Positions 1-64,000 of a DNA stretch of 64,000 bases are shown here, in pieces. Source of the DNA: a virus (taxonomy: Duplodnaviria > Heunggongvirae > Uroviricota > Caudoviricetes); the IMG/VR virus record IMGVR_UViG_2974603165_000001, positions 2,589-66,588 of that record. One strand, given 5' to 3'. The notes beneath the pieces are model-generated. The model did no database searches. It saw only the letters and a program-made list of their open reading frames with translations, and was not told the DNA's origin. A program made the translations under genes and the position numbers. Numbering within the stretch: the first letter of the stretch is position 1; each line of letters starts with the position of its first letter.

Positions 1-112
1 GCAATGTACCATAGAACGGACGAACGGATAACAAAGCAATACGTGCCGCCTGGACACGCCGACGAGCCTCTGGCTCTTGTTCTTTGATCATCTCATATTC
101 ATCAATGTGCAT
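1..112 (-). CDS. N-terminus (truncated by window) of probable DUF2201-type metallopeptidase/VWA protein
   Basis: Manual translation MHIDEYEMIKEQEPEARRRVQAARIALLSVRPFYGTL after GAGGAG; resembles the 'AR..LL..PF(F/Y)G.L' start of DUF2201/VWA partners of AAA ATPases. Confidence 0.5.
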   Translation of the reverse strand, partial: MHIDEYEMIKEQEPEARRRVQAARIALLSVRPFYGTL

Positions 113-167
113 TTCATTTTCTCCTCAAATAAAAAAGGCCATCATTAGATGGCCTAAGTATACTGAA

Positions 168-434
168 TTATGCTGTAGTTGCAACCTTTTTGAAGAAGTC
201 TTGCGGATAATAATCCGTTTGACCTTTCATGCGGAGACCCCACACATAACCCTGCTCTGGTATCTTGAACAGTACGAAACTGTCAATCTCTCCATTGCCT
301 GTTTGGTGGTTACCCTCAACCTGATCCCCGATTCGGAAATTAGGTACAAAGTTGTCCGCGATTGCTTCACGTTCGATGGGGGCTGGCTCCCGCCCCAGAA
401 TCTTCTCTGGGGTCTCAGTGCTCAGATTATTCAT
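168..434 (-). CDS. hypothetical protein
   Basis: ORF; start moved to ATG 434, which overlaps the upstream stop (TAATG). Confidence 0.6.
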   Translation of the reverse strand: MNNLSTETPEKILGREPAPIEREAIADNFVPNFRIGDQVEGNHQTGNGEIDSFVLFKIPEQGYVWGLRMKGQTDYYPQDFFKKVATTA

Positions 435-1417
435 TATCCCACCACCTTGTTCAGCATACCCCAAATACGTGGGACGCTAAAGCCAGTGCTGATCATCATA
501 GTGGTGATCGCGTTGCCAATCTTGCTTCCCACAACGATGAAGTTGTCCTTTGCAAACCCGATCTTGAGGTCGAGTACCAGGATGAACTTCGGATCGTCAA
601 GCAGTTCTTCACCCGTTAATGCACAGACCTTGCGGATGTACTTGGATTTGAACTGGGCAAACGACACAGTGACATTCATACCCACCGCAGCAAACTCGGT
701 GCAGTATTTGGCATATGCTTTCGCAATCGCCACGTCATCTGGTACAGTTTGCGCTACCTCTTCTTCCTCAACCTCGTCCTGGGTATCAGAATCATCGGCT
801 ACTACCGGAGGCGCTGGCGGAACATCCGCTACAGGGGCTTTGAATTCCTCTGCTTCTGCAACCGGGCCTAAAGGCTGTGGTTCTTGAGCGACGAAGCTCT
901 CAACCACTGGTGTGTCAAGGCTACCGTCATTTTGCATTGCGAGTTCCACGGCTGGCTTCTCCTCTGGTTCTTCTTCCACTGGTGGAAGGTATTTGGTTTT
1001 CAGTGTCTCCATGTGAGCACTGGACATGTTCAGCATCAACGCTTTGACAATCTCACGATCAGTCGGGTCGATGATGGTGGTTGCAATACGCTTGTCAACT
1101 AAGTTATCTTTCAACTCATTTGCACGACGCATAACAACACAGACGTTGCCACGAACGTAGCCAACTTTGTCGTTAATACGCTCAATGGTTGGGTACTTAG
1201 CGTGATCTGGCTGGCTACCTGCGATGATGGTGCTAAAGCTCAGGTTGGTGTAATCACAATTACCGTGACCCAACAACTTGAAGCCCAACATCAAGATGTC
1301 TTCCATAGTCAAAGTGCATTCAATACCACGTTCTGCTGCATTGCGTTGTTTTGCTACCAGACGGCGACCTAAACGTAACTGCTCATCGGTGGTAAATTTC
1401 TTCATCAGTTCTTGCAT
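434..1417 (-). CDS. Srd-like putative anti-sigma factor with duplicated His-Me-finger-like domain
   Basis: KQRNAAERGIECTLT..CDYT..ERINDKVGYVRGNV..RANELK resembles T4 Srd-type proteins; degenerate second copy at C-terminus after acidic Pro-rich linker. Confidence 0.5.
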   Translation of the reverse strand: MQELMKKFTTDEQLRLGRRLVAKQRNAAERGIECTLTMEDILMLGFKLLGHGNCDYTNLSFSTIIAGSQPDHAKYPTIERINDKVGYVRGNVCVVMRRANELKDNLVDKRIATTIIDPTDREIVKALMLNMSSAHMETLKTKYLPPVEEEPEEKPAVELAMQNDGSLDTPVVESFVAQEPQPLGPVAEAEEFKAPVADVPPAPPVVADDSDTQDEVEEEEVAQTVPDDVAIAKAYAKYCTEFAAVGMNVTVSFAQFKSKYIRKVCALTGEELLDDPKFILVLDLKIGFAKDNFIVVGSKIGNAITTMMISTGFSVPRIWGMLNKVVG

Positions 1418-1467
1418 ACTATTTTCTCCTACTCATGTTCTGGGACAATCCCGTTTCGTTGAGATGG

Positions 1468-1527
1468 ATTATGACAGGTTGGAAAATTCTGTCAACCACT
1501 TGATTGAAAATTTTTTAGTAGTATAGT
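1468..1527. promoter_or_regulatory. divergent sigma70-like promoters
   Basis: minus: TTGACA(1495-1490)-16-CATAAT; plus: TTGATT(1500-1505)-16-TATAGT; AT-rich gap at strand switch. Confidence 0.5.
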
Positions 1528-1556
1528 TAGCGAACAATTTTGATAAGGAGAGCGTA

Positions 1557-2669
1557 ATGAAGAGTAAAATCGACATAGACAACATGCTGTATACTGGGGT
1601 TGATTGGGCAAAGACTGGCAAGGATCAGGAGCTACTTCACAGGATAACCTTAGATATGATGAGGGCAGAGATGTTGCAGTCAAGGTTCAACACCGAACAC
1701 CACAGTTCAAACAGCGCGGAGAAGTGGGCAGAGATGATACCTGTCCATAAGAGAGGTGTGGATCTCTCATTGCCGGGTATCATTTCCAGTCTCTCACACG
1801 CCAATGAGCGCTACTTCACCCTTGAGGATGGATATGGGCCTGATTCAAACCCCTTTGAGAGCATGAACAGGTTCACTGGTTACTTCGGTGGTTTGCAAAT
1901 TGAACAGGAAGGGGGACGTTCAGCTTGGGATAAGAAAAAACACCGCGTGACTGGTATGGTTTCTTTGCCATCAGGCACTCCTTGGCCTGTATTTTACGGC
2001 CTCTCTCGGTTTGTTGATCGCCACCACCGACCGCATGACAGTGTAAGGCACCCGCCACGCGGTGGTTTTCTTCTTCACCTTTTGGAGAAACATGGTTGGT
2101 TTGATAAAAAACACACAGATGTTTTCTTCCAGGCAAACATTGAAGCGTCCCCGAGTATTTCTTGGCAGAATCTTGGAGGCAGAAAATACTCCGACTATGG
2201 AAGGTACGAAGAACCGGATTGGAATTTAACCTCTTGTTCTATGCACATCGGCCCCTGGAGATTCGAGCAGGACACCCGGCTGCGTAGTGGGTCGTTCCAA
2301 GGAGTGATGCGGAGCATCGGCTGGAGTGACCAGATAGTCATCTCTAAGGAACGTGGTAAGCAAATGGAAAGCATAATCCTGTACTTGGACACCTCTGGAC
2401 GTGGAGAGGCTTTGTGGGAGCCTTACAGAGAGGAGGAGCTACGCAGCCATATTGATGGTGACACCTGGACGGAGAATGACCTGCGTCTTTTAGAAATGTT
2501 GGATCTTCGTGATGAAGTTTTCCTTGACAAGCCTGAACAGTTCCCTATACTGAGCGGCATAGGGCGAGTTACCGAGGACTTTGTACGGTCGGCTACGGAA
2601 ATTCGTCGATTCAAAATATTCGATACCTTTGGTAAAGGCACAATCAAGAGAGGAGACTTATTGTCATGA
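1557..2669 (+). CDS. hypothetical protein (370 aa)
   Basis: long ORF with AAGGAG RBS; no family recognised. Confidence 0.8.
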   Translation: MKSKIDIDNMLYTGVDWAKTGKDQELLHRITLDMMRAEMLQSRFNTEHHSSNSAEKWAEMIPVHKRGVDLSLPGIISSLSHANERYFTLEDGYGPDSNPFESMNRFTGYFGGLQIEQEGGRSAWDKKKHRVTGMVSLPSGTPWPVFYGLSRFVDRHHRPHDSVRHPPRGGFLLHLLEKHGWFDKKHTDVFFQANIEASPSISWQNLGGRKYSDYGRYEEPDWNLTSCSMHIGPWRFEQDTRLRSGSFQGVMRSIGWSDQIVISKERGKQMESIILYLDTSGRGEALWEPYREEELRSHIDGDTWTENDLRLLEMLDLRDEVFLDKPEQFPILSGIGRVTEDFVRSATEIRRFKIFDTFGKGTIKRGDLLS

Positions 2670-3172
2670 GTAAGATTATTCAGGATCTCAACCCGGCACA
2701 AGAACTGGCCCTGGCTATCAAACTGGCAGCAGAAGGCCACCTGAATCAGAAAGATAAGGGTGGTAACCCGTACATCCTGCACCCAATCAAGGTGATGCAC
2801 TACCTGAAAACTGACGACTATCAGTTGATGGCGATTGGTGTGATGCACGACTTGTTGGAAGATACCGACATGATCGCAGCAGATCTCGTACTTTTAGGCT
2901 TCTCTCAGCGCGTGATCAGCGGCGTCATTTATTTGACTAAGAAACCTGATCAGTCGCCGGATGAATACCTGAATGGTATCCTGTCGTCTTATGACGCGAT
3001 CCGTGTCAAGCTGTGCGACTTACGTCACAACACTGATGTGCGTCGTCTGAAAGGGATTGGTCACAAGGATCTGCTACGTATCCAGAAATACCACGATATG
3101 TATGTTCGTCTGAAAAAGGCCAAAGAACTGCACGAGTCCTTAAACGATTTGTCTACAGGGGTCGTATCATGA
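2666..3172 (+). CDS. HD-domain (p)ppGpp hydrolase-like protein (SpoT/Mesh1-type small alarmone hydrolase)
   Basis: H..QKDKGGNPYILHP, MHDLLEDT, VKLCDLRHN motifs. Confidence 0.85.
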   Translation: MSKIIQDLNPAQELALAIKLAAEGHLNQKDKGGNPYILHPIKVMHYLKTDDYQLMAIGVMHDLLEDTDMIAADLVLLGFSQRVISGVIYLTKKPDQSPDEYLNGILSSYDAIRVKLCDLRHNTDVRRLKGIGHKDLLRIQKYHDMYVRLKKAKELHESLNDLSTGVVS

Positions 3173-3366
3173 GCACATGTAACACAGCATTCGCTTTCGG
3201 CCTGACCGGGAACGAGTTCATCATCCTCTGTATCGCCCTGGGCGCATTCATTGGGATGTTCTGCGCTTTGGTTCGCTACCTTAATGGCCCGTACCCGATT
3301 GACTTCATTGATGTCGATCTGTACACTAAGGATGAACTGCGTCGAATGAGGCTGCAAAGAAAATGA
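3169..3366 (+). CDS. small membrane protein
   Basis: one hydrophobic helix; ATGA coupling. Confidence 0.65.
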   Translation: MSTCNTAFAFGLTGNEFIILCIALGAFIGMFCALVRYLNGPYPIDFIDVDLYTKDELRRMRLQRK

Positions 3367-3596
3367 GTGCAATGGGAAAGAAGGTGACACCTTACTTAGT
3401 CCATCCCTTTGACCCAAAGAACAAGGCGGTGATACACCGCCGCTGGGTAGAGAAGCGGATGACCAAATGCCCGGTTCCCCAGGCTCAGAAATACAACAAG
3501 GAGTACACCGCAGAATATGTGGAGTACACTTACATCAACGGTAAAGGTAAGCCTGTCCATGTGGAAGAGTTTATCTTGTGGATCAAGTGGGAGTAA
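3363..3596 (+). CDS. hypothetical protein
   Basis: coupled ORF in operon. Confidence 0.65.
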   Translation: MSAMGKKVTPYLVHPFDPKNKAVIHRRWVEKRMTKCPVPQAQKYNKEYTAEYVEYTYINGKGKPVHVEEFILWIKWE

Positions 3597-3598
3597 TC

Positions 3599-3814
3599 AT
3601 GACCGATAAAAGAGTGACAGCTAAAGTCTTCATGCGCCTGACAGTGGAAGTGCATGTTGGAAACTGGGAAGGCGGCACGGACTTCAACAGCCTGTATGCC
3701 CAAGCCCAGCGTGAAGCACAGAAATCTGTGGCTCACATCTGTCGTAATTCAAACGTGCGTTTATTGGACACCCATAAAGGTGAGATGAACGTACACATTC
3801 AGGAGGGACATTAA
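3599..3814 (+). CDS. hypothetical protein
   Basis: coupled ORF in operon. Confidence 0.6.
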   Translation: MTDKRVTAKVFMRLTVEVHVGNWEGGTDFNSLYAQAQREAQKSVAHICRNSNVRLLDTHKGEMNVHIQEGH

Positions 3815-5028
3815 TGTCACGTAACATTTTTACCGAAAACCAAATCAACCTGCGGGAACTGGATGACGTTGTGTCGTTCTGCGCCCGTCATAAAATCTCA
3901 CTGCTGATTTATGGTGGCCCAGGCTTGGGTAAGAGCCAGAAGATCCAACAGTTGGCGGACAAACTCTTTGGTAAGCGTACCGAAGGTCAGTTGCCGAACG
4001 TTGTTGACTTCCGTTTATCGGATAAAGAGCCTTCTGACGTTGTTGGACACCAGATCCCAACAGAGGTTAACGGTCAACTGCGTACTGTCTACGCCCTGCC
4101 GGACGTGTGGCCTAACGATCCTGACTGGGAAGGCTTTGTCTTTATGGATGAACTGCTCAATGCGGAGCCGTACCTCCAGAACACTGCATTCCAGATCATG
4201 CTGGATCGCAAGATCGGTAACTACACCTTCCCGAAAGGTGCTGTGATGGTTGCTGCGGGTAACCGTGATGGAGATGGTGGTGCTACTCACGCAATCATCC
4301 CGGCGCTGGCTAACCGTATGATGCTGGTCGAACTCTACTATGACACTAAGGTGTTCTTAGAAGACTATGCGATCCCGTTTGGCATCCATCCGACAATCAT
4401 CACCATGCTCAAATCAGAGAGCCACCTGATTGAGAACTACGAGAAGCAGAGTGTCGATGGTGGCTCCCCATCCTTCTGTACCCCACGATCTTTAGAACGC
4501 GCCAGCAAGGTGCTCTATGATCTGGATGACAAGTTGATTTCTGACCGCATGAAGTCGGTAATGCTGCAAGGTTTGGTCGGTAAAATTGTGTCTGACACAT
4601 TAAGCACTTACCATCGCAACCGTAAGCTACCAGAAATCGAAGGTATCATGAAGGGTACAGTGACCCACGCAGACGATGTATCAGAAGATATGCAGTTTGT
4701 TCTGGGTATGGAAGGCACCCGCTATCTGCGCCGGGAGGTGATGGATGATTCAGTGCCGGATGATAAGATCATCGACCAGGCTAAGAACTTCTTGGCGTAT
4801 CTGCAAAACAACTTCGCCAGTACGAACGCGGACTTTGTGATGTCAATCTTCCTGACATTCCTGAATCCGTCATCTGCTGGGCCAGCGCTGCTGAAAGCAA
4901 ATACACGGCGTGAGAAGCTGATACCTAAACTCGCCAACAAATACGATGTCGTGATGGAGATCGTTAACGAGTACATGGATCAGTATGCAGAAGCGGTGAA
5001 AGCTGCAAAAGCTGCATCCCAAGGTTAA
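3814..5028 (+). CDS. MoxR-like AAA+ ATPase
   Basis: Walker A GGPGLGKS, Walker B FVFMDE, AAGNR sensor, LANR. Confidence 0.85.
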   Translation: MSRNIFTENQINLRELDDVVSFCARHKISLLIYGGPGLGKSQKIQQLADKLFGKRTEGQLPNVVDFRLSDKEPSDVVGHQIPTEVNGQLRTVYALPDVWPNDPDWEGFVFMDELLNAEPYLQNTAFQIMLDRKIGNYTFPKGAVMVAAGNRDGDGGATHAIIPALANRMMLVELYYDTKVFLEDYAIPFGIHPTIITMLKSESHLIENYEKQSVDGGSPSFCTPRSLERASKVLYDLDDKLISDRMKSVMLQGLVGKIVSDTLSTYHRNRKLPEIEGIMKGTVTHADDVSEDMQFVLGMEGTRYLRREVMDDSVPDDKIIDQAKNFLAYLQNNFASTNADFVMSIFLTFLNPSSAGPALLKANTRREKLIPKLANKYDVVMEIVNEYMDQYAEAVKAAKAASQG

Positions 5029-5035
5029 AAATAAG

Positions 5036-5064
5036 TTGACAGCCTCTTCGGGGGCTGTTAGTCT
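5036..5064 (+). promoter_or_regulatory. sigma70-like promoter whose spacer forms a hairpin
   Basis: TTGACA-17-TAGTCT; ACAGCC-TCTTCGG-GGCTGT inverted repeat overlaps -35 and spacer. Confidence 0.5.
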
Positions 5065-5094
5065 TTCTGCACTAACCCAAAAAGAGGAATTATC

Positions 5095-5436
5095 ATGCAG
5101 ATCACTAACGAATTAAACAGCGAACAACGCCTTCTTGACCGTGAATTGGCAGGACAGTTGAAACACTCCTTCTCAGTTTATGCTGAAATGGAAGAGGCGG
5201 GTTTCTCGGTCGAATTCTTTGACACCAAGAGTTTTGGTGGCCTGAGTGTTGTACCTTCCACCCAGCGGGTGCGTGTTAAAATCAACACATCCCTAATGGA
5301 CAGCCTTAACTACCGCCGCGTGGTCTCCAAGAAAATCAGCAACTCTTTTGCTGATCGTTTGGATAATCCAAACTTCTTAGCTGGTAACAAGCAGTCAACT
5401 CGCTTCCGTAAACCAAAAACGTGGGGTAAAAAGTAA
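5095..5436 (+). CDS. hypothetical protein
   Basis: ORF with GAGG RBS. Confidence 0.7.
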   Translation: MQITNELNSEQRLLDRELAGQLKHSFSVYAEMEEAGFSVEFFDTKSFGGLSVVPSTQRVRVKINTSLMDSLNYRRVVSKKISNSFADRLDNPNFLAGNKQSTRFRKPKTWGKK

Positions 5437-5987
5437 TGCAAGAACCGATTGATATCGACAGGATCTGCATGGATATGTCTGATCGCTACATGCTGGGGTC
5501 TATTGGTCAACCCGAGCCAACAGCAGAAGAAAAAGAGCGCCTCTCTCAACTCTTTGATGAGATGAAAGAGAAGTTAAAAGATGTGGATTTCAAGGTTGTT
5601 CTGCCCAAAGCGGACTACAATCCGATTGAGAAAAGAGCCAGGGACTTCCTGGAAAGCTCTCAACTGTGGGATGATCGTATCCTCGGTGCTGATGAAGAGT
5701 ACGTTGAGGTTTGCTCTGACCCAGAGGTGCTTAAATTGGGCCGTCAGTTAGATCAGGAGCGCTTAGAAGAAGAAAAGAAGGTCGTCGTACTGGGTTGTGG
5801 GCCGAAGCGCGTAGGAGGGGCTGTAGGCGTTCTCATGGCATTCGCTCAAAACCGTGCAACGCTCTTCGATAATGATTTCTTCGCTGTCGAGGAAGAGAAA
5901 CTTCCGATGTTCGACAAGGACTACAGCCAGGTTAAGCTCCGCAAAGGCCGGGGCCATAACAAATTGAAGAAGGGAAAGCGTAAATGA
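5436..5987 (+). CDS. hypothetical protein
   Basis: coupled ORF (TAATG). Confidence 0.7.
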   Translation: MQEPIDIDRICMDMSDRYMLGSIGQPEPTAEEKERLSQLFDEMKEKLKDVDFKVVLPKADYNPIEKRARDFLESSQLWDDRILGADEEYVEVCSDPEVLKLGRQLDQERLEEEKKVVVLGCGPKRVGGAVGVLMAFAQNRATLFDNDFFAVEEEKLPMFDKDYSQVKLRKGRGHNKLKKGKRK

Positions 5988-6256
5988 CAGATCGTGAACT
6001 CATCTCTGCCTGCCGTAAGCTGATCGGAATGTATGGCACATTGCGTTATTGTTCCGGTGGTTGGTGTGCCTGCATGGGTTGTGTCAACTCTACCTTGACA
6101 AAAAGTCAGTACGAATATGCCTTGACTTTACCCGAAGTCCAGGAGATGATTGAAGACCCAAGCCTTGCCCGTCTTGATTTTATCACAGACAATAGTCTGG
6201 AGGGCAGGCTGAAACGCTACAAGGAGAAGAAGCATGGCAAAGCCAAAGCTGAATAA
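5984..6256 (+). CDS. hypothetical protein (Cys-rich GGWCACMGC)
   Basis: coupled ORF. Confidence 0.65.
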   Translation: MTDRELISACRKLIGMYGTLRYCSGGWCACMGCVNSTLTKSQYEYALTLPEVQEMIEDPSLARLDFITDNSLEGRLKRYKEKKHGKAKAE

Positions 6257-6407
6257 AGATCTCCTGAAAGAATATTGGGAGATTGACCGCTTTGACATGT
6301 GCCTTGGCGGTCTTAAATATAACGGTCAACGGGTCTACTCCATGTGTGCAAAGACACGCAAGGAAGTTCAGGACGGTATCGCTGACTACATCAAACGTAT
6401 GTGCTAA
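6234..6407 (+). CDS. hypothetical protein (57 aa)
   Basis: manual ORF MAKPKLNK.. with AGGAG RBS, fills gap. Confidence 0.55.
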   Translation: MAKPKLNKDLLKEYWEIDRFDMCLGGLKYNGQRVYSMCAKTRKEVQDGIADYIKRMC

Positions 6408-6418
6408 AGGAGACCAAA

Positions 6419-6931
6419 ATGGTTGAATTAAAGATGGACACAGCAGCCCTGAATGCCCTATTCCCAGAAGGGACAGAGGCTCGTGTTGCTTTGCAGCAGG
6501 CGGTGATCAACAACATCACCAAGAACCTGTTGAGCAAACACCTGAACCAGGACATCAAAGACCAGGTTGCAGAAGCAGCCAAGGCTTTGGGCCTGCAATA
6601 CAACTTCCAGGAACTCATCCAGAAAGAGCTGGGAACTTATCTTGACCGTCGTGGCTGGGCCTCTACGTATCCTCTCCAGGAATCACGTAAGGAAGAACTC
6701 GCCAAGTCTATTCGTCAACAGGTTAGCACCGTTGCGAGTTCCGAGTTCCACGCTCTCAGCAAGAAGATCACTGGCGAAGCCGTTGAAAACTTTAACAACG
6801 GTGTTGAGCGTAAGATTGCTTACGCGCTGGAGAATGTTCAAGGACTGGCGACAGCACGTCTAAACACCGGGTGGAACGAAATCATGGACAAAGCGATTGC
6901 TGATCGCCTTGGATTGCAGGTGAAATCATGA
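6419..6931 (+). CDS. hypothetical helical protein
   Basis: ORF; start set at ATG after AGGAG. Confidence 0.7.
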   Translation: MVELKMDTAALNALFPEGTEARVALQQAVINNITKNLLSKHLNQDIKDQVAEAAKALGLQYNFQELIQKELGTYLDRRGWASTYPLQESRKEELAKSIRQQVSTVASSEFHALSKKITGEAVENFNNGVERKIAYALENVQGLATARLNTGWNEIMDKAIADRLGLQVKS

Positions 6932-7437
6932 GTTTAGTCTACAAGGTGGGCGATCTGATTAAGGCCGCACAGTCAGGTGAGGTGAATGTCATTGCTCACG
7001 GATGCAACTGCTACTGCACAATGGGTAGTGGTATTGCACCCCTAATCAAAAAGGCATTCCCAGAAGCATATGCTGCCGACCTGAAAACCAAGAAAGGAGA
7101 CCTTGATAAGAAAGGAACTCTCTCTTGGGGGCAGAGTGGAGAGGTAACCATTGCCAATCTTTACTCACAAGGCGGGTACTGGGGACGTAATGAGGGTATT
7201 CGTGACTTGGATTACGATGCTCTGTATGATTCCTTAGTGCGTTTCGCTGGCCTGGCGAAGAACATTCGCGGAAATGAAACGCGTATTGGTCTTCCGAAGA
7301 TCGGTGCAGGACTGGCTAAAGGGGATTGGGAAGTCATCGAGACGATGATCAAGACAACCCTCAGAGGTTTGGACGTGACTATCTACGTTCTTGACCAGAA
7401 AGAAATCCCATCAGGTGCGGAGGTGATCTGTGATTAA
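6928..7437 (+). CDS. macrodomain (ADP-ribose-binding/hydrolase) protein
   Basis: YKVGDL, IAHGCNC..TMGSGIA, ANLYSQ, LPKIGAGLAKGDW. Confidence 0.9.
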   Translation: MSLVYKVGDLIKAAQSGEVNVIAHGCNCYCTMGSGIAPLIKKAFPEAYAADLKTKKGDLDKKGTLSWGQSGEVTIANLYSQGGYWGRNEGIRDLDYDALYDSLVRFAGLAKNIRGNETRIGLPKIGAGLAKGDWEVIETMIKTTLRGLDVTIYVLDQKEIPSGAEVICD

Positions 7438-7642
7438 CTTACAAGCAGGCATGGTGGCCCATGCCAAACGGCTGGATCTGCATGACTCCAACGGCAATAC
7501 CTTTGGATTCTCTGCCCCGCGTGGGCAGAAGTTCAGTGTTCTTCTGCTGGGTGCAGAAGATCCTAAATCTTTGTCACGGATCAGTGCGGAGGAGTTCCTT
7601 CGTAATGCGGGTTGGACGTTCGAAGAGGACACCACCCAATGA
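7430..7642 (+). CDS. hypothetical protein
   Basis: coupled ORF. Confidence 0.6.
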   Translation: MINLQAGMVAHAKRLDLHDSNGNTFGFSAPRGQKFSVLLLGAEDPKSLSRISAEEFLRNAGWTFEEDTTQ

Positions 7643-7869
7643 AGAAAAAAGGTCAGAAGGAGATCTTTGTGATCTTCGACACGGAGGAACAGTTATTCTG
7701 GCGCTCCGCTAATGACAAGTTGTCCTGGTCAACTAAGGGTGTGGCTAAAACCGCCTTTAGTTCAAGCCAGAACAACCCAACAAAACAGCCTTTCGCACAA
7801 CAAACGCGGTATAAGATCGCGAAAGTTGAAGCGTCAGGGATTAAATTTATCGACGAGGTCGAGAAATGA
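7639..7869 (+). CDS. hypothetical protein
   Basis: coupled ORF (ATGA). Confidence 0.6.
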   Translation: MKKKGQKEIFVIFDTEEQLFWRSANDKLSWSTKGVAKTAFSSSQNNPTKQPFAQQTRYKIAKVEASGIKFIDEVEK

Positions 7870-8453
7870 AGCACAAAGCATATGTCCTGAGCGAGGATTA
7901 CCCAACATCACCAAGTGCGAAAGCTGGTGCGGTTGTGTATCACCTGCGTAAGTCAGATTTTGGGTTGGCCCGTGACGACACCGAAGAGACGGGAATCCAG
8001 CATTCATCTGTGACTTTAAGCCCGGAAGGGGACTACCCTTCCTTTACTTATCCAACCCACCTACTGCGTGAGGTTGTTGAAGAGGAGAAGAAAATGAGCA
8101 TGAGCAAATCCGCAACTGGTTTCGGTGAGGGCGAAGTGATTGAGATTGGTGGTAAGCGTTTCGCCGGAACCTTGGTAAACGCACGTCCCTTCGTAGAACT
8201 ATGGCCTCGTTGCATTTACGGCTTCTTAGCGGGTCGTGATTTCAAAGGTCGCGGTTTCGATAACGGCGATGTTCGTACCTCTACTGTGCAAAAACTGCAT
8301 ATTGAGAACGGCAAGCTGTACGCGATCACTCTGAACAGCGCCTATTGCCTGGCGAGTGTTGACCTGATGAAGTTCCTGAACTGCCCGGAGTGGTTGGACG
8401 ACATCGAAGACCTGATCGGTCAAGCAGTAATTGCTGCATCTCAGGGGGTGTAA
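7866..8453 (+). CDS. hypothetical protein
   Basis: coupled ORF. Confidence 0.65.
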   Translation: MKHKAYVLSEDYPTSPSAKAGAVVYHLRKSDFGLARDDTEETGIQHSSVTLSPEGDYPSFTYPTHLLREVVEEEKKMSMSKSATGFGEGEVIEIGGKRFAGTLVNARPFVELWPRCIYGFLAGRDFKGRGFDNGDVRTSTVQKLHIENGKLYAITLNSAYCLASVDLMKFLNCPEWLDDIEDLIGQAVIAASQGV

Positions 8454-8454
8454 T

Positions 8455-9492
8455 TTGACTAAACCAATCAAATACCCAAGCACGAACCAGCTTCGTCAGG
8501 TAGTCCGCACCGTCAAGGAGGCTCTAACCTTCGACGGTCTGGACGAGGATAACAACATCAAGCGCAAGACGCCGGATAGTTGGATTGTCCCTTACTTCGG
8601 CACGGTGAAACTGCACGGTACTAACGGCTCAATCGTCTTCTACAGTGAAGATGAGATTGTCTACCAGTCAAAAGAGCGTACTCTGGAGATCGGACAGGAC
8701 AACCAGGGCTTCATGGCCCGTATGCTGCACATCGACCACAAGCGCCTGCTTGACCAAGTGAAGTACATCTGCGAGACCCGTGGTGTGCAATTCGCCTTCC
8801 CGGTCGAAGTAGCGGGTGAGTGGGCAGGCCGTGGCATCCAAAAGGGTGTGGCGATCAGTGAGGTTGACCCGTTCTTTGCAATCTTCCGCGTCGCGGTAGG
8901 TCGTGATGAGCATGAAAACCTGAAATGGTTACCGCCTGCGTTCCTGATGGGCTTGACAATGGCGGAAGAAGACCGTATCTTCAACATCCTCGACTTCGGT
9001 TTCTGGATGCTGGATATCGACTTCTCTCAGCCGGAGATGTTCACTAACGGCCTGATCGACGTGACGAACAAAGTCGAAGCGGAATGCCCAGCGGGTAAGA
9101 AGTTCGGCATCAGCGGTGTGGGTGAAGGCGTTGTCTGGTCTCCAATGAACCCGGCAATGGCCCAGAACTCTGGTTTCTGGTTCAAGGTGAAGGGTGAAAA
9201 GCACTCTGTATCCAAGGTGAAGACGTTAGCTGCGGTAGACCCGGAGCGTTTAGCGACCATCCAGGACTTCGTTGAATACGCTGCCACTGAGAACCGTCTC
9301 AAGCAGGGCATGGATGAAGTTGGCAAGGACATCACTAAGATCGGTGAGTTCCTTAGCTGGGTGAACCGTGACATCATCAAAGAGGAAGGCGATGTCCTGA
9401 AAGAAAGCAACCTGGTGATGAAAGATGTAGCCAAGTTCCTGTCTAATAAGGCTCGTGCCTGGTATCTCGCCAAGTTGAATGAGGGGCTGTAA
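8455..9492 (+). CDS. RNA ligase, Rnl2-like family
   Basis: nucleotidyltransferase motifs TVKLHGTN, GEWAG, GEGVVW, FKVK; TTG start inferred. Confidence 0.8.
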   Translation: MTKPIKYPSTNQLRQVVRTVKEALTFDGLDEDNNIKRKTPDSWIVPYFGTVKLHGTNGSIVFYSEDEIVYQSKERTLEIGQDNQGFMARMLHIDHKRLLDQVKYICETRGVQFAFPVEVAGEWAGRGIQKGVAISEVDPFFAIFRVAVGRDEHENLKWLPPAFLMGLTMAEEDRIFNILDFGFWMLDIDFSQPEMFTNGLIDVTNKVEAECPAGKKFGISGVGEGVVWSPMNPAMAQNSGFWFKVKGEKHSVSKVKTLAAVDPERLATIQDFVEYAATENRLKQGMDEVGKDITKIGEFLSWVNRDIIKEEGDVLKESNLVMKDVAKFLSNKARAWYLAKLNEGL

Positions 9493-9671
9493 TGGCCCTT
9501 ATCATCTCAACCTCACGCGGTGTCGGCAACAACGGGAAGAGCATCAAGGCTGAGTCTGAGACGCTCATTTACTTAAACGAAGAGGAGGGACGAAAATTTG
9601 TTCAAGAAAACAAAGGCTTGGTTCTCCACGTTCAAAAGGGGAAAGTTGTCGATGAACAACGTAACGATTAA
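9492..9671 (+). CDS. hypothetical protein (59 aa)
   Basis: manual ORF MALIISTSRG.. coupled by TAATG. Confidence 0.5.
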   Translation: MALIISTSRGVGNNGKSIKAESETLIYLNEEEGRKFVQENKGLVLHVQKGKVVDEQRND

Positions 9672-10005
9672 TGGTCAGGTGATCAGTGGCGATCTGGTTG
9701 CTGGCAAGACTATCAACGTCACTTCTGATGGTGACAAGATCATCATCAACGGTAAAACCGTGATGACCACCAGTGATAAGAATATCACTGTGGTTGTGAA
9801 TGGTGATGTCCGTGGTAGTGTGGAGACTGCATCCGGCGACGTTAACGTCTACGGTAATGTCATCAACGATGTGAAAACCATGTCGGGGAATGTCCACATT
9901 GAAAAAGAAACTGCCGGGAACGTAAAAACCATGTCTGGTGACGTGACAGCAGGTTCTATTGGTGGTAGTGTTAACACCATGTCGGGTAACATCCGTACTC
10001 GATAA
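9652..10005 (+). CDS. beta-repeat (DUF4097/adhesin-like) protein
   Basis: repeated (V)KTMSG(N/D)V units. Confidence 0.6.
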   Translation: MNNVTINGQVISGDLVAGKTINVTSDGDKIIINGKTVMTTSDKNITVVVNGDVRGSVETASGDVNVYGNVINDVKTMSGNVHIEKETAGNVKTMSGDVTAGSIGGSVNTMSGNIRTR

Positions 10006-10011
10006 GTATTG

Positions 10012-10032
10012 AAGCCCCTATTGCAGGGGCTT
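10012..10032 (+). terminator. hairpin, probable intrinsic terminator
   Basis: AAGCCCCT-ATTGC-AGGGGCTT followed by AT-rich run. Confidence 0.5.
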
Positions 10033-10052
10033 ATTAATTTGGGAGCAACAAC

Positions 10053-10577
10053 TTGAATAAGATCATCCTGGCAACCGCCTGTGCCATTTCTCTAACCACC
10101 GCCCCGGCTATGGCTACAGAAAGTGCAAAGAAGCCAAAGGTGTTACACGTCTGCAAGAAGACGGATACTGCGGTTAACATTTTGGCCTGCAACATCTACC
10201 GTGAGTCTCGTGGAGAGAGCGATTACGGCATGCTTGCTGTTGGTTTTGTAACCATCAATAGGAAAGACCATGAAAAATTCCCGGCAACGATAGGTAAGAT
10301 TGTCTATCAGGCAGGACAATTCTCTTGGACATCCCACGGTGGCACTTTCAAGGTGCATGAAAAAGAGACATGGGATAAGGCAAAAGACTTTGCTTCAACC
10401 CTGATCCAACTGCACAGCACAAATAAAATTGTGTACGACACCCTTGACATCACCAAGGGTTCGACTTATTATCACTCAAAGAAGGTTCGACCTTACTGGA
10501 CAAAAGTGATGACACGCACTGTCCGTATCGACAACCACATTTTCTACAAAGAGAAACCAACCCCACAAGGGGTTTAA
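10053..10577 (+). CDS. SleB-like cell wall hydrolase (Hydrolase_2) with signal peptide
   Basis: LACNIYRESRGE, AVGFVTINR, YQAGQFSW, GSTYYH, IDNHIFY; hydrophobic N-terminus ending PAMA. Confidence 0.9.
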   Translation: MNKIILATACAISLTTAPAMATESAKKPKVLHVCKKTDTAVNILACNIYRESRGESDYGMLAVGFVTINRKDHEKFPATIGKIVYQAGQFSWTSHGGTFKVHEKETWDKAKDFASTLIQLHSTNKIVYDTLDITKGSTYYHSKKVRPYWTKVMTRTVRIDNHIFYKEKPTPQGV

Positions 10578-10590
10578 CAAAGGAGCTATC

Positions 10591-10821
10591 ATGAAATATT
10601 TCCGCCCAACTTTACTGGTTCTGCTCAACCTGACTGTGTTCGTTATTATGTGGGTTCTGTTTGGCAATCTCGCCGAAGCGATGATCCACAAATACATGAA
10701 CGACACCATCATGCTGCCCCAAGCATTCGCTTTAGGCGCGGTGTCCTATCTTCTGTCTAACCTCATCGCGATTGGCATTGAAACCTTCGTTGAGTGGGTG
10801 GTGTGGGGGAAATCTGAATGA
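10591..10821 (+). CDS. membrane protein
   Basis: two hydrophobic helices. Confidence 0.65.
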   Translation: MKYFRPTLLVLLNLTVFVIMWVLFGNLAEAMIHKYMNDTIMLPQAFALGAVSYLLSNLIAIGIETFVEWVVWGKSE

Positions 10822-12800
10822 TCGTAAACCGCGAATACACGGAGGCTTCGGTCTCCGCTAACGTGGAGTCTTACGCCGGGGGCATCGCCCTCAATGCGGA
10901 GACTTTCCGCATTGTCATCTCAGGGATCTACAAAGACAAGCGTTTAGCTGCGGTTCGTGAGCCGCTGTTCAACGCATTTGACAGTCATATTGAGTCCAAA
11001 AAGACTGATGTGCCTATCGAGATCCACAGCCCTACCAACTTGGAGCCTTGGTTCTCTGTTCGTGACTTCGGTCTGGGCATGGATAAGGAGATGGTAACCA
11101 AAACCTTTATGATTTTGGGTGTCTCTACCAAGCGTAACAACAACGACGTAGTGGGCGCTAAAGGCATTGGATCGAAGGCTCCTTGGGCATACACTGATAT
11201 GTTCACGGTGACCTCTATCCATAACGGTCAGAAGACGGCTTACTCCGCCTATCTGCACAAAGGTTTGCCACGTATTGCGGTGCTGAATGAGTCGTCAACT
11301 ACAGAATGCAACGGCGTAGAGATCAAGTTCTCTGTCGAGCCTGCGGATGTTGACTCTTTCCGTACAGCGTTGAAGAGTTGTCTTCGTTATGTGAAGGCTC
11401 CGTATGAGATCAACGATCCTTACGTGCAACGCCTGATCCAAGATGAAGCCCCGGTCTGCTGGCACCGCCAGGAAGTAGATGGTTGGATTGTAGAGTTCTA
11501 CAACAAGCGCCCTGGTCACCAAAACGTTGTGATCATGGGACAGCAGCCCTACATCTCTGAGGCTCTGAAAGAGTATCCAGATTGCTCCGTAACGCTGCCT
11601 ATCGGCGCTTGTGATGTGTCACCGGGTCGTGAGTACACCGAAGAAGGTGATGAGGATGGGGGCTTCGGAGAGAAACTCTCTGCGGTGGTGAAGCAGGTTG
11701 CGGACAGTATTGGTGATGTGATCATCGCTGGTCTGGAAGAGACCAAGGATATCCGAGAGGCCAAAGTCTATCTCGACAGTAAGCCTAAAGGATACTTCCT
11801 CAGTTTCTACGGTTATAAATGGCTCCGTAAAAAGATGGAGTCCATTATTGGTCAGAATGCCGGGTATGCTACCAAGACCTCCTACCGTAAAGGTTATCGT
11901 GGTTGGAAGATTGACTACGATACAGGGTTGGGTGCTTGGGAGATGCTGATGGCTCCGGCAGTCCTTTTTGCTGACAAGAAGGCTTCCTTGAAGAGTCGAG
12001 CTGTGTTCCTGGCAGAAAAGCACAGTATGGACAGGATTCACGTTGTGCATGTTGATAGTTATGGCGCTGCACTGGCAGAAGATGATTACTTCAAGCCGTT
12101 ATTCGTGTATGCTACATCGTTCAACGCACCAAAACTGCCTACAGTTCGTGCATCCCGCAGCGGTAACATCCGTGTTTGCGTCTTTGAGCGTGACGGTGAT
12201 GGCTACCAGCAGTGGGTGAACAAGGATGCCTTGGCAGATGTGGAGCACTACATGGTCAAGACAGCCAAGAATCAGGGTGACTCCACCTGGTTGGGAGAAT
12301 GGAGCGGTGCTCGTTCTTACGTGAAGACCCAGTTTGACAATTTGGGTGTGGATGGTGATGAGATTTGGCTGGTGACCCCAGCGGCTCAGAAGTATCTCCC
12401 GCCGACAGCTAAGTTGGTGACCAAACAAACTTGGATTGAGAATACCAAGGAGAGCTACCACGAGTGGTTCATCAGGCACAACCTGATAAGCACGGTTGAG
12501 GTTAAGCGTAAAATGCGTAAACTGTTTGGTACTCGAACGTTGAACTACCGACCAGTGTACGATAGTTACCCTCATCGGCTTGGTAAGTACATGACAGCAG
12601 CCCACCTGCACGATGTATCTCGGGAAACTGAATTTGTGCAGGCGGTACGTGCTCGATACGAGAAACAACTGAAAAAGTTGAAGGATGAAGCAGAGAAACG
12701 CTATCCTTTGATTACCAAGGTTAGTTTCCGCCACTGGAATTCCCCGGATTTCAAAGAATACCGGGACTTAATTGACGCAAAGGAGAATAAGAATGGCTAA
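10818..12800 (+). CDS. rIIA: rIIA-like protein
   Basis: GHKL motifs (REPLFNAFDSH, VRDFGLG, STK..GAKGIGSKAP.AYTD.FTV); adjacent to rIIB. Confidence 0.9.
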   Translation: MIVNREYTEASVSANVESYAGGIALNAETFRIVISGIYKDKRLAAVREPLFNAFDSHIESKKTDVPIEIHSPTNLEPWFSVRDFGLGMDKEMVTKTFMILGVSTKRNNNDVVGAKGIGSKAPWAYTDMFTVTSIHNGQKTAYSAYLHKGLPRIAVLNESSTTECNGVEIKFSVEPADVDSFRTALKSCLRYVKAPYEINDPYVQRLIQDEAPVCWHRQEVDGWIVEFYNKRPGHQNVVIMGQQPYISEALKEYPDCSVTLPIGACDVSPGREYTEEGDEDGGFGEKLSAVVKQVADSIGDVIIAGLEETKDIREAKVYLDSKPKGYFLSFYGYKWLRKKMESIIGQNAGYATKTSYRKGYRGWKIDYDTGLGAWEMLMAPAVLFADKKASLKSRAVFLAEKHSMDRIHVVHVDSYGAALAEDDYFKPLFVYATSFNAPKLPTVRASRSGNIRVCVFERDGDGYQQWVNKDALADVEHYMVKTAKNQGDSTWLGEWSGARSYVKTQFDNLGVDGDEIWLVTPAAQKYLPPTAKLVTKQTWIENTKESYHEWFIRHNLISTVEVKRKMRKLFGTRTLNYRPVYDSYPHRLGKYMTAAHLHDVSRETEFVQAVRARYEKQLKKLKDEAEKRYPLITKVSFRHWNSPDFKEYRDLIDAKENKNG

Positions 12801-13968
12801 GAACCTCTTTTCCTCTCGCTCCGTAGCCCGTCGCTTTGCGGCGGAGCACGGTGGTAAGGTGAAAGATCGCGGGGCGTTCTTCGATAAAGAACGTTGGGCT
12901 GTGGAAGGTGCTGATGAAGCAGCACCAGAGACAACCATCCTGTCTCGCCAGAACAATATCGCATCACGCGGCGAAGCCCGTGAGATCGCCAAGAAACTGA
13001 ATGGCAAGGTGATCGATAATGCTCGTAACTGCGGTGACCACATCGTGCGTGACCTGGAGAAGAAAGGTCTCCGCTGGTCTGTTGAGTATGCTGAAAAGCT
13101 GCCAGTAGCCACGGAAGAAGACCGTGCGGTCTATCAGTCGATTGTAGATGACTACAAGGCTGAGACTGCACCGAAGGTAGAGGTGGCACCAGAGGCTGAT
13201 CCAATCGTCATCATGACGTTGAAGAACATCTCTGTCACCCTGCCAGACGGCAAGCAGTTGGTAATGTCTCGTGATCATGAGGATTTCAAGACTGTTGCTG
13301 CCCTGTTTGCTGATGGTGATGTTGACGCGGTTGTGGAACTCATGAACGTGGATAAAAAGCCTCGTGAGTGGTCGTTCGGTGAAGGCGACATCTGTGTTAT
13401 TGCTGGTACACTGTACCACTACGGCATGGAAGTTCCTCAGACCAATCTGGCTCGTCGTATCATCAACGACTGTGAAGCAGGTCAAGACCCGGTGAAGTTC
13501 GTGAACTTCTTCCGCAAGCTGATGAAGAACCCGTCGTTCCAATCTGTGAAGCATACTTATGACTTCTTGGAGCACAACGACCTGGAGATTCTGGAGAATG
13601 GTGACATTCGCGCCTGGAAGAAAGTTAACTCGGATGCTCGTGCCTATCGTGGTGTTCCTAACTACAAAGGTATGACCATCATGATGCCACGTAACCAGGT
13701 GGAAGATGACCCGAGCAAAACCTGTTCTCATGGCCTGCATGTAGCTGCGAAGCACTACTTCGGGCATGAATTCAAGAACGGTCTGCTGATCGAAGTGGCT
13801 GTTAGTCCTGCGGATATCGTTTCGGTTCCAACGGACTATAAAAACAGTAAGTGCCGCGCCTGCTCCTACACCGTCCTGACTGGACTGGAGCGCCCGGATG
13901 ACGTGCCACAAGTGCTGATCATCGACAAAGATGGTAACCGACTACAGGAGATCAAGACTGATGAGTGA
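12793..13968 (+). CDS. rIIB: rIIB-like protein
   Basis: FFRKLMKNPS, YDFL, G.IRAWK, MPRNQV.DDP..TCSHGLH, V.P.DIVSVP.DY..SK.R.C. Confidence 0.9.
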   Translation: MAKNLFSSRSVARRFAAEHGGKVKDRGAFFDKERWAVEGADEAAPETTILSRQNNIASRGEAREIAKKLNGKVIDNARNCGDHIVRDLEKKGLRWSVEYAEKLPVATEEDRAVYQSIVDDYKAETAPKVEVAPEADPIVIMTLKNISVTLPDGKQLVMSRDHEDFKTVAALFADGDVDAVVELMNVDKKPREWSFGEGDICVIAGTLYHYGMEVPQTNLARRIINDCEAGQDPVKFVNFFRKLMKNPSFQSVKHTYDFLEHNDLEILENGDIRAWKKVNSDARAYRGVPNYKGMTIMMPRNQVEDDPSKTCSHGLHVAAKHYFGHEFKNGLLIEVAVSPADIVSVPTDYKNSKCRACSYTVLTGLERPDDVPQVLIIDKDGNRLQEIKTDE

Positions 13969-15271
13969 TAGCTTCGGCGTAGGGACGGATGCTGCTGTTA
14001 AGGCAGTGTTAGGTGGTGATAATGTGTTTGTGACTGGCCCTGGTGGGACTGGCAAGACGCACACCATCAAGAAAATCCAAGCCCTCTACCCGGACTCAAC
14101 TCTGACAGTAGCCCCTACGGGGGTTGCTGCCTTAAACGTGGAGGGCATGACCGCCCACCGCGCTTTTGGGTTGAGCATGGGTGTATCTACCGATGAATGC
14201 GTGAGCGATATCAAGAAACGCCATGAGAAACTCATGAAGAGCCGTGATCTTGAGCGCATCATCATTGATGAAATCTCTATGATCCGTGCAGACAAACTGT
14301 GGGAGATCGACGAGAAACTCAAACTTGTCCGTAAGAATCCAAAACCGTTTGGTGGATTGCAGATGATCATGTTTGGGGACTTCTTCCAAAACCTTCCGGT
14401 GCTTACCAATGCAGAGGAAGATCTGTATCGCGGACTGTTCAACACTGAATTAAGCTGCTGGTCTGACACCTGGAAGAATGCCCAGATGTACCCTGTGTTG
14501 CTGGAGAAGATGTACCGCCAACAGAGTGATAACTTTGCACGTATGCTTAACTGTCTGCGTCGAGGTGAGCGCTTAGATGATGTGGTTGCCTACATCAATG
14601 ACAACTGCTACAAGCCGTTGAACAACCCGCAGGCGATTACACTGACCTCTACCAACGCTCAAGCGGAGCGGATCAACAAGAAATTCTTCGACGAGATCAA
14701 GAGTCCTGTAAAGGTCTTCAAGTCTAAAGTTGAAGGTGACTTCAAATCCCGCCCCGGCCCGGACGAGTTGGAACTGAAAGAAGGTTTGAAGGTGATGATC
14801 ACCGCTAACCAAATGTGTCAGCCCAACGAAGACCCGGCGTATGTCAATGGTTCAATCGGCTTCATCAAGAAGATGTTCACTACTTATGTGGTTGTGGAAC
14901 TCTTGGATGGAACCGTTGTTGATGTGGCAGAGAACATCTGGGAGAATGTGGAATACACCCCGGAGAAATACATTGACCCGGCAACAGGGAAGCAGAAGTC
15001 CAAGATCGGTAAGAAAGTTATCGGTCAGTTCGCTGCCCTTCCTCTCCGTGCTGCCTACGCTGTGACAATTCACAAAGCACAGGGCTTGACTTTGCCAGCG
15101 GTTAATATAGACTTCGGGTATGGAACCTTCTCACCGGGTATGGCTTATGTGGCCCTCAGTCGTGCAACTCACACTGGCGGACTACGGATGATCAAACCGT
15201 TGAAGAAGCGTGATATTATGGTTGACCCACGAGTCATCCAATTTTACAACCAGACCTTCCCAGGTAAATAA
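13961..15271 (+). CDS. Pif1/RecD-like SF1B helicase
   Basis: TGPGGTGKT, APTGVAA, IIDEISM, GDFFQ.LPV, AYAVTIHKAQG.T, YVALSR. Confidence 0.9.
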   Translation: MSDSFGVGTDAAVKAVLGGDNVFVTGPGGTGKTHTIKKIQALYPDSTLTVAPTGVAALNVEGMTAHRAFGLSMGVSTDECVSDIKKRHEKLMKSRDLERIIIDEISMIRADKLWEIDEKLKLVRKNPKPFGGLQMIMFGDFFQNLPVLTNAEEDLYRGLFNTELSCWSDTWKNAQMYPVLLEKMYRQQSDNFARMLNCLRRGERLDDVVAYINDNCYKPLNNPQAITLTSTNAQAERINKKFFDEIKSPVKVFKSKVEGDFKSRPGPDELELKEGLKVMITANQMCQPNEDPAYVNGSIGFIKKMFTTYVVVELLDGTVVDVAENIWENVEYTPEKYIDPATGKQKSKIGKKVIGQFAALPLRAAYAVTIHKAQGLTLPAVNIDFGYGTFSPGMAYVALSRATHTGGLRMIKPLKKRDIMVDPRVIQFYNQTFPGK

Positions 15272-15281
15272 GGAGAAAATC

Positions 15282-15737
15282 ATGGCTTCATTAGCTCGTC
15301 TTGAACTGGTCACCAAGTTCCGCAAGGAACTTGAAGACTTCAACGCTTTCAGTGCTCTTCGTGCAGAGAACAGCATGGACACAACCCATATCCAGATGGC
15401 GTCTTTAGACGAGATGATGTCAGCCTATGGTTATGTTCCTCGCCGCCTGGCGAAGTACCCGAAAATCACTGACGGTCGTTTCGGCTACAGTCTGGCATTC
15501 CCGGCTAAAGGCCGTCCTCTTCACCTCAGTTTGGAGGCGGCAGTTCAGTTGCACAACGGGAGTATGGTGCGCCCTCGCACCGTCTCTCGTAAGCAGATGG
15601 AAGAGAGTCCGGCAGTCTTTGCACGGAAGAACCGGATCGTGGAGACAGTCTCCATCCAGCGTAACAAGCGCTGGGGTAATGACGGTTCCGGCATCAAATC
15701 CCAAACCCGTTGGGTTAAGTTCCTGGAGGGAGAATGA
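15282..15737 (+). CDS. hypothetical protein
   Basis: ORF after AGGAG. Confidence 0.7.
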   Translation: MASLARLELVTKFRKELEDFNAFSALRAENSMDTTHIQMASLDEMMSAYGYVPRRLAKYPKITDGRFGYSLAFPAKGRPLHLSLEAAVQLHNGSMVRPRTVSRKQMEESPAVFARKNRIVETVSIQRNKRWGNDGSGIKSQTRWVKFLEGE

Positions 15738-16093
15738 TAGAACTTTCAGATCGTCCTGCGGACATGATGGTCAGGAAACTCCGTAAGGAGAGTCGTAACC
15801 CTGAACTATCCCCTGACCATGCACAATTGATGAATCGCGCTGCGGATATGGTCAATGCCCTTGATATCTTGAGTTACCAGTGTGTGGTTGCTTGCAAACG
15901 GATGGGGTTTGTGTATGATGATACAGTTCGAGAAAGTGAGTTCCATCAAGCCTTCTTCTGGTTGCAGGAGAAGGGTGCTGCTGCACATGAAGCCACCTTA
16001 GCGGACAGCAAGTATCAGATGGTGCTCGGTGTAGAGCAGCGCGTAAACGAATTGTATAAATTCTTCCAGGAGAACAAAAATGGACAAGGTTGA
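15734..16093 (+). CDS. hypothetical protein
   Basis: coupled ORF. Confidence 0.65.
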   Translation: MIELSDRPADMMVRKLRKESRNPELSPDHAQLMNRAADMVNALDILSYQCVVACKRMGFVYDDTVRESEFHQAFFWLQEKGAAAHEATLADSKYQMVLGVEQRVNELYKFFQENKNGQG

Positions 16094-16250
16094 AGACTTT
16101 AGCGATCTGAAATCCGTCAGTGATGAGAAACTTCTCAAGCTGCGAGATGTGGCGACAAGCAACGCTGCACGGCTGAACCAAGAAGCTGCGGACGCAATGT
16201 CTCGTCTGCGTGATATTTTGAACGAAATTGAGGAGAGAAAGAATGTTTAA
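16080..16250 (+). CDS. hypothetical coiled-coil protein (56 aa)
   Basis: manual ORF MDKVEDFS.. after AGGAG. Confidence 0.55.
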   Translation: MDKVEDFSDLKSVSDEKLLKLRDVATSNAARLNQEAADAMSRLRDILNEIEERKNV

Positions 16251-16527
16251 ATGGTTGATTTCATTCCTTTTTCCAACCAAGGAAGAAGTTGAGACGCCTG
16301 GTGTGTTGATTCATGACTTCACTGACCGTGTAGTCGGTCATGATATCGCGATGACGATCCGCCCAACTGACGGCACAGCCGATGCTCTGATTACCTCGCT
16401 GGAGAAGATCCAGGTGGGTGAGATCATTGCTGTTGTGGTTGGTGATGAACCGATGGACTTCTTCGTGAAGGAAGTCGAAGAGTTGGAACCGATGGTGTTC
16501 CGTGCCAAGCTGGAGACGGCCCAATGA
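16243..16527 (+). CDS. hypothetical protein
   Basis: ORF MFKWL.. after GAGGAG. Confidence 0.65.
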   Translation: MFKWLISFLFPTKEEVETPGVLIHDFTDRVVGHDIAMTIRPTDGTADALITSLEKIQVGEIIAVVVGDEPMDFFVKEVEELEPMVFRAKLETAQ

Positions 16528-16898
16528 TCACCATAGACGAATTCCGGGCTTTGCCAGCCGGAACCATCTTTTACGTTGCTGCACCCGGCAACTTGGCAAT
16601 TGAGTCCAACACCTTGTCGGAGGAGCGGTTCGTTAAGGTGATTGACAGCCCTAACGGTATCCATCTTCAACTAACTGGTGGTGGGATCTCTTACAAATAC
16701 GGTAAAGAAGGCAAGTCCTTCTTCCTGGACAAGGATGAGGCCATTGCTTTCATGGAAGAGCGTCATCTTGTTCGTTACAACAACAATGTGATGTACCATG
16801 CCACCCAGATTGAGAAGTTGAAGGCGGCGCTGGAGAAGTTACAAGCAGAAGGCCCAGGTGAGCCTAACTATAAATTCCATGCAAGGAGTGATGTATGA
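16524..16898 (+). CDS. hypothetical protein
   Basis: coupled ORF. Confidence 0.65.
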   Translation: MITIDEFRALPAGTIFYVAAPGNLAIESNTLSEERFVKVIDSPNGIHLQLTGGGISYKYGKEGKSFFLDKDEAIAFMEERHLVRYNNNVMYHATQIEKLKAALEKLQAEGPGEPNYKFHARSDV

Positions 16899-17173
16899 GT
16901 CAACGCGTTGAACTGGACTTTGCCTATGACCATGCTGAGGCAGGTTCGGTAACCGTAGAAGCTCTGTACACCGTGCAGGCTCCTGATCGTTCATCAAGGG
17001 ATAGCGACTGGGATTACAACGGCTTCCAGGATTTGGAATATTATGCTGTATTCCAAAATGGCAAGCAGATCTACGTTGACATTCCCGATGATGTTCTGTA
17101 CCATGAACTTCGAAACAAACTCCGAAATGTAGAAATTTCGGGCTGTTATTCTCAAGAGAGAGGAGAAATTTAA
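16895..17173 (+). CDS. hypothetical protein
   Basis: coupled ORF, AGGAG RBS. Confidence 0.65.
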   Translation: MSQRVELDFAYDHAEAGSVTVEALYTVQAPDRSSRDSDWDYNGFQDLEYYAVFQNGKQIYVDIPDDVLYHELRNKLRNVEISGCYSQERGEI

Positions 17174-17178
17174 AAATC

Positions 17179-17448
17179 ATGAAGAACATTGTGAAAATCG
17201 TCGATTTCAACCGTCGCTCAATGAAGCGTGAAGATGCAGAGAAACAACTTGCTGATCTGCTGGACGAAGGTTACTCCATTGCGGCTGCAACTGACAATGG
17301 GGATTTTAGCTCTTACACTCTTGTCATGCGTCAAGTTGATCTGACGTTCGCGGTGGATGAGCACATCCCTGCGGTAGACCTCTTGGCAGGTCAGATCCAC
17401 ACCGGGTCTCCGATTGCACCACGCTCAACTACAACGAGCGTACACTGA
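17179..17448 (+). CDS. hypothetical protein
   Basis: ORF after GAGGAG. Confidence 0.65.
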   Translation: MKNIVKIVDFNRRSMKREDAEKQLADLLDEGYSIAAATDNGDFSSYTLVMRQVDLTFAVDEHIPAVDLLAGQIHTGSPIAPRSTTTSVH

Positions 17449-17828
17449 TGTTTAAGGACTACCCGGCACAGCCGGGTGTGTCTTTAGACACCATCCCAGC
17501 AATCTGCGTGAAAACATGGGACAACATCCGTGTTCAGCGTAAGATTGTTTGTGCAGCGAATGTGTTCCGTCTGATCAACGATGAGAAGATTGTGATCCCT
17601 GCCTCGCGCCACTACAGCAAGATCATGGGTGGGTTGGCTAAGATGCTTAAAGAGAAAGGTATCATCCAAACCAACATTGTTGCAGGCGATAACCAAGGCT
17701 TCATCGATCAGTTTGATGACTATCATACTCGTGAAGACGCCTTTATCATTGCACAACACTCAGGTCAGCCGTTCGATGCAGAACGCAACGGACATAACCG
17801 TGAACTTTTCAGCGAGGGACTATACTGA
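17448..17828 (+). CDS. conserved phage hypothetical protein
   Basis: IVCAAN..RH, QGFIDQF..YHTREDA..IA, LFSE.LY pattern. Confidence 0.75.
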   Translation: MFKDYPAQPGVSLDTIPAICVKTWDNIRVQRKIVCAANVFRLINDEKIVIPASRHYSKIMGGLAKMLKEKGIIQTNIVAGDNQGFIDQFDDYHTREDAFIIAQHSGQPFDAERNGHNRELFSEGLY

Positions 17829-17977
17829 TGATCATTTTCCATTCTGCTCTTGCCGCACTTTGTATGTTGGGGACATACATGAACATCAAAACCAATCCAG
17901 CCTTGGCCGGGTTGACGGCGGTGTGTGTTGGTATCAACATTGGCATGATTATCGGCTATGCCTCGGGGGTAATGTGA
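17828..17977 (+). CDS. small membrane protein
   Basis: manual ORF, hydrophobic, TGATG coupling. Confidence 0.55.
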   Translation: MIIFHSALAALCMLGTYMNIKTNPALAGLTAVCVGINIGMIIGYASGVM

Positions 17978-18138
17978 TGATTCTGACAATCCTCAACACT
18001 GTCTGCATCTTTGTGAGTTGCTACTTTGCGTATAAGGCTTACGTCTGGGGCCAGCACGGTGCGATCATCGCACTGAACATTGCAGCCGCCGTACTGAACT
18101 TGGTGGTTGTCTTGGCCCGTACCGGGGTGATTGGATGA
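17977..18138 (+). CDS. small membrane protein
   Basis: hydrophobic, TGATG coupling. Confidence 0.55.
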   Translation: MILTILNTVCIFVSCYFAYKAYVWGQHGAIIALNIAAAVLNLVVVLARTGVIG

Positions 18139-18314
18139 ATCGCGGCAAGGTACGTATCGTAGCAGCGCCTCGCGCTGTTCCAAAGGTTGTTGTAGGGGAA
18201 ACCTATGACGTAATCGTTCGCGGCGGTAAGGAGTTCATCTTGGACGGCTATGGAGGCTATGTGCCATTAGCTGCCGTGAAGGAATGTGAGATCACACTGG
18301 AGAATCTGCAATGA
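18135..18314 (+). CDS. hypothetical protein (59 aa)
   Basis: manual ORF, ATGA coupling on both sides. Confidence 0.55.
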   Translation: MNRGKVRIVAAPRAVPKVVVGETYDVIVRGGKEFILDGYGGYVPLAAVKECEITLENLQ

Positions 18315-18682
18315 GCACATTGACCGAAGTGGATATTGCTACAATCCAAAAGGCTTGGGATCATCTCGCTCTCTGCCAGCAACGCGGTGAAGACGTGGTT
18401 AAACGCCTGAAAGAGCAGACGGTCACGATTAAGCGCTGGTTCATCTTCGAGAAGACAATCTCTAAATGGGACTTCTACGTGAGTAACTCAGTGTCTTGGC
18501 ACAGCCCAGCCTTCTGTGCTGCCCGCGATGAAGTGATCACTGAAAGTGAGGCCCGTTGTGTTGATCTTCGTCGTCGCTGCTACGACTTCGACAACATCAT
18601 AAAGCAGGGGAAACGTGCTTTCCTTAACTCGTCGGACTTACGAGCGCTTTGCCACATTCTGGATACAAAATTGGAGGACTGA
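18311..18682 (+). CDS. hypothetical protein
   Basis: coupled ORF. Confidence 0.65.
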   Translation: MSTLTEVDIATIQKAWDHLALCQQRGEDVVKRLKEQTVTIKRWFIFEKTISKWDFYVSNSVSWHSPAFCAARDEVITESEARCVDLRRRCYDFDNIIKQGKRAFLNSSDLRALCHILDTKLED

Positions 18683-19408
18683 TTGACAAAGAAGGTTATC
18701 ATCCTGTACGATTATACGTCCGTCATGGCACAGCCTTGGCTACGTGCAGGATATGAGGTGTGGACTTTTGATGGTCAACACCCGATAGGTATCACCCGTG
18801 ACGGCGATCTGGTCAAGGTAGGTATGTGGTTTTACCACGACAAAACCTTAGAGCAGGCCAAAGAGATCCGAGATATGGTTGGTGAAGGTGTTGAGGTAGT
18901 CTTCGGATTCCCTGAATGCACCCACTTAACCAATGCCGGATCTCGTCACTGGGCCAAGAAACGAGCAGCAAACCCAAACTTCCAAGTAGAAGCGATGGAG
19001 TTGTGTCTGTTGGTAGAGAAGGTAGGCAACCAGTACGAGGTGCCTTGGGCATTTGAGAACCCGGTAGGTGTTCTTTCGTCCATGTATCGCACCCCAGACT
19101 ACTACTTTGACCCGAAAGATTACGGTCAATACCTCCCAGAGGATGACGTACATCCGATCTACCCACAGATTTATCCCCCACGGGATCAGTACAACAAGAA
19201 AACTTGTATCTGGATGGGTAATGGTGCCAAACAACCATTGAAGAAGCCACTACCAGCCCTACATAAAGCAAATCCTGGCTGGGCATTGTGTGGTGGAAAA
19301 TCTACCAAGACGAAGAATATCCGTAGCTGCACACCTCGCGGCTTTGCGGAAGCATTCTTCCATGACAATCAAAAGGTCGAAGATGAGAAACTTGGAAGAA
19401 CTGAGTAG
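18683..19408 (+). CDS. DNA cytosine-C5 methyltransferase-like protein (divergent, compact)
   Basis: GFPECTHL (motif IV-like Cys), FENPVG (motif VI-like), KKTC.W, RSCTP.GFA. Confidence 0.7.
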   Translation: MTKKVIILYDYTSVMAQPWLRAGYEVWTFDGQHPIGITRDGDLVKVGMWFYHDKTLEQAKEIRDMVGEGVEVVFGFPECTHLTNAGSRHWAKKRAANPNFQVEAMELCLLVEKVGNQYEVPWAFENPVGVLSSMYRTPDYYFDPKDYGQYLPEDDVHPIYPQIYPPRDQYNKKTCIWMGNGAKQPLKKPLPALHKANPGWALCGGKSTKTKNIRSCTPRGFAEAFFHDNQKVEDEKLGRTE

Positions 19409-19559
19409 AAACGTACACATCCTCACTACAAACGGAGTTTTCCGTGTGCAGGAGATGCAGAGACTGCTCAATCAAGCCTTTGATCAAGGCTACTCGCTAT
19501 CAGGTGGACTGACTGCGATTGGAACCACGCTTCACGCTGTGGTGACTAAACCATTTTAG
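19383..19559 (+). CDS. hypothetical protein
   Basis: short ORF between MTase and primase. Confidence 0.5.
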   Translation: MRNLEELSRNVHILTTNGVFRVQEMQRLLNQAFDQGYSLSGGLTAIGTTLHAVVTKPF

Positions 19560-19567
19560 GGAGGAAC

Positions 19568-21496
19568 ATGGACGCAGGTCTGTTTGGTGGCTACAAAGAG
19601 GGGTATAAAAACCCCAAGGCATTCAAGAAAGGTGGAGGCGGAGTGACGTTTAAGGTCGAAGAGACTATCGAGGACATCTCAGGGTATCCTTGCCTGGCAA
19701 TCCCAGAGCGTGGTATTACCCGTGAGACTGCGGAACACTTTGGTATTCGTGTCAAGCTGGACGGTCAGACGGGGATGCGGCATGACGCCCACTACTTCCC
19801 GTACTACTACGACGGCAAACTGGCGGGATACAAGAAACGTGATCTGACTAAACCGAAGGCAGATAAAGGACACTTTACCGTTGTGGGCTTCCAGTCTGTA
19901 GCGTGTGAGATGTTTGGTCTGCAAGCGGCTAACTCAACAGGTGGCAAGCGTGTGTTCATCACAGAAGGTGAATATGATGCGGCGATCCTGTACCAGGTTC
20001 TGAAAGAGAAATACCCGCGTGGTAACCCAAGCGTGGTGTCAATCTCCAACGGTACTTCAAACGCAGTGCAGAACATCGGGCAGAAGGTAAACCAGAAGTT
20101 TATCAAACGTCATGGTGAGATCGTCATGTGCTTTGATGCGGATAAGGCTAACGAGGCCGAAAAGCAGAAGAAGATCATGAAAGGTCGTGATGCAACAGCA
20201 GCGGTTTACTCTCTGATGCCAGAGATTAAGGTTGCTGACTTCCCAGACGATCTTGACCCGTGCGACATGGTTGCACAAGGTCTGTCTGAACAGCTTTACT
20301 GGTCTGCAATGAAGCCCGTAGAGTATGTGCCGGAAGGTTTCCGAACCTATGACCAGATCCGTAACAAGGCGCAAGAACTGCCTCGTTTGGGTCGCCCGTG
20401 GCCTTGGCCTACAATGACCAAGATGACTCTGGGTCGTCGTGAGGGTGAAGGATACTTCATCGGTGCTGGCGTTAAGATGGGCAAATCCGAATGGCTGAAC
20501 CAGCTTGCGGAACACATCTTCAAAGTCGAAGGGACAAAGGTTGCTTTGTTCAAGTTCGAGGAAGAGAACGCCATTACCTGTAAGAAGATCGCGGGTAAAC
20601 TGTTCCATAAAGACTTCACCAACGCAGAGAAAGTCTGCTTGCCTGATGGTCTGGGTGGATGGATCGACGTTTGGGGCAACCCGGTTACACCGGATATGCG
20701 TGGCTATTTTGTCCAGGAAGAACTGGTCAATGCTACGGATCAGGTGGGTGATAACATCATCTACTACTCAAACTACGGTCGTGCGGTTTGGGATGAAGTG
20801 AAGGGTGCGATTCGTCACGCAGTGCTCGTAGAGGGCGCGAAGGACGTGTTCATTGACCCGATCACTCGACTGACTCAGGGCATGACAGCCTCGGAAGCCA
20901 ACACCGAACTGGAGCGTTTCTCTGATGAGATCTCCAAAATGGCGAAGGAACTGGGCTTCACATACTACTGCTTCTGTCACCTGAACAAGCCGGAAAACGG
21001 TAAGCCACACGAATTTGGTGGTCAGGTTCAGTCTGCTCAGTTCGCTGGTTCTCGTGCCATGATGCGTAACACGTATTACATGGTCGGTATCGAGCGTAAC
21101 AAAGACCCAGAACTGTCACCGAAAGAGCGTAACACCTCTTACTTCGTGATTCTGGATGACCGTAAGCATGGTCGTGCTGGTAAATTCCCGGTGTTCTACG
21201 ATGTAGACACGGGCGATTACTTAGAGCCGCCAGAAGGATTCTTGGAGTCTGATTGCCAGACACTGCGTGAGTGGTACAACATTCACCCAGAGACCAAGGA
21301 CGTAGTGAATAGTGGTGCTCTACAGGAACTGTCTTCGGACAACCAAGAGAACCAGCATTACACAGACCTGTCTGAGGAAGACATTCCTAAAGATGAGGAC
21401 GGAGACACTAAACTGACTCCTGTCACAAACTCAGCTTTGGTTGTGCCAGAAATCGGTCAGGTATTCACCGGAATGGATGACGACGCCCCATTCTAA
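19568..21496 (+). CDS. T7 gp4-like DNA primase/helicase
   Basis: TOPRIM ITEGEYDA..SISNG..CFDAD, DPCD; helicase GVKMGKS, FIDPIT, HLNK, FAGS. Confidence 0.92.
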   Translation: MDAGLFGGYKEGYKNPKAFKKGGGGVTFKVEETIEDISGYPCLAIPERGITRETAEHFGIRVKLDGQTGMRHDAHYFPYYYDGKLAGYKKRDLTKPKADKGHFTVVGFQSVACEMFGLQAANSTGGKRVFITEGEYDAAILYQVLKEKYPRGNPSVVSISNGTSNAVQNIGQKVNQKFIKRHGEIVMCFDADKANEAEKQKKIMKGRDATAAVYSLMPEIKVADFPDDLDPCDMVAQGLSEQLYWSAMKPVEYVPEGFRTYDQIRNKAQELPRLGRPWPWPTMTKMTLGRREGEGYFIGAGVKMGKSEWLNQLAEHIFKVEGTKVALFKFEEENAITCKKIAGKLFHKDFTNAEKVCLPDGLGGWIDVWGNPVTPDMRGYFVQEELVNATDQVGDNIIYYSNYGRAVWDEVKGAIRHAVLVEGAKDVFIDPITRLTQGMTASEANTELERFSDEISKMAKELGFTYYCFCHLNKPENGKPHEFGGQVQSAQFAGSRAMMRNTYYMVGIERNKDPELSPKERNTSYFVILDDRKHGRAGKFPVFYDVDTGDYLEPPEGFLESDCQTLREWYNIHPETKDVVNSGALQELSSDNQENQHYTDLSEEDIPKDEDGDTKLTPVTNSALVVPEIGQVFTGMDDDAPF

Positions 21497-21510
21497 TCTA
21501 AATAAATCCA

Positions 21511-21541
21511 GGACGGGCGGCGATACAGCCCAGCCCGTTCC
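21511..21541 (+). promoter_or_regulatory. GC-rich stem-loop directly upstream of polymerase RBS
   Basis: GGACGGGC...GCCCGTTCC, no U-tract, then GGAGG and TTG start. Confidence 0.35.
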
Positions 21542-21552
21542 ATACGGAGGCA

Positions 21553-24255
21553 TTGTTGAAAGGTTTATTTATTCATGACACCGAAGCTGACGGTCTGTTA
21601 GATGAGGTGACTAAGTACCACTGTACCCTGCTGAAAGAGTACGGTGTGAACAACTGGAACTTGTTCCTTGACCCGTCGCACGAAGAGTACGAGAGTGCTG
21701 TGAACTTCGCCAACAATCAAGGTGTCAATCTGACAATTCGTTCTTACGATGAGTTGGAATCGTTCCTCAAGACTTGTAAAGGTCTTGCGTGTCATAACTC
21801 GTTTGGATACGATCACCCGTTGTGGTTAAAGCTCTCGGGCATTACCTACGACATGTTCAAAGATAAGGGTTGTCGCGGTACGATTGGCGACGCACAGGTT
21901 GACCTGTACGACACATTATCTATGAGCCGTGTTCTGTTCCCAGACCGTTTGCTGCCAGCGGGTTGCCCGGACAGTGTGATGAACCCGGTAACTGGCAAGC
22001 GCCAGAAGGTCGGCCCTCACGGACTGTTAGCATGGGGTTACCGTGTAGCCAACAAGAAAGTGCAGATTGATGACTGGCGTAACCAACCACTATGGGAATA
22101 CGTTCACCGTGTGTGGGAAGACGTGCTGATCAACGAAGCCGTATGGTCTGAGTTGATGAAAGAAGCATCTGGTAAACGCTGGCCCGAGGATTTGGCTTTC
22201 ATGTACACTGACAAGCCGTCAGGCATGAAGCAAATCAACTGGAAAGTCGCTCTTCGTCGGCGTATGCTGACGGACTACTTAATGATTGAGCAGGAACGTC
22301 AAGGCGTTAAGTTCGATGAGGAAGGTGGTAGGGCGCTATGTGCGTATGCAGATGAGCAAATGCACAATATCGAATCGGAAGTGGAGCCTCAGTTGCCACC
22401 AAAAGAGATGTCAAAGTCTCAGCAACCTAAATTCCCTGCTTCACCGTTCGATGGTTCCGGTAACATCTCGCACCACGGCTGGAACTGGCTTGAATACAAG
22501 CTCGGTTACCCGGTGAACCGCGAGGCACTGGAGTACAAAGCTCCTCCGAAGACTGCATTTAAGGCAGACGGCACAGTGAGTGCAGCGGGGGAGAACTACT
22601 GCAAGAAGAATGGGATTGAAGACCCAACACTTTTCGCAGAGTTCATTCGCTCACAGCGTCAGTTGGAACAAAACCTTGAGGCATTGCCTCCTGACTTGAT
22701 GGAAAAGGCGAAGATCGACCTGCGTAACCAGGTGATGCCTGACTTGATGGTTCCGATGAAGATCTCGAACCAGGATGACATCAAGAAATACCTGATCCGC
22801 GACGCGGGTTGGAAGCCAACCATGTGGCGTGTGAAGGACGTTACCCGAGACCAATTCAAGAAGTCCCGCTCCGAGGCGGAGATCAAAGAGTTGGTCACCA
22901 AATACCTGGAAGAGTTGGATGTGTCAGAGTACAAAACCCTGATCATTGAGCATCTCAACCAGACGGATGAGAAGTTTAAGATCGGACAGAGAAAGTTCGA
23001 TCACCGAAAGGATAACTTCAAGACCGAGGAAGAGGTCTTCAAGAAGTTCTTGCGTAAAGCGCGACAGCTTCCAACCTCTCCGCAGTTGAAGGATAACTTC
23101 GGCAAGCTCTGCCCGAACCTTGAGAAGATCGACGTTCACCTGGCGAAGATGATTGTGAAGTGGTTATCATACCGCAACCGTCGTTCTGTCCTTGATCCTA
23201 TCGACGAGGATAAGAATGATACGGGGCTGTTGAACCACCCGCGATTGAAGATCGACGGTAAACTCCCGGCAAGATTCTCTGGGATCACCAACACCGGGCG
23301 TTGTAAGCACACCGTGTGTGCGAACATGCCAAAGCCTGACCCTAAAGTTCTCTTGGGTAAAGAGATGCGTGGGTTGTGGGGTGTTGACACCGAGAAATAC
23401 TACCAGGTTGGTATCGACGGATCGAACCTCGAAGGGATGGTTGCAGCGTGGGGTGCTTACCAGTTCGATAACGGTGAATACCTGCGAATTATGGAGAGCG
23501 GTGACGCTCACGCACGAAACGCAGAAGCCTACACCAAAGCAGCGGGTAAAGAAGTAACCCGTAACGGCGGTAAGGGTGTCACCTACGGGATTATGTACGG
23601 TGCTCAGGCGGCTAAGATTGCCTCGATGCTGGACATCTCGATGGAAGCGGCACAGCGCGTAATTGATGCCTTCTGGGATAGCAACTACGGGTTGAAAGGT
23701 CGTAAAGAATGGCTGGAGTCATTCTACGAGGCCACAGGGAAACGCTTCATCCCTGGCATTGATGGTCGTAAGATCTGGTGTCGTTCTAAGCACTCACTGC
23801 TGAACGCTTACCAACAGAATGGTGGTGCCTCACTGTTCGATTTGGTTGGGATCTTGCTCCATTGGGAACTGGTTAAACGCGGTTGGTATGATGATGACGT
23901 TCGTCGTATCATCTACTACCACGATGAATATCAGTTGCAGGTGCCTAAGAAGTACCTCCAGAAGTGGGAGTTCGATACTCTTGAGGAGGCTGATGCCTTT
24001 GCCGCAGCGTGTGCTGCTAAAGGTCGAGTGCTCGATGGTCATGACTACAAAGAGCCTCTGAAAGACCTGGAAGGCAACAAGATCAAAGGCCAGTTTACCC
24101 CTGTGCTGAATGAGAATGGAAAAATTCAAATTCAGTATTGCCCTGTCGGTGAGATGGTGGTAAAGTGTGTTGAGAAGGCAGCGAAGATGATGGGGTCACC
24201 TGTCCACATCACCGGAGCATACTTGACTGGTAACAACTGGGCTGAGTGCCACTAA
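21553..24255 (+). CDS. DNA polymerase, family A (T7-like) with 3'-5' exonuclease
   Basis: Exo I HDTEADG, Exo II HN..GYD, Exo III DV.IN; motif A DGSNLE, motif B R...K...YG..YG, motif C YHDE. Confidence 0.95.
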   Translation: MLKGLFIHDTEADGLLDEVTKYHCTLLKEYGVNNWNLFLDPSHEEYESAVNFANNQGVNLTIRSYDELESFLKTCKGLACHNSFGYDHPLWLKLSGITYDMFKDKGCRGTIGDAQVDLYDTLSMSRVLFPDRLLPAGCPDSVMNPVTGKRQKVGPHGLLAWGYRVANKKVQIDDWRNQPLWEYVHRVWEDVLINEAVWSELMKEASGKRWPEDLAFMYTDKPSGMKQINWKVALRRRMLTDYLMIEQERQGVKFDEEGGRALCAYADEQMHNIESEVEPQLPPKEMSKSQQPKFPASPFDGSGNISHHGWNWLEYKLGYPVNREALEYKAPPKTAFKADGTVSAAGENYCKKNGIEDPTLFAEFIRSQRQLEQNLEALPPDLMEKAKIDLRNQVMPDLMVPMKISNQDDIKKYLIRDAGWKPTMWRVKDVTRDQFKKSRSEAEIKELVTKYLEELDVSEYKTLIIEHLNQTDEKFKIGQRKFDHRKDNFKTEEEVFKKFLRKARQLPTSPQLKDNFGKLCPNLEKIDVHLAKMIVKWLSYRNRRSVLDPIDEDKNDTGLLNHPRLKIDGKLPARFSGITNTGRCKHTVCANMPKPDPKVLLGKEMRGLWGVDTEKYYQVGIDGSNLEGMVAAWGAYQFDNGEYLRIMESGDAHARNAEAYTKAAGKEVTRNGGKGVTYGIMYGAQAAKIASMLDISMEAAQRVIDAFWDSNYGLKGRKEWLESFYEATGKRFIPGIDGRKIWCRSKHSLLNAYQQNGGASLFDLVGILLHWELVKRGWYDDDVRRIIYYHDEYQLQVPKKYLQKWEFDTLEEADAFAAACAAKGRVLDGHDYKEPLKDLEGNKIKGQFTPVLNENGKIQIQYCPVGEMVVKCVEKAAKMMGSPVHITGAYLTGNNWAECH

Positions 24256-24259
24256 TTTG

Positions 24260-24277
24260 GATGCCCTTCGGGGCATC
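24260..24277 (+). terminator. hairpin after polymerase
   Basis: GATGCCC-TTCG-GGGCATC. Confidence 0.55.
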
Positions 24278-24296
24278 TCTCAACTGAGGAGTAAAC

Positions 24297-24695
24297 ATGA
24301 CACACGAATTGAGCAAAGAATTCAAAGACTTCATGATCGCGCTGAAAGCATGGGTAGATGAAGGTTGCCCTGAACCAACCGAAGATCAAAAACACATCGG
24401 TATGGGTTTCCGTAAGGATGACAGCATCTGCTTCCAGATTAGTCGTTGGACGGAAGATGAAGATGCTATTGAGCAGATCGACGATGACCTGCAACATCTG
24501 TTCAAAAAGCAATTCGAAAAGGTAGATTTCCCATTCAACAAACTGGATGGCGACTTCGGTAACTCTGCGGAATACGACGCAGAGATTGAAAACGAAACCC
24601 ACTATCAAAACCCAGAGCGTTTGAAGTGGATTAATGATACCGTCGCTTCTTTTGAGGAGAAAGCGGATGAAAATTCGCGAGAACAAAACGTTTGA
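24297..24695 (+). CDS. acidic hypothetical protein
   Basis: ORF after GAGGAG. Confidence 0.7.
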   Translation: MTHELSKEFKDFMIALKAWVDEGCPEPTEDQKHIGMGFRKDDSICFQISRWTEDEDAIEQIDDDLQHLFKKQFEKVDFPFNKLDGDFGNSAEYDAEIENETHYQNPERLKWINDTVASFEEKADENSREQNV

Positions 24696-24840
24696 CACGT
24701 TAGAGGAATTAGTTCAGTATTTAGGTGACCCGGAGCGTGTTGGCAAGAACAACACCTGGGTCGCTAAGAACTATTCTCTGGCACAATTGATTTACGATTT
24801 GAGGAGAATAAATGAGCAAGACAATGATCAACTACGGTGA
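24667..24840 (+). CDS. hypothetical protein
   Basis: short overlapping ORF after GAGGAG. Confidence 0.5.
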   Translation: MKIRENKTFDTLEELVQYLGDPERVGKNNTWVAKNYSLAQLIYDLRRINEQDNDQLR

Positions 24841-25198
24841 CTTCGTAGCTATCCAGAAAAAGTCAGGCAGCAACAACGCAGCCAAGCACCTGTTCAAACA
24901 GGTTGTGGCGCTCAACGGGTTGAAGCGTAATGTGGGTGACCGCCGTCAGAACATCATTTTCAATGGTGATCTTTACGGGGTGTCTGTAGGTGTGAAACCA
25001 GAGTGTCGTCAGTTTGATGATGACTACGTTGGGCTTATTCACATTGACCCATTATTCGGTACGATTGAGATGTCTCAACGTCACGACCTGAAAGAGAACC
25101 CGAAGCACAACTTGATCCGCTCTACCGGAGTCAAGGCCCGGACGGTTAAAATCCAGACTTCATATCCGACAGGATTTAAAATCTGGCAAAAAGTTTAA
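24812..25198 (+). CDS. hypothetical protein
   Basis: ORF after GAGGAG. Confidence 0.7.
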   Translation: MSKTMINYGDFVAIQKKSGSNNAAKHLFKQVVALNGLKRNVGDRRQNIIFNGDLYGVSVGVKPECRQFDDDYVGLIHIDPLFGTIEMSQRHDLKENPKHNLIRSTGVKARTVKIQTSYPTGFKIWQKV

Positions 25199-25206
25199 AA
25201 TAAGTA

Positions 25207-25235
25207 TTGACGAGAAGATAAAAGGAGAACATAAT
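25207..25235 (+). promoter_or_regulatory. sigma70-like promoter
   Basis: TTGACG-17-CATAAT. Confidence 0.65.
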
Positions 25236-25384
25236 GCTCTACATCAACAGCGCGATATTCGTTACCAAGTGGTTTGCACTGATTGAACCAGTGAATGACA
25301 ACTTCGGTGGCGACGGCAAACGCGCCAGAACACGTTTCTACTCGTAAGTTAAACTGACTAAAACATTCTCAGAAGGAGAAAATA

Positions 25385-27427
25385 ATGACTGCAACTGCAC
25401 AATACCCACAGAACCCGACTTTCACTCAGTTCCGTGATGCGATCAAAGCACAATTCGAAGTGCTGAAAACCCTGGGTGAACTGTACCTCGTTGACCTGGT
25501 GAAGGACGACCTGTACCAGTTCTATCTGGATTCTTATCCAGAAGGAACCAACGTGATCTATCGTGAGCGTCTGGAGTATGACGGTAACTACGATAAGAGC
25601 TTCATCCGCACTGCTGGTCGTGTGGTAGCGATCCACAACGGTAAGCTGGTCTCTGTGTGGGATGTCCAGATCGGTGGTTATTACCAAGTCGTTGCTGATG
25701 CAATGAAAGAAATGGTTGAAGGTGCTCAGATCAAAGACCGCTTCTTCCACTTCGAAAGCAAAGTCGGCATGGAAAGCAACATCGAACTAAATCAGGAGAC
25801 GGGTAAAACCAAAACCTGGCGTCACTTCCATGTTCAACTGCCTTCGGCTGTGGTGAAGGATGGTTCTGAGATCCCAACCTTACGTGGTGAACTCCGTACC
25901 AACTACGAGATGTTGTCTCGTTCCCTGAAAGACTTCACCGTCGATGCAGCGGATACCATTCTGGATCTGATTGCTCAGGACTCTCTGTACAAAGGTGCTG
26001 AGAAAAAGGGTATCGTGGAAGCGTTCCTTAAAGCGAAAAAGGCTTACGACAAAACCCCAGTTGAGCAGCGAGAGTTGTTCTGCTGGAAAGAAAGCGAGAA
26101 GCTGGGTAAGAAAGGCCGCTTCCGTGGTGATGTAGTCGGCACTCTGCTGGGTGACCTGTCAGAAGGTAAGGATCTGGAAGCGGCGGTAGCCAGCTTTGAG
26201 AGCAAAGTTGACAGCACCAACTACAAACGCACCACTGCGTTGATCACTCCTGCTATGGTTAAGTCCGCACAGGAGAAGGTTGTAGCGCTGGGCTTGCAGG
26301 ATTCCTTGGCTCGTCGCTTTGCGGTGACCTCTGATCTGACTATCAACAACGTTCTGTTTGCGGATCGCACAGCGAAAGCACAGATGAACGTGTTCGACCA
26401 GTTGGCTTCGGATACCAAAACCGCGCCGAAAAAGCTGGATAAGGTTGAAGAGATCAGCATCGCTGACTTCATCAAGAATGTCCTGCCGAAAGCACAGACA
26501 TTAGAACTGTTGGTTGAGAACCGCTTGCAGCCGAACTTGGTTAGCTTGATTGCTCCGGCAAACGAAGGCGCACCGAACCTGTTCAAGTGGGATAACGGCT
26601 TCTCTTGGTCGTATAACGGCGAAGTGACCGACTCAATCAAAGAGCGTGTGAAAGCCGCTGGCGGTAATGTAACGGGTGACCTGCGTGTATCCCTGTCCTG
26701 GTACAACTCGGACGACCTGGATCTGCATGTTCATGAGCCGCGTGGTGGTGAAATCAGCTACTGCAACAAGAAAGGTTCCTCAACAGGTGAACTTGATGTG
26801 GATATGAATGCCTTTGGCAAGTCTGACCCACACAACCCGGTTGAGAACGTGACCTGGCAGGATGCTGCACGTATCACCGAAGGCGAATACCGTGTTGTGG
26901 TGAACAACTACAACAAGCGTATGTCTGACCGCGTAGGCTTTGAAGTGCAGATGGAGTTCAAAGGTCAGGTGTTCAGCTTCGCCTACCCACAAGCGGTGCC
27001 TAACAAAGGCAATGTGGAAGTGGTACGCTTCAAGTATACTCGTGCGAATGGTGTTGAAATCATCAAGAGCCTGGGTCATACTCAGAAGAGCCAAGATGCT
27101 TGGGGTATCAAGACTGAGACCTTCCAGAAGGTTGCATTAGTCCTGAACTCACCGAACTTCTGGGATGACCAGACTATCGGTAACCAGCACTTCTTCTTCA
27201 TGCTGGAAGGTTGTCAGAACCCTGAGTCAACTCGCGGCTTCTACAACGAATACCTGCGTGATGAGCTTCACGAACACCGCAAGGTCTTCGAGATGCTGGC
27301 TGGTAAGCTGAAAGCTGACTTCACCGAAGATCAGTTGAGCGGCCTGGGCTTCTCCGTTACCAAGCGTAACGAAGTGGTGGTTAAAGTGACTGGTTCCTTC
27401 AACCGCACACTGAAAATTAAATTCTAA
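25385..27427 (+). CDS. large phage protein with C-terminal YfaP/DUF2135-like domain
   Basis: LSW..SDDLDLHV.EP.G..I.Y..K....G.LDVD..PVEN..W...GEYRV.VNNY. Confidence 0.7.
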   Translation: MTATAQYPQNPTFTQFRDAIKAQFEVLKTLGELYLVDLVKDDLYQFYLDSYPEGTNVIYRERLEYDGNYDKSFIRTAGRVVAIHNGKLVSVWDVQIGGYYQVVADAMKEMVEGAQIKDRFFHFESKVGMESNIELNQETGKTKTWRHFHVQLPSAVVKDGSEIPTLRGELRTNYEMLSRSLKDFTVDAADTILDLIAQDSLYKGAEKKGIVEAFLKAKKAYDKTPVEQRELFCWKESEKLGKKGRFRGDVVGTLLGDLSEGKDLEAAVASFESKVDSTNYKRTTALITPAMVKSAQEKVVALGLQDSLARRFAVTSDLTINNVLFADRTAKAQMNVFDQLASDTKTAPKKLDKVEEISIADFIKNVLPKAQTLELLVENRLQPNLVSLIAPANEGAPNLFKWDNGFSWSYNGEVTDSIKERVKAAGGNVTGDLRVSLSWYNSDDLDLHVHEPRGGEISYCNKKGSSTGELDVDMNAFGKSDPHNPVENVTWQDAARITEGEYRVVVNNYNKRMSDRVGFEVQMEFKGQVFSFAYPQAVPNKGNVEVVRFKYTRANGVEIIKSLGHTQKSQDAWGIKTETFQKVALVLNSPNFWDDQTIGNQHFFFMLEGCQNPESTRGFYNEYLRDELHEHRKVFEMLAGKLKADFTEDQLSGLGFSVTKRNEVVVKVTGSFNRTLKIKF

Positions 27428-27433
27428 CAGGTA

Positions 27434-27462
27434 TTGACCTGTAACGTGGGAGGGGATATACT
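27434..27462 (+). promoter_or_regulatory. sigma70-like promoter
   Basis: TTGACC-17-TATACT. Confidence 0.75.
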
Positions 27463-27502
27463 CCTCCTACAAACTTAAAAACTGCAAAGGAGAAACAAAA
27501 CA

Positions 27503-27907
27503 ATGGCTATCACTACTGCACCTGAACTGTTCGAACTGGCTACTCGTCAGAAACTGCGTTTCGAATCACCACGCGGCCTGCTGACCGTTGAAGACCTGTG
27601 GGATCTGCCGATGACTGGCGCGGTGTCCTTAGATATCGTATCCAAGCTGGCAAACCGCGATGTGAAAGCATCGGAAGAAGAGAGCTTCGTGACCGCCTCA
27701 ACAGCGCAGAGCACTAAAGCCCTCCTGAAACTGGAAGTGCTGAAATACATCATTGCCGTCCGTAAAGACGAGATCGCACAGCGTCAGCTTGTGGCTCAGA
27801 AAGCGGAACGTAAGCAGAAACTTCTGTCTCTGCTGGCGGAACAGGATGAAGCCGCAGATAAGAAACTGTCTCGCGACGAGATCCTGAAAGAACTGGCAGA
27901 CCTGTAA
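27503..27907 (+). CDS. conserved phage hypothetical coiled-coil protein
   Basis: FELATRQKLRF.SPRGLL.VEDLWDLP pattern; AAGGAG RBS. Confidence 0.8.
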   Translation: MAITTAPELFELATRQKLRFESPRGLLTVEDLWDLPMTGAVSLDIVSKLANRDVKASEEESFVTASTAQSTKALLKLEVLKYIIAVRKDEIAQRQLVAQKAERKQKLLSLLAEQDEAADKKLSRDEILKELADL

Positions 27908-27921
27908 TAGGGTTACCTTCC

Positions 27922-27946
27922 AAAGCCCCTTATAGGGGCTTTTCTT
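27922..27946 (+). terminator. intrinsic terminator
   Basis: AAAGCCCCT-TAT-AGGGGCTTT + T run. Confidence 0.75.
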
Positions 27947-27966
27947 GTATCTGAGAGGAGAAAAAT

Positions 27967-28470
27967 ATGTTGGCTACAATCAAAGAGATCATGGCAGAGG
28001 CTGCTGGACTCCCTGAATGCGATGAAATTTTTTCAGAAAAACATAAGTACGTTGTTTTTGCTCACGATTCAATTCTGGATTTAAAAGAGTGGACTGCTGG
28101 CGATTTTTTCCGGGTAGATGACCAGGTTTATGTAATGGGTAACAAGGGACAGTTCCGTCGTGCCAATAACCACCCAGCGAACCCTTGGCGTGTAGAGATG
28201 GGGATGCTTTACCATGAGAACCCCGGCTACCATAAGAAAAAGATTGCGAAACGCAACTACGGCTCTTGGGGTAAGATTCTGGAGGAGTTGGAAGAACTGA
28301 ACGATGCTCATGAGCAGGGCAGCAAGATCATGCAATTGGTCGAACTCTCTGACCTCTACGGTGCCATTGAAGGTTACCTTGAAGAACGATTCCCAGGTAT
28401 GAAGATGCACGACCTGAAAAAGTTCTCTGACATCACCAAACGTGCATTCAGAAGCGGAGAACGGAAATGA
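27967..28470 (+). CDS. protein with C-terminal MazG-like NTP pyrophosphohydrolase domain
   Basis: KILEELEEL.DA.....IMQLVELSDLYGA (EExxE..ExxD all-alpha motif). Confidence 0.75.
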   Translation: MLATIKEIMAEAAGLPECDEIFSEKHKYVVFAHDSILDLKEWTAGDFFRVDDQVYVMGNKGQFRRANNHPANPWRVEMGMLYHENPGYHKKKIAKRNYGSWGKILEELEELNDAHEQGSKIMQLVELSDLYGAIEGYLEERFPGMKMHDLKKFSDITKRAFRSGERK

Positions 28471-29039
28471 ATATCGACTTGTCGTTGATCCAAAAAGCGA
28501 TCCGGCACTACGAGGAGGAGGGTGTTCTTCTCGCGAAGGTGCCGTACTTGGTTGACCCGGATATTATGGCGTTCACTTGCCCTCCAAATGTTATCGACAA
28601 ACGTCTTACCCATTCTAACGGTAAACAGTACGTTGCCTCGGCGGAGCAGTCTTTCCTCCAGTTGGAGAAGGACGGCAGGCTGGATGAACTTCCGCCCCTC
28701 ATGATGGCACTGACGCCCTGCTATCGGGATGAGTCCACCCTGGATGATGTTCACCTGAATATCTTCTTGAAGCTGGAGATCTTCCACTACAACCCGCAGG
28801 AGCTTCGCGGGATCAACTGGGCGTACTTCTGGGCGGAGTGTATGCAATCATTCTTTGCGGATGAAGGTGTGTGGACGCACATAGTCGGCACAGACGCAGG
28901 CTACGACGTTCTAACGAAGTCAGACTTGGAGTTGGGTTCCTTTGGCTACAGAACCTCTCCAAAGGGCGTACAGTACGTTTACGCCACAGGTCTGGCTGAA
29001 CCCCGTGCTTCTATCGCTATTGAGGAAGAGAATGGCTAA
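28467..29039 (+). CDS. class II aminoacyl-tRNA-synthetase-like catalytic core (no anticodon domain)
   Basis: motif 2-like PCYRDE....HLNIFLKLE, ELGSFG, motif 3-like TGLAEPR; only 190 aa. Confidence 0.7.
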   Translation: MNIDLSLIQKAIRHYEEEGVLLAKVPYLVDPDIMAFTCPPNVIDKRLTHSNGKQYVASAEQSFLQLEKDGRLDELPPLMMALTPCYRDESTLDDVHLNIFLKLEIFHYNPQELRGINWAYFWAECMQSFFADEGVWTHIVGTDAGYDVLTKSDLELGSFGYRTSPKGVQYVYATGLAEPRASIAIEEENG

Positions 29040-29370
29040 GGTTCTGAACTTCTACCACATCGGGAAGGTGATCCCTCCCGGTGCGGCGTATATGGGTAGA
29101 GCAATGCCTCACTTGGGACTCAAGCAGTCCAAATTTGCCAATCCTTTCAAACTCTCCGAGGACGAACCACGCGGTGCGACCATCGAAAGATACCGGGTGT
29201 GGTTGTGGGAACAAATACGCACAGGTAGAATTACTGTGCAAGATTTGCTTGACTTGGACGGTAAAGACCTTGTATGCTTCTGTAAACAGCCAAACAAAGA
29301 GGTGGCCTGCCATTGTGATGTTATCTTGGCAGCTATCGAGTGGGCCAAAAAACAGAGGAGAAAACCATGA
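29032..29370 (+). CDS. DUF4326 family protein
   Basis: YMGR..SKFANPF..R...IERY..WL..L.GKDLVCFC..ACH.DVI. Confidence 0.85.
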   Translation: MAKVLNFYHIGKVIPPGAAYMGRAMPHLGLKQSKFANPFKLSEDEPRGATIERYRVWLWEQIRTGRITVQDLLDLDGKDLVCFCKQPNKEVACHCDVILAAIEWAKKQRRKP

Positions 29371-29570
29371 AGATGTGGGTAAAAATTCTTATTGGGGTGG
29401 TTATTTTTATCTGCGTGGCACAATTCGTGCTTGACATGCAGGATACATACACTCATAATTGCAAGCCTAACGGTCAGCAACGCATGGTGAACACCATCGA
29501 CGGGCTGAAAGTAGAGGATCAGTTAGTCTGCGACGGTGGTCGCACTAAATGGACTCTTCAATACAACTAA
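29367..29570 (+). CDS. small membrane-anchored protein
   Basis: N-terminal TM, two Cys. Confidence 0.6.
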   Translation: MKMWVKILIGVVIFICVAQFVLDMQDTYTHNCKPNGQQRMVNTIDGLKVEDQLVCDGGRTKWTLQYN

Positions 29571-29592
29571 ATATTCTCAGAAGGAGAAAACT

Positions 29593-29784
29593 ATGGTTCA
29601 GGTCGTATCACCACAAAAACCAATGGAAGCCACTTGCTATAAGTGCAAAGCAGGTCTGTCGTTCGTGTACACCGAAATCCAGGAAAAGACTACGCACGAT
29701 TACGGCGGTGGTCGCGATCTGGTGAAGTATATCGTCTGCCCGTGCTGCGGCCACGAAGTACAGGTCAAGGGGTATCACTCATGA
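29593..29784 (+). CDS. zinc-ribbon protein
   Basis: CYKC...CPCCG. Confidence 0.7.
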   Translation: MVQVVSPQKPMEATCYKCKAGLSFVYTEIQEKTTHDYGGGRDLVKYIVCPCCGHEVQVKGYHS

Positions 29785-30878
29785 GCCAACCAGTAAACGG
29801 ACTCATCTTCGGTAAGTTCGCCCCGCTGACCCTGGGTCATATTGAGCTTATTGACCGGGCGATCAGTCATTGCGACCATCTGTACCTGTTCCTCTCCTTC
29901 GACCAGAAGTTTGTGGACACACAACCTGTATGGATCAGAGAGAAACTTTCTTTGGTTAACCGTCTGCGGGATCTGAAAGACCTGGTACGCGATGCCAATG
30001 AGAATGTTCGTGACAAGATCACGGTTCTCTATGTGGATGAGTCCAACATCCCAGGCTACCCGGAAGGTGCCAAGGCTTATGAAGGTCTAATCCGTGACGC
30101 ATTACCTGACGGTGTTGTGCTGCACAAGGCGTTCTCCTCTGAAAAGGAGTACGATGCCTACTTCTCTGCACACTTCCCAGAGTGTGAGCACGTAGTTATT
30201 GACCCGGATCGCGATGCAGTGCCGATCTCTGCGACGAAGATCCGCAACGATGTGTTCAACAACTTCAACATGCTATCGCCCCCGGCGAAGAAGCGCTTTG
30301 TGAAGAAGGTTGCTATCGTGGGTGTTGAGTCTACAGGAAAAACAACCTTAGCCATGAACCTGGCGAAGCATTACAATGCCCGTTACACATCTGAGATTGG
30401 TCGGACTATCTGCGAGGAGGATTACCATTCCTCTGAGTTCCTGATGAACCGTGCAGATTATCTTAACATCGCTCTTGACCATCGTCAGGTGGAAGAGTGG
30501 CATGTGCGCCAGTCCGAAGTGGGTGTAACCTTCTCGGATACCACCAACCTGATCACACATTTCTCTGCCGTTTGTGCGGGGAAGGCCGGGATTATTGACC
30601 AAACATTTGAAGCGTTGAGCAAAGAAGAGGGCGATAACTTCTACGACCTGGTGCTCTACCTGCAACCGGATGTGCCTTGGGTTGCTGATCCTTTACGTTT
30701 GCAGGACACCGCAGAAAAACGAAAAGGGACTAACTTTATCCTTGACAGGATGATCCGCCACTATTACAATCGTGTCCATGTAGTGAAGATTAGCGGTGGT
30801 GACTTTGAACAGAGAACTCTGGATGCAATCCGGGCTGTTGAAGCGCTTCTTAATGGTACTTTGCCGGAGATTGAATAA
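29781..30878 (+). CDS. nadR: NadR-like NMN adenylyltransferase / ribosylnicotinamide kinase
   Basis: GKFAPLTLGH (HIGH-like), ISAT.IR, P-loop GVESTGKTT, DT, PDVPWV.D.LR; no N-terminal HTH. Confidence 0.9.
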   Translation: MSQPVNGLIFGKFAPLTLGHIELIDRAISHCDHLYLFLSFDQKFVDTQPVWIREKLSLVNRLRDLKDLVRDANENVRDKITVLYVDESNIPGYPEGAKAYEGLIRDALPDGVVLHKAFSSEKEYDAYFSAHFPECEHVVIDPDRDAVPISATKIRNDVFNNFNMLSPPAKKRFVKKVAIVGVESTGKTTLAMNLAKHYNARYTSEIGRTICEEDYHSSEFLMNRADYLNIALDHRQVEEWHVRQSEVGVTFSDTTNLITHFSAVCAGKAGIIDQTFEALSKEEGDNFYDLVLYLQPDVPWVADPLRLQDTAEKRKGTNFILDRMIRHYYNRVHVVKISGGDFEQRTLDAIRAVEALLNGTLPEIE

Positions 30879-31282
30879 TGGGTATCAAGTATAACGTGCA
30901 GGGGTATTACCCCAACGCAAGAGAGCCGGGGTGGTGTGATTGGGTGGTGAACCTGGATCGTGAGAAGGCAGAACGCCTTTACCACCAAGGCAAGATTGTG
31001 TCGAAGGCCAAGCAAAGCCTCTTCACAGATGTTCGCCTGGTGGAGGTTAGCTCTCAGATCGTTGAGCCGATGCCATTCATCTGGCGAGATGCTCACGGAT
31101 TCCAGAGCCGCGTCAGTCATATGTCGAATGAGCATATCAACAACGCGATCACTTGGCTTCTGTATGACCAATCCGGGCCGGAGGAATGTTTCTCTGATCT
31201 GGATGAGCAATACGAAGGCCACACAATTGGTGATTGGATCAATCACCTCACTAACGAACTGTATCGTCGCATAGGAGCCTAA
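30878..31282 (+). CDS. hypothetical protein
   Basis: coupled ORF. Confidence 0.65.
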   Translation: MGIKYNVQGYYPNAREPGWCDWVVNLDREKAERLYHQGKIVSKAKQSLFTDVRLVEVSSQIVEPMPFIWRDAHGFQSRVSHMSNEHINNAITWLLYDQSGPEECFSDLDEQYEGHTIGDWINHLTNELYRRIGA

Positions 31283-31283
31283 C

Positions 31284-32000
31284 ATGAACAACACAAAGCT
31301 GTACATTAAGACAGCAGTAACCGACTTCTACGGTTGGAGCAAGATGGAATACTTATGGCTTTTCATCTGTTCTGCTGCAATCGCCCTGACATCTGTGATT
31401 ATGGGCGGCGGGGTGATTGAGTTCATCTCCTCGGTTACTGGGATCATCGGGGCTATTCTCGTAGCAAAGGGTAAACTCTCCAGCTACTACTGGGGCTTCG
31501 TGGCTACGGTTCTGTACGCTTACATCTCTTTCACGTATCAATTGTACGGAGAGACGATCATGTACACCATCCTGTTCACCCCAATGCAGGTGATCGGCGG
31601 TATAATCTGGGCGCGTAAGCTGACAGTATCGGATGATGGTGAACGTGCAGACGTTATCAAGAAGTATCTGACCAATAAGCAGCGTTGGTTGCTCGGTATC
31701 GGCACTCTGATTGTGATTGCTTTATACGCTGAGTTCGTTAGCCTGCTGAAAGGTGCTGCACCGGGGCTGGATTCTGCGACTGCAATCCTGTCAATCTTAG
31801 CCACCTGGCTGATGATGGTTCGTTACGCAGAACAATGGTACGTGTGGATCGTGGTTAACATCGTGGCGGTTGTGCTCTGGGTACAAACGGCACTCCATCA
31901 CGAGACACAAGGTTGGGCTGTGCTTGCTATGTGGGTTGCATTCCTGCTAAACTCTATCTTCGGAGCCTATCAGTGGCGTCAACTGGAGAAGAAAGCATGA
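31284..32000 (+). CDS. pnuC: PnuC nicotinamide riboside transporter
   Basis: multi-TM; LVAKGK...Y.WG, LDS....SI.A..LM..RY.EQW..WI..N motifs; near nadR. Confidence 0.92.
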   Translation: MNNTKLYIKTAVTDFYGWSKMEYLWLFICSAAIALTSVIMGGGVIEFISSVTGIIGAILVAKGKLSSYYWGFVATVLYAYISFTYQLYGETIMYTILFTPMQVIGGIIWARKLTVSDDGERADVIKKYLTNKQRWLLGIGTLIVIALYAEFVSLLKGAAPGLDSATAILSILATWLMMVRYAEQWYVWIVVNIVAVVLWVQTALHHETQGWAVLAMWVAFLLNSIFGAYQWRQLEKKA

Positions 32001-32212
32001 AAAAGATGGTCACTTACTTATTTATGGCATTGGGGATCTTGGTCTCCTGCCTTTTCCTGGCGGCTCTGATTGCAACAGGTGTTGCTTTCAGCGGTGGATA
32101 CACCTTCGGAACACCAGAGTTCGGTCATTACATGGAGAACGCTGTGTTAGGTGGCCTGTTCTTGGGTTTTGTTGCTTGCGCCATCACAGGCGTAGTCACG
32201 ATGGAGAGCTGA
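31997..32212 (+). CDS. small membrane protein
   Basis: two TM helices. Confidence 0.6.
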   Translation: MKKMVTYLFMALGILVSCLFLAALIATGVAFSGGYTFGTPEFGHYMENAVLGGLFLGFVACAITGVVTMES

Positions 32213-32213
32213 T

Positions 32214-32399
32214 ATGAAAATGGTTCTGGGTTTTATCGTAGCATTCTTCTTCATTATGCTGTGTTTCGTTGGCCTGGCCTTCTGTGGCGGGATGCAGTTT
32301 GGTACTCCACCTTTCGGATGGTTGATGGGGTTTGGGGTGATGATTGGCGTTTTCTGTGGTGTCGGCGTAGCTGCGGCGATTGACCACGCAGACTTGTAG
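32214..32399 (+). CDS. small membrane protein (probable paralog of preceding gene)
   Basis: TM-GG(Y/M)(T/Q)FGTP.FG-TM motif shared with 31997..32212. Confidence 0.6.
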   Translation: MKMVLGFIVAFFFIMLCFVGLAFCGGMQFGTPPFGWLMGFGVMIGVFCGVGVAAAIDHADL

Positions 32400-32410
32400 A
32401 GGAGAAGATA

Positions 32411-32827
32411 ATGTTAGGATTCTGGGATTGGATTGTGACCCATAATAACTGGGTCGTTGCATTGGTTACTTTCGCTGTGTGCGCCTTTTGGGGATTCGCT
32501 ATGGGGCTTGGTGAAAACAAGAAGACCAAGCGGACGATTATGTTTCTCACGGTGCTTATCTTTGGTACTGGTTTGAACTATCTCGCATTGTACAAAGATG
32601 GTTACAGAAACTACAAAAACAACTACATCACTTGTTCTAAGCCGGAAGCGGTGGCTGCGTTCTACATCTTCGATGCGAACAAAGAGCGTTGCCTGAAACC
32701 TTTTGTCGGCTTCGTTCCGGTGAATTCACAAGATTTGGTTCCCGTCAACGAACCAGAGAAACAACCGACGGCTGAAAAGCCGTTGTATCAACTGACAAAA
32801 CAACTCGATGGAGAACCTTATGTTTAA
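32411..32827 (+). CDS. membrane protein
   Basis: two TM helices plus soluble tail. Confidence 0.65.
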   Translation: MLGFWDWIVTHNNWVVALVTFAVCAFWGFAMGLGENKKTKRTIMFLTVLIFGTGLNYLALYKDGYRNYKNNYITCSKPEAVAAFYIFDANKERCLKPFVGFVPVNSQDLVPVNEPEKQPTAEKPLYQLTKQLDGEPYV

Positions 32828-33380
32828 ATGGCTTGCCAAGATCCTTGGCCTCCAAAAGAAAGACCCGTATCAACTGACACCGGATCAGGCTGCTCAGATT
32901 GTGATGGAAGCATCGCGACGTGTGGCTGAGAAGCAGGCCCGTGACGAAGCACGTATTCGAGAGATGATGCGTCCGAACCAAGGTTTTACCAAACCAACAC
33001 AACCTGCTGACCCGGCTCCACGGGTAGCGACGAAGTGTGGCTCTGCGACAGGTAAACCTCTGGACACAGCCGCTTTGAAAGAGCACTTGGAGGTGCGTCG
33101 ATCTCAGCAACAGCGTGTTGAGCCTCCTCAGTACACTCGTCGTGGGGTGCGGATTCCAACACCGGAAGAGTCAAGACGCGCTCGTCCTGCTACTCCTCCC
33201 CCGGCACCTCCGAGTCCGCCTGCCAGCGATTCAGGTAGCAACCTGATGATGGCTGCGGTTGTGTTGAGCACAATGGATAGCACTCCAAGCTATTCACCAC
33301 CCAGTCACGATACCACGCCAAGTGGTGGATATGACTCCGGCTCATGTGATGGTGGTGGCGGTGGAGGGTCTTGCGATTGA
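32820..33380 (+). CDS. hypothetical protein with low-complexity Pro/Gly-Ser C-terminus
   Basis: MFKWL start; ends GGYDSGSCDGGGGGGSCD. Confidence 0.65.
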   Translation: MFKWLAKILGLQKKDPYQLTPDQAAQIVMEASRRVAEKQARDEARIREMMRPNQGFTKPTQPADPAPRVATKCGSATGKPLDTAALKEHLEVRRSQQQRVEPPQYTRRGVRIPTPEESRRARPATPPPAPPSPPASDSGSNLMMAAVVLSTMDSTPSYSPPSHDTTPSGGYDSGSCDGGGGGGSCD

Positions 33381-33571
33381 GAAAGATGCGAGACTTCAAG
33401 TGCGAGGTCTGTGGACTGATTCATGAATCTCTGGTTTATGATGAGGTGAAAGAACTGGACTGTCCTGAATGCGGTATCAAAGATGCCTCCAAGCGACAGT
33501 TATCTGCGCCGTCAGGTAGTGGCAATGCTGCCCACGGCTATATGCACAAACAAACAGGAGTGAAAAAATGA
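33377..33571 (+). CDS. FmdB-family zinc-ribbon protein
   Basis: DFKCEVCG...CPECG. Confidence 0.7.
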   Translation: MRKMRDFKCEVCGLIHESLVYDEVKELDCPECGIKDASKRQLSAPSGSGNAAHGYMHKQTGVKK

Positions 33572-33768
33572 AATTTTTCGGATGGTTAGCTCTGGCCTTT
33601 ATCGTCCTGAAACTGTGTGGCGTGATCACATGGTCTTGGTGGCTGGTGCTGTTGCCACTCTATTGGGTCGTAGCGCTGATCCTTATCGCCGTGGCGGGTG
33701 TATTTGGATTTGCCTTCATCGCTGATGGTGTGGACAAGGTGAAAAGTTATTTCGGAAAGTCGAAATAA
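33568..33768 (+). CDS. membrane protein
   Basis: IVLKLCGVITWSWWLVLLP pattern. Confidence 0.75.
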   Translation: MKFFGWLALAFIVLKLCGVITWSWWLVLLPLYWVVALILIAVAGVFGFAFIADGVDKVKSYFGKSK

Positions 33769-33772
33769 CCTA

Positions 33773-33801
33773 TTGACATAGAAAAGCGAAGAGTGTATGA
33801 T
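33773..33801 (+). promoter_or_regulatory. sigma70-like promoter
   Basis: TTGACA-17-TATGAT. Confidence 0.8.
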
Positions 33802-33831
33802 GGTCTCTTCGCTTGATTCAAAGGAGAGAGA

Positions 33832-34185
33832 ATGTCAGCAGCAAATCAAGAACAAACCACTTCGGCTTACCTGGGCATGAACCCTGGTCAATTCGGAATG
33901 GTAATGTGCCTTACCAGCTTATCACGTCAAATGCAGACGTTGGTAGAAGGTGAGGATATGCAAAACCTGATGGCTAAACTCATCAGTGAGCATGGGGAAA
34001 AGACCACAGCGGAAACGCTTGAATGGGTTCGTTCCCAACGCAATCACATCCTGAATGTCCTGCACGGTGTTCTGGTGGCACAGAACCTTCTGGCACAGGT
34101 TGATGATGCACTGGTAGCAACTCTGGTTGCACCAACTTCCACGGCGGATGCCGATAACAATCAAAATGAAAACTCGGGAGAGTAA
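33832..34185 (+). CDS. hypothetical protein
   Basis: ORF after AAGGAG. Confidence 0.7.
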   Translation: MSAANQEQTTSAYLGMNPGQFGMVMCLTSLSRQMQTLVEGEDMQNLMAKLISEHGEKTTAETLEWVRSQRNHILNVLHGVLVAQNLLAQVDDALVATLVAPTSTADADNNQNENSGE

Positions 34186-35361
34186 ATGAGCGTAATTAAC
34201 GAATACAAAGACCCTATGTCCGGCAAAGTGAACAACTTCGCTAAAGGCAGCATCAAGTTCATCAGCATCAAGCCTGTGCGAAATGCTGATCCAGATGGGG
34301 TCAAGCGTACTCACATCCCTGCCAAAAACGGTCAACCTGCGAAGGTTATCGAGGCAACCCACAACATCAGCTTCCTGATGCAGGCTGTAGACGCGGATAA
34401 CAACGTGATCGACCCAGCAGGCCAAGGTGAGTGGATCGGAATGGGTGAAAAGAAACTTCATGCCAGCCACACCGACAAGGTGCAGGTGAAGTTCGATGCG
34501 GGATACAAAGACATCCTTCCAGGGATGATTGTCTCCTTCCCACTGAAAGTGAGCAAGACCGGGGATAAAACCTACGTGAACGGCACATTAAGTGGTAAAG
34601 TGTTCAATATTCTGGATGAGAGCAAAGCAGGTGCTCCCGCTCCTCGTGCTCCAGCTAACGGTTCTTCCTCTTCTGCTCCGGCAGCAGGTGGTTCTGTTAA
34701 GATCTACGGTGAGATCACTGCATTGAATGGCAACACAGCGACCGTCCAAGACGAAAAGCTGGGTGCTGGTGATGTGGTTCTGAGTGATGAGCAGTTAGCT
34801 CAAGTAGCGGTAGGTGGTCGTCTGACTGCTTTCATCGTGAAAGAGACTGGTGCAATCACTGGTGGTTTCAAAGCCTACGGCCCTGCTGGTCAGAACTCCA
34901 ATTCTGGTGGCAAAGGTAAAAAGGCTCCGTATGATCCGGTAGGTGTGTCAACTGGTCATGCGCTTAATGTGCTGGCTAACCTGCGTCTGGCAGGCTACAA
35001 GGGTGACCTTGTTGAAGCAGGTAAGATTTCGCATGATGTGACTGCCAAGCTGATCAAGGAATTCTCCGATGCCTCCGGCAAGGACGAAGGAATGTCAGTT
35101 GGTAATGCTGTGAAGTTCGCTGCAACAGGTATTGCTGTAAAAGGCAAGACTATCGTAGCAGACGACTTGGAAGCGGCAACACGCGAAGCATACGCACTTG
35201 CAGGGACTATTCGTGAGTACATTGGCTCAACCACACAGGCTGAACCTCAGAGTGCTCCACAGAGCGTCCCAGAGCCTCTGGCACAGGCTCCACAAAACGT
35301 CCAGACTCCTCCGGTAGATTTCGATCCTCCGGTTGACTTTGACGATGATATCCCCTTTTAG
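34186..35361 (+). CDS. probable single-stranded DNA-binding protein
   Basis: beta-rich N-terminal domains; C-terminus DFDDDIPF as in enterobacterial SSB tail. Confidence 0.65.
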   Translation: MSVINEYKDPMSGKVNNFAKGSIKFISIKPVRNADPDGVKRTHIPAKNGQPAKVIEATHNISFLMQAVDADNNVIDPAGQGEWIGMGEKKLHASHTDKVQVKFDAGYKDILPGMIVSFPLKVSKTGDKTYVNGTLSGKVFNILDESKAGAPAPRAPANGSSSSAPAAGGSVKIYGEITALNGNTATVQDEKLGAGDVVLSDEQLAQVAVGGRLTAFIVKETGAITGGFKAYGPAGQNSNSGGKGKKAPYDPVGVSTGHALNVLANLRLAGYKGDLVEAGKISHDVTAKLIKEFSDASGKDEGMSVGNAVKFAATGIAVKGKTIVADDLEAATREAYALAGTIREYIGSTTQAEPQSAPQSVPEPLAQAPQNVQTPPVDFDPPVDFDDDIPF

Positions 35362-35366
35362 TATAT

Positions 35367-35390
35367 AAGCGCCCCAAAGGGCGCTTTTTT
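35367..35390 (+). terminator. intrinsic terminator
   Basis: AAGCGCCC-CAAA-GGGCGCTT + T run. Confidence 0.8.
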
Positions 35391-35409
35391 AGTTATATGA
35401 GGAGAGAGA

Positions 35410-35823
35410 ATGAAGTGCAATAAGTGTGGAGAGGATAAACCGGAGACGGACTACTACCCAAGAAACAAAGTATGCAAAGAGTGTTACAAGAAACGTGTGC
35501 TGGCTTACCAAAAGAACGAAGGTCTTGAGGGGAAGAGGGTTAGATGCCGGAGGTATGCAAACTCTGAGAAGGGATTAGTGCTGTCAAGGGTGAGGGTGAA
35601 GCGATACTCTGAGAAGCACCCCAAGAAGAGAAGAGCAAAAGACGCTTTGAATTATGCAGTGAGGTCAGGTAAGATCAAAAAAATGCCTTGTGAGATTTGT
35701 GGAGAGAAAAAAGCACACGGACACCATGACGACTATGACAAGCCGTTGGAAGTGAGGTGGTTGTGTCCCATTCACCACAAGCAATGGCACTCCGCCCACG
35801 GCGAAGCACTAAATGCTACATAA
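35410..35823 (+). CDS. HNH-type endonuclease with Zn-binding motifs
   Basis: CNKC..CKEC; CEICG...HGHHDDYDKPLEVRWLC..HH..WH. Confidence 0.75.
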   Translation: MKCNKCGEDKPETDYYPRNKVCKECYKKRVLAYQKNEGLEGKRVRCRRYANSEKGLVLSRVRVKRYSEKHPKKRRAKDALNYAVRSGKIKKMPCEICGEKKAHGHHDDYDKPLEVRWLCPIHHKQWHSAHGEALNAT

Positions 35824-35825
35824 AG

Positions 35826-35853
35826 AAAAGGCTCCCTTTTGGGAGCCTTTTTT
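35826..35853. terminator. bidirectional terminator at convergence of early and late blocks
   Basis: AAAAGGCTCCC-TTTT-GGGAGCCTTTTTT. Confidence 0.85.
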
Positions 35854-35854
35854 A

Positions 35855-38800
35855 TTATGTGGATGGTACAGTTACAATCGGAGTCATCGTGATGACAGAC
35901 CCTTTGATTGCGTTACACCAATCACCTGTGTTGATTTTTCCTTGGAACTGCGGCCCGTTAGTACCGTAGTAAGAAGAGTGCATGATCCCATCAACAATGA
36001 TTGTGCTGTCCTGGTCGAACAGTTCAACCGTCATTGCTCCAGAAGCCTGGGTAGAACGGGCAGACCCGATAGTACCGTCAGCTTTGGTGAAGTGCGCTCT
36101 CATGCGGAAGATGTCCGGCCCGATGTCAGTCAACGTCAGATCAACTTTAGCACCTGCTGGCCCTTGCAACAGGAGAACAGCAGAGAACTTATAAAGCATC
36201 GTGCTGTCAATTGTTGTCGTACCCGCAGTCATTGCGATTGTTGTCGCAGATGAAGCATTAAGACTGATCGTGTTAGTTAGCTGACCCGCTGTGAACACAG
36301 CCGCGCCGCCACCTCCACCAGAACCACCTGCTGGAACCGCCCAAGTTGCATCCTCACGGAGGAATTTGGTAGTACCTGCCGTTGCACCTGGATCAGGAGC
36401 CAGACCTGCTGCGTGTCCCGTACCGGACGCCTTCATAACAGCCGCTGTACCACTACCACCAACTGCTACCCAAGAAGTCCATGTTCCGTTGTTGTTGAAA
36501 CGGACATAGGTTGCCCCTGTGTCGTTGACGATACCCAACTGAGTGGCATATCCTGTCCCTGCTGGGATCATGATTCCTCGACCGTAAGAACTCGCCACTG
36601 GTGTGTTAGTGGAAGAGGCTCCCCAGTTAAAGAACTGACCTTTCGTCAGGGTGTTCAGGTTTGCAACTTCGTTGGTGTAAGTAGATCCGAAACCTAAAGG
36701 CTCGAACTGCTCACGAGTACGTGCTGGAGACATTGCCACCGTAGTGGATGTGCCTGCCTGTGCTTCCGCAGTGGTTGCAAACGTTACAGAACCTCCGCTT
36801 CCACCGGACGCCTGCGCCCATGCACCCCATGTACCATTTGTCTGGTAACGAATGAACATCAGATTGGAGTCATTCTCAATGGCAAGCTGTGTGACATATC
36901 CTGTCCCAGAAGGGATTGCGATACCACGACCATAGCCACCAGTTCCGGGGATGTTCAGGGTTGTGCTGGCATAGTTGAACAGATCGCCCGTCACAACGCT
37001 GTTCAGGTCAGTTGCCTGGGTTGTGAAGGAAGCTGTAAAACCATGTTTCTCCATGAACTCACGGGTTCTTGCCGGAGACATAACAACAGTGGTTGATGTT
37101 GCGGCTTGGGCCTCTGCTGTTGTTGCGAAAGTGACTGATCCTCCTCCTGTAACAGAGATAGTACCATCAGCCGCGATGCTAACACCAGAACCGATCTTCA
37201 CACCACCCAATACGGTTGCAGAAGCAATCGGTAAGGTGTATGAGGAACCTGACCCTGCTGGCCCACGGATGTTACCTACGGATGTCCAAGAGCCGGACGC
37301 CTTCTGATAAACGTTTCCGTTTGTAGAGGCAGTTGTGTCCGTTGTAAGAACCAAGTAGAGGTCGCCATTCTTCCCTACAGTTGAGGTTGGTGCGGCTGTA
37401 CCTGTGATCCAGACAGAACCTTGAAGGTTGGTGATAACACTCCAAGCGTTGGAAACCTTTTTGTAGACATCCAGAGCGGTTGTGTCAAGGTAGAAGTCAC
37501 CATTAGCTCCTGTCGCAGAAGCAGGTGCTCCTGACCCATTATACCAAGTTGAACCATTGACACCTGGTGTTCCTGCATCCCCTTTGAAAGGAATACCGTC
37601 TGACCAGTCCGCAGAGGTCGCTGAGTTTTTGATGTAAAGCAACCCGGTTGTTGTATCCAGGAATGCAAAACCTTTGGCCTCAGTGTCGTAGTTGTCACGT
37701 TCTGCTGTTGTACCCGTAGCATTCACAGTGAATGAACTACCCTGGAGAGAGGCAAGCCACTCTTGCTGCGTCATCGGTGTTTCACCTTCCGGCACAGTCC
37801 CCAGATAGATCTCATATGCAGAAGCGCCGGGAGCACCATCGTTACCGTCAGTACCTGGCTCACCTTGGAACTGCTGCCAAGCTGCCCATGTCCCGTCTGC
37901 ACTGTAACGGATGTACATGTTCCCTGCAACGTTCTCGATCACAAGTTGAGTAGCGTTACCTGGAGAAGTAGGCAGTACGATACCTCGCCCTCCGGCACCA
38001 GAAGTAGGAGCATTCTCAGCACCTGAACTATAGCTGAAACCACTACCAACAGTCACATCGTCGAGATCCGCCACGTTGGTCAGGGAGTCTGTCCCAATAC
38101 CGTACTGAGCCACAAAAGCAGCCATACCAGCAGGAGAGACAGCGATGTTGGTTGCCGTACCTTCAACCGCTTCTGCGTTAGAGGAGATAGCGTTCTTCCA
38201 AGCCGACCATGTTGTACCGGAAAGTACACGAGTCCAAGGAGAGGTCTCCCCATCAGGCCATGTGACTTGGGTAACATCTGTCGCTGTTTTTGCGATAGAG
38301 ACACCTTTACCAGAAGACCCGAGGATCGGTGTGTTTAAGGATGTCGCATCCCACACAAAGTTGTCGTTACCAACAACGGAGTCGAGATCCGCAGATACAG
38401 CAACAGTCCCAGCGGAACCGATATTGGTCAGGTCTACAACCGTCCCATCTCCCAGCAGGATTGTTTTGTCCGCAATCTGGAATGTACCGTGCAGTGTGGT
38501 GTCACCACCAACTTCCAATTTCTCGGTTGTTGTGATACTCTTTGGAGCGATGTCTTCACCATCAACAGAGGTCTGGATACCAGTAACTTCACCAAGGATT
38601 TCGAGATCCTGTACGGTCAGTTTTCCAGTAACGGCTGCATCTGTTGCAGATAAGTTGAAAATTGAAGCGTCACCTGTTACAGTGATGGTTGCAGCGTCAA
38701 TTTTTTCTGCGTTGATGTCTTGGAAGACTTTGAGGATCAGTGCGTTTACGAAAGCTGTAGTTGCAATCGAGGTGCTGTTGTCGTCATCGTCCATTGTTGG

Positions 38801-39223
38801 TGCTGTTGGCAGACCTGTGAAGTTAGGGCTGTCAATTGTCGCATACAGACCTGTCAGTGTCGCAGAGTCCAGAACTACACGCCAGTTAGAATCTGTCGCT
38901 GGGCTATCGCCCATGCTTACCGGGTTGGTAGCGGTGGCGCTCGGAGCGTACCACCAAGACACTGCGTTGGAGGTCGGTTCTGTAAAGGCGTACAGTTGGT
39001 TGAAGACCTGGGTAACACTCCCTTTCTGCCAGTCCAGCACCGGGGTCTTGTAATACAGGTTTTCCAACATCGCTTTACGCAGGGAGGGAATCAGACTGCC
39101 GTCTTCAACGGTGATAGTCTCTGCGGCGGTGCCGTTGATTACCTTGTGCATTCTCCCAGCATCAACAACCAACTGGTCAATTGCGTCACTGGTAGAAGAG
39201 TTGATTGTGGACATGTCGGACAT
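35855..39223 (-). CDS. long tail fibre (1122 aa)
   Basis: fibre N-terminus, short collagen-like segments, three knob-like repeats ending RY..GTW..W, two TFATTAEAQA..SPARTRE repeats. Confidence 0.85.
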   Translation of the reverse strand: MSDMSTINSSTSDAIDQLVVDAGRMHKVINGTAAETITVEDGSLIPSLRKAMLENLYYKTPVLDWQKGSVTQVFNQLYAFTEPTSNAVSWWYAPSATATNPVSMGDSPATDSNWRVVLDSATLTGLYATIDSPNFTGLPTAPTMDDDDNSTSIATTAFVNALILKVFQDINAEKIDAATITVTGDASIFNLSATDAAVTGKLTVQDLEILGEVTGIQTSVDGEDIAPKSITTTEKLEVGGDTTLHGTFQIADKTILLGDGTVVDLTNIGSAGTVAVSADLDSVVGNDNFVWDATSLNTPILGSSGKGVSIAKTATDVTQVTWPDGETSPWTRVLSGTTWSAWKNAISSNAEAVEGTATNIAVSPAGMAAFVAQYGIGTDSLTNVADLDDVTVGSGFSYSSGAENAPTSGAGGRGIVLPTSPGNATQLVIENVAGNMYIRYSADGTWAAWQQFQGEPGTDGNDGAPGASAYEIYLGTVPEGETPMTQQEWLASLQGSSFTVNATGTTAERDNYDTEAKGFAFLDTTTGLLYIKNSATSADWSDGIPFKGDAGTPGVNGSTWYNGSGAPASATGANGDFYLDTTALDVYKKVSNAWSVITNLQGSVWITGTAAPTSTVGKNGDLYLVLTTDTTASTNGNVYQKASGSWTSVGNIRGPAGSGSSYTLPIASATVLGGVKIGSGVSIAADGTISVTGGGSVTFATTAEAQAATSTTVVMSPARTREFMEKHGFTASFTTQATDLNSVVTGDLFNYASTTLNIPGTGGYGRGIAIPSGTGYVTQLAIENDSNLMFIRYQTNGTWGAWAQASGGSGGSVTFATTAEAQAGTSTTVAMSPARTREQFEPLGFGSTYTNEVANLNTLTKGQFFNWGASSTNTPVASSYGRGIMIPAGTGYATQLGIVNDTGATYVRFNNNGTWTSWVAVGGSGTAAVMKASGTGHAAGLAPDPGATAGTTKFLREDATWAVPAGGSGGGGGAAVFTAGQLTNTISLNASSATTIAMTAGTTTIDSTMLYKFSAVLLLQGPAGAKVDLTLTDIGPDIFRMRAHFTKADGTIGSARSTQASGAMTVELFDQDSTIIVDGIMHSSYYGTNGPQFQGKINTGDWCNAIKGSVITMTPIVTVPST

Positions 39224-39239
39224 TTAGATCCTCTCTTTG

Positions 39240-39491
39240 TTATTCCGGTTCGTTAGATTTCTGCTCTGTTGTGATTCCATATCGCAGAGAGATCAACTTA
39301 CTGATGAGTTGTGGAGCCGCCACCGTTGGGGCGTAGACCCAGAGATACCACTCAGTGAGTATCCCTTTGAATCCCCAATACAAAAAGACAGCAGTCATAG
39401 CTGCCATCCCGATGTTGCTCCAGAATTTGGTGTGTGATGCCTTCGAGGGATCAACGGGTGATCGAACAAGGTCTTTAATGAATTTTAACAT
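39240..39491 (-). CDS. holin-like membrane protein
   Basis: two TM helices, SHTKFWSNIG pattern, late region. Confidence 0.55.
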   Translation of the reverse strand: MLKFIKDLVRSPVDPSKASHTKFWSNIGMAAMTAVFLYWGFKGILTEWYLWVYAPTVAAPQLISKLISLRYGITTEQKSNEPE

Positions 39492-39506
39492 AATCCCTCA
39501 AGAATT

Positions 39507-39980
39507 TCAATGCAGTAGCATCGGAATAAACCGGGCTAAGACTAAGGCGCTGATGATGACACAGGTTTTTAGCCACTCTTTGATTGTTGAATCTTTGAAC
39601 GAGGCACACAGGATCACCATCTCCATCATTGTTGGATAAGATGATTCGACCACGAAACCAAAGATGTCTGGCAGTACATTTGGATACTGCAACGCAAGCA
39701 TTTGCGAGAACAGCACAGGAACCGAGACAGCCAGCGTAAGTTTCTTTCTCCAGCCTTGCAGCACACAAGCAGAAGAGAACAATAACCCTATGTCAAGGAA
39801 CCAGCAGCCCGTGAGGTAAAGGTTCCAGTCGAAATACTGGATGTGTTCTGAGAACCACCAATAGAGTCCATTTTCCGAAAGAATATGAATCATGCCGAAG
39901 ACCGACATGATCCGTATTCCCTTGTCTGTGTGAAACAGCAAGACTACAAAGCACACGAAGTACAATGCAGACGCTATCAC
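39507..39980 (-). CDS. multi-pass membrane protein
   Basis: about five hydrophobic segments. Confidence 0.7.
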   Translation of the reverse strand: MIASALYFVCFVVLLFHTDKGIRIMSVFGMIHILSENGLYWWFSEHIQYFDWNLYLTGCWFLDIGLLFSSACVLQGWRKKLTLAVSVPVLFSQMLALQYPNVLPDIFGFVVESSYPTMMEMVILCASFKDSTIKEWLKTCVIISALVLARFIPMLLH

Positions 39981-40291
39981 CGGACTTGTTTCTCCATGAG
40001 CATCTGGAATTGGCGACTGAGGTCTTGTCGAAGATCCCCAACGTCGTCCTTGATGTCCTTACGAAGATCTGAAACGTCATCACGCACGGTTTTCAGTTTC
40101 TTATCCAGGATGTCATCCAGTTTTTCCTTTGTCACCATCTCTGCTTTAATCCTGATGATGTCTTTGTCAAGCTCGTCAAGCCTCCCTTGCGTCTTCTTGT
40201 AGTCTGAATAGACAACTCTCAACACCCCTACGAGTGCAAAAGAGATGACTGCCCAAACCGCCTTGAGGACGGCAAACAGATCGATGGACAT
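39977..40291 (-). CDS. membrane-anchored coiled-coil protein (holin/anti-holin-like)
   Basis: one TM plus coiled coil. Confidence 0.6.
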   Translation of the reverse strand: MSIDLFAVLKAVWAVISFALVGVLRVVYSDYKKTQGRLDELDKDIIRIKAEMVTKEKLDDILDKKLKTVRDDVSDLRKDIKDDVGDLRQDLSRQFQMLMEKQVR

Positions 40292-40303
40292 TCTTCTTTC
40301 TCC

Positions 40304-40846
40304 TTACGGCGTTTTAGGCCATTCAGGGTCTTTTTGACTAATGTCAACCCGGTTAACAGTGATCATCAACTTTTCCAGATATTCCTTTTCCTGTCTCTCC
40401 TCTGGAGTCAAAGAACCATATTTCTCTGCGAGATTCAATGGCTCAAGGTGCTCCATCAGGGATCGGATAAGTTTTCTCTTCGTTTTGGTATTAGATTGTT
40501 TGACTTCCTCATCGCTAAGGACTAAACTCTCAAATTCAAAAGTGTTGATGTTAAAAATGTACTCGTTGTGAATACTGTAGGCTGTTTTTCCCTGCGGAAG
40601 TTTCTCAACAGGGATAACCACAACATCAAAAGAGCACTCTGGTGAGAAGGAGATCTCGGTTGCGTCCTCAGCCAGGCTGAGAATGCTACCCTCCTTACTC
40701 AGTAGCATCTTCACACCCTTCGGGAGTTCCTTTAGGATATCCGTCCAGAGGTTCCCCAACCCATCTTTGAATTGGGGGAATGCCAGTCTACTCTCACCCA
40801 TCTCCATAATCAGGTCATGGGAATAGTGAATGTCTTTGATTAACAA
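40304..40846 (-). CDS. tail fibre assembly chaperone
   Basis: C-terminal V..VDISQKDPEWPKTP; TTG start after GGAGG immediately following fibre stop. Confidence 0.7.
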   Translation of the reverse strand: MLIKDIHYSHDLIMEMGESRLAFPQFKDGLGNLWTDILKELPKGVKMLLSKEGSILSLAEDATEISFSPECSFDVVVIPVEKLPQGKTAYSIHNEYIFNINTFEFESLVLSDEEVKQSNTKTKRKLIRSLMEHLEPLNLAEKYGSLTPEERQEKEYLEKLMITVNRVDISQKDPEWPKTP

Positions 40847-40856
40847 GAAGCCTCCA

Positions 40857-41798
40857 TTATCTGGCGAGGGCAGTTGTGTAGGCAGCGGTCTGCCAGTTTC
40901 CATCAATGAGATACTGGAGAGGTCGGCTGTAGTAAGAACCATCATCCGCACCAAAGTCTCCACCGCCCGTAAGAACGTGTCCGTTTTCAAACTCAGCGGT
41001 CGGGCCACCTTGTCGTCTAAACACAGCCGCGCCGAAACGAATACCCATAATCCCTTGTGCTGGGAAGGTGATCGTGATGTTACCGTTCGCATCTGCGTTG
41101 TTGCCATTTACAGAACGGGCTACATGTTTCCCCGCTACAGTCGCACTGTTGTTGTTGACAACAAGGTTTGCAGTGGTTGTAGACCCTGCTACGGTTGCAT
41201 TACCTGTTGACTCAAGAGAGCCTCCACGCACAGTAGCTTGTGTCACAAGGGAACCGTTACCTGTGATAGTCAACCTTCCTGTCTCTGTCGTGCCATCAGC
41301 ATTTACGTTTCGGAAGACAAAGCCCCCGGCACCGCCGCCTTGGTTGTTGACAAAGAATGAAGCACCAGATCCGTTCGTTTCATTCCAACGAAGAATCAAC
41401 CCTTGTGTTGTCAGAGAGGTATTTGCTGATCCTGCGACCTTCAAACCACCAGACAGCGCACCACCCGTCAGTTGCAGGTAGCGGTCATCTGTCTCTGCTT
41501 TGGAGTAAACACCGAGGTTTTGGCGTGAAGCCGGAAGATCCATAAGATCAGACAGGCTTTGATTGCGTTGCAAGTACAGATTGCTCAGACCAGGTAGCTG
41601 TTCTTCCTGCATGTATTTCAGCCAAGAAGACAACATGAACCAGACGTAGTTCCATCCCTGTGCATCAGGTTTCTCGCCCATATCATAACCCTTATCCCAC
41701 AGGTCGCTGATCGGACGAATTTTATTTTTAGTCAAGGCATTAGGGAGGTCATAATCCTGTTCTGCCCACACTTCGATTTCGATATCCGGTTGTGCCAT
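40857..41798 (-). CDS. short tail fibre
   Basis: W.KGY..GEKP.AQ..N baseplate-anchor N-terminus; RSVNG..AD..GNI; RPLQYLIDGNW tip. Confidence 0.8.
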   Translation of the reverse strand: MAQPDIEIEVWAEQDYDLPNALTKNKIRPISDLWDKGYDMGEKPDAQGWNYVWFMLSSWLKYMQEEQLPGLSNLYLQRNQSLSDLMDLPASRQNLGVYSKAETDDRYLQLTGGALSGGLKVAGSANTSLTTQGLILRWNETNGSGASFFVNNQGGGAGGFVFRNVNADGTTETGRLTITGNGSLVTQATVRGGSLESTGNATVAGSTTTANLVVNNNSATVAGKHVARSVNGNNADANGNITITFPAQGIMGIRFGAAVFRRQGGPTAEFENGHVLTGGGDFGADDGSYYSRPLQYLIDGNWQTAAYTTALAR

Positions 41799-41808
41799 AA
41801 TGCCCTCG

Positions 41809-42162
41809 TTATACTGTTGTTAATACCGCGTCGCTGATGCTGATTACCGGAATTGGGCCTGCATCGGTTGTGTAGATCGTACACACCGCTCTGAGACGGG
41901 CGATTTTTGTGATGAGTTTTCGATATTTTGATGGGTTGGAGAGGTCGAGGAAGAACGTGATTGGAGGCGTTCCTTTCGGCTTTGTATACACATCAATAGG
42001 AATTTGTACCTGGACGGTACTGGCAGTCATGACGATTCGACCAGACTTTGCTACGTAATCGACTCCAGCTTTGGCTGTCCCATCCGTAGTCTTGTAATCC
42101 AGTGAACTCTCTTCTGCGAAGTTGTCCCTTGTGAGGGTAAAGATAGCTGTTACCGTAGCCAT
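41809..42162 (-). CDS. stand-alone Calx-beta domain protein
   Basis: DYKTTDGTAKAGVDY.AKSG, TFFLDLSNP; C-terminal ISISDAVLT strand. Confidence 0.75.
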   Translation of the reverse strand: MATVTAIFTLTRDNFAEESSLDYKTTDGTAKAGVDYVAKSGRIVMTASTVQVQIPIDVYTKPKGTPPITFFLDLSNPSKYRKLITKIARLRAVCTIYTTDAGPIPVISISDAVLTTV

Positions 42163-42172
42163 TGGTATCTCC

Positions 42173-42201
42173 AAAAAAGAGGGCGGTTACCCGCCCCTCT
42201 T
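42173..42201 (-). terminator. intrinsic terminator after GH48 gene
   Basis: GC stem (AGAGGG(G)CGG..CCGCCCTCT) + T run on minus strand. Confidence 0.65.
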
Positions 42202-42203
42202 GA

Positions 42204-44624
42204 TTATAGCTCGTCGTTGAAGTAACGGTGGAGAGCAGCAAGGCTGATTGCAAACTCGGACTGCGCCCAGAAACGGTGGTATCTGAACACTGGCGGAGTC
42301 GTGCTCGCCCCTGTCGCATATGCTGCCACTTCTGCCCATTTCGGGTCGTTATGCAAGAAGGTACGAAGCTCATGGAACTTAACACCACTCTTGATCTGCT
42401 CACCGTTAGGCATTGTACCAGTGAAGATCTCTGGAACGTAAACCTCATCAAAGAGGCGTTTGTAGCCTGGCTGAGGAGAGTCAATCGCCAGACCAACGTC
42501 ATCCACGTACAGGTTCCACATACGATCCAGCAGTTCTTTAGCGAACAGCATAGCTGTTTCTGCTGTGTGGTTTGTGCTCTTGATCTTGCTGGTGTACTTG
42601 CCAAGATTCTTTTTCGCTTTCGCGTAAGTGATCAGTAAGTATGCCAGGGATGAAGCAACACCCAGGTCAGTTGCATACTCAACAATAGAGCAATGCAGGT
42701 TCGGGTTAGGAACCGTTGACGCGTTCCAGAAGGATGCTTGGTTACCTGTCCCGTCCCAGTTCAGAGATGGCAGATATTCGTACACACCTTCATGGTTAGG
42801 CGTTGTAGCCGTCTGACCAACAACCTGCGTTGGAGAAACCCAAGACAGTGTACCAGGAAGCTGGAATGAACCGTCTGAGGTCAACGTAGAGTTGTTCAGG
42901 AACCACACCACTAATGGGTCAAGGATGATCTCCAAGTTGGCTTTCAGCGTCACAGCCAGTGGAGTCGTCTTGTCCGAAACCTCAAGGAACAGATCCGCAG
43001 TACGGCCCTGACCCCAAGTCTGGAAACCAACCCAGTCGTTAGACGGTGGATCGTGCCAAACCGGTGCGTAGGTATAAACCATTCCGTAGAACTTGGCGTT
43101 CTGACGACCATCGGTAGGTGTCTCGTAACGTGCGTTCCAGGAGTTAGTCACACCACCCGCTAATGGGCCTTCTGGTGATTGTAGCCAACGAAGCATTTCC
43201 ATCTGACGGTAGACAGAGCCTAACCAAATGTCAGAAGCACTTGGAGAGAGTGAAGTGAATCCACCACCACCAGTAGCCATGAAGTAAGCTGAGTCAATCG
43301 CTTGGTAGCCTTGGTGACACTCGGAAGAACCGATGCGGTAAGACCAAGAACCTGTAGCACCGGAAGCCGGAATCTCACCGCCCCATGCTGCGTACCAGTT
43401 TACCAGATAATGGCAACTTTCGTAACCCTTTCCACCAACTTGATTGTCTCCAATCTTGCGGAAATACTTATCAAACAGGTTGTAACGCATGTAGTCGCCC
43501 ATTTTCTTCGCTTTCGTAGTTGAAGCGGAGATGGTGGTTGACGCGCCCTGTTCGGTTGCAAACTTCTGCGCCCAGAATGACCACTGGATCGCACGGCCTT
43601 CTGCATCGGGAGCGTTAGTGTATGACCACTTCTTGCCCCAGTCGTTAGCTGCCGCTGGATACCACTGTGTACCTTGGGTGAATAATGGGTCATATCCGTA
43701 GATTGAACCACCGTTCGCAAAGTCGTTCCACGCCGGGTGAGTTACCGTCTCGAAAGAAGATTCCTGCATACCGCGTTCGTAGGTGTTGATGAAGACGTTT
43801 TGCTTCGTACCATCGCCGTTACGGAAGTTATACAGACCTTCAACATCCAGAATCCAGTGCATCAGATACATACGCTTGTTTCCATAAGTGGACTCAAGCT
43901 CATCTGCCAATGGATCGGCACCTTTCGCTGCTGTTGGGTCACCAAGTGTTGGGTAAACGCTTGGGGTATCCCCTTCCGGTGTATAGTCCGCTGGTGAAGA
44001 CGGTGTATACACAGCGATAGGCTGGTTAGTCGGAGAAGGTACATAGAACTGATCGATACGGTTCCATGCGTTGTTGTAGCCTGTCCAGTCCGCTGTTCCT
44101 AACTGACCAGTGACATATCCGTTCCATGCTTCCAGACCAACCCAGAAAGAAGCGGTTTCTGATACGGTTTCACCACCGTGGTCAGGCGCTTCGTTAATGA
44201 TGATGCTGTCTACACCCGGAATGTGTCGTGGCAGTGTACGTGCGTTTGCACCTGTCTGCGGCCCGAAGTATTTGTTATCTACGTTGTGGACTTTATCATA
44301 GATCGTTTTGAAACGTTCCAGATAGTTGATCGCCACCGGGGTGTCTGAACCAGGGATGGTTGCAGTACCGGATGAAGTCCCTAAGACCCCGTTAACCGGG
44401 GACGAAAGGACAACGTAGAAGTTGGTCTCTGTTTCTGCCGGAGCATCATCGTTGACCAAGACAATAATGTCTTTGGAGGTCTCACCTACCGCAAACGTTA
44501 CTGTCCCCGATTTAGCTGTGTAGTTATCAGGTGCTACCGCAGATCCGTCTTGAGTAGCATAGTTAACCGTGACCAGCGAATCGCTGGCCTGGTTAAGGGT
44601 TGTCTTGAATGTAGCCTGTCTCAT
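42204..44624 (-). CDS. Calx-beta + glycoside hydrolase family 48 (processive exocellulase)
   Basis: EAPDHG.ETVSE, MHWILDV, INTYERG.QES..ETV.HP, YTNAPDAEGRAIQ, HYL..WY.AWGG, H.GYQ, GG.TNSW, YHRFWAQ. Confidence 0.93.
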   Translation of the reverse strand: MRQATFKTTLNQASDSLVTVNYATQDGSAVAPDNYTAKSGTVTFAVGETSKDIIVLVNDDAPAETETNFYVVLSSPVNGVLGTSSGTATIPGSDTPVAINYLERFKTIYDKVHNVDNKYFGPQTGANARTLPRHIPGVDSIIINEAPDHGGETVSETASFWVGLEAWNGYVTGQLGTADWTGYNNAWNRIDQFYVPSPTNQPIAVYTPSSPADYTPEGDTPSVYPTLGDPTAAKGADPLADELESTYGNKRMYLMHWILDVEGLYNFRNGDGTKQNVFINTYERGMQESSFETVTHPAWNDFANGGSIYGYDPLFTQGTQWYPAAANDWGKKWSYTNAPDAEGRAIQWSFWAQKFATEQGASTTISASTTKAKKMGDYMRYNLFDKYFRKIGDNQVGGKGYESCHYLVNWYAAWGGEIPASGATGSWSYRIGSSECHQGYQAIDSAYFMATGGGGFTSLSPSASDIWLGSVYRQMEMLRWLQSPEGPLAGGVTNSWNARYETPTDGRQNAKFYGMVYTYAPVWHDPPSNDWVGFQTWGQGRTADLFLEVSDKTTPLAVTLKANLEIILDPLVVWFLNNSTLTSDGSFQLPGTLSWVSPTQVVGQTATTPNHEGVYEYLPSLNWDGTGNQASFWNASTVPNPNLHCSIVEYATDLGVASSLAYLLITYAKAKKNLGKYTSKIKSTNHTAETAMLFAKELLDRMWNLYVDDVGLAIDSPQPGYKRLFDEVYVPEIFTGTMPNGEQIKSGVKFHELRTFLHNDPKWAEVAAYATGASTTPPVFRYHRFWAQSEFAISLAALHRYFNDEL

Positions 44625-44635
44625 TGTTACTCCTC

Positions 44636-46825
44636 TCAGTCGGACAATGCCGGGGCGAGTAGATTCAGCTTAACAGTTTGAGGGGTTGTCCAGTTATCCT
44701 GAACCAGACCGCCTGTGTCTCCACTGTTAGGGTTGTAACACCAGTAGCTGTAAGAAATTCCTTTCTTCCCTGCTGCCAGGTCACGAACACCGTCGCCGTT
44801 AAAGTCGCCGTTCCAATAAGTGATCAGATTACTGAGCCATTGCTTCTCGTAAGTCGCATGAGGTTTGGTCAGGTTTCCAGATCCGTCAACACCGAAGTGT
44901 CCACCGAACTCTCCTACCCAAACTGGCGCAATATTCTGTGTGAAGATGTAGCCCCACATTGGTTCCCAAACACCGTACAGGTTAGAAGGCCAGTTCGCCG
45001 GAGGGGTCTGGTTATCATAAGCCAGCCAAGACTGACTTCCAACGCTTTGTCCATATTCGTGAGGGCTGTAAGCCACACGGTTAGGCTGCGTCAGAGTAAC
45101 CGGACGTGATGCAACACCTTGAAGTTGACCGCCCCACCAGTAGCTGACGTTGTTGTACTGACCGACACCTTCAACGAAGATGATCCAATCGGTAGTCACT
45201 GCGTGGATTGCGTTACCTGCTTGTTCAGCATAGCTCGCCCACGTTGACCAATCCAGATCGTGCGGTTCGTTATGAACGTCTGCCCCGATAACGTTGATTG
45301 CTGACTTGTAGCGTGTCGCAAGTTTCGTCCAAGAGGAAATCCACTGACTCAATGTGTAGCTTCCGTCAACCGGAGAGCCATCTGCCCCATCTCCCGCTGT
45401 ACGACGGTGGTGATCAAGGATAACATAAATCTCTTTCGTGTTGCAATAGTCGATGATGAGATCCAAGATCTCCAACGCCGTCTTGCCTACAAACTCAGAG
45501 TTTACTTCCCAATCGACTGCCGCTGTTGGTGGGTAAGGGTTGTTCTGCACCACCTCACCAGATAATGGGATACGGATCGTGTTGAATCCGAATGTCTTAA
45601 TCTGATCGATGATGTCTTTCCAGTAACGAGCACCGAGCCATGTTCCGTGAGGAGTATAGTTCGTACCTTCCATACCAAACCAGTTTACAGATTTGATGCG
45701 GAAATTCTCAGAAGTCTGGGTTGTTACAAACTGGTTTCCAGATGTCACCAGGCGCTGTAGTCCAACAACTGGGGCTGCTTCACCTACACCAGAAAGCGCA
45801 ACAGTCAATGAAGCTGCATGTCCGATTGTAGTGATCGCCAGGTTGCCAGAGACAATACCTACCGATTGTGGATTGAACACGATTGCCACGTCCGCAGTTT
45901 TGCGTGGGGCGATCACTGTTCCCGTTTGAGCGCTTCCAGAGGCAAGACTGTAGCCTGTAGGCAGCGTCAGTGTACCAATGGTCACATTCACATCTGTGTC
46001 GTTACTGATGGTCACAAGTTTACTCGCTGTTGGTGTTCCAACAATCGAAGAACCAAATGCCATAGTTAACGGAGAGATTGTTACACTATCAGCGGATTCT
46101 GTCAATACAGCATCAGAGATAGAGATGATAATGCCAACCGGAGGAATTTCAGAAGCATCGACGGTGATATCCTCGACAGAGACAGTCATGATGTAGCCTG
46201 TGTTCTCTTCATCGGAGGTGTAAACCAGTCGGGAGATCCCGCCTTGAGTGGTCTTTGTTTTATCAGCATTAACAGAGGAGAACCCAAAGGTGTCATCGTC
46301 TCCATTAAAACCGAATGCCCTTCCGTATGACTCAATCAAACGTAAGTGCGTTGGAAGAGGAAGCATGTCCTTGATTTCTTCAAGCAGGTCTTCCAGCTTG
46401 AAACAGGTTGACATTACATGGATGTCAACACGGTAATTCTCACCCTTCCAGGTGGTAAAGTTTTGGTCACCAAAGAGTTGACGGAGAGTCTGGATCACTT
46501 CCGGGCGTGTACCGTGCTTTGATGCACTCGCCAAAAGGATAGTGATCTGAGCACGATAGCTGTCATCGCCCATTCCGTTTCTGTCAACACCAAGTTGTCT
46601 ACCGATCTCATCCAGGTTCATGTACGTGGCGTTTGCCAGTAAACGACCCTCAGACAGCTTGACTAACATCTCATCAATCGCTTTAAGGCGATTCAGATAC
46701 ACACTTAGAAAAGTGGTGAGATTTTCCTTATCACGAAGGAAATCTCCAGGTAGGTAGTCAAGACCGTCTTGGACAAAATCTGGCAGCACATGAATGTGGT
46801 TGACATCCTGTAATGTATCTGCCAT
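44636..46825 (-). CDS. baseplate wedge-type subunit fused to Ig-like domain and GH5 endoglucanase
   Basis: N-term LD.IG..LG..R....D..YR..I (DUF2612-like); C-term VNWFGME..PHG, GFNTIRIP, LDHH, NEPH, YSPHEYG, GEFGG, YWCYNPNSGDTGG. Confidence 0.93.
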   Translation of the reverse strand: MADTLQDVNHIHVLPDFVQDGLDYLPGDFLRDKENLTTFLSVYLNRLKAIDEMLVKLSEGRLLANATYMNLDEIGRQLGVDRNGMGDDSYRAQITILLASASKHGTRPEVIQTLRQLFGDQNFTTWKGENYRVDIHVMSTCFKLEDLLEEIKDMLPLPTHLRLIESYGRAFGFNGDDDTFGFSSVNADKTKTTQGGISRLVYTSDEENTGYIMTVSVEDITVDASEIPPVGIIISISDAVLTESADSVTISPLTMAFGSSIVGTPTASKLVTISNDTDVNVTIGTLTLPTGYSLASGSAQTGTVIAPRKTADVAIVFNPQSVGIVSGNLAITTIGHAASLTVALSGVGEAAPVVGLQRLVTSGNQFVTTQTSENFRIKSVNWFGMEGTNYTPHGTWLGARYWKDIIDQIKTFGFNTIRIPLSGEVVQNNPYPPTAAVDWEVNSEFVGKTALEILDLIIDYCNTKEIYVILDHHRRTAGDGADGSPVDGSYTLSQWISSWTKLATRYKSAINVIGADVHNEPHDLDWSTWASYAEQAGNAIHAVTTDWIIFVEGVGQYNNVSYWWGGQLQGVASRPVTLTQPNRVAYSPHEYGQSVGSQSWLAYDNQTPPANWPSNLYGVWEPMWGYIFTQNIAPVWVGEFGGHFGVDGSGNLTKPHATYEKQWLSNLITYWNGDFNGDGVRDLAAGKKGISYSYWCYNPNSGDTGGLVQDNWTTPQTVKLNLLAPALSD

Positions 46826-46835
46826 GCTATCCCCA

Positions 46836-48335
46836 TTAAGTAATCTGTTGGAACAGGATGTTTGTCGTGTCGAGAGCAAACACTTCACGCATTCCCAATG
46901 TAACGTCCGCAGTGGTGTACGCAGTCGTTGGTTCAGAAGCCTTCTTCACTTGAGCCACAAGCTGTGTGAAGCGCCCTGCTGCCAACGATCCGGCTACAGC
47001 AGCGATCAACTGGATGTTGTACAGAGTATCAGCAATGCTGAGTCCGTCTGTCATCGTCTTAATCGCTGAACGAATTGAATCCTGTTCGGTGGATGAAAGC
47101 GTCTTACCCTGGTATTTGATCAGGATGTTGTAGTTAGTCGCTGCCGCTTTACTGTGGTAAATACGCTCAACACCATCATCTTCTGTGGTGATATCATAGA
47201 ACGTGTTTCCGTAAGTGGCGTTTGACAACGCAATCGTGTTGTAAAGTGCTTTGCTGATCTCCTCGGTCACACCGCCGTAAACAACTGTCTCGAACTTGTA
47301 TTTCGGGACGCCGTATTGGTCACGTTGGTCGGTGTTGTTCGCGAAAATCTTAACCTTCTGGACACCATCCACATTCAGCAGTGCCGAGATAACCGCAGGT
47401 CTTGTGGCTTTGGATGCCTCTGAGGTGATGGAGGATGCACGAAGTTTGTATTCGTTATCCGTCTCAACATCTGTACCAGATGCAAAGGACTCTGAGTTGT
47501 TCAGAGACAGGAAGCCGCTTGGTGTAGGGGAGATCTGTGTAACTGTGTTCTCTTCACGAGACAGTACGCCAGCCTCTACCGCAACAACCTCAAAGGATAA
47601 CGTCCTTGTTCCCACAATAGGTGAGGATCGGAAGTCGATACGACTGTTCAGACCAACAAACTCCTTAGCGGAGTTGTAACCAATGTACAGTGCTCCAGCG
47701 GCGGAGTCAATGTAAATCAGGTCAGAGTTTAAGTCTGTTGTGTTCGTAACGATAAAGTCTTTGATTGAGGACAGGAACGTGTTAAGTTCTGCTGAACCGG
47801 GTGTTTTGTTACGCAGTGTCAGAGACAAGCTCTTCATTGCATTGTCTGCTGAACTCAGGATCTGGAAGGTGTATTTACCCAGAACCAAATCGGAGTTGAG
47901 GATCTGCTGTGCAACAACGGAGCCTGCTACGGTTGCGTTACCAGTCAGTACGAATGTTCCGTTGTCAACGGTGAAGGAATCTGGTGTGTAGATAAGGTTG
48001 TATGGAACAGTGGTGTTCACTGTCATCTCAATCGTACCTGTGCTCTTGGTCTTACCGCGACGATAAATACCACGACGGCCCAGAAGCTCGTCAAGGTAGA
48101 TACCTTCGGCACCCGCCAGAGTCCCAGAGGTGAAGATCGCTGCTCCAAGCAGGATCAGTTGATATTCACGTTCATTCAGGATCGTTGTCAGCTTGTCGAT
48201 CACAGAGTTTGACTGGGTGTTGAAGGTTTCCCCGAAAGCGGCGATCAACATTGTCTTCGTGTCGGAGATCAGTGTATCAAGTGCGGGAACCTTGAAGCCG
48301 TAGTCGTTCAAACCATAGGTGTTTTGATCGGCCAC
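46836..48335 (-). CDS. baseplate J-like wedge protein
   Basis: G..LD....GI.R, G.DVETD.EY..R, AL..VDGV..V..F.N motifs. Confidence 0.9.
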   Translation of the reverse strand: MADQNTYGLNDYGFKVPALDTLISDTKTMLIAAFGETFNTQSNSVIDKLTTILNEREYQLILLGAAIFTSGTLAGAEGIYLDELLGRRGIYRRGKTKSTGTIEMTVNTTVPYNLIYTPDSFTVDNGTFVLTGNATVAGSVVAQQILNSDLVLGKYTFQILSSADNAMKSLSLTLRNKTPGSAELNTFLSSIKDFIVTNTTDLNSDLIYIDSAAGALYIGYNSAKEFVGLNSRIDFRSSPIVGTRTLSFEVVAVEAGVLSREENTVTQISPTPSGFLSLNNSESFASGTDVETDNEYKLRASSITSEASKATRPAVISALLNVDGVQKVKIFANNTDQRDQYGVPKYKFETVVYGGVTEEISKALYNTIALSNATYGNTFYDITTEDDGVERIYHSKAAATNYNILIKYQGKTLSSTEQDSIRSAIKTMTDGLSIADTLYNIQLIAAVAGSLAAGRFTQLVAQVKKASEPTTAYTTADVTLGMREVFALDTTNILFQQIT

Positions 48336-48378
48336 CTTCGCCTCCTTTTCAATTTGTCAAGAGTAATAACATGTTGCT

Positions 48379-48407
48379 ATTTTATCATACAGGGTATTGA
48401 TTTGCAA
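48379..48407 (-). promoter_or_regulatory. extended -10 promoter
   Basis: TTGCAA-17-TAAAAT with TG at -15/-14. Confidence 0.6.
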
Positions 48408-48408
48408 C

Positions 48409-48429
48409 AAAACCCGCCGAAGCGGGTTT
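48409..48429 (-). terminator. intrinsic terminator
   Basis: AAACCCGC-TTCG-GCGGGTTTT. Confidence 0.75.
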
Positions 48430-48432
48430 GTA

Positions 48433-48966
48433 TTAGTTGGTAGCCCAAGTGTTGTACCAAGTGCTGTCGCCAGGACGAGGTAAACGGAAGTTGACGAGGT
48501 AATACAGTTTGTTAGACCAAGATACCCAGCCATCTTCTCCACACAGGGAGGAAGGTGTTGTCGCGTCATCAGGGTTTGGATAGAAGTAAGCGTCTGAACT
48601 TCCCATGAAGGCAATGCGAACAATTTCCTGCTCCACTGTCAACACTTCGAAATACGCCTCATAAGAACGACCAGTCCTGTCCATTGTGGAACTGAAATCA
48701 TTGATAGAGAGCACATCGCTTTCCAGACGGGTAATCTCCTTGATTTTGTTGTCAAGGATCGTCTTCATCACTTTCTGACCTAAGTACGTTCGGTACGGGA
48801 ACCCAATGGTCTCATCGAAGTACCAATCACCTTGCCAGATATTGAAGCGTAGATAAAGTCTTTGACGTAGACTCACTACGTTTGTGTCAATCAACTGCAA
48901 CCCGCTGGAGACATCTAAGTCTCCAGTTACTGGGTCAAGAAGAAGGTCACTAAATAAGGTTGACAT
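48433..48966 (-). CDS. baseplate wedge protein (gp25/gpW-like)
   Basis: DL.LD..TGDL, LRQRL..R.....G.WYFD...G.PY. Confidence 0.8.
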   Translation of the reverse strand: MSTLFSDLLLDPVTGDLDVSSGLQLIDTNVVSLRQRLYLRFNIWQGDWYFDETIGFPYRTYLGQKVMKTILDNKIKEITRLESDVLSINDFSSTMDRTGRSYEAYFEVLTVEQEIVRIAFMGSSDAYFYPNPDDATTPSSLCGEDGWVSWSNKLYYLVNFRLPRPGDSTWYNTWATN

Positions 48967-48977
48967 CGTTTAGTTCC

Positions 48978-49679
48978 TTATGTATTAGGTGCCTGAGTGG
49001 TTCCAGTGCCTGCTGGGTCAGTCCAAGTGTAGTTGTGACCGTGGCGTTTAAACCATGCGTAGAACTCGTCGAGGTTGGTTCCGCTCTTGGTAATCACGTT
49101 CCCATCTGGGGTTACTTTCGCACCGTTCATGTCAAAGTTTCCATCGGTCTGGGCTGTGAACTTTGCAGCGCCGTTGTCGAATGTCCACACCCCGGCCTTG
49201 TCTACCTTCAAAGTTCCAACCGGGCCAGTCAGTGTGTAATCACCTTCCGGGGTTAGGCTGAAATGAACTTTGTCGTTCCACAGCTCAACGTTGTCAGGAT
49301 CGATTGCGATTGCGTTTCCATCCGAGAAGATCTGAGATACCGCCCAACCTGCAAACAGGCCGTGGGTGGACATATCAGTCTTGCTTCCTTCGTTACGTTC
49401 AGAGAAGGACAAACCAACCTGGTCACCTGCTTTGATGGGCATAGTCAGTCTTGCCTTACCTGCATTACCTGACGGCATCTGCAATGGGACATCAAAGACT
49501 GCCGGGTAAGCATCAATAGTCCCGTCTGAGAACTCAGTGCTGGCATTCGGTTGCACCGTCACTGACGGCACACTGTAATCCACATCCACCACCGTTCCTC
49601 TGACGTTGGTATGAAATTCACGAAGGGTCTTGTTAATAAACAGACCCATCGCTGCATCCAATCTTTGTACGACTGCCAT
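48978..49679 (-). CDS. baseplate central spike (Gp138/gp45-like)
   Basis: DVP...P......LT.PIKAGD.V.L.FSER OB fold; HGHNY..T..P metal-binding tip. Confidence 0.85.
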   Translation of the reverse strand: MAVVQRLDAAMGLFINKTLREFHTNVRGTVVDVDYSVPSVTVQPNASTEFSDGTIDAYPAVFDVPLQMPSGNAGKARLTMPIKAGDQVGLSFSERNEGSKTDMSTHGLFAGWAVSQIFSDGNAIAIDPDNVELWNDKVHFSLTPEGDYTLTGPVGTLKVDKAGVWTFDNGAAKFTAQTDGNFDMNGAKVTPDGNVITKSGTNLDEFYAWFKRHGHNYTWTDPAGTGTTQAPNT

Positions 49680-50671
49680 TATTCCTCCACCGTTCCACCA
49701 CGGGTTTCTGATAGACCAAGCTCCGTGATCCAATCACCACCTTCGAGAGAACCTTTGTGTGTCAGGTAGACAACCTTGTAAAAGCCTGTATACTTATCAC
49801 TCTTGAGGTAGACCGTGCTTTCGGGTAAGATCGCACCATTCAGTTCTGTGGTGACGACCAGCCCCGCATCCTCTTTGATTTCAGCAGCGGTCTTTTGGTG
49901 GGGTTTGGATGTTGAAGCCTTCTTGTTCTTTTTCTTCTCCAAGCGGCGCTTGGCTGGTTCCGGGTTCTGCGGAGTAGGGGAGTCGTGCATCCCTGTCTCA
50001 GCGCTGATCTCGTAGACAGACTGCTTGAATCGCTTACCCTGCTTTGTCCAATAGACGGCACCATCTTGAACACTGAAAGTTGATCCAGTGTTAGCTGCCA
50101 ATTTGTCAAGATTGGTGGCGGCGTTGCCAGAGAAGGCCATTGCCTGGGTGGTAGTCTCTGCCCCGAAAGGAATGATCTTACCTTTGGGTAATTTCAGATC
50201 AGAGATTAGATCGTTCAGAATGACATCCATAGATGTCCCTTTGCGATACGATCTGGAACTCTTTGCTGTCAAGAGATTTGTTGTCGCGTCACCCAAAATC
50301 ATTTTGGTTTGACGTGTGTGTCCTTCCCACTTATCTTGGACGAACTCAACCGTACCGGAGAATAAGGTTTTGTTGTCGCCGTCAAAACCTGCTTCAAGGA
50401 CGATAGCTAATGATTCTCGTTGGTTTGCATCGAGGTAGCTAACTGTGTCATCGGAGAGGTTGTAGATGGTGACATAACCCTTATTGGGTTCCTTTGAGTT
50501 ATCTTTCTTCAACTCGAAGTCGATATTCGCAGGGCCATTCTCATTGCTCACAACGTAAGCGTTGTTTTCACCGCCCTTGTTCACATAAGAGGCGATGTTC
50601 GTGGCATTGTCACCAATGTAGACTGGCTTGCCGATTGTTAGTTTGTAAGTTCTGACCCTGTACTTTGCCAT
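49679..50671 (-). CDS. baseplate hub protein
   Basis: F...K......N.G.V.IYNLS, LEAGF, LFSG.V; position. Confidence 0.8.
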   Translation of the reverse strand: MAKYRVRTYKLTIGKPVYIGDNATNIASYVNKGGENNAYVVSNENGPANIDFELKKDNSKEPNKGYVTIYNLSDDTVSYLDANQRESLAIVLEAGFDGDNKTLFSGTVEFVQDKWEGHTRQTKMILGDATTNLLTAKSSRSYRKGTSMDVILNDLISDLKLPKGKIIPFGAETTTQAMAFSGNAATNLDKLAANTGSTFSVQDGAVYWTKQGKRFKQSVYEISAETGMHDSPTPQNPEPAKRRLEKKKNKKASTSKPHQKTAAEIKEDAGLVVTTELNGAILPESTVYLKSDKYTGFYKVVYLTHKGSLEGGDWITELGLSETRGGTVEE

Positions 50672-50672
50672 C

Positions 50673-51035
50673 TTACGCGTCCTCGTCCTCGGTGTCAAGG
50701 TTCTCTTCAAGGGTTACGTAAACCATTTGAAGCTCTGACATGTATCCGATATTATAACGCCCCACACGCTTCTTGATGTCTGTGAAAGACACAACCATCA
50801 ACTTGCCGGAGGGGATATTTTCCAGGTATTGGTAGGGCTTGAAGACATCCACGAAGGCGGTCAACTTGAAGGAGATGGTTGGGTCTGAACCCACATCACC
50901 AAAGTAGACAAGCCACGATTCGTCTCTCTCGTTCCACTGGAAACGCATTTCATACGTCTGGCTGTCCAACACCACACGCATAATTTGGTCTGCGTAACCG
51001 TCAATATCCCATGTAAAAGTGATCTCGTTCGCCAT
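50673..51035 (-). CDS. baseplate protein
   Basis: V.LD...Y..RF.WNER..W pattern; position. Confidence 0.7.
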   Translation of the reverse strand: MANEITFTWDIDGYADQIMRVVLDSQTYEMRFQWNERDESWLVYFGDVGSDPTISFKLTAFVDVFKPYQYLENIPSGKLMVVSFTDIKKRVGRYNIGYMSELQMVYVTLEENLDTEDEDA

Positions 51036-51044
51036 TTAATTTCC

Positions 51045-51938
51045 TTACGGTAAAGCGTTTCCGTTCAGATCAAGGAATTTACCATCTGAGGTGTAAGTCC
51101 CCACCTTCTGCAAGCTGGTAGTCTTATCTTCTGTTCCGAGAACGTTGGAAACTTTCTGATAACCTTCCGCAGAATCTCCGATGAAGATCGTTCTCTTCTG
51201 CATGATGTCAGCTTCTTGCTGAGTTGTTGAACTGTTGACAGCACCCTTTTGCTTCGTTCCAGATTTCTTTGCATCTGAGAAGTTCGTCGCCAGGACTGTC
51301 TTTCCCAAGATGAAGGTACGGAACTCAGTGAACTCCAGTTGGAACACTAAAGCATCGCCTTCTTCGCTCGAACGATCCGCTGTCATTGACGTGCAGATGT
51401 AGTTCTCCAGGATGATATCTTCGGTGACTAAGGTCACCAGTTCACGGTCACTGATCATCTTGTTCAGTGCATCCAGCGCCTTTTGAGGTCGTTTGGATTG
51501 CATAGGGTTGTTTGAGTCAGTATCTTTGTCGATGTAGTTGTTCTGGATCAGATACATCGGTGAACTGTTAACCCTTGCTGTGAATGAGAACTTGCCGTCG
51601 TCAATGACTGCATGGTCAGAGTAGTTGACTTTATTCTCAGCCGCGTATTGCGTCTTGCTCACACTTCTGCTATAACTATGGGTATCAACAACGTCAAAGA
51701 TGATCGCGAGGTCAGTAGACGTGTTCTTATTTTTAAGCTCTACGTCTCGTCCTCCGTGGTTGAGTCCACTGGCAAATAAGGTGTAGGTAACGTTGTTTGC
51801 GGTTTTAGCGGCATCATCACGTTTGGTGTAAAGATTACTCGTGCTGTCCTTGGTCTTCAAGGTGCTGGTCGAGATCTTCATATTCTCTTCGGCAGCAATC
51901 TTATTGATTGCGTCCTGCATAGCTGTATAGTCTGCCAT
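51045..51938 (-). CDS. tail tube initiator/Dit-like baseplate protein
   Basis: follows tape measure; LVT......NY, F.L.F.E pattern. Confidence 0.7.
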   Translation of the reverse strand: MADYTAMQDAINKIAAEENMKISTSTLKTKDSTSNLYTKRDDAAKTANNVTYTLFASGLNHGGRDVELKNKNTSTDLAIIFDVVDTHSYSRSVSKTQYAAENKVNYSDHAVIDDGKFSFTARVNSSPMYLIQNNYIDKDTDSNNPMQSKRPQKALDALNKMISDRELVTLVTEDIILENYICTSMTADRSSEEGDALVFQLEFTEFRTFILGKTVLATNFSDAKKSGTKQKGAVNSSTTQQEADIMQKRTIFIGDSAEGYQKVSNVLGTEDKTTSLQKVGTYTSDGKFLDLNGNALP

Positions 51939-51967
51939 TTCAGCCTCCTGACTAATGGTTCATTACG

Positions 51968-51996
51968 ATTTTATCATAAATGAGTAGATAAAACAA
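51968..51996 (-). promoter_or_regulatory. extended -10 promoter
   Basis: TTGTTT-17-TAAAAT with TG. Confidence 0.55.
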
Positions 51997-51997
51997 C

Positions 51998-52020
51998 AAA
52001 AAAGGGGCCGAAGCCCCTTT
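51998..52020 (-). terminator. intrinsic terminator
   Basis: AAAGGGGC-TTCG-GCCCCTTTTTT. Confidence 0.8.
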
Positions 52021-52023
52021 GAG

Positions 52024-54438
52024 TTAGTACGGTGGTACACCTGCCAAGAGGTTGATATCCTGCATGGTTGAAGTCTTGATTTGCTGAGAAATCATATCTT
52101 CCAATGCTCCGGCATCGACCTTGGTTGTCACCTCTACCTCGACCTTCTGAGGTGGTGGTGCTGCGAGTGCTCCGCCTGAACCAGATCCGCCAGTAGGCAT
52201 CAAACCGTTCTTTTGGAGGTAGTCAAGTCTGTTGGCGTCGGTCTGACTTCTTTGTCCTGCAAGCCAATCCCAACCACGGCCTGCCCAAGTGTTCTTCTTG
52301 AGGTTACCGCCAGCAGTGGTCTCAGTTCCAAAGGTGTCATCACTGTAGTTTTGTGCTGCATCGAAGACGACATCTCCAAGCAACATACTACCACCAATGA
52401 TTGATCCGATGATCCCGCCCTTCTTCATCAGACCTTTGGCTTTGTTACCGAAGCCATTCTTCTTCTTCTTGCTTCCACCCTCGTCGTCATCGTCCCCATC
52501 TCCACCACCGAACAGTGATTTTAGCAGTTTAAGGGTCGCGCCCATACCCGCAATAGCTTTGATGATCCCGAGGATACGCGCCAAGGCGTTCGCAAACAGA
52601 AGTGCTCCAACAATCATACCCGCCCAGTTCCAGATGTTGTTCATGCTATCCTTCTGCATACCCAACTTCTCAAGGAACTTGTCGATGATCGCAGTGATCA
52701 GTGTGAAGGTGTTGAAAGCATGTTCAACAATCAGACGCATGATTCGGACGAACCCGCCACCGAACTCACCAAGTGCTTTTCCTAATGGCCCACTACTGTG
52801 GAGCGCCGCAGCCAAGGTGTTGAACAGTTTGGTCATCTCGTCACCGAAACCACCTTCAAAGATCTCAGCCTTGAACTTCATCCAGGACTGACGCATACGC
52901 TCCATCGCAACTCGGTTGGAGTTCATCTGAGCAGTTAAAGCCCCGTTCTTACGAGCGGCTTCTGCAAACTCATTTGCAACCAGAGGGAGGATGTCCTTCG
53001 CCAACAGCTTACCGTTCTTCATCAAGTCTTGCAACTCTGGAACGCCAATCTTATCGTCTTTGAAGTATTTCTGAGCGGCCCTAACGAATGCCTGCATTGA
53101 GCCAGGCAGTGCTTCGGAAAGCTGTCCTTTCAGTTCTTCGGCCTGAATCTGCCCTTTACCAAGCATCTGCCCGATAGCGGTGATACCACGTTGGTATTTA
53201 ACGGAGTCTGCACCAGAAGCGGTTGCGAACTCAGAAAGGGATTTGAACAGGTTATTGGTGTCTTTGTCAGAGATTACACCCTTAGCAGAGACTGCCATCT
53301 GTGTAAAGCCCTGAGATGCGACTTTCAGATCTAAGCCCAGACGATATGACTGGTCTTGAACGAACTGCATCTTCTTACCAGCTTCCTCGGTAGTGTCGGA
53401 AACCATTAACATGGTTGCCTTTGTACTCTCGAAGAATTGACCTGCTGCCAGAACACTGGCGGCACCGTTGAAAGCAGAGTATGCTGCGGTAACACCAATC
53501 AGTGTACGGCGTAGGTTTTTGATGCTATCACCTAACGTCACTGTTTGCCCAGCCGCATTCTTAGCGTTGCGGATCATCTGACCAATCTGGCTGTTGAACT
53601 GGGAGATGTCACCCTTGTTCAAAGCGAAAGAATCAGCGAGGCTGTCAAAGCCTTTAACTTTCTTTCTCCACTTTGGCCCCAGTTGGTTTTCCAGACGACG
53701 CTGTGCGTTACCTACGACGATATCACGACGTTTGATCGCTGCTTCATCAGCGCGGTCGGCCTTGTCTCTTGCTGCTTTGTCCTTGGCACGTTGTTTCTGT
53801 GCATTGGCACTGCTCTTCGCTGCTTGAGCTTCGCGCTTTTTCTCTTCCGCTGCCATCTGACGATGACCACGGTTCATTGCATCAACCTGGGCTTTTGCCG
53901 CTCTTCCTTCTGGGTCGGCCTGTTGACCAGGCTTACCGAAGTGGTTAAGTCCAGACGGTGAGTACCCGGCAGGGGAGTTCATCTGAATAGGACGACGAGG
54001 TTGACCGTTATTGCGATCAGGGCCGTGCTCTTTCTCAAGAGATTTATACCAGTTGCGAAGCTGACTGTACTCTGCTTTACCTTCTGGCGACCTGTTGTTC
54101 GTCAGTCCCCCGACCGCCTGCTTACGTCGAGCGCTCTCGCGTTTTGCAATCGTTGCACGGGCATTGGCTTCTTTCTTGGCTAAAGCAATCGCATGAGCTG
54201 TTGATTTAGCTGCCTCGTTACGCTCTGTCTGAGCAAGGCGCTTAGTCACCAGTTTAGCTTGTTGTGCAGCAGTGAGCAATTTCTCTGCTGGATTATTCTT
54301 TCTGGCAACACTGGAGCCGACCTTCTCCCACTCTTTCTTGAGAGACTTGACTTGCTTTAGTGCTTTGCCGTATGCTGTTTTGTCTACCTGCCACGTTACT
54401 TTGTTGACAGTAGTGGTTACAATGATATTGCCTGCCAT
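52024..54438 (-). CDS. tape measure protein
   Basis: Ala/Lys-rich helical; QMLGKGQIQAEEL.GQLSE.LPG tape-measure motif. Confidence 0.9.
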   Translation of the reverse strand: MAGNIIVTTTVNKVTWQVDKTAYGKALKQVKSLKKEWEKVGSSVARKNNPAEKLLTAAQQAKLVTKRLAQTERNEAAKSTAHAIALAKKEANARATIAKRESARRKQAVGGLTNNRSPEGKAEYSQLRNWYKSLEKEHGPDRNNGQPRRPIQMNSPAGYSPSGLNHFGKPGQQADPEGRAAKAQVDAMNRGHRQMAAEEKKREAQAAKSSANAQKQRAKDKAARDKADRADEAAIKRRDIVVGNAQRRLENQLGPKWRKKVKGFDSLADSFALNKGDISQFNSQIGQMIRNAKNAAGQTVTLGDSIKNLRRTLIGVTAAYSAFNGAASVLAAGQFFESTKATMLMVSDTTEEAGKKMQFVQDQSYRLGLDLKVASQGFTQMAVSAKGVISDKDTNNLFKSLSEFATASGADSVKYQRGITAIGQMLGKGQIQAEELKGQLSEALPGSMQAFVRAAQKYFKDDKIGVPELQDLMKNGKLLAKDILPLVANEFAEAARKNGALTAQMNSNRVAMERMRQSWMKFKAEIFEGGFGDEMTKLFNTLAAALHSSGPLGKALGEFGGGFVRIMRLIVEHAFNTFTLITAIIDKFLEKLGMQKDSMNNIWNWAGMIVGALLFANALARILGIIKAIAGMGATLKLLKSLFGGGDGDDDDEGGSKKKKNGFGNKAKGLMKKGGIIGSIIGGSMLLGDVVFDAAQNYSDDTFGTETTAGGNLKKNTWAGRGWDWLAGQRSQTDANRLDYLQKNGLMPTGGSGSGGALAAPPPQKVEVEVTTKVDAGALEDMISQQIKTSTMQDINLLAGVPPY

Positions 54439-54453
54439 TGATTTCCTCTCAAT

Positions 54454-54485
54454 AAAAAAGCCAGGCTCCCGAGGAAACCTGGCTT
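54454..54485 (-). terminator. intrinsic terminator
   Basis: AAGCCAGG..CCTGGCTT + T run. Confidence 0.65.
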
Positions 54486-54489
54486 GAGA

Positions 54490-54882
54490 TTAACCTCTTC
54501 TGCCTGTACGCGCTCTGTTGGCGGCAGCTTGTGCTTTAGCCGTAGCTTCTTGATCTCGCTCATTGACATCGTTGATGAATTCTTCAACGTCAAGATACTC
54601 GTTCAGTTTCAGGAGGTATGCCATATCTGCACTTTCGAGAGACATGTAGCTTTCACCCTTGAATTGCTTCAAGGCTCTGCACCATAGGTAGTCGAACCAC
54701 GTAAGGGAGCTATTTTTCCTTGCGTACTCAATAGCGCGGAGGACAACCTTGGAAACTTTGGCTGGCGTTACTCCGCTACCGCTTCCGGCTGATCCTGATC
54801 CATCGTGTTCACTTGATGAACCATCCCCATTTTGCCCAGAAGCCCCTTGAGGTCTGCGAAACCGCCCTTCGTGAAAAAACAT
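54490..54882 (-). CDS. tail assembly chaperone, -1 frame extension (G-T type)
   Basis: overlaps chaperone in -1 frame; immediately precedes tape measure. Confidence 0.6.
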   Translation of the reverse strand: MFFHEGRFRRPQGASGQNGDGSSSEHDGSGSAGSGSGVTPAKVSKVVLRAIEYARKNSSLTWFDYLWCRALKQFKGESYMSLESADMAYLLKLNEYLDVEEFINDVNERDQEATAKAQAAANRARTGRRG

Positions 54883-55244
54883 CCGTAGTTGATCTCCAGG
54901 ACACGGGTGACCAGTTTAATCAGGTCAAACACTTTGTCTTGGAAAATACCGTCGATGTCCACTTTACCAACACCGTCAACGATAACATCTTCAAGGATGA
55001 GGTTGAACAGCTTGGTCAGGTCGTCTTCTTCCATCTGCTCAAACAGATAGAGGATTGCGGTTGGAAGAGCCTCTGAAAGGTTCTGTCCACCATTCATCAT
55101 AGATCCACCGATGGTTGCCATCGGTACAGCCACATATCGACCGATCTTCGGCAGGTTCTTCATTACCTTGGTCGGAGACCAGTGGGTGATTTCGAAGTTG
55201 TGACCAGCCAGATCAATCTCTGTAGTTGGTTTGAAAAATGCCAT
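54768..55244 (-). CDS. tail assembly chaperone
   Basis: between tube and tape measure; EINYGCFF motif. Confidence 0.85.
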   Translation of the reverse strand: MAFFKPTTEIDLAGHNFEITHWSPTKVMKNLPKIGRYVAVPMATIGGSMMNGGQNLSEALPTAILYLFEQMEEDDLTKLFNLILEDVIVDGVGKVDIDGIFQDKVFDLIKLVTRVLEINYGCFFTKGGFADLKGLLGKMGMVHQVNTMDQDQPEAVAE

Positions 55245-55323
55245 CGTTTACGCTCCTGCGTCTTTAGTTTATAATGTCCATGCGTGATTGAAAGGCCACG
55301 TCCATGTGGCTCACGAAACACTG

Positions 55324-55797
55324 TTATACGATTCCAGCCAGACCAGCCAGACCGAAGCCTGTTGCAGTCAGGGAATCTGAACTCAGCCATGCGTCCAGGA
55401 TGCCGATTTCCCAGTCCATCTGACCAACCTCGGTGCCGTATGTCAGGTCGGGTTGACGCTGAATCCAGCCGATAGTTGACAGACCAAGACCCTGAGAACC
55501 TTCCAGGAGAACCGGGAAGAAGATCAGACCTGTGATGGATGCTTGCTTCTGCCAAGAGGAGAAGTAGCCGTTCCATTTGGATGTGTTCTGTAGGGAAACC
55601 GTCAGGACACCAGACTGGTTACGGGATAGTGCAGCAGATAGCTCACCATCAACCCCCATGTGGGGGATGATGTTATCTTCGTTACGAGCAACGACGATTT
55701 TGGTGTCCGCAGCAAAACCAGTAACACGCTGAGTCATCAGGTAAAGGCGTACTTTCTTTGGATCATACGCGTAGGGGGTTAGGATAGCTGTATCCAT
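55324..55797 (-). CDS. tail tube protein
   Basis: YDPKKV.L, ITVAR.ED, GVDGE; follows sheath. Confidence 0.85.
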   Translation of the reverse strand: MDTAILTPYAYDPKKVRLYLMTQRVTGFAADTKIVVARNEDNIIPHMGVDGELSAALSRNQSGVLTVSLQNTSKWNGYFSSWQKQASITGLIFFPVLLEGSQGLGLSTIGWIQRQPDLTYGTEVGQMDWEIGILDAWLSSDSLTATGFGLAGLAGIV

Positions 55798-55812
55798 TAT
55801 TCACTCCTGATA

Positions 55813-57237
55813 TTAAACGGTTGCTGTGGTTGTTTGACCAGTAGAGGTCGCTGAACCAGTCTTGTCCAGAAGAACCGTGATGCGGATCTTAATGAAGTGC
55901 AGAGCGCCGTTGTAAACAACTTCGACCTTCACATTGTTCAGAGTACGCGTCGCCAGATCGTTGGACGGAATGCTTGAACGAGTCGGGATAGTGATCACCG
56001 GATCGTAGAACACTTTATTGGTTTCGTCGTAACCAGTCAGAATTGCACCGTTAGCGATACCAGTGTTGATCGGAGAGTTCATCATCACAGACTTGAGGTT
56101 CGGCAGGTCATCGTCACTCATCTTGACGCTCAGGCCAAGGTTAGAACGGCGAGACATGTACGCGAAGAGAGATTCTTCGGTACGGTACTTCATCCAGTGT
56201 CCGAAACGGATAACGTCAACGTATTGACCGGATGCCACCTTGCCTTCCCAGAACGCACCGACACCGTTGATTGTACGGTAGAAGTTAACGTTCTGTCCCC
56301 AGATGTTTGCACGTTGGGTCAGGGTCAGTTCTGGAGCAACAACACCTGACATGATTTTCAGGTGGATGGAGTCACCGTAGGACGGGTCGTTAGACGCCAT
56401 CGCACCGATGATGCCTGCTTCCGGGAACGTAGTGTCGGCAGTTGGATCGTACATACCGATTGAGGTATCATACGCCAGTGCTTTCAACTGAGCCGCGATG
56501 CTGTCATCTTCGTTTGCCGGGATGCCTGCGTCTTGACTTGAATAAACGTGTAGTTTATAGTTCGTAGAAGCATATGCAGCCGCTGCCAGGATTGTCGCGT
56601 CAGCGTGAGATTCTGTGGTCAGGAAATACCAGTCAGAAGAACTCGCGTTGATCGCTGGGATCACTGAGTTGAATGTTTCGTTGGTAGTGCTGGTCACAAC
56701 ATAGTTGCCCTGGTCTTTACCAATGCTGAACAGACCACCATTCGCTGCTACAACAGTAACCTTGCCAGCGTCGGCAGCAGTACCTGCGGTTGCAGTCAGA
56801 ACGTCGTCCAGAGTTGTGTCTGCGGAGATCGCTGCCACCAATGCGGTCGCCAGGGACGCAGGGGTAGATTCAGCAGTTACCGGAAGGACAAAGCTGGTGG
56901 AGTAGTTGCCAGAGACAACGTTAACGCCAACAGGCACTGTCGGATCGATGTTGCTTTGCCCAGTGAAATCAATCACGGTGTTGACAAGACCCATACGCCC
57001 AATACGGATGTACTGAGGTGGGAACTTACCAGCAAAGGCTTTGGTTGCGTAGATGTACGCCGGGGAGCCGGGAGCGAAACCATCAGCTACCATTGAGTCT
57101 GTGTCACCGTAGATACGCTGACGCTCTGCAAAGGCGTTGTGAATGGAGACGAACAGAGGAGTTTCAAACCCTTCTGTGGTAATCGGCTGCGTCCCGAGGT
57201 CAACTGTTACATCAACCACTTTATCGTTATAAGCCAT
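55813..57237 (-). CDS. tail sheath protein (DUF3383-type)
   Basis: F.TPLF, DWYF, PEA, ANIW..N.NFY, GKV.SG.YVDV.R..HW. Confidence 0.9.
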   Translation of the reverse strand: MAYNDKVVDVTVDLGTQPITTEGFETPLFVSIHNAFAERQRIYGDTDSMVADGFAPGSPAYIYATKAFAGKFPPQYIRIGRMGLVNTVIDFTGQSNIDPTVPVGVNVVSGNYSTSFVLPVTAESTPASLATALVAAISADTTLDDVLTATAGTAADAGKVTVVAANGGLFSIGKDQGNYVVTSTTNETFNSVIPAINASSSDWYFLTTESHADATILAAAAYASTNYKLHVYSSQDAGIPANEDDSIAAQLKALAYDTSIGMYDPTADTTFPEAGIIGAMASNDPSYGDSIHLKIMSGVVAPELTLTQRANIWGQNVNFYRTINGVGAFWEGKVASGQYVDVIRFGHWMKYRTEESLFAYMSRRSNLGLSVKMSDDDLPNLKSVMMNSPINTGIANGAILTGYDETNKVFYDPVITIPTRSSIPSNDLATRTLNNVKVEVVYNGALHFIKIRITVLLDKTGSATSTGQTTTATV

Positions 57238-57356
57238 TGATATCCTCTTCTTTATATCTGCTCATACAGTTATTGACCAGCACAGGTGTGCCATATTTGG
57301 AGGCCGAAGCCTCCGATACGATCACTAATAAGCGTGTGCTTACCAATAACCGACTG

Positions 57357-57896
57357 TTAGGTTGTCGTCGGATCATTGAAAGAATAAACCATTTGCATGT
57401 TGATCTTATCAATGTCTTCAAACGCTTGGGTGTCCACAGCCATGAAGTTCACGTTGAAGGTGATGATCACCACAGCGCGGTTTTCAAACTTCTGCATGTT
57501 CAACGGAATTCTCAGACGAGAGATCGTCGAAGATGAAGAATATGCAAAGGCAGATGGACTCGGGAAGTATTTTTCGTAGAAGAACGGGAGGTTGAGGGAT
57601 TGTAATACTTTCGTCAGATCAGCGAATGCTTTTCCACGGTAAGCGGTCAGCGTGTACGTCACCTCATAGTTGTGAGACACGGCTGCATTTCCTAACTCAT
57701 CCTGCCACTCATTGTCTGTCCAATCCAACTGGGTTGCAGCGGTCTGGGAGACTAAAATGAACTCTTCATCTACCTTTGGAATCGTCTCGTCATCGTCGAG
57801 CACAACCTTGCGCCCGGTAACCTCTTTGGAGAGGCGACCAAGCGTTTTGGTCAGGAGGTCGAAGACCTCATCTGTGTTTACGAATCCTGCCATCAC
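57357..57896 (-). CDS. tail terminator/completion protein
   Basis: position between neck genes and sheath. Confidence 0.7.
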   Translation of the reverse strand: MMAGFVNTDEVFDLLTKTLGRLSKEVTGRKVVLDDDETIPKVDEEFILVSQTAATQLDWTDNEWQDELGNAAVSHNYEVTYTLTAYRGKAFADLTKVLQSLNLPFFYEKYFPSPSAFAYSSSSTISRLRIPLNMQKFENRAVVIITFNVNFMAVDTQAFEDIDKINMQMVYSFNDPTTT

Positions 57897-58330
57897 ATAC
57901 CCCCTGATGTTCCGGCTGGCACAGCGACCACAAAGGATCGGAATCTTGCCACACCGGATGAGGGATATGGGTCAGCCTTGATTACGGTGAACCAAGTCAT
58001 TACGCCCGTAGTTGATGGTAGGTAGATTTGGTCAGCGAGATCCATAGAACCTTCAACCGGGCCGCGTAGCGGGATTGAAGAGTAAACAGTGAACGAGTCA
58101 TACTGCTTACCACCTTCCAACATAAGCTGAGAGGTGTAGTCTCTTGCTGCCTTGCCTGTCATCGGTTGTACAACGCACTCAATCACATCGAATGGAGTGT
58201 ACGTCAATTCAACACCACCGTTCTCAAACGGGTTGTCGTCATCAACCTTGACATATTCCCTGTGACGACCCTGGTAGGTGGGACGGGGAATCAATCTGTT
58301 CTTTCCGATCAGTTTATAACCGACTGCCAT
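57893..58330 (-). CDS. head closure protein
   Basis: VQP..G, F.VYS..PL pattern; position. Confidence 0.7.
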   Translation of the reverse strand: MAVGYKLIGKNRLIPRPTYQGRHREYVKVDDDNPFENGGVELTYTPFDVIECVVQPMTGKAARDYTSQLMLEGGKQYDSFTVYSSIPLRGPVEGSMDLADQIYLPSTTGVMTWFTVIKADPYPSSGVARFRSFVVAVPAGTSGGM

Positions 58331-58806
58331 TATTCCTCCTTATCCTTTCCTTTACTCACCTTGAACGTTGCGGAATCTCTCAGGTCTCCGTAGTGGATCA
58401 ATGCCTCACTGAAACCTTTGACATCTGCCCATCCTTCTGATACTGTCGGGTGTGGGAACTTACCAGCATCAATAACAAATTTGATCTTTTCGGCACCAGC
58501 CTTTCCGATCATATTGAATATTGCAGCCGGGTTCTTACCGCCAGCGGCGAAGTAAGTAAAAAGATCTCTCTGGAACTTTTTAAGTGGCTTGTCGAACAAG
58601 ACTGCCGTGCTGGTCATGAACGAACGTGCTGGCAACCCGCCCCAACCCTGCTCATGAATAGCTGCAAGCGTTGCAGTATTAAGGCCGGAGTAGTGCGGGT
58701 CGTCATAGAATCCGTAGGTCACCTGGCGGTAATCGAGAACTTTAACAGCTTTGAAAAAGTTTTCGAATTGGCTCAAATCTTGTTTGCTTGTGAATTTCAC
58801 AGTCAT
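58330..58806 (-). CDS. neck/tail completion protein
   Basis: ATLAAIHE.G..G.PARSFM, ALIHYGDL. Confidence 0.8.
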   Translation of the reverse strand: MTVKFTSKQDLSQFENFFKAVKVLDYRQVTYGFYDDPHYSGLNTATLAAIHEQGWGGLPARSFMTSTAVLFDKPLKKFQRDLFTYFAAGGKNPAAIFNMIGKAGAEKIKFVIDAGKFPHPTVSEGWADVKGFSEALIHYGDLRDSATFKVSKGKDKEE

Positions 58807-58824
58807 AGCCGTATCCGTTTAGGT

Positions 58825-58853
58825 ATTTTACCACGTTATCTTAGCAAAATCAA
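58825..58853 (-). promoter_or_regulatory. extended -10 promoter
   Basis: TTGATT-17-TAAAAT with TG. Confidence 0.6.
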
Positions 58854-58860
58854 TGGGATT

Positions 58861-59385
58861 TTACCAGCGGGGAGAGTAAGCAGGCAAATTACTCGGATAG
58901 CGACGTGGAATACACGGAATACCTGTCTGAGGAACAATGCCACCAACGTCATAAAGACTCTTGGAATTAGGATCATTCTTCACACGACGGAACTCGTCTT
59001 GACGCACACCACCGATAATAACGAAGCTGCTCACCGCATTCAGCGAAGGATCAACGTAGTCAGGGTTTGCTAATAGCCAGTCAAGGAAGTCTTTCCAGTT
59101 CTGGAATGAAGAACCGCCTTTTACCTGGATGGTTTCGTCACCGATCTTCTCCATACGTTCTGTGATGCTTGCTTCACCGCTTGCAATCTCTTGCATGATC
59201 AGCCAACGAACACAGGAAACCAGTGTGTTATAAATCACCAGAGGTAGTCGCTCTGGATGGTTTACCAGATCCTGTCTTACCTTCTCCATTGCGAGGAAGG
59301 TTTGAATAGTCAGGTCTGGAAGCGCCTCGTCGGAGATAGACCCCAGCAGTAGGCGGATGTAGTCGATAATCTCTTGATCTGTCAT
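58861..59385 (-). CDS. head-tail adaptor
   Basis: IRLLLG..SD..L.D..I pattern; EKIGDE; position. Confidence 0.75.
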   Translation of the reverse strand: MTDQEIIDYIRLLLGSISDEALPDLTIQTFLAMEKVRQDLVNHPERLPLVIYNTLVSCVRWLIMQEIASGEASITERMEKIGDETIQVKGGSSFQNWKDFLDWLLANPDYVDPSLNAVSSFVIIGGVRQDEFRRVKNDPNSKSLYDVGGIVPQTGIPCIPRRYPSNLPAYSPRW

Positions 59386-59421
59386 GAGGATCTCCGGTTG
59401 ACAAAATATGAGCCTGTATTG

Positions 59422-59450
59422 ATTTTAACATGAAAACCAATATTTTTCCA
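59422..59450 (-). promoter_or_regulatory. extended -10 promoter
   Basis: TGGAAA-17-TAAAAT with TG. Confidence 0.5.
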
Positions 59451-59463
59451 TTGTACAGATACG

Positions 59464-59485
59464 AAAAAAGCCCCGAAGGGCTTTT
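59464..59485 (-). terminator. intrinsic terminator
   Basis: AAAAGCCC-TTCG-GGGCTTTTTT. Confidence 0.8.
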
Positions 59486-59487
59486 GA

Positions 59488-62067
59488 TTAGGTGATCGTC
59501 ACCGCTACAGCATTCGTGGTCGCCTGGTTCGTAGTGACAGTGGAATCTGCCGCTCCAAGTTGACCCTTGATGATTGCACGGTATTGACCTGCGTCTCCAG
59601 CCACAACAGACGCCTTGGTGTAGGTAGCAGCAGTTGCTCCGCTGATATCCGTCCAAGTGCTTCCTGAATCGGTAGACTTCTGCCACTGGTAACGCGCTGC
59701 ATCGTTCGCTGCGGTTGTCAGTGTTAGAGTTCCTCCGGTTGCCACTGTTTGAGCAGTCGGCTGTGTTGTAATCACAGGGGTGTAGGCGTAGTATGGCATT
59801 GCATACTCAATCCCGTTGATGTTCACACGCAGCCACTGACGCGGTTTTGATGTGTCCACCGGAACTGTGCCGGAAGCCTGTGAGCGACTTTGGATGGCAG
59901 CGACATCGCCCTTAGCTCCAAATCCAGCCTCTCCAGTATGGAACGCAAAGCGTCCAGGGATCTGGTTAAGACCTGGGTTTGCTGCCTGAGAAACACCGGA
60001 AGGTGTAAACGCAGCAGGGATGCCAGCTTCTTTCCTTGTCAGGCCAGTTCCTTCAACGAAGATGGTGAACTCACCACAACGCGCTCGGATAGGAATCCAA
60101 ACTGCCGGGATGATGTCATTCGAAGATTGAGTCTGGTATTGCGGGTAGATTGTTGAAGTCACCGCAGCCAGAGGCCCAGCACCCTCAGTGTACCAAGACA
60201 CTTTCGGTACGTTACCTGTTCCTCGTCCGATATTGATGACTGCCTCACCTTGGAGGTTGTCTGTCAACATGGTTTGTGTTGAACTGGTATTGTAGAAAGA
60301 ACCACCTAAGATTCTGACTCGCCACAAACCACCGTTCGTAGGGTTACGGAAGGAACCGACGTTTACCCACAAAATGTTGTCTGTGTTGTTGGTGCCACGC
60401 AGATACCCACGTCCCCATTGATAAACAACCGGGCAATCGAAGTATGCACCGTAGCTCATCATCAGCCAGTAACCTTGGTCGTAACCGCCAGTCCAAGCTG
60501 TGATGTCAGATCCGTCTGGGTTCTTAGGATAACTTGCCCATGTCCCGCTGGTCGGTGAACTTCTGTCGAAGTCATTTCCTGTTGGAACTGAAAGGGTGAT
60601 ACAAGTTGTCTTAGAATACCACATGTGCGGGTTCTTGCGACAGTCTTCGATGCAGATCATGCCCATATCCCATTGACCGTTGTTGATGTCAAAAGGAACG
60701 GTTCCGTGTTCGAACCAGCAGTTGTTCATGATCGCCTGAGCACAACGTGGTGCCCAAATTGCCGGAGCAACCATTGTTGAGAAGTTACAGTTTCTGATCT
60801 CAAGAGATGTCGAGTGATCCCAAACACCTGTTGTCTGTCCTGACCATCCTACCTGGATAACCGGGCCAGCAGTAATAGAACTGAAAATCTGTTCAACTTT
60901 GGAGTCCAACGTATCCAGCAGGTAGAAGGTGTACGACCCTGTGTTCACTGCGTTGATGCAGGAGATTCGAGCGTAACATCCACCAGGACATTCGTTTTTA
61001 AGGAATGGCTGTTTGTTGGAGGCTGTATCGTTGAAGATACCTTGTGTTGCACCTACCAGCAGGTTAGTGCCTGTAGGGTTTGACGTTGCGTTGTACTGAT
61101 CCACTTTTGTGGTTTGCTGACCATCCCAGATGAAGTTATGGAAAGAAACACGACGGTGGTTGATCAGGAAAACAGGCGCGTCTGATTTGTCAGAGATGAT
61201 TCGTGTTGCGATCATCTTGCCTGATTGTACAGCAACACCTTCGATGCGTAAAGAGGATGCGGCTGCGTAGCCTGATGGGTTGAATGCAAGGTCTGCTGAG
61301 TTGCTTGCCAGCTTCACACCGAACTTGTTATACTCACCAGGAGAGATGAAATAGGTTCCTGCACCAAAGCGTAGTGTCAGTGCCGGGGAATATCCACCTG
61401 CACCAGCGGAAGTCCCGCCTGTCTTAGCTCTTGCGTAGGCACCGAAGAGGAAGTTGATGTAGGCTTGGAACGCAGGCTGTGCGTCGGTAACACCGTCAGC
61501 AAGTCCACCGAAGTCACCAATGTAGAGGTCTTCGATGCTCTTGTCTCTTTGCCAGTGCCAACTACCACCCGCAGAAGCTACATATCCGCCATCATCTGCT
61601 TGTTTTGTTTTTCTGCCGATGAACCAGCCACCACCTTCCGGTAGGTAGATCGCCAGGGCCGCAGCAGTGTGACATTTGATGTACACACGCTCACCCTCAT
61701 AGGCGGGTTCTCGACTGCGAAGTGCTGCAAAGTTTGCCAGTCCGTCGATATCTGTCTTGACTACACCACCCAAGTTTGAAAGGGCCGTGCCTTTGTCAGT
61801 CAGATCGGATAGATTGTCTGCCTTCTTGGAGTACGGTGTCAAGTCAACATTCGACCCACCGCCTGTGGAGGATAGTGTTCCGTCTTCTGTGACAGAAAGA
61901 CCAGACCCTACCTTCACGCCACCAAGTGTGGTTTCAGTTGCAACCGGGAGATCTCCAGTTCCACCACCTGCACCATCTGCAAGCTGGGAGACTTCAATCA
62001 CGACCTTAGTCTTCAAATCGACCAACTTTGTTGCATAAACCACTCCACCAGAACCTGTAGTTGCCAT
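59488..62067 (-). CDS. WceF/AmsF-like tailspike-fold (beta-helix) polysaccharide enzyme with C-terminal Ig domain
   Basis: FAALR..P..EGER..GGG.F..DDGG..W.R then DFG..ADG.TDA.PAF (beta-helix cap), GAGTY; C-term PVIT.QP..YQWQK..DAGQYR I-set Ig. Confidence 0.7.
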   Translation of the reverse strand: MATTGSGGVVYATKLVDLKTKVVIEVSQLADGAGGGTGDLPVATETTLGGVKVGSGLSVTEDGTLSSTGGGSNVDLTPYSKKADNLSDLTDKGTALSNLGGVVKTDIDGLANFAALRSREPAYEGERVYIKCHTAAALAIYLPEGGGWFIGRKTKQADDGGYVASAGGSWHWQRDKSIEDLYIGDFGGLADGVTDAQPAFQAYINFLFGAYARAKTGGTSAGAGGYSPALTLRFGAGTYFISPGEYNKFGVKLASNSADLAFNPSGYAAASSLRIEGVAVQSGKMIATRIISDKSDAPVFLINHRRVSFHNFIWDGQQTTKVDQYNATSNPTGTNLLVGATQGIFNDTASNKQPFLKNECPGGCYARISCINAVNTGSYTFYLLDTLDSKVEQIFSSITAGPVIQVGWSGQTTGVWDHSTSLEIRNCNFSTMVAPAIWAPRCAQAIMNNCWFEHGTVPFDINNGQWDMGMICIEDCRKNPHMWYSKTTCITLSVPTGNDFDRSSPTSGTWASYPKNPDGSDITAWTGGYDQGYWLMMSYGAYFDCPVVYQWGRGYLRGTNNTDNILWVNVGSFRNPTNGGLWRVRILGGSFYNTSSTQTMLTDNLQGEAVINIGRGTGNVPKVSWYTEGAGPLAAVTSTIYPQYQTQSSNDIIPAVWIPIRARCGEFTIFVEGTGLTRKEAGIPAAFTPSGVSQAANPGLNQIPGRFAFHTGEAGFGAKGDVAAIQSRSQASGTVPVDTSKPRQWLRVNINGIEYAMPYYAYTPVITTQPTAQTVATGGTLTLTTAANDAARYQWQKSTDSGSTWTDISGATAATYTKASVVAGDAGQYRAIIKGQLGAADSTVTTNQATTNAVAVTIT

Positions 62068-62086
62068 TTTGTCCCTTACAGAAAAG

Positions 62087-62105
62087 AAAAGCCCCGAAGG
62101 GCTTT
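62087..62105 (-). terminator. intrinsic terminator
   Basis: AAAGCCC-TTCG-GGGCTTTT. Confidence 0.75.
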
Positions 62106-62107
62106 AA

Positions 62108-62386
62108 TTATGCGGTGATGATACCCGCAGAGCGGAGTTTACCCAACAGTGTGTTGAAGTCATCCGCTGTCGGAGCGGCGCTCAGGTTTGTCTGAGCAGC
62201 CTGCAACAGAACCCCACCACGCTGAGTAGCGGTTGGGACTTTGTTACCAGCCATCGCAGTGGTCGCAGTAGTCCCGATCTGAACACCCGCACCACCGACA
62301 AGATCAGACAGTTCAATCTTCTCGCCAGTTGCGATGTCAATCAGGGTACGTGCGTACACCAGTCCAGCTACACCAGAAGTTGCCAT
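62108..62386 (-). CDS. head fibre / capsid decoration protein
   Basis: AT..RGGVL..AA..AAPT.DDFN.LL.KLR.AGII head-fibre motif; near capsid gene. Confidence 0.75.
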   Translation of the reverse strand: MATSGVAGLVYARTLIDIATGEKIELSDLVGGAGVQIGTTATTAMAGNKVPTATQRGGVLLQAAQTNLSAAPTADDFNTLLGKLRSAGIITA

Positions 62387-62398
62387 GATTTTCTCCTA

Positions 62399-62935
62399 TT
62401 AGGCTTTTAGAGCGGCCTCAAAGTCCGCCAGTAGTTTGTCAAAGCCTTTGTTCCCTTTCAGGACAATGTTCTTTGACGCAGCGAAGTCGATCAGTTTCGC
62501 TTTGCTGCCTTGCTTGTCGTCTTCATCATTCAAGGCTGCTGCCTCGATGAGGATCGCTTCAATGCTCGGATTGGTGTCTTCCTGCGGTGGTTGAACCACA
62601 GATTCACCAATGATTTCACCGTCTTCGTTCTTAGCAACGATTGGCTCTGCCGCTACCACTTCGGAACCTGGCAGATCTTGCTCTTTGTTGAAGAAGATGA
62701 TGTAAGTACCCATGCGTATAGTTGACGCCTTGGTGTCGATATCCAGCCCGGTCAGTTCAGCCAGTGCTGCATAGAATTCTGGGAAGGTACGATACGCTTG
62801 CATCTTGTTGCCAATAGCCAGGCCGTTAATAGGCAGACGTGCAGATGCTCCAACGTTGATCGTGTCATTGTACTTACCGAAGAATTTGAACAGTTCAACT
62901 TTGTTCGGGAAGATTTTGTAATTCTGATTAGCCAT
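62399..62935 (-). CDS. hypothetical protein downstream of capsid gene
   Basis: start set at ATG after GGAG; acidic linker, helical C-terminal domain. Confidence 0.7.
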   Translation of the reverse strand: MANQNYKIFPNKVELFKFFGKYNDTINVGASARLPINGLAIGNKMQAYRTFPEFYAALAELTGLDIDTKASTIRMGTYIIFFNKEQDLPGSEVVAAEPIVAKNEDGEIIGESVVQPPQEDTNPSIEAILIEAAALNDEDDKQGSKAKLIDFAASKNIVLKGNKGFDKLLADFEAALKA

Positions 62936-62987
62936 GTTTCTGTCTCCGTTTCGTGACCTTATAAAACCCTTGACTTGTATTCGGGAG

Positions 62988-62996
62988 AGTTTATCA
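62988..62996 (-). promoter_or_regulatory. extended -10 element
   Basis: TGA-TAAACT just after capsid terminator; no clear -35. Confidence 0.4.
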
Positions 62997-63009
62997 TAAG
63001 GCAGATAAG

Positions 63010-63042
63010 AAAAAAGGGAGAGGTGATTTCTCACCTCTCCCT
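63010..63042 (-). terminator. intrinsic terminator after capsid gene
   Basis: AGGGAGAGGTGA..TCACCTCTCCCT + T run. Confidence 0.8.
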
Positions 63043-63055
63043 CTTAGAGGTACTA

Positions 63056-64000
63056 TTAGAAAGTACCGACTGAGCGAACTACCAGTTCCGGGCGGCAGTT
63101 AACCGTCAGGAAGGAAGTCTCAGATTCAACCTTCTGCTCACGGTGGTAAGCAGATTCTTTGTACCACAGGTACAGTTCCTCAGCCGGGGTGTTGGCTTCG
63201 TGAACGTCATCTGCTGGCGCATAGTGAATCTGGAACATGTCGTCGATGCCGCGAGGCAGGACGTATGCTTCACCGTTCGGGATGTACCCGGAGATGTCTT
63301 CGATAAAGGTGAAACCTTTATGAACGAACATACGGTTGTTGCTGTTTTCAGAACCGTCACCAAGACGACGACGCAGTGGCTCTTGGGTGCTGCTGTAGTA
63401 TTGGTACGCGTTCATGATCAGCGGGTGAGCGATCAGAGCAGCGAAATACTGACGAGAAGCGATAACCACGATGTCGTAGTTGTCTCCGTTGTCGCCTGCT
63501 TCGTCGATGATGAATCCACGAGCTTGCGCTTCCAGAAGGTCGGTTGGGTCAACAGCCACATCAGTAAAGTCTACTGGTGCCAGGTGCTGGCTTACGCCCC
63601 ACTCGGTGAAGTAGTTGTACTGTGCGGTAGGATCTTGTGGTGACCAGGATTTACCCATGATCGCCTGCAACATTGCCTTCTCTTTCAGTTGCTCATGGCT
63701 GATGCGGATACGACGAACCACACGGGCGATTGCATCCTGAACAGTCTTCGGAGCATCCACAGTGAAATACTGACGGAAGTTCTGAACGTCTGCCGCTGTG
63801 ATCTGACGATCCAGTGGGAAGAACGGAATGTTGAAGTTTTTCAGTTGGGCCTTTTCAGTACCAACATAGTTACGTTCGCCTTGACGACGACGCGCAGGGA
63901 AGTCAGTCACAACTTCATCAACACGTTCAACCTGAGCAACGGTAGTTACACCGTGATATGGGGTGAACAGGTTCATGTTAGTGATCAGACGGAACTGACG
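63056..64000 (-). CDS. major capsid protein (phage cap E-like; 5' end outside window)
   Basis: frame open to window edge; F.IPFF..D.QI.A.DVQ, T.E...QA..G, HYAP.D, ES.TS.L.V..RPE. Confidence 0.9.
   Translation of the reverse strand, partial: RQFRLITNMNLFTPYHGVTTVAQVERVDEVVTDFPARRRQGERNYVGTEKAQLKNFNIPFFPLDRQITAADVQNFRQYFTVDAPKTVQDAIARVVRRIRISHEQLKEKAMLQAIMGKSWSPQDPTAQYNYFTEWGVSQHLAPVDFTDVAVDPTDLLEAQARGFIIDEAGDNGDNYDIVVIASRQYFAALIAHPLIMNAYQYYSSTQEPLRRRLGDGSENSNNRMFVHKGFTFIEDISGYIPNGEAYVLPRGIDDMFQIHYAPADDVHEANTPAEELYLWYKESAYHREQKVESETSFLTVNCRPELVVRSVGTF

What the first reader, a model, noticed from the sequence alone, without database searches (positions are those of the whole stretch)
44636..46825. 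Essential-type baseplate wedge subunit fused in frame to an intact GH5 endoglucanase
Seen: one uninterrupted ORF. About 200 aa resemble the wedge subunit that follows baseplate J in contractile tails; next is an Ig-like (ASH/choice-of-anchor D-like) spacer; then a full GH5 TIM barrel. The acid/base NEP (45263-45271) and nucleophile GEF (44906-44914) are intact, as are the LDHH, YSPHEYG and W.YNPNSGDTGG motifs typical of E1/EngXCA-type GH5_1 enzymes. Inference: fusion to a structural wedge protein would give a fixed, probably six-fold, display. Phage depolymerases are usually trimeric beta-helical spikes, not TIM-barrel hydrolases on the wedge.
Basis: partly seen in the sequence, partly recalled or inferred. 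Interest (0 to 1): 0.85.

Follow-up and report, generated by a model that had tools for sequence, protein, structure and literature searches.

The report
Baseplate wedge protein carrying a cellulase
In this Erwinia-type contractile-tailed phage, the single-copy baseplate wedge protein continues in frame into an Ig-like spacer and an intact GH5 cellulase, so each virion should carry six cellulases at its baseplate to cut the host's cellulose matrix. The enzyme module is already known from podoviruses such as S6; only its anchoring is unusual.

Summary
ORF 44636-46825 (minus strand, 729 aa) has four parts:
- a complete Wedge 1 baseplate subunit (res 1-226; E 1.5e-67 to the solved phiTE Wedge 1)
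- a flexible linker (227-244)
- one Ig-like domain (245-350)
- a GH5 (beta/alpha)8 endoglucanase (359-729; TM 0.94 to CelE2, 0.91 to E1), with all eight GH5 signature residues present, including E520 and E639

It is the only Wedge 1 gene in the 147-kb phage genome. All three domains are under purifying selection. Wedge 1 is present once per wedge, so six-fold display is well supported by homology.

- The same 729-aa fusion exists in the published Erwinia phage Hena1 and in one metagenomic phage.
- The Ig-GH5 module, followed by a Calx-beta-GH48 gene, is the cellulase pair of podovirus S6. S6 needs bacterial cellulose to infect, and its GH5 protein (gp095) degrades carboxymethylcellulose.
- Close relatives with a stand-alone 215-223 aa wedge protein lack the cassette.

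What is new is the anchor. A core, essential myovirus wedge subunit takes the place of a podovirus tail adaptor. This fixes where the enzyme sits and how many copies there are.

The scan also noted this locus in other readings of the same genome. Verdict: new variant of a known kind, moderate interest.

The parts
44636..46825 (-). Whole ORF, 729 aa: Wedge 1 - linker - Ig-like - GH5
   Evidence: It is the only match to this protein in the complete 147,321-bp genome.
46148..46825 (-). Residues 1-226: complete baseplate Wedge 1 subunit (DUF2612 / phrog_4056), including its short C-terminal tail
   Evidence: phiTE Wedge 1 (9mjn), E 1.5e-67 over res 4-208; phi92 gp146, E 1e-17. 65% identity over 1-209 to the stand-alone KpS8 gp047. 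87% identity to the stand-alone 223-aa P0005. The tail at 214-226 resembles the C-terminal tails of 223-229-aa stand-alone wedge proteins.
46403..46405 (-). Cys141, the only Cys of the wedge part. It aligns with phiTE Wedge 1 C143, which the phiTE authors propose forms a disulfide with the sheath initiator.
   Evidence: Alignment; paper. The window's sheath initiator has a single Cys at residue 142.
46094..46147 (-). Residues 227-244: flexible linker and start of the acquired module. It contains the motif ISISDAVLT (res 233-241, nt 46103-46129).
   Evidence: AF2 pLDDT is below 50 for residues 207-244. The motif recurs at the C-terminus of the small Calx-beta protein, at the C-terminus of the stand-alone wedge P0005, and ahead of the Ig domain in podovirus GH5 proteins.
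45776..46093 (-). Residues 245-350: one Ig-like beta-sandwich spacer (choice-of-anchor D / ASH / TMEM131_like_N type)
   Evidence: Pfam TMEM131_like_N E 1.3e-7, above its gathering score. NCBIfam choice_anch_D E 1.8e-8, below its cutoff. AF2 predicts all-beta structure with pLDDT above 90.
44639..45751 (-). Residues 359-729: GH5 (beta/alpha)8 endo-beta-1,4-glucanase domain
   Evidence: Sequence matches: CelE2 8fc0 E 1e-84, E1 1ece E 1e-72, EngXCA 4tuf E 2e-52. Foldseek TM-score 0.94 and 0.91 normalised to the target. Pfam Cellulase E 2e-45.
45266..45268 (-). Glu520, catalytic acid/base in the NEP motif (equivalent to E1 Glu162)
   Evidence: Alignment to 1vrx/1ece. Invariant in 40 of 40 homologs.
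44909..44911 (-). Glu639, nucleophile in the GEF motif (equivalent to E1 Glu282)
   Evidence: Alignment to 1vrx/1ece. Invariant in 40 of 40 homologs.
46836..48335 (-). Upstream gene: Baseplate_J-like Wedge 2 subunit (499 aa), expected partner of Wedge 1 in the wedge heterotrimer
   Evidence: Pfam Baseplate_J E 7e-8; phrog_6 E 1e-43.
48433..48966 (-). Sheath initiator (gp25-like, 177 aa) with a single Cys142
   Evidence: phrog_120 E 2e-20. The Pfam Sheath_initiator family hits the orthologs in L007, L008 and L011. Cys position.
42204..44624 (-). Downstream gene: N-terminal Calx-beta domain plus a GH48 cellulase (806 aa), the second enzyme of the cassette
   Evidence: Pfam Glyco_hydro_48 E 7e-195 and Calx-beta E 9e-15. 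63.5% identity over its full length to S6 gp094.
42180..42197 (-). GC-rich hairpin followed by a T-run (terminator-like), directly after the GH48 stop codon
   Evidence: 7 pairs, 6 of them G-C. This is a consensus scan only.
41809..42162 (-). Small Calx-beta-only protein (117 aa from the ATG) that ends in the motif ISISDAVLTTV
   Evidence: TIGR00845 Calx-beta region E 8.5e-7. The AF2 model aligns to Calx-beta domains with Z 11.8 over res 2-101, starting about 15 residues into the reference chains. Orthologs exist in Hena1 and L011.
40857..41798 (-). Short tail fibre (313 aa). In phiTE the homologous fibre docks on Wedge 1. The gene is retained here, downstream of the cassette.
   Evidence: phrog_4465 E 5e-66. 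Its N-terminus is alignable to the KpS8 gp046 fibre. phiTE short-fibre-to-Wedge 1 contact.

Best explanation
The gene encodes the phage's only Wedge 1 baseplate subunit. This is the single-copy member of each of the six wedge heterotrimers (T4 gp7 / P2 gpI class). Its C-terminus is extended by a flexible linker, one Ig-like spacer and a catalytically competent GH5 endo-beta-1,4-glucanase. Assembly of the baseplate should therefore place six monomeric cellulase arms at the baseplate periphery, next to the attachment site of the short tail fibre. The arms most likely bind and cleave the bacterial cellulose that the Erwinia-type host secretes. This would let the baseplate and fibres reach the outer membrane, with cellulose acting as the first receptor as in podovirus S6. 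The arms probably act together with the GH48 enzyme encoded by the next gene. The Ig-GH5 and Calx-beta-GH48 pair is a mobile cassette shared with S6-like podoviruses. In the Henunavirus lineage it was inserted at the 3' end of the wedge gene, ahead of the tail-fibre gene. Shown here: domain identities, intact catalytic residues, sole-copy status, conservation, and the cassette insertion. Inferred: virion incorporation as a full-length protein, six copies per virion, cellulose as substrate, and a role in adsorption.
For: Wedge identity:
- Res 4-208 match phiTE Wedge 1 (9mjn), E 1.5e-67. phi92 gp146 matches at E 1e-17.
- phrog_4056 is matched over its full length, E 7e-87.
- The gene lies directly after the Baseplate_J gene.
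- phiTE has one Wedge 1 per protomer and six protomers, and its short tail fibre binds Wedge 1 (PMC11972413).
- Cys141 aligns with phiTE C143, and the sheath initiator has its only Cys at residue 142.
- This is the only Wedge 1 homolog in the complete 147,321-bp genome.

GH5:
- E 1e-84 to CelE2, E 1e-72 to E1, E 2e-52 to EngXCA.
- AF2 pLDDT is above 90, and TM-scores normalised to the target are 0.94 and 0.91.
- R418, H473, N519, E520, H589, Y591, E639 and W695 correspond to E1 R62, H116, N161, E162, H238, Y240, E282 and W319. All are invariant in 40 homologs.

Selection: dN/dS against Hena1 is 0.036 for the wedge, 0.077 for the Ig domain and 0.080 for GH5.

Cassette:
- The same gene order, Ig-GH5 then Calx-beta-GH48, occurs in S6 (gp095, gp094) and phiEaP8.
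- S6 gp095 degrades carboxymethylcellulose, and S6 infection requires bacterial cellulose (PMC9544554; PMC13101476).
- The GH5 tree puts the three fused proteins in one clade (SH-aLRT 99), sister to S6 gp095 (97).
- Relatives with 87% and 80% identical stand-alone wedge proteins have wedge followed directly by tail fibre, without the cassette.

Hosts of all cultured phages carrying this GH5 are Erwinia, Klebsiella, Serratia and P. fluorescens SBW25.
Against: - There is no direct evidence that the 79-kDa product is incorporated uncleaved, and no proteomics or cryo-EM exists for this lineage.
- The host of this particular phage is not known from the window. Cellulose dependence is extrapolated from S6, whose GH5 domain is only about 65% identical.
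- The wedge part of the AF2 model has low confidence (pLDDT 40-90). This is expected for a subunit of a heterotrimer, but it gives no independent structural confirmation.
- The window protein itself did not reach E 0.01 against Pfam DUF2612, although its homologs do.
- Gly596 replaces the aromatic residue at the position of E1 Tyr245, so fine substrate specificity may differ from E1.
Confidence: 0.8

Rival explanations
1. The fusion is made as a precursor. The Ig-GH5 part is then cut off at the disordered linker, or is also made separately from an internal start. The enzyme would then act as a soluble cellulase released at lysis, and the virion would carry only a plain wedge protein.
For: Residues 207-244 are predicted to be disordered (pLDDT below 50), so they are protease-accessible. 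Met213 is conserved in all three fused proteins. GH5 enzymes are usually monomeric and soluble (my own knowledge).
Against: Met213 is also conserved in the stand-alone wedge protein P0005, ten residues before its stop codon. Its conservation is therefore a wedge-tail feature and not a start codon. Only a 3-nt AGG/GGA lies upstream of it. No slippery heptamer is visible in the junction sequence printed. In every other lineage the same module is likewise fused to a lineage-specific N-terminal virion anchor, such as the Gp77 domain or the N4-like N-terminus. That pattern argues for virion attachment as the selected state.
Confidence: 0.08
2. The enzyme is virion-borne, but its natural substrate is not host cellulose. 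It could be another beta-glucan-containing surface polymer, or plant cell-wall glucan that helps the phage persist on plant tissue.
For: Substrate specificity was not assayed. Gly596 at the E1 Tyr245 position suggests a wider +2 subsite. The hosts are plant-associated. My understanding is that some GH5_1 relatives (EngXCA) also act on other beta-glucans; I did not check this.
Against: The nearest characterised relatives are all endo-beta-1,4-glucanases. The S6 ortholog degrades CMC, and S6 fails on cellulose-deficient hosts. The partner enzyme is a GH48, a family specialised on cellulose. Among cultured phages the module occurs only in those whose hosts are Erwinia, Klebsiella, Serratia or P. 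fluorescens SBW25; that these hosts make cellulose is my own knowledge.
Confidence: 0.08
3. The GH5 arm works mainly as a cellulose-binding receptor module (an adhesin), and catalysis is dispensable.
For: The S6 commentary raises the possibility that the hydrolases also serve as receptor-binding proteins. Congo red, which binds cellulose, blocks S6 infection.
Against: All catalytic and signature residues are invariant in 40 homologs, and dN/dS is 0.08. Binding alone would not require this. This reading overlaps with the best explanation, because binding and cleavage are not exclusive.
Confidence: 0.04

Closest known systems
Erwinia phage Hena1 gp204 (YP_009854371; Vequintavirinae, Henunavirus)
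   Same: An ortholog: 729 aa, 85.5% identity, and the same Wedge 1-Ig-GH5 fusion. The neighbours are also the same: Baseplate_J upstream, then Calx-beta-GH48, a 117-aa Calx-beta protein and the tail fibre downstream.
   Different: The genome is only about 79% identical at the DNA level. In RefSeq the gene is called just 'baseplate protein' and in UniRef 'Endoglucanase'. I found no paper that discusses the fusion. The original Hena1 paper is not held in the library.
Erwinia podovirus S6 gp095 and gp094 (Schitoviridae, Waedenswilvirus)
   Same: The same Ig-like plus GH5 module (59% identity over res 326-723), followed by the same Calx-beta-GH48 gene (63.5% identity over its full length), with a similar ~10-nt spacing. 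It is the sister group in the GH5 tree. gp095 degrades CMC, and S6 infection needs bacterial cellulose.
   Different: S6 is an N4-like podovirus. gp095 has its own N-terminus and extra Ig-like domains. Where it sits on the particle is stated to be unknown. Here the anchor is a defined, essential, single-copy baseplate wedge subunit of a contractile tail.
phiTE Wedge 1 (PDB 9mjn, 9cuy), phi92 gp146 (PDB 21vq) and stand-alone Vequintavirinae wedge proteins (KpS8 gp047)
   Same: Residues 1-209 are homologous along the whole 209-214-aa protein (E 1.5e-67; 65% identity to KpS8). The gene has the same position after Baseplate_J, and the Cys is conserved.
   Different: Those proteins end after about 209-229 aa. 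This one continues for another 500 aa into an enzyme.
Acidothermus cellulolyticus E1, metagenomic CelE2 and Xanthomonas EngXCA (GH5 endo-beta-1,4-glucanases). That these belong to subfamily GH5_1 is from my own knowledge, not checked here.
   Same: The same fold, catalytic pair and eight signature residues.
   Different: Those are secreted bacterial enzymes, often with carbohydrate-binding modules. Here there is no CBM. The enzyme has an Ig-like spacer and a virion anchor instead. Gly replaces E1 Tyr245.
C-terminally extended Wedge 1 / DUF2612 proteins (440-980 aa) and, from my own knowledge, T4 gp7
   Same: An N-terminal Wedge 1 domain with additional C-terminal domains is recurrent. About 18 of the best 150 remote homologs are at least 440 aa.
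   Different: None of the ten scanned had a recognisable enzyme domain; there was only one weak CBM_4_9 hit. A glycoside hydrolase on Wedge 1 was found only in the three Henunavirus-like genomes.

Membership tests
Glycoside hydrolase family 5 (E1/CelE2/EngXCA type endo-beta-1,4-glucanase) | (beta/alpha)8 barrel fold | tested here: met
   AF2 pLDDT above 90 for res 359-729. Foldseek TM-score 0.94 to 8fc0 and 0.91 to 1ece, normalised to the target.
Glycoside hydrolase family 5 (E1/CelE2/EngXCA type endo-beta-1,4-glucanase) | Two catalytic glutamates (acid/base in NEP, nucleophile in GEF) plus the conserved Arg, His, Asn, His, Tyr and Trp | tested here: met
   R418, H473, N519, E520, H589, Y591, E639 and W695 align to E1 R62, H116, N161, E162, H238, Y240, E282 and W319. 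All are invariant in 40 homologs.
Glycoside hydrolase family 5 (E1/CelE2/EngXCA type endo-beta-1,4-glucanase) | Hydrolysis of beta-1,4-glucan | not testable with these tools
   Indirect only: the S6 ortholog degrades CMC (PMC9544554).
Baseplate Wedge 1 (DUF2612 / phrog_4056; T4 gp7 - P2 gpI class) | Sequence homology over the whole length of a structurally defined Wedge 1 | tested here: met
   9mjn E 1.5e-67 (res 4-208 against chain residues 6-209 of 214); phi92 gp146 E 1e-17. phrog_4056 positions 1-216 of 219, E 7e-87. The window protein had no Pfam DUF2612 hit at E 0.01 or better, but its homologs carry PF11041.
Baseplate Wedge 1 (DUF2612 / phrog_4056; T4 gp7 - P2 gpI class) | Encoded directly after the Baseplate_J (Wedge 2) gene in the baseplate operon, and the only such gene in the genome | tested here: met
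   Gene order. A single match in the complete genome.
Baseplate Wedge 1 (DUF2612 / phrog_4056; T4 gp7 - P2 gpI class) | One copy per wedge heterotrimer in the assembled baseplate | not testable with these tools
   Inferred from phiTE, which has one Wedge 1 and two Wedge 2 per protomer, times six.
Virion-associated phage cellulase cassette (S6 gp095/gp094 type) | Architecture: lineage-specific N-terminal virion anchor, then Ig-like domain(s), then GH5 | tested here: met
   Module homology starts at res 228-243 against Pavtok, Parlo and phiEaP8, and at 326 (with a weaker match from 248) against S6. Each of those has a different N-terminus.
Virion-associated phage cellulase cassette (S6 gp095/gp094 type) | One of the next two genes encodes a protein with an N-terminal Calx-beta domain (GH48 in S6) | tested here: met
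   True for the window, Hena1, L011, S6, phiEaP8, Pavtok, Parlo, L010, L012 and L014, which is 10 of 10 loci inspected. It is the very next gene in nine; in L014 an unassigned 805-aa gene lies between.
Virion-associated phage cellulase cassette (S6 gp095/gp094 type) | Infection depends on host cellulose | not testable with these tools
   Shown for S6 only.
Choice-of-anchor D / ASH-type Ig-like domain | Profile match above the curated threshold | tested here: inconclusive
   NCBIfam choice_anch_D scores 34.8 bits against a cutoff of 45. Pfam ASH scores 19.3 against 27, but the related TMEM131_like_N scores 32.2 against 28.8. The beta-sandwich fold is predicted with pLDDT above 90.

The most novel reading that the evidence does not exclude
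The wedge-GH5 protein is also the docking hub of a small multi-enzyme cellulase complex at each of the six baseplate corners. The Calx-beta domains of the GH48 enzyme and of the 117-aa protein lack the canonical first strand. The conserved peptide ISISDAV(L/I)T could complete such a domain by beta-strand donation. It occurs in the linker of the fusion (res 233-241) and again at the C-terminus of the 117-aa protein. This would chain GH5, the adaptor and GH48 onto Wedge 1: a phage-borne endo-plus-exo 'mini-cellulosome'. The docking code would be portable between myoviruses and podoviruses.
Probability: 0.25. Interest if true: 0.75.

Novelty: new variant of a known kind. Interest (0 to 1): 0.5.

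Why it matters
Phage cellulases that target bacterial cellulose were recognised only recently, with S6 in 2022. Their place on the particle is explicitly unknown (PMC9544554).

Here the same enzyme module is covalently part of a structurally defined baseplate subunit. That gives a position, a copy number (six) and a monomeric display mode by homology. It also predicts that Hena1-like myoviruses, which are candidates for fire-blight biocontrol, depend on cellulose.

It shows that an essential core wedge protein can serve as the anchor for a swapped-in receptor-degrading module, and not only fibres and spikes. This matters for engineering the host range of contractile-tailed phages and for annotating Wedge 1 genes. 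At least one stand-alone wedge protein has already been mislabelled 'glucanase', probably by annotation transfer.

Tried and rejected
1. Stop-codon loss. The comparison with KpS8 suggested that 9 nt including the stop had been deleted and that Met213 was the old start of a separate Ig-GH5 gene. I rejected this. The closest stand-alone wedge protein (P0005, 223 aa) naturally contains GYIMT and continues to residue 223. Other 223-229-aa wedge proteins have tails like res 214-226. The junction therefore lies at about residue 226-232.

2. Internal initiation or frameshifting at the junction. Only a 3-nt AGG lies upstream of Met213, and no slippery heptamer is visible in the junction sequence. The sigma-70-like hit at 46105-46077, inside the motif codons, is within chance expectation (19 found against 13.5 +/- 3.5).

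3. Recent DNA duplication of the ISISDAVLT repeat. I rejected this because the two window copies use different serine codon families, TCT and AGC. Conservation is at the peptide level.

4. Complex prediction for GH5 res 224-729 with GH48 res 1-105. Docking therefore remains untested, and I did not attempt it by any other route.

5. AF2 of the 117-aa protein. The C-terminal motif is predicted as strands, but only at pLDDT 52-63, which is too weak to count as support.

6. Literature. I found no paper on the Hena1 fusion. The Hena1 and S6 primary papers are not held.

7. The phi92 paper uses gp145 and gp146 inconsistently for the one-copy and two-copy subunits. I relied on phiTE for the stoichiometry.

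8. The search for related loci in viral contigs with the single protein returned only Hena1 and one 55-kb contig.
Full report
**Observation**

The minus strand carries one open frame from ATG 46825 to its stop codon at 44636-44638 (729 aa). A GGGG ribosome-binding run lies 5 nt upstream of the ATG. The preceding Baseplate_J gene stops 10 nt upstream.

- PHROG 4056 'baseplate protein' over res 1-217, matched along its full length (E 7e-87).
- Ig-like families (TMEM131_like_N, Cep192_D4, ASH, choice-of-anchor D) over about 234-348.
- Pfam Cellulase/GH5 over 378-701 (E 2e-45).

**The N-terminal part is a real and complete wedge subunit**

Against solved structures, res 4-208 match 'Wedge 1 protein' of Pectobacterium myophage phiTE (9mjn; E 1.5e-67; chain residues 6-209 of 214). 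Res 8-175 match phi92 gp146 (E 1e-17).

The phiTE paper (PMC11972413) describes six wedge protomers. Each holds one Wedge 1, two Wedge 2 and an Ig-like spacer. The short tail fibre docks on Wedge 1. The authors propose a disulfide between Wedge 1 C143 and sheath-initiator C143.

The window protein has its only wedge-part cysteine (C141) at the aligned position. The window's sheath initiator has a single cysteine at residue 142.

The stand-alone Wedge 1 of Klebsiella phage KpS8 (209 aa) is 65% identical over res 1-209. The complete 147,321-bp genome has no second Wedge 1 gene, so the fusion protein must supply this subunit.

**The C-terminal part is an intact GH5 endoglucanase**

Res 359-727 match CelE2 (E 1e-84), Acidothermus E1 (E 1e-72) and Xanthomonas EngXCA (E 2e-52). 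An AlphaFold2 model built on a 59-sequence alignment has pLDDT above 90 for the Ig-like domain (245-350) and the barrel (359-729). Foldseek gives TM-scores of 0.94 to CelE2 and 0.91 to E1, normalised to the target.

Counting along the printed E1 alignment, the GH5 signature maps as follows:
- R418 to E1 R62
- H473 to H116
- N519 and E520 to N161 and E162
- H589 and Y591 to H238 and Y240
- E639 to E282
- W695 to W319

All eight are invariant in 40 homologs. Residues 207-244 have pLDDT below 50, which fits a flexible tether. dN/dS against Hena1 is 0.036 (wedge), 0.077 (Ig) and 0.080 (GH5), so every part is under purifying selection.

**Distribution and origin**

The closest cultured relative is Erwinia phage Hena1 (Vequintavirinae, Henunavirus). 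Its gp204 is the same 729-aa fusion (85.5% identity) with the same neighbours.

A search of 5.8 billion protein clusters for proteins of 400-1276 aa carrying this wedge domain found only three: the window, Hena1 and a 144,975-bp ENA phage contig with the same gene order. That search relies on shared short words, so more distant fusions could be missed.

In contrast, 56 stand-alone forms of 204-260 aa were found. Two of them are 87% and 80% identical. Their contigs run Baseplate_J, wedge, tail fibre, fibre chaperone, with no cellulases. The Henunavirus arrangement is therefore an insertion of about 4.4 kb between the 3' end of the wedge gene and the fibre gene. The insert comprises Ig-GH5, Calx-beta-GH48 and a small Calx-beta gene.

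The wedge part is retained to its very end. Res 214-226 resemble the C-terminal tails of 223-229-aa stand-alone wedge proteins. Homology to podovirus GH5 proteins begins at res 228-243.

Among 50,697 phage records, only 31 carry this GH5. All except the two copies of the Hena1 genome (GenBank and RefSeq) and three short unannotated human-faecal phage contigs (10-27 kb, 26-30% identity) are 60-76-kb podoviruses of Erwinia, Klebsiella, Serratia or P. fluorescens SBW25.

In a maximum-likelihood tree of the GH5 domain, the three fused proteins form one clade (SH-aLRT 99). That clade is sister to S6 gp095 plus an S6-like metagenomic protein (97). The tree is unrooted, so the direction of transfer is not shown. 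A single origin of the fusion is supported.

**What is already known**

Podovirus S6 encodes gp095 (Ig-like domains plus GH5) followed directly by gp094 (Calx-beta plus GH48). According to the commentary PMC9544554, gp095 degrades carboxymethylcellulose. S6 cannot infect cellulose-deficient E. amylovora, and Congo red blocks infection.

The commentary also says that the location of the enzymes on the particle 'remains to be shown', and it lists homologs only in podoviruses. PMC13101476 confirms that S6 and M7 depend on cellulose. I found no paper discussing the Hena1 fusion. The two primary papers are not held.

**Mechanism proposed**

The protein enters each wedge heterotrimer through its Wedge 1 part. 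The tether and Ig-like spacer then hold one monomeric GH5 at the baseplate rim, six per virion, beside the short fibre. The GH5 binds and cleaves host cellulose so that the fibres and baseplate can reach the outer membrane.

A monomeric TIM-barrel enzyme fits a single-copy anchor, whereas trimeric spikes need trimeric adaptors. That last point is inference. Virion incorporation, copy number and substrate are also inferred from homology.

**Beyond the finding**

In all ten loci inspected, spanning at least four phage lineages, one of the next two genes after the Ig-GH5 gene begins with a Calx-beta domain, whatever its C-terminal part. In nine loci it is the very next gene; in L014 an unassigned 805-aa gene lies between.

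The model of the window's small Calx-beta protein aligns to integrin beta4 and NCX Calx-beta domains (Z 11.8) from its residue 2. The alignment starts about 15 residues into the reference chains, which suggests that the canonical first strand is missing.

The peptide ISISDAV(L/I)T occurs in several places:
- in the fusion's linker
- at the C-terminus of the small Calx-beta protein
- at the C-terminus of the closest stand-alone wedge protein
- in similar form, ahead of the Ig domain in phiEaP8, S6 and many metagenomic podovirus GH5 proteins

The two window copies use different serine codon families, so the peptide itself is conserved. It may be a docking strand or simply a module-boundary element. 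This could not be tested (see Tried and rejected). An earlier first-reader note of this scan (e1-5431002) proposed donor-strand docking for the same stretch. I treat it as a lead only.

**Verdict**

The enzyme module and its biology are known from S6, and the fusion itself is already in a public genome. What is new is recognising that an essential Wedge 1 subunit is the anchor, which fixes position and stoichiometry. This is a new variant of a known kind, with interest about 0.5.

Noticed in passing
window 42204-44624 (-): Full-length GH48 cellulase with an N-terminal Calx-beta domain (Pfam GH48 E 7e-195). It is 63.5% identical to S6 gp094. With the GH5 it would form an endo-plus-processive cellulase pair in a myovirus tail operon.
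   Followed up: partly
window 41809-42162 (-): A 117-aa protein that is essentially one Calx-beta domain lacking the canonical first strand (Z 11.8 to integrin beta4 Calx-beta, aligned from model residue 2 to chain residue 1004). It ends in ISISDAVLTTV, the same peptide as res 233-241 of the wedge-GH5 protein. The L011 ortholog carries the motif twice in tandem.
   Followed up: partly
window 42180-42197 (-): GC-rich hairpin followed by a T-run, directly after the GH48 stop and before the small Calx-beta gene. It may be a terminator brought in with the cassette, or an attenuator between the enzymes and the fibre genes.
   Followed up: no
protein P0011: A stand-alone 210-aa Wedge 1 protein of Cronobacter phage EspYZU08 is named 'glucanase' in nr. 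This is probably annotation transfer from the Hena1-type fusion, since the protein has no GH5 part.
   Followed up: no
window 48336-48432; loci L007 3861-5915, L008 1381-3645, L011 3679-6309: Relatives carry a 684-876-aa tailspike-like gene (Peptidase_S74, Tail_spike_N) between the sheath initiator and Baseplate_J. The window and Hena1 have only a ~97-nt gap there, containing a hairpin (48410-48429). This is a second variable receptor-binding slot in this baseplate operon.
   Followed up: no
window 45038-45040 (-), residue Gly596: The position of E1 Tyr245 is Gly here and in 38 of 40 phage and bacterial homologs. In E1 it is a product-side subsite residue, mutated to Gly in PDB 1vrx. This suggests a naturally more open product side of the cleft.
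   Followed up: partly
proteins P0187, P0202, P0222, P0227, P0235, P0237, P0250, P0251, P0260, P0267: Remote Wedge 1 (DUF2612) homologs of 440-980 aa have large C-terminal extensions with no Pfam assignment, apart from one weak CBM_4_9 hit. These may be further, uncharacterised wedge-anchored receptor-binding modules.
   Followed up: partly
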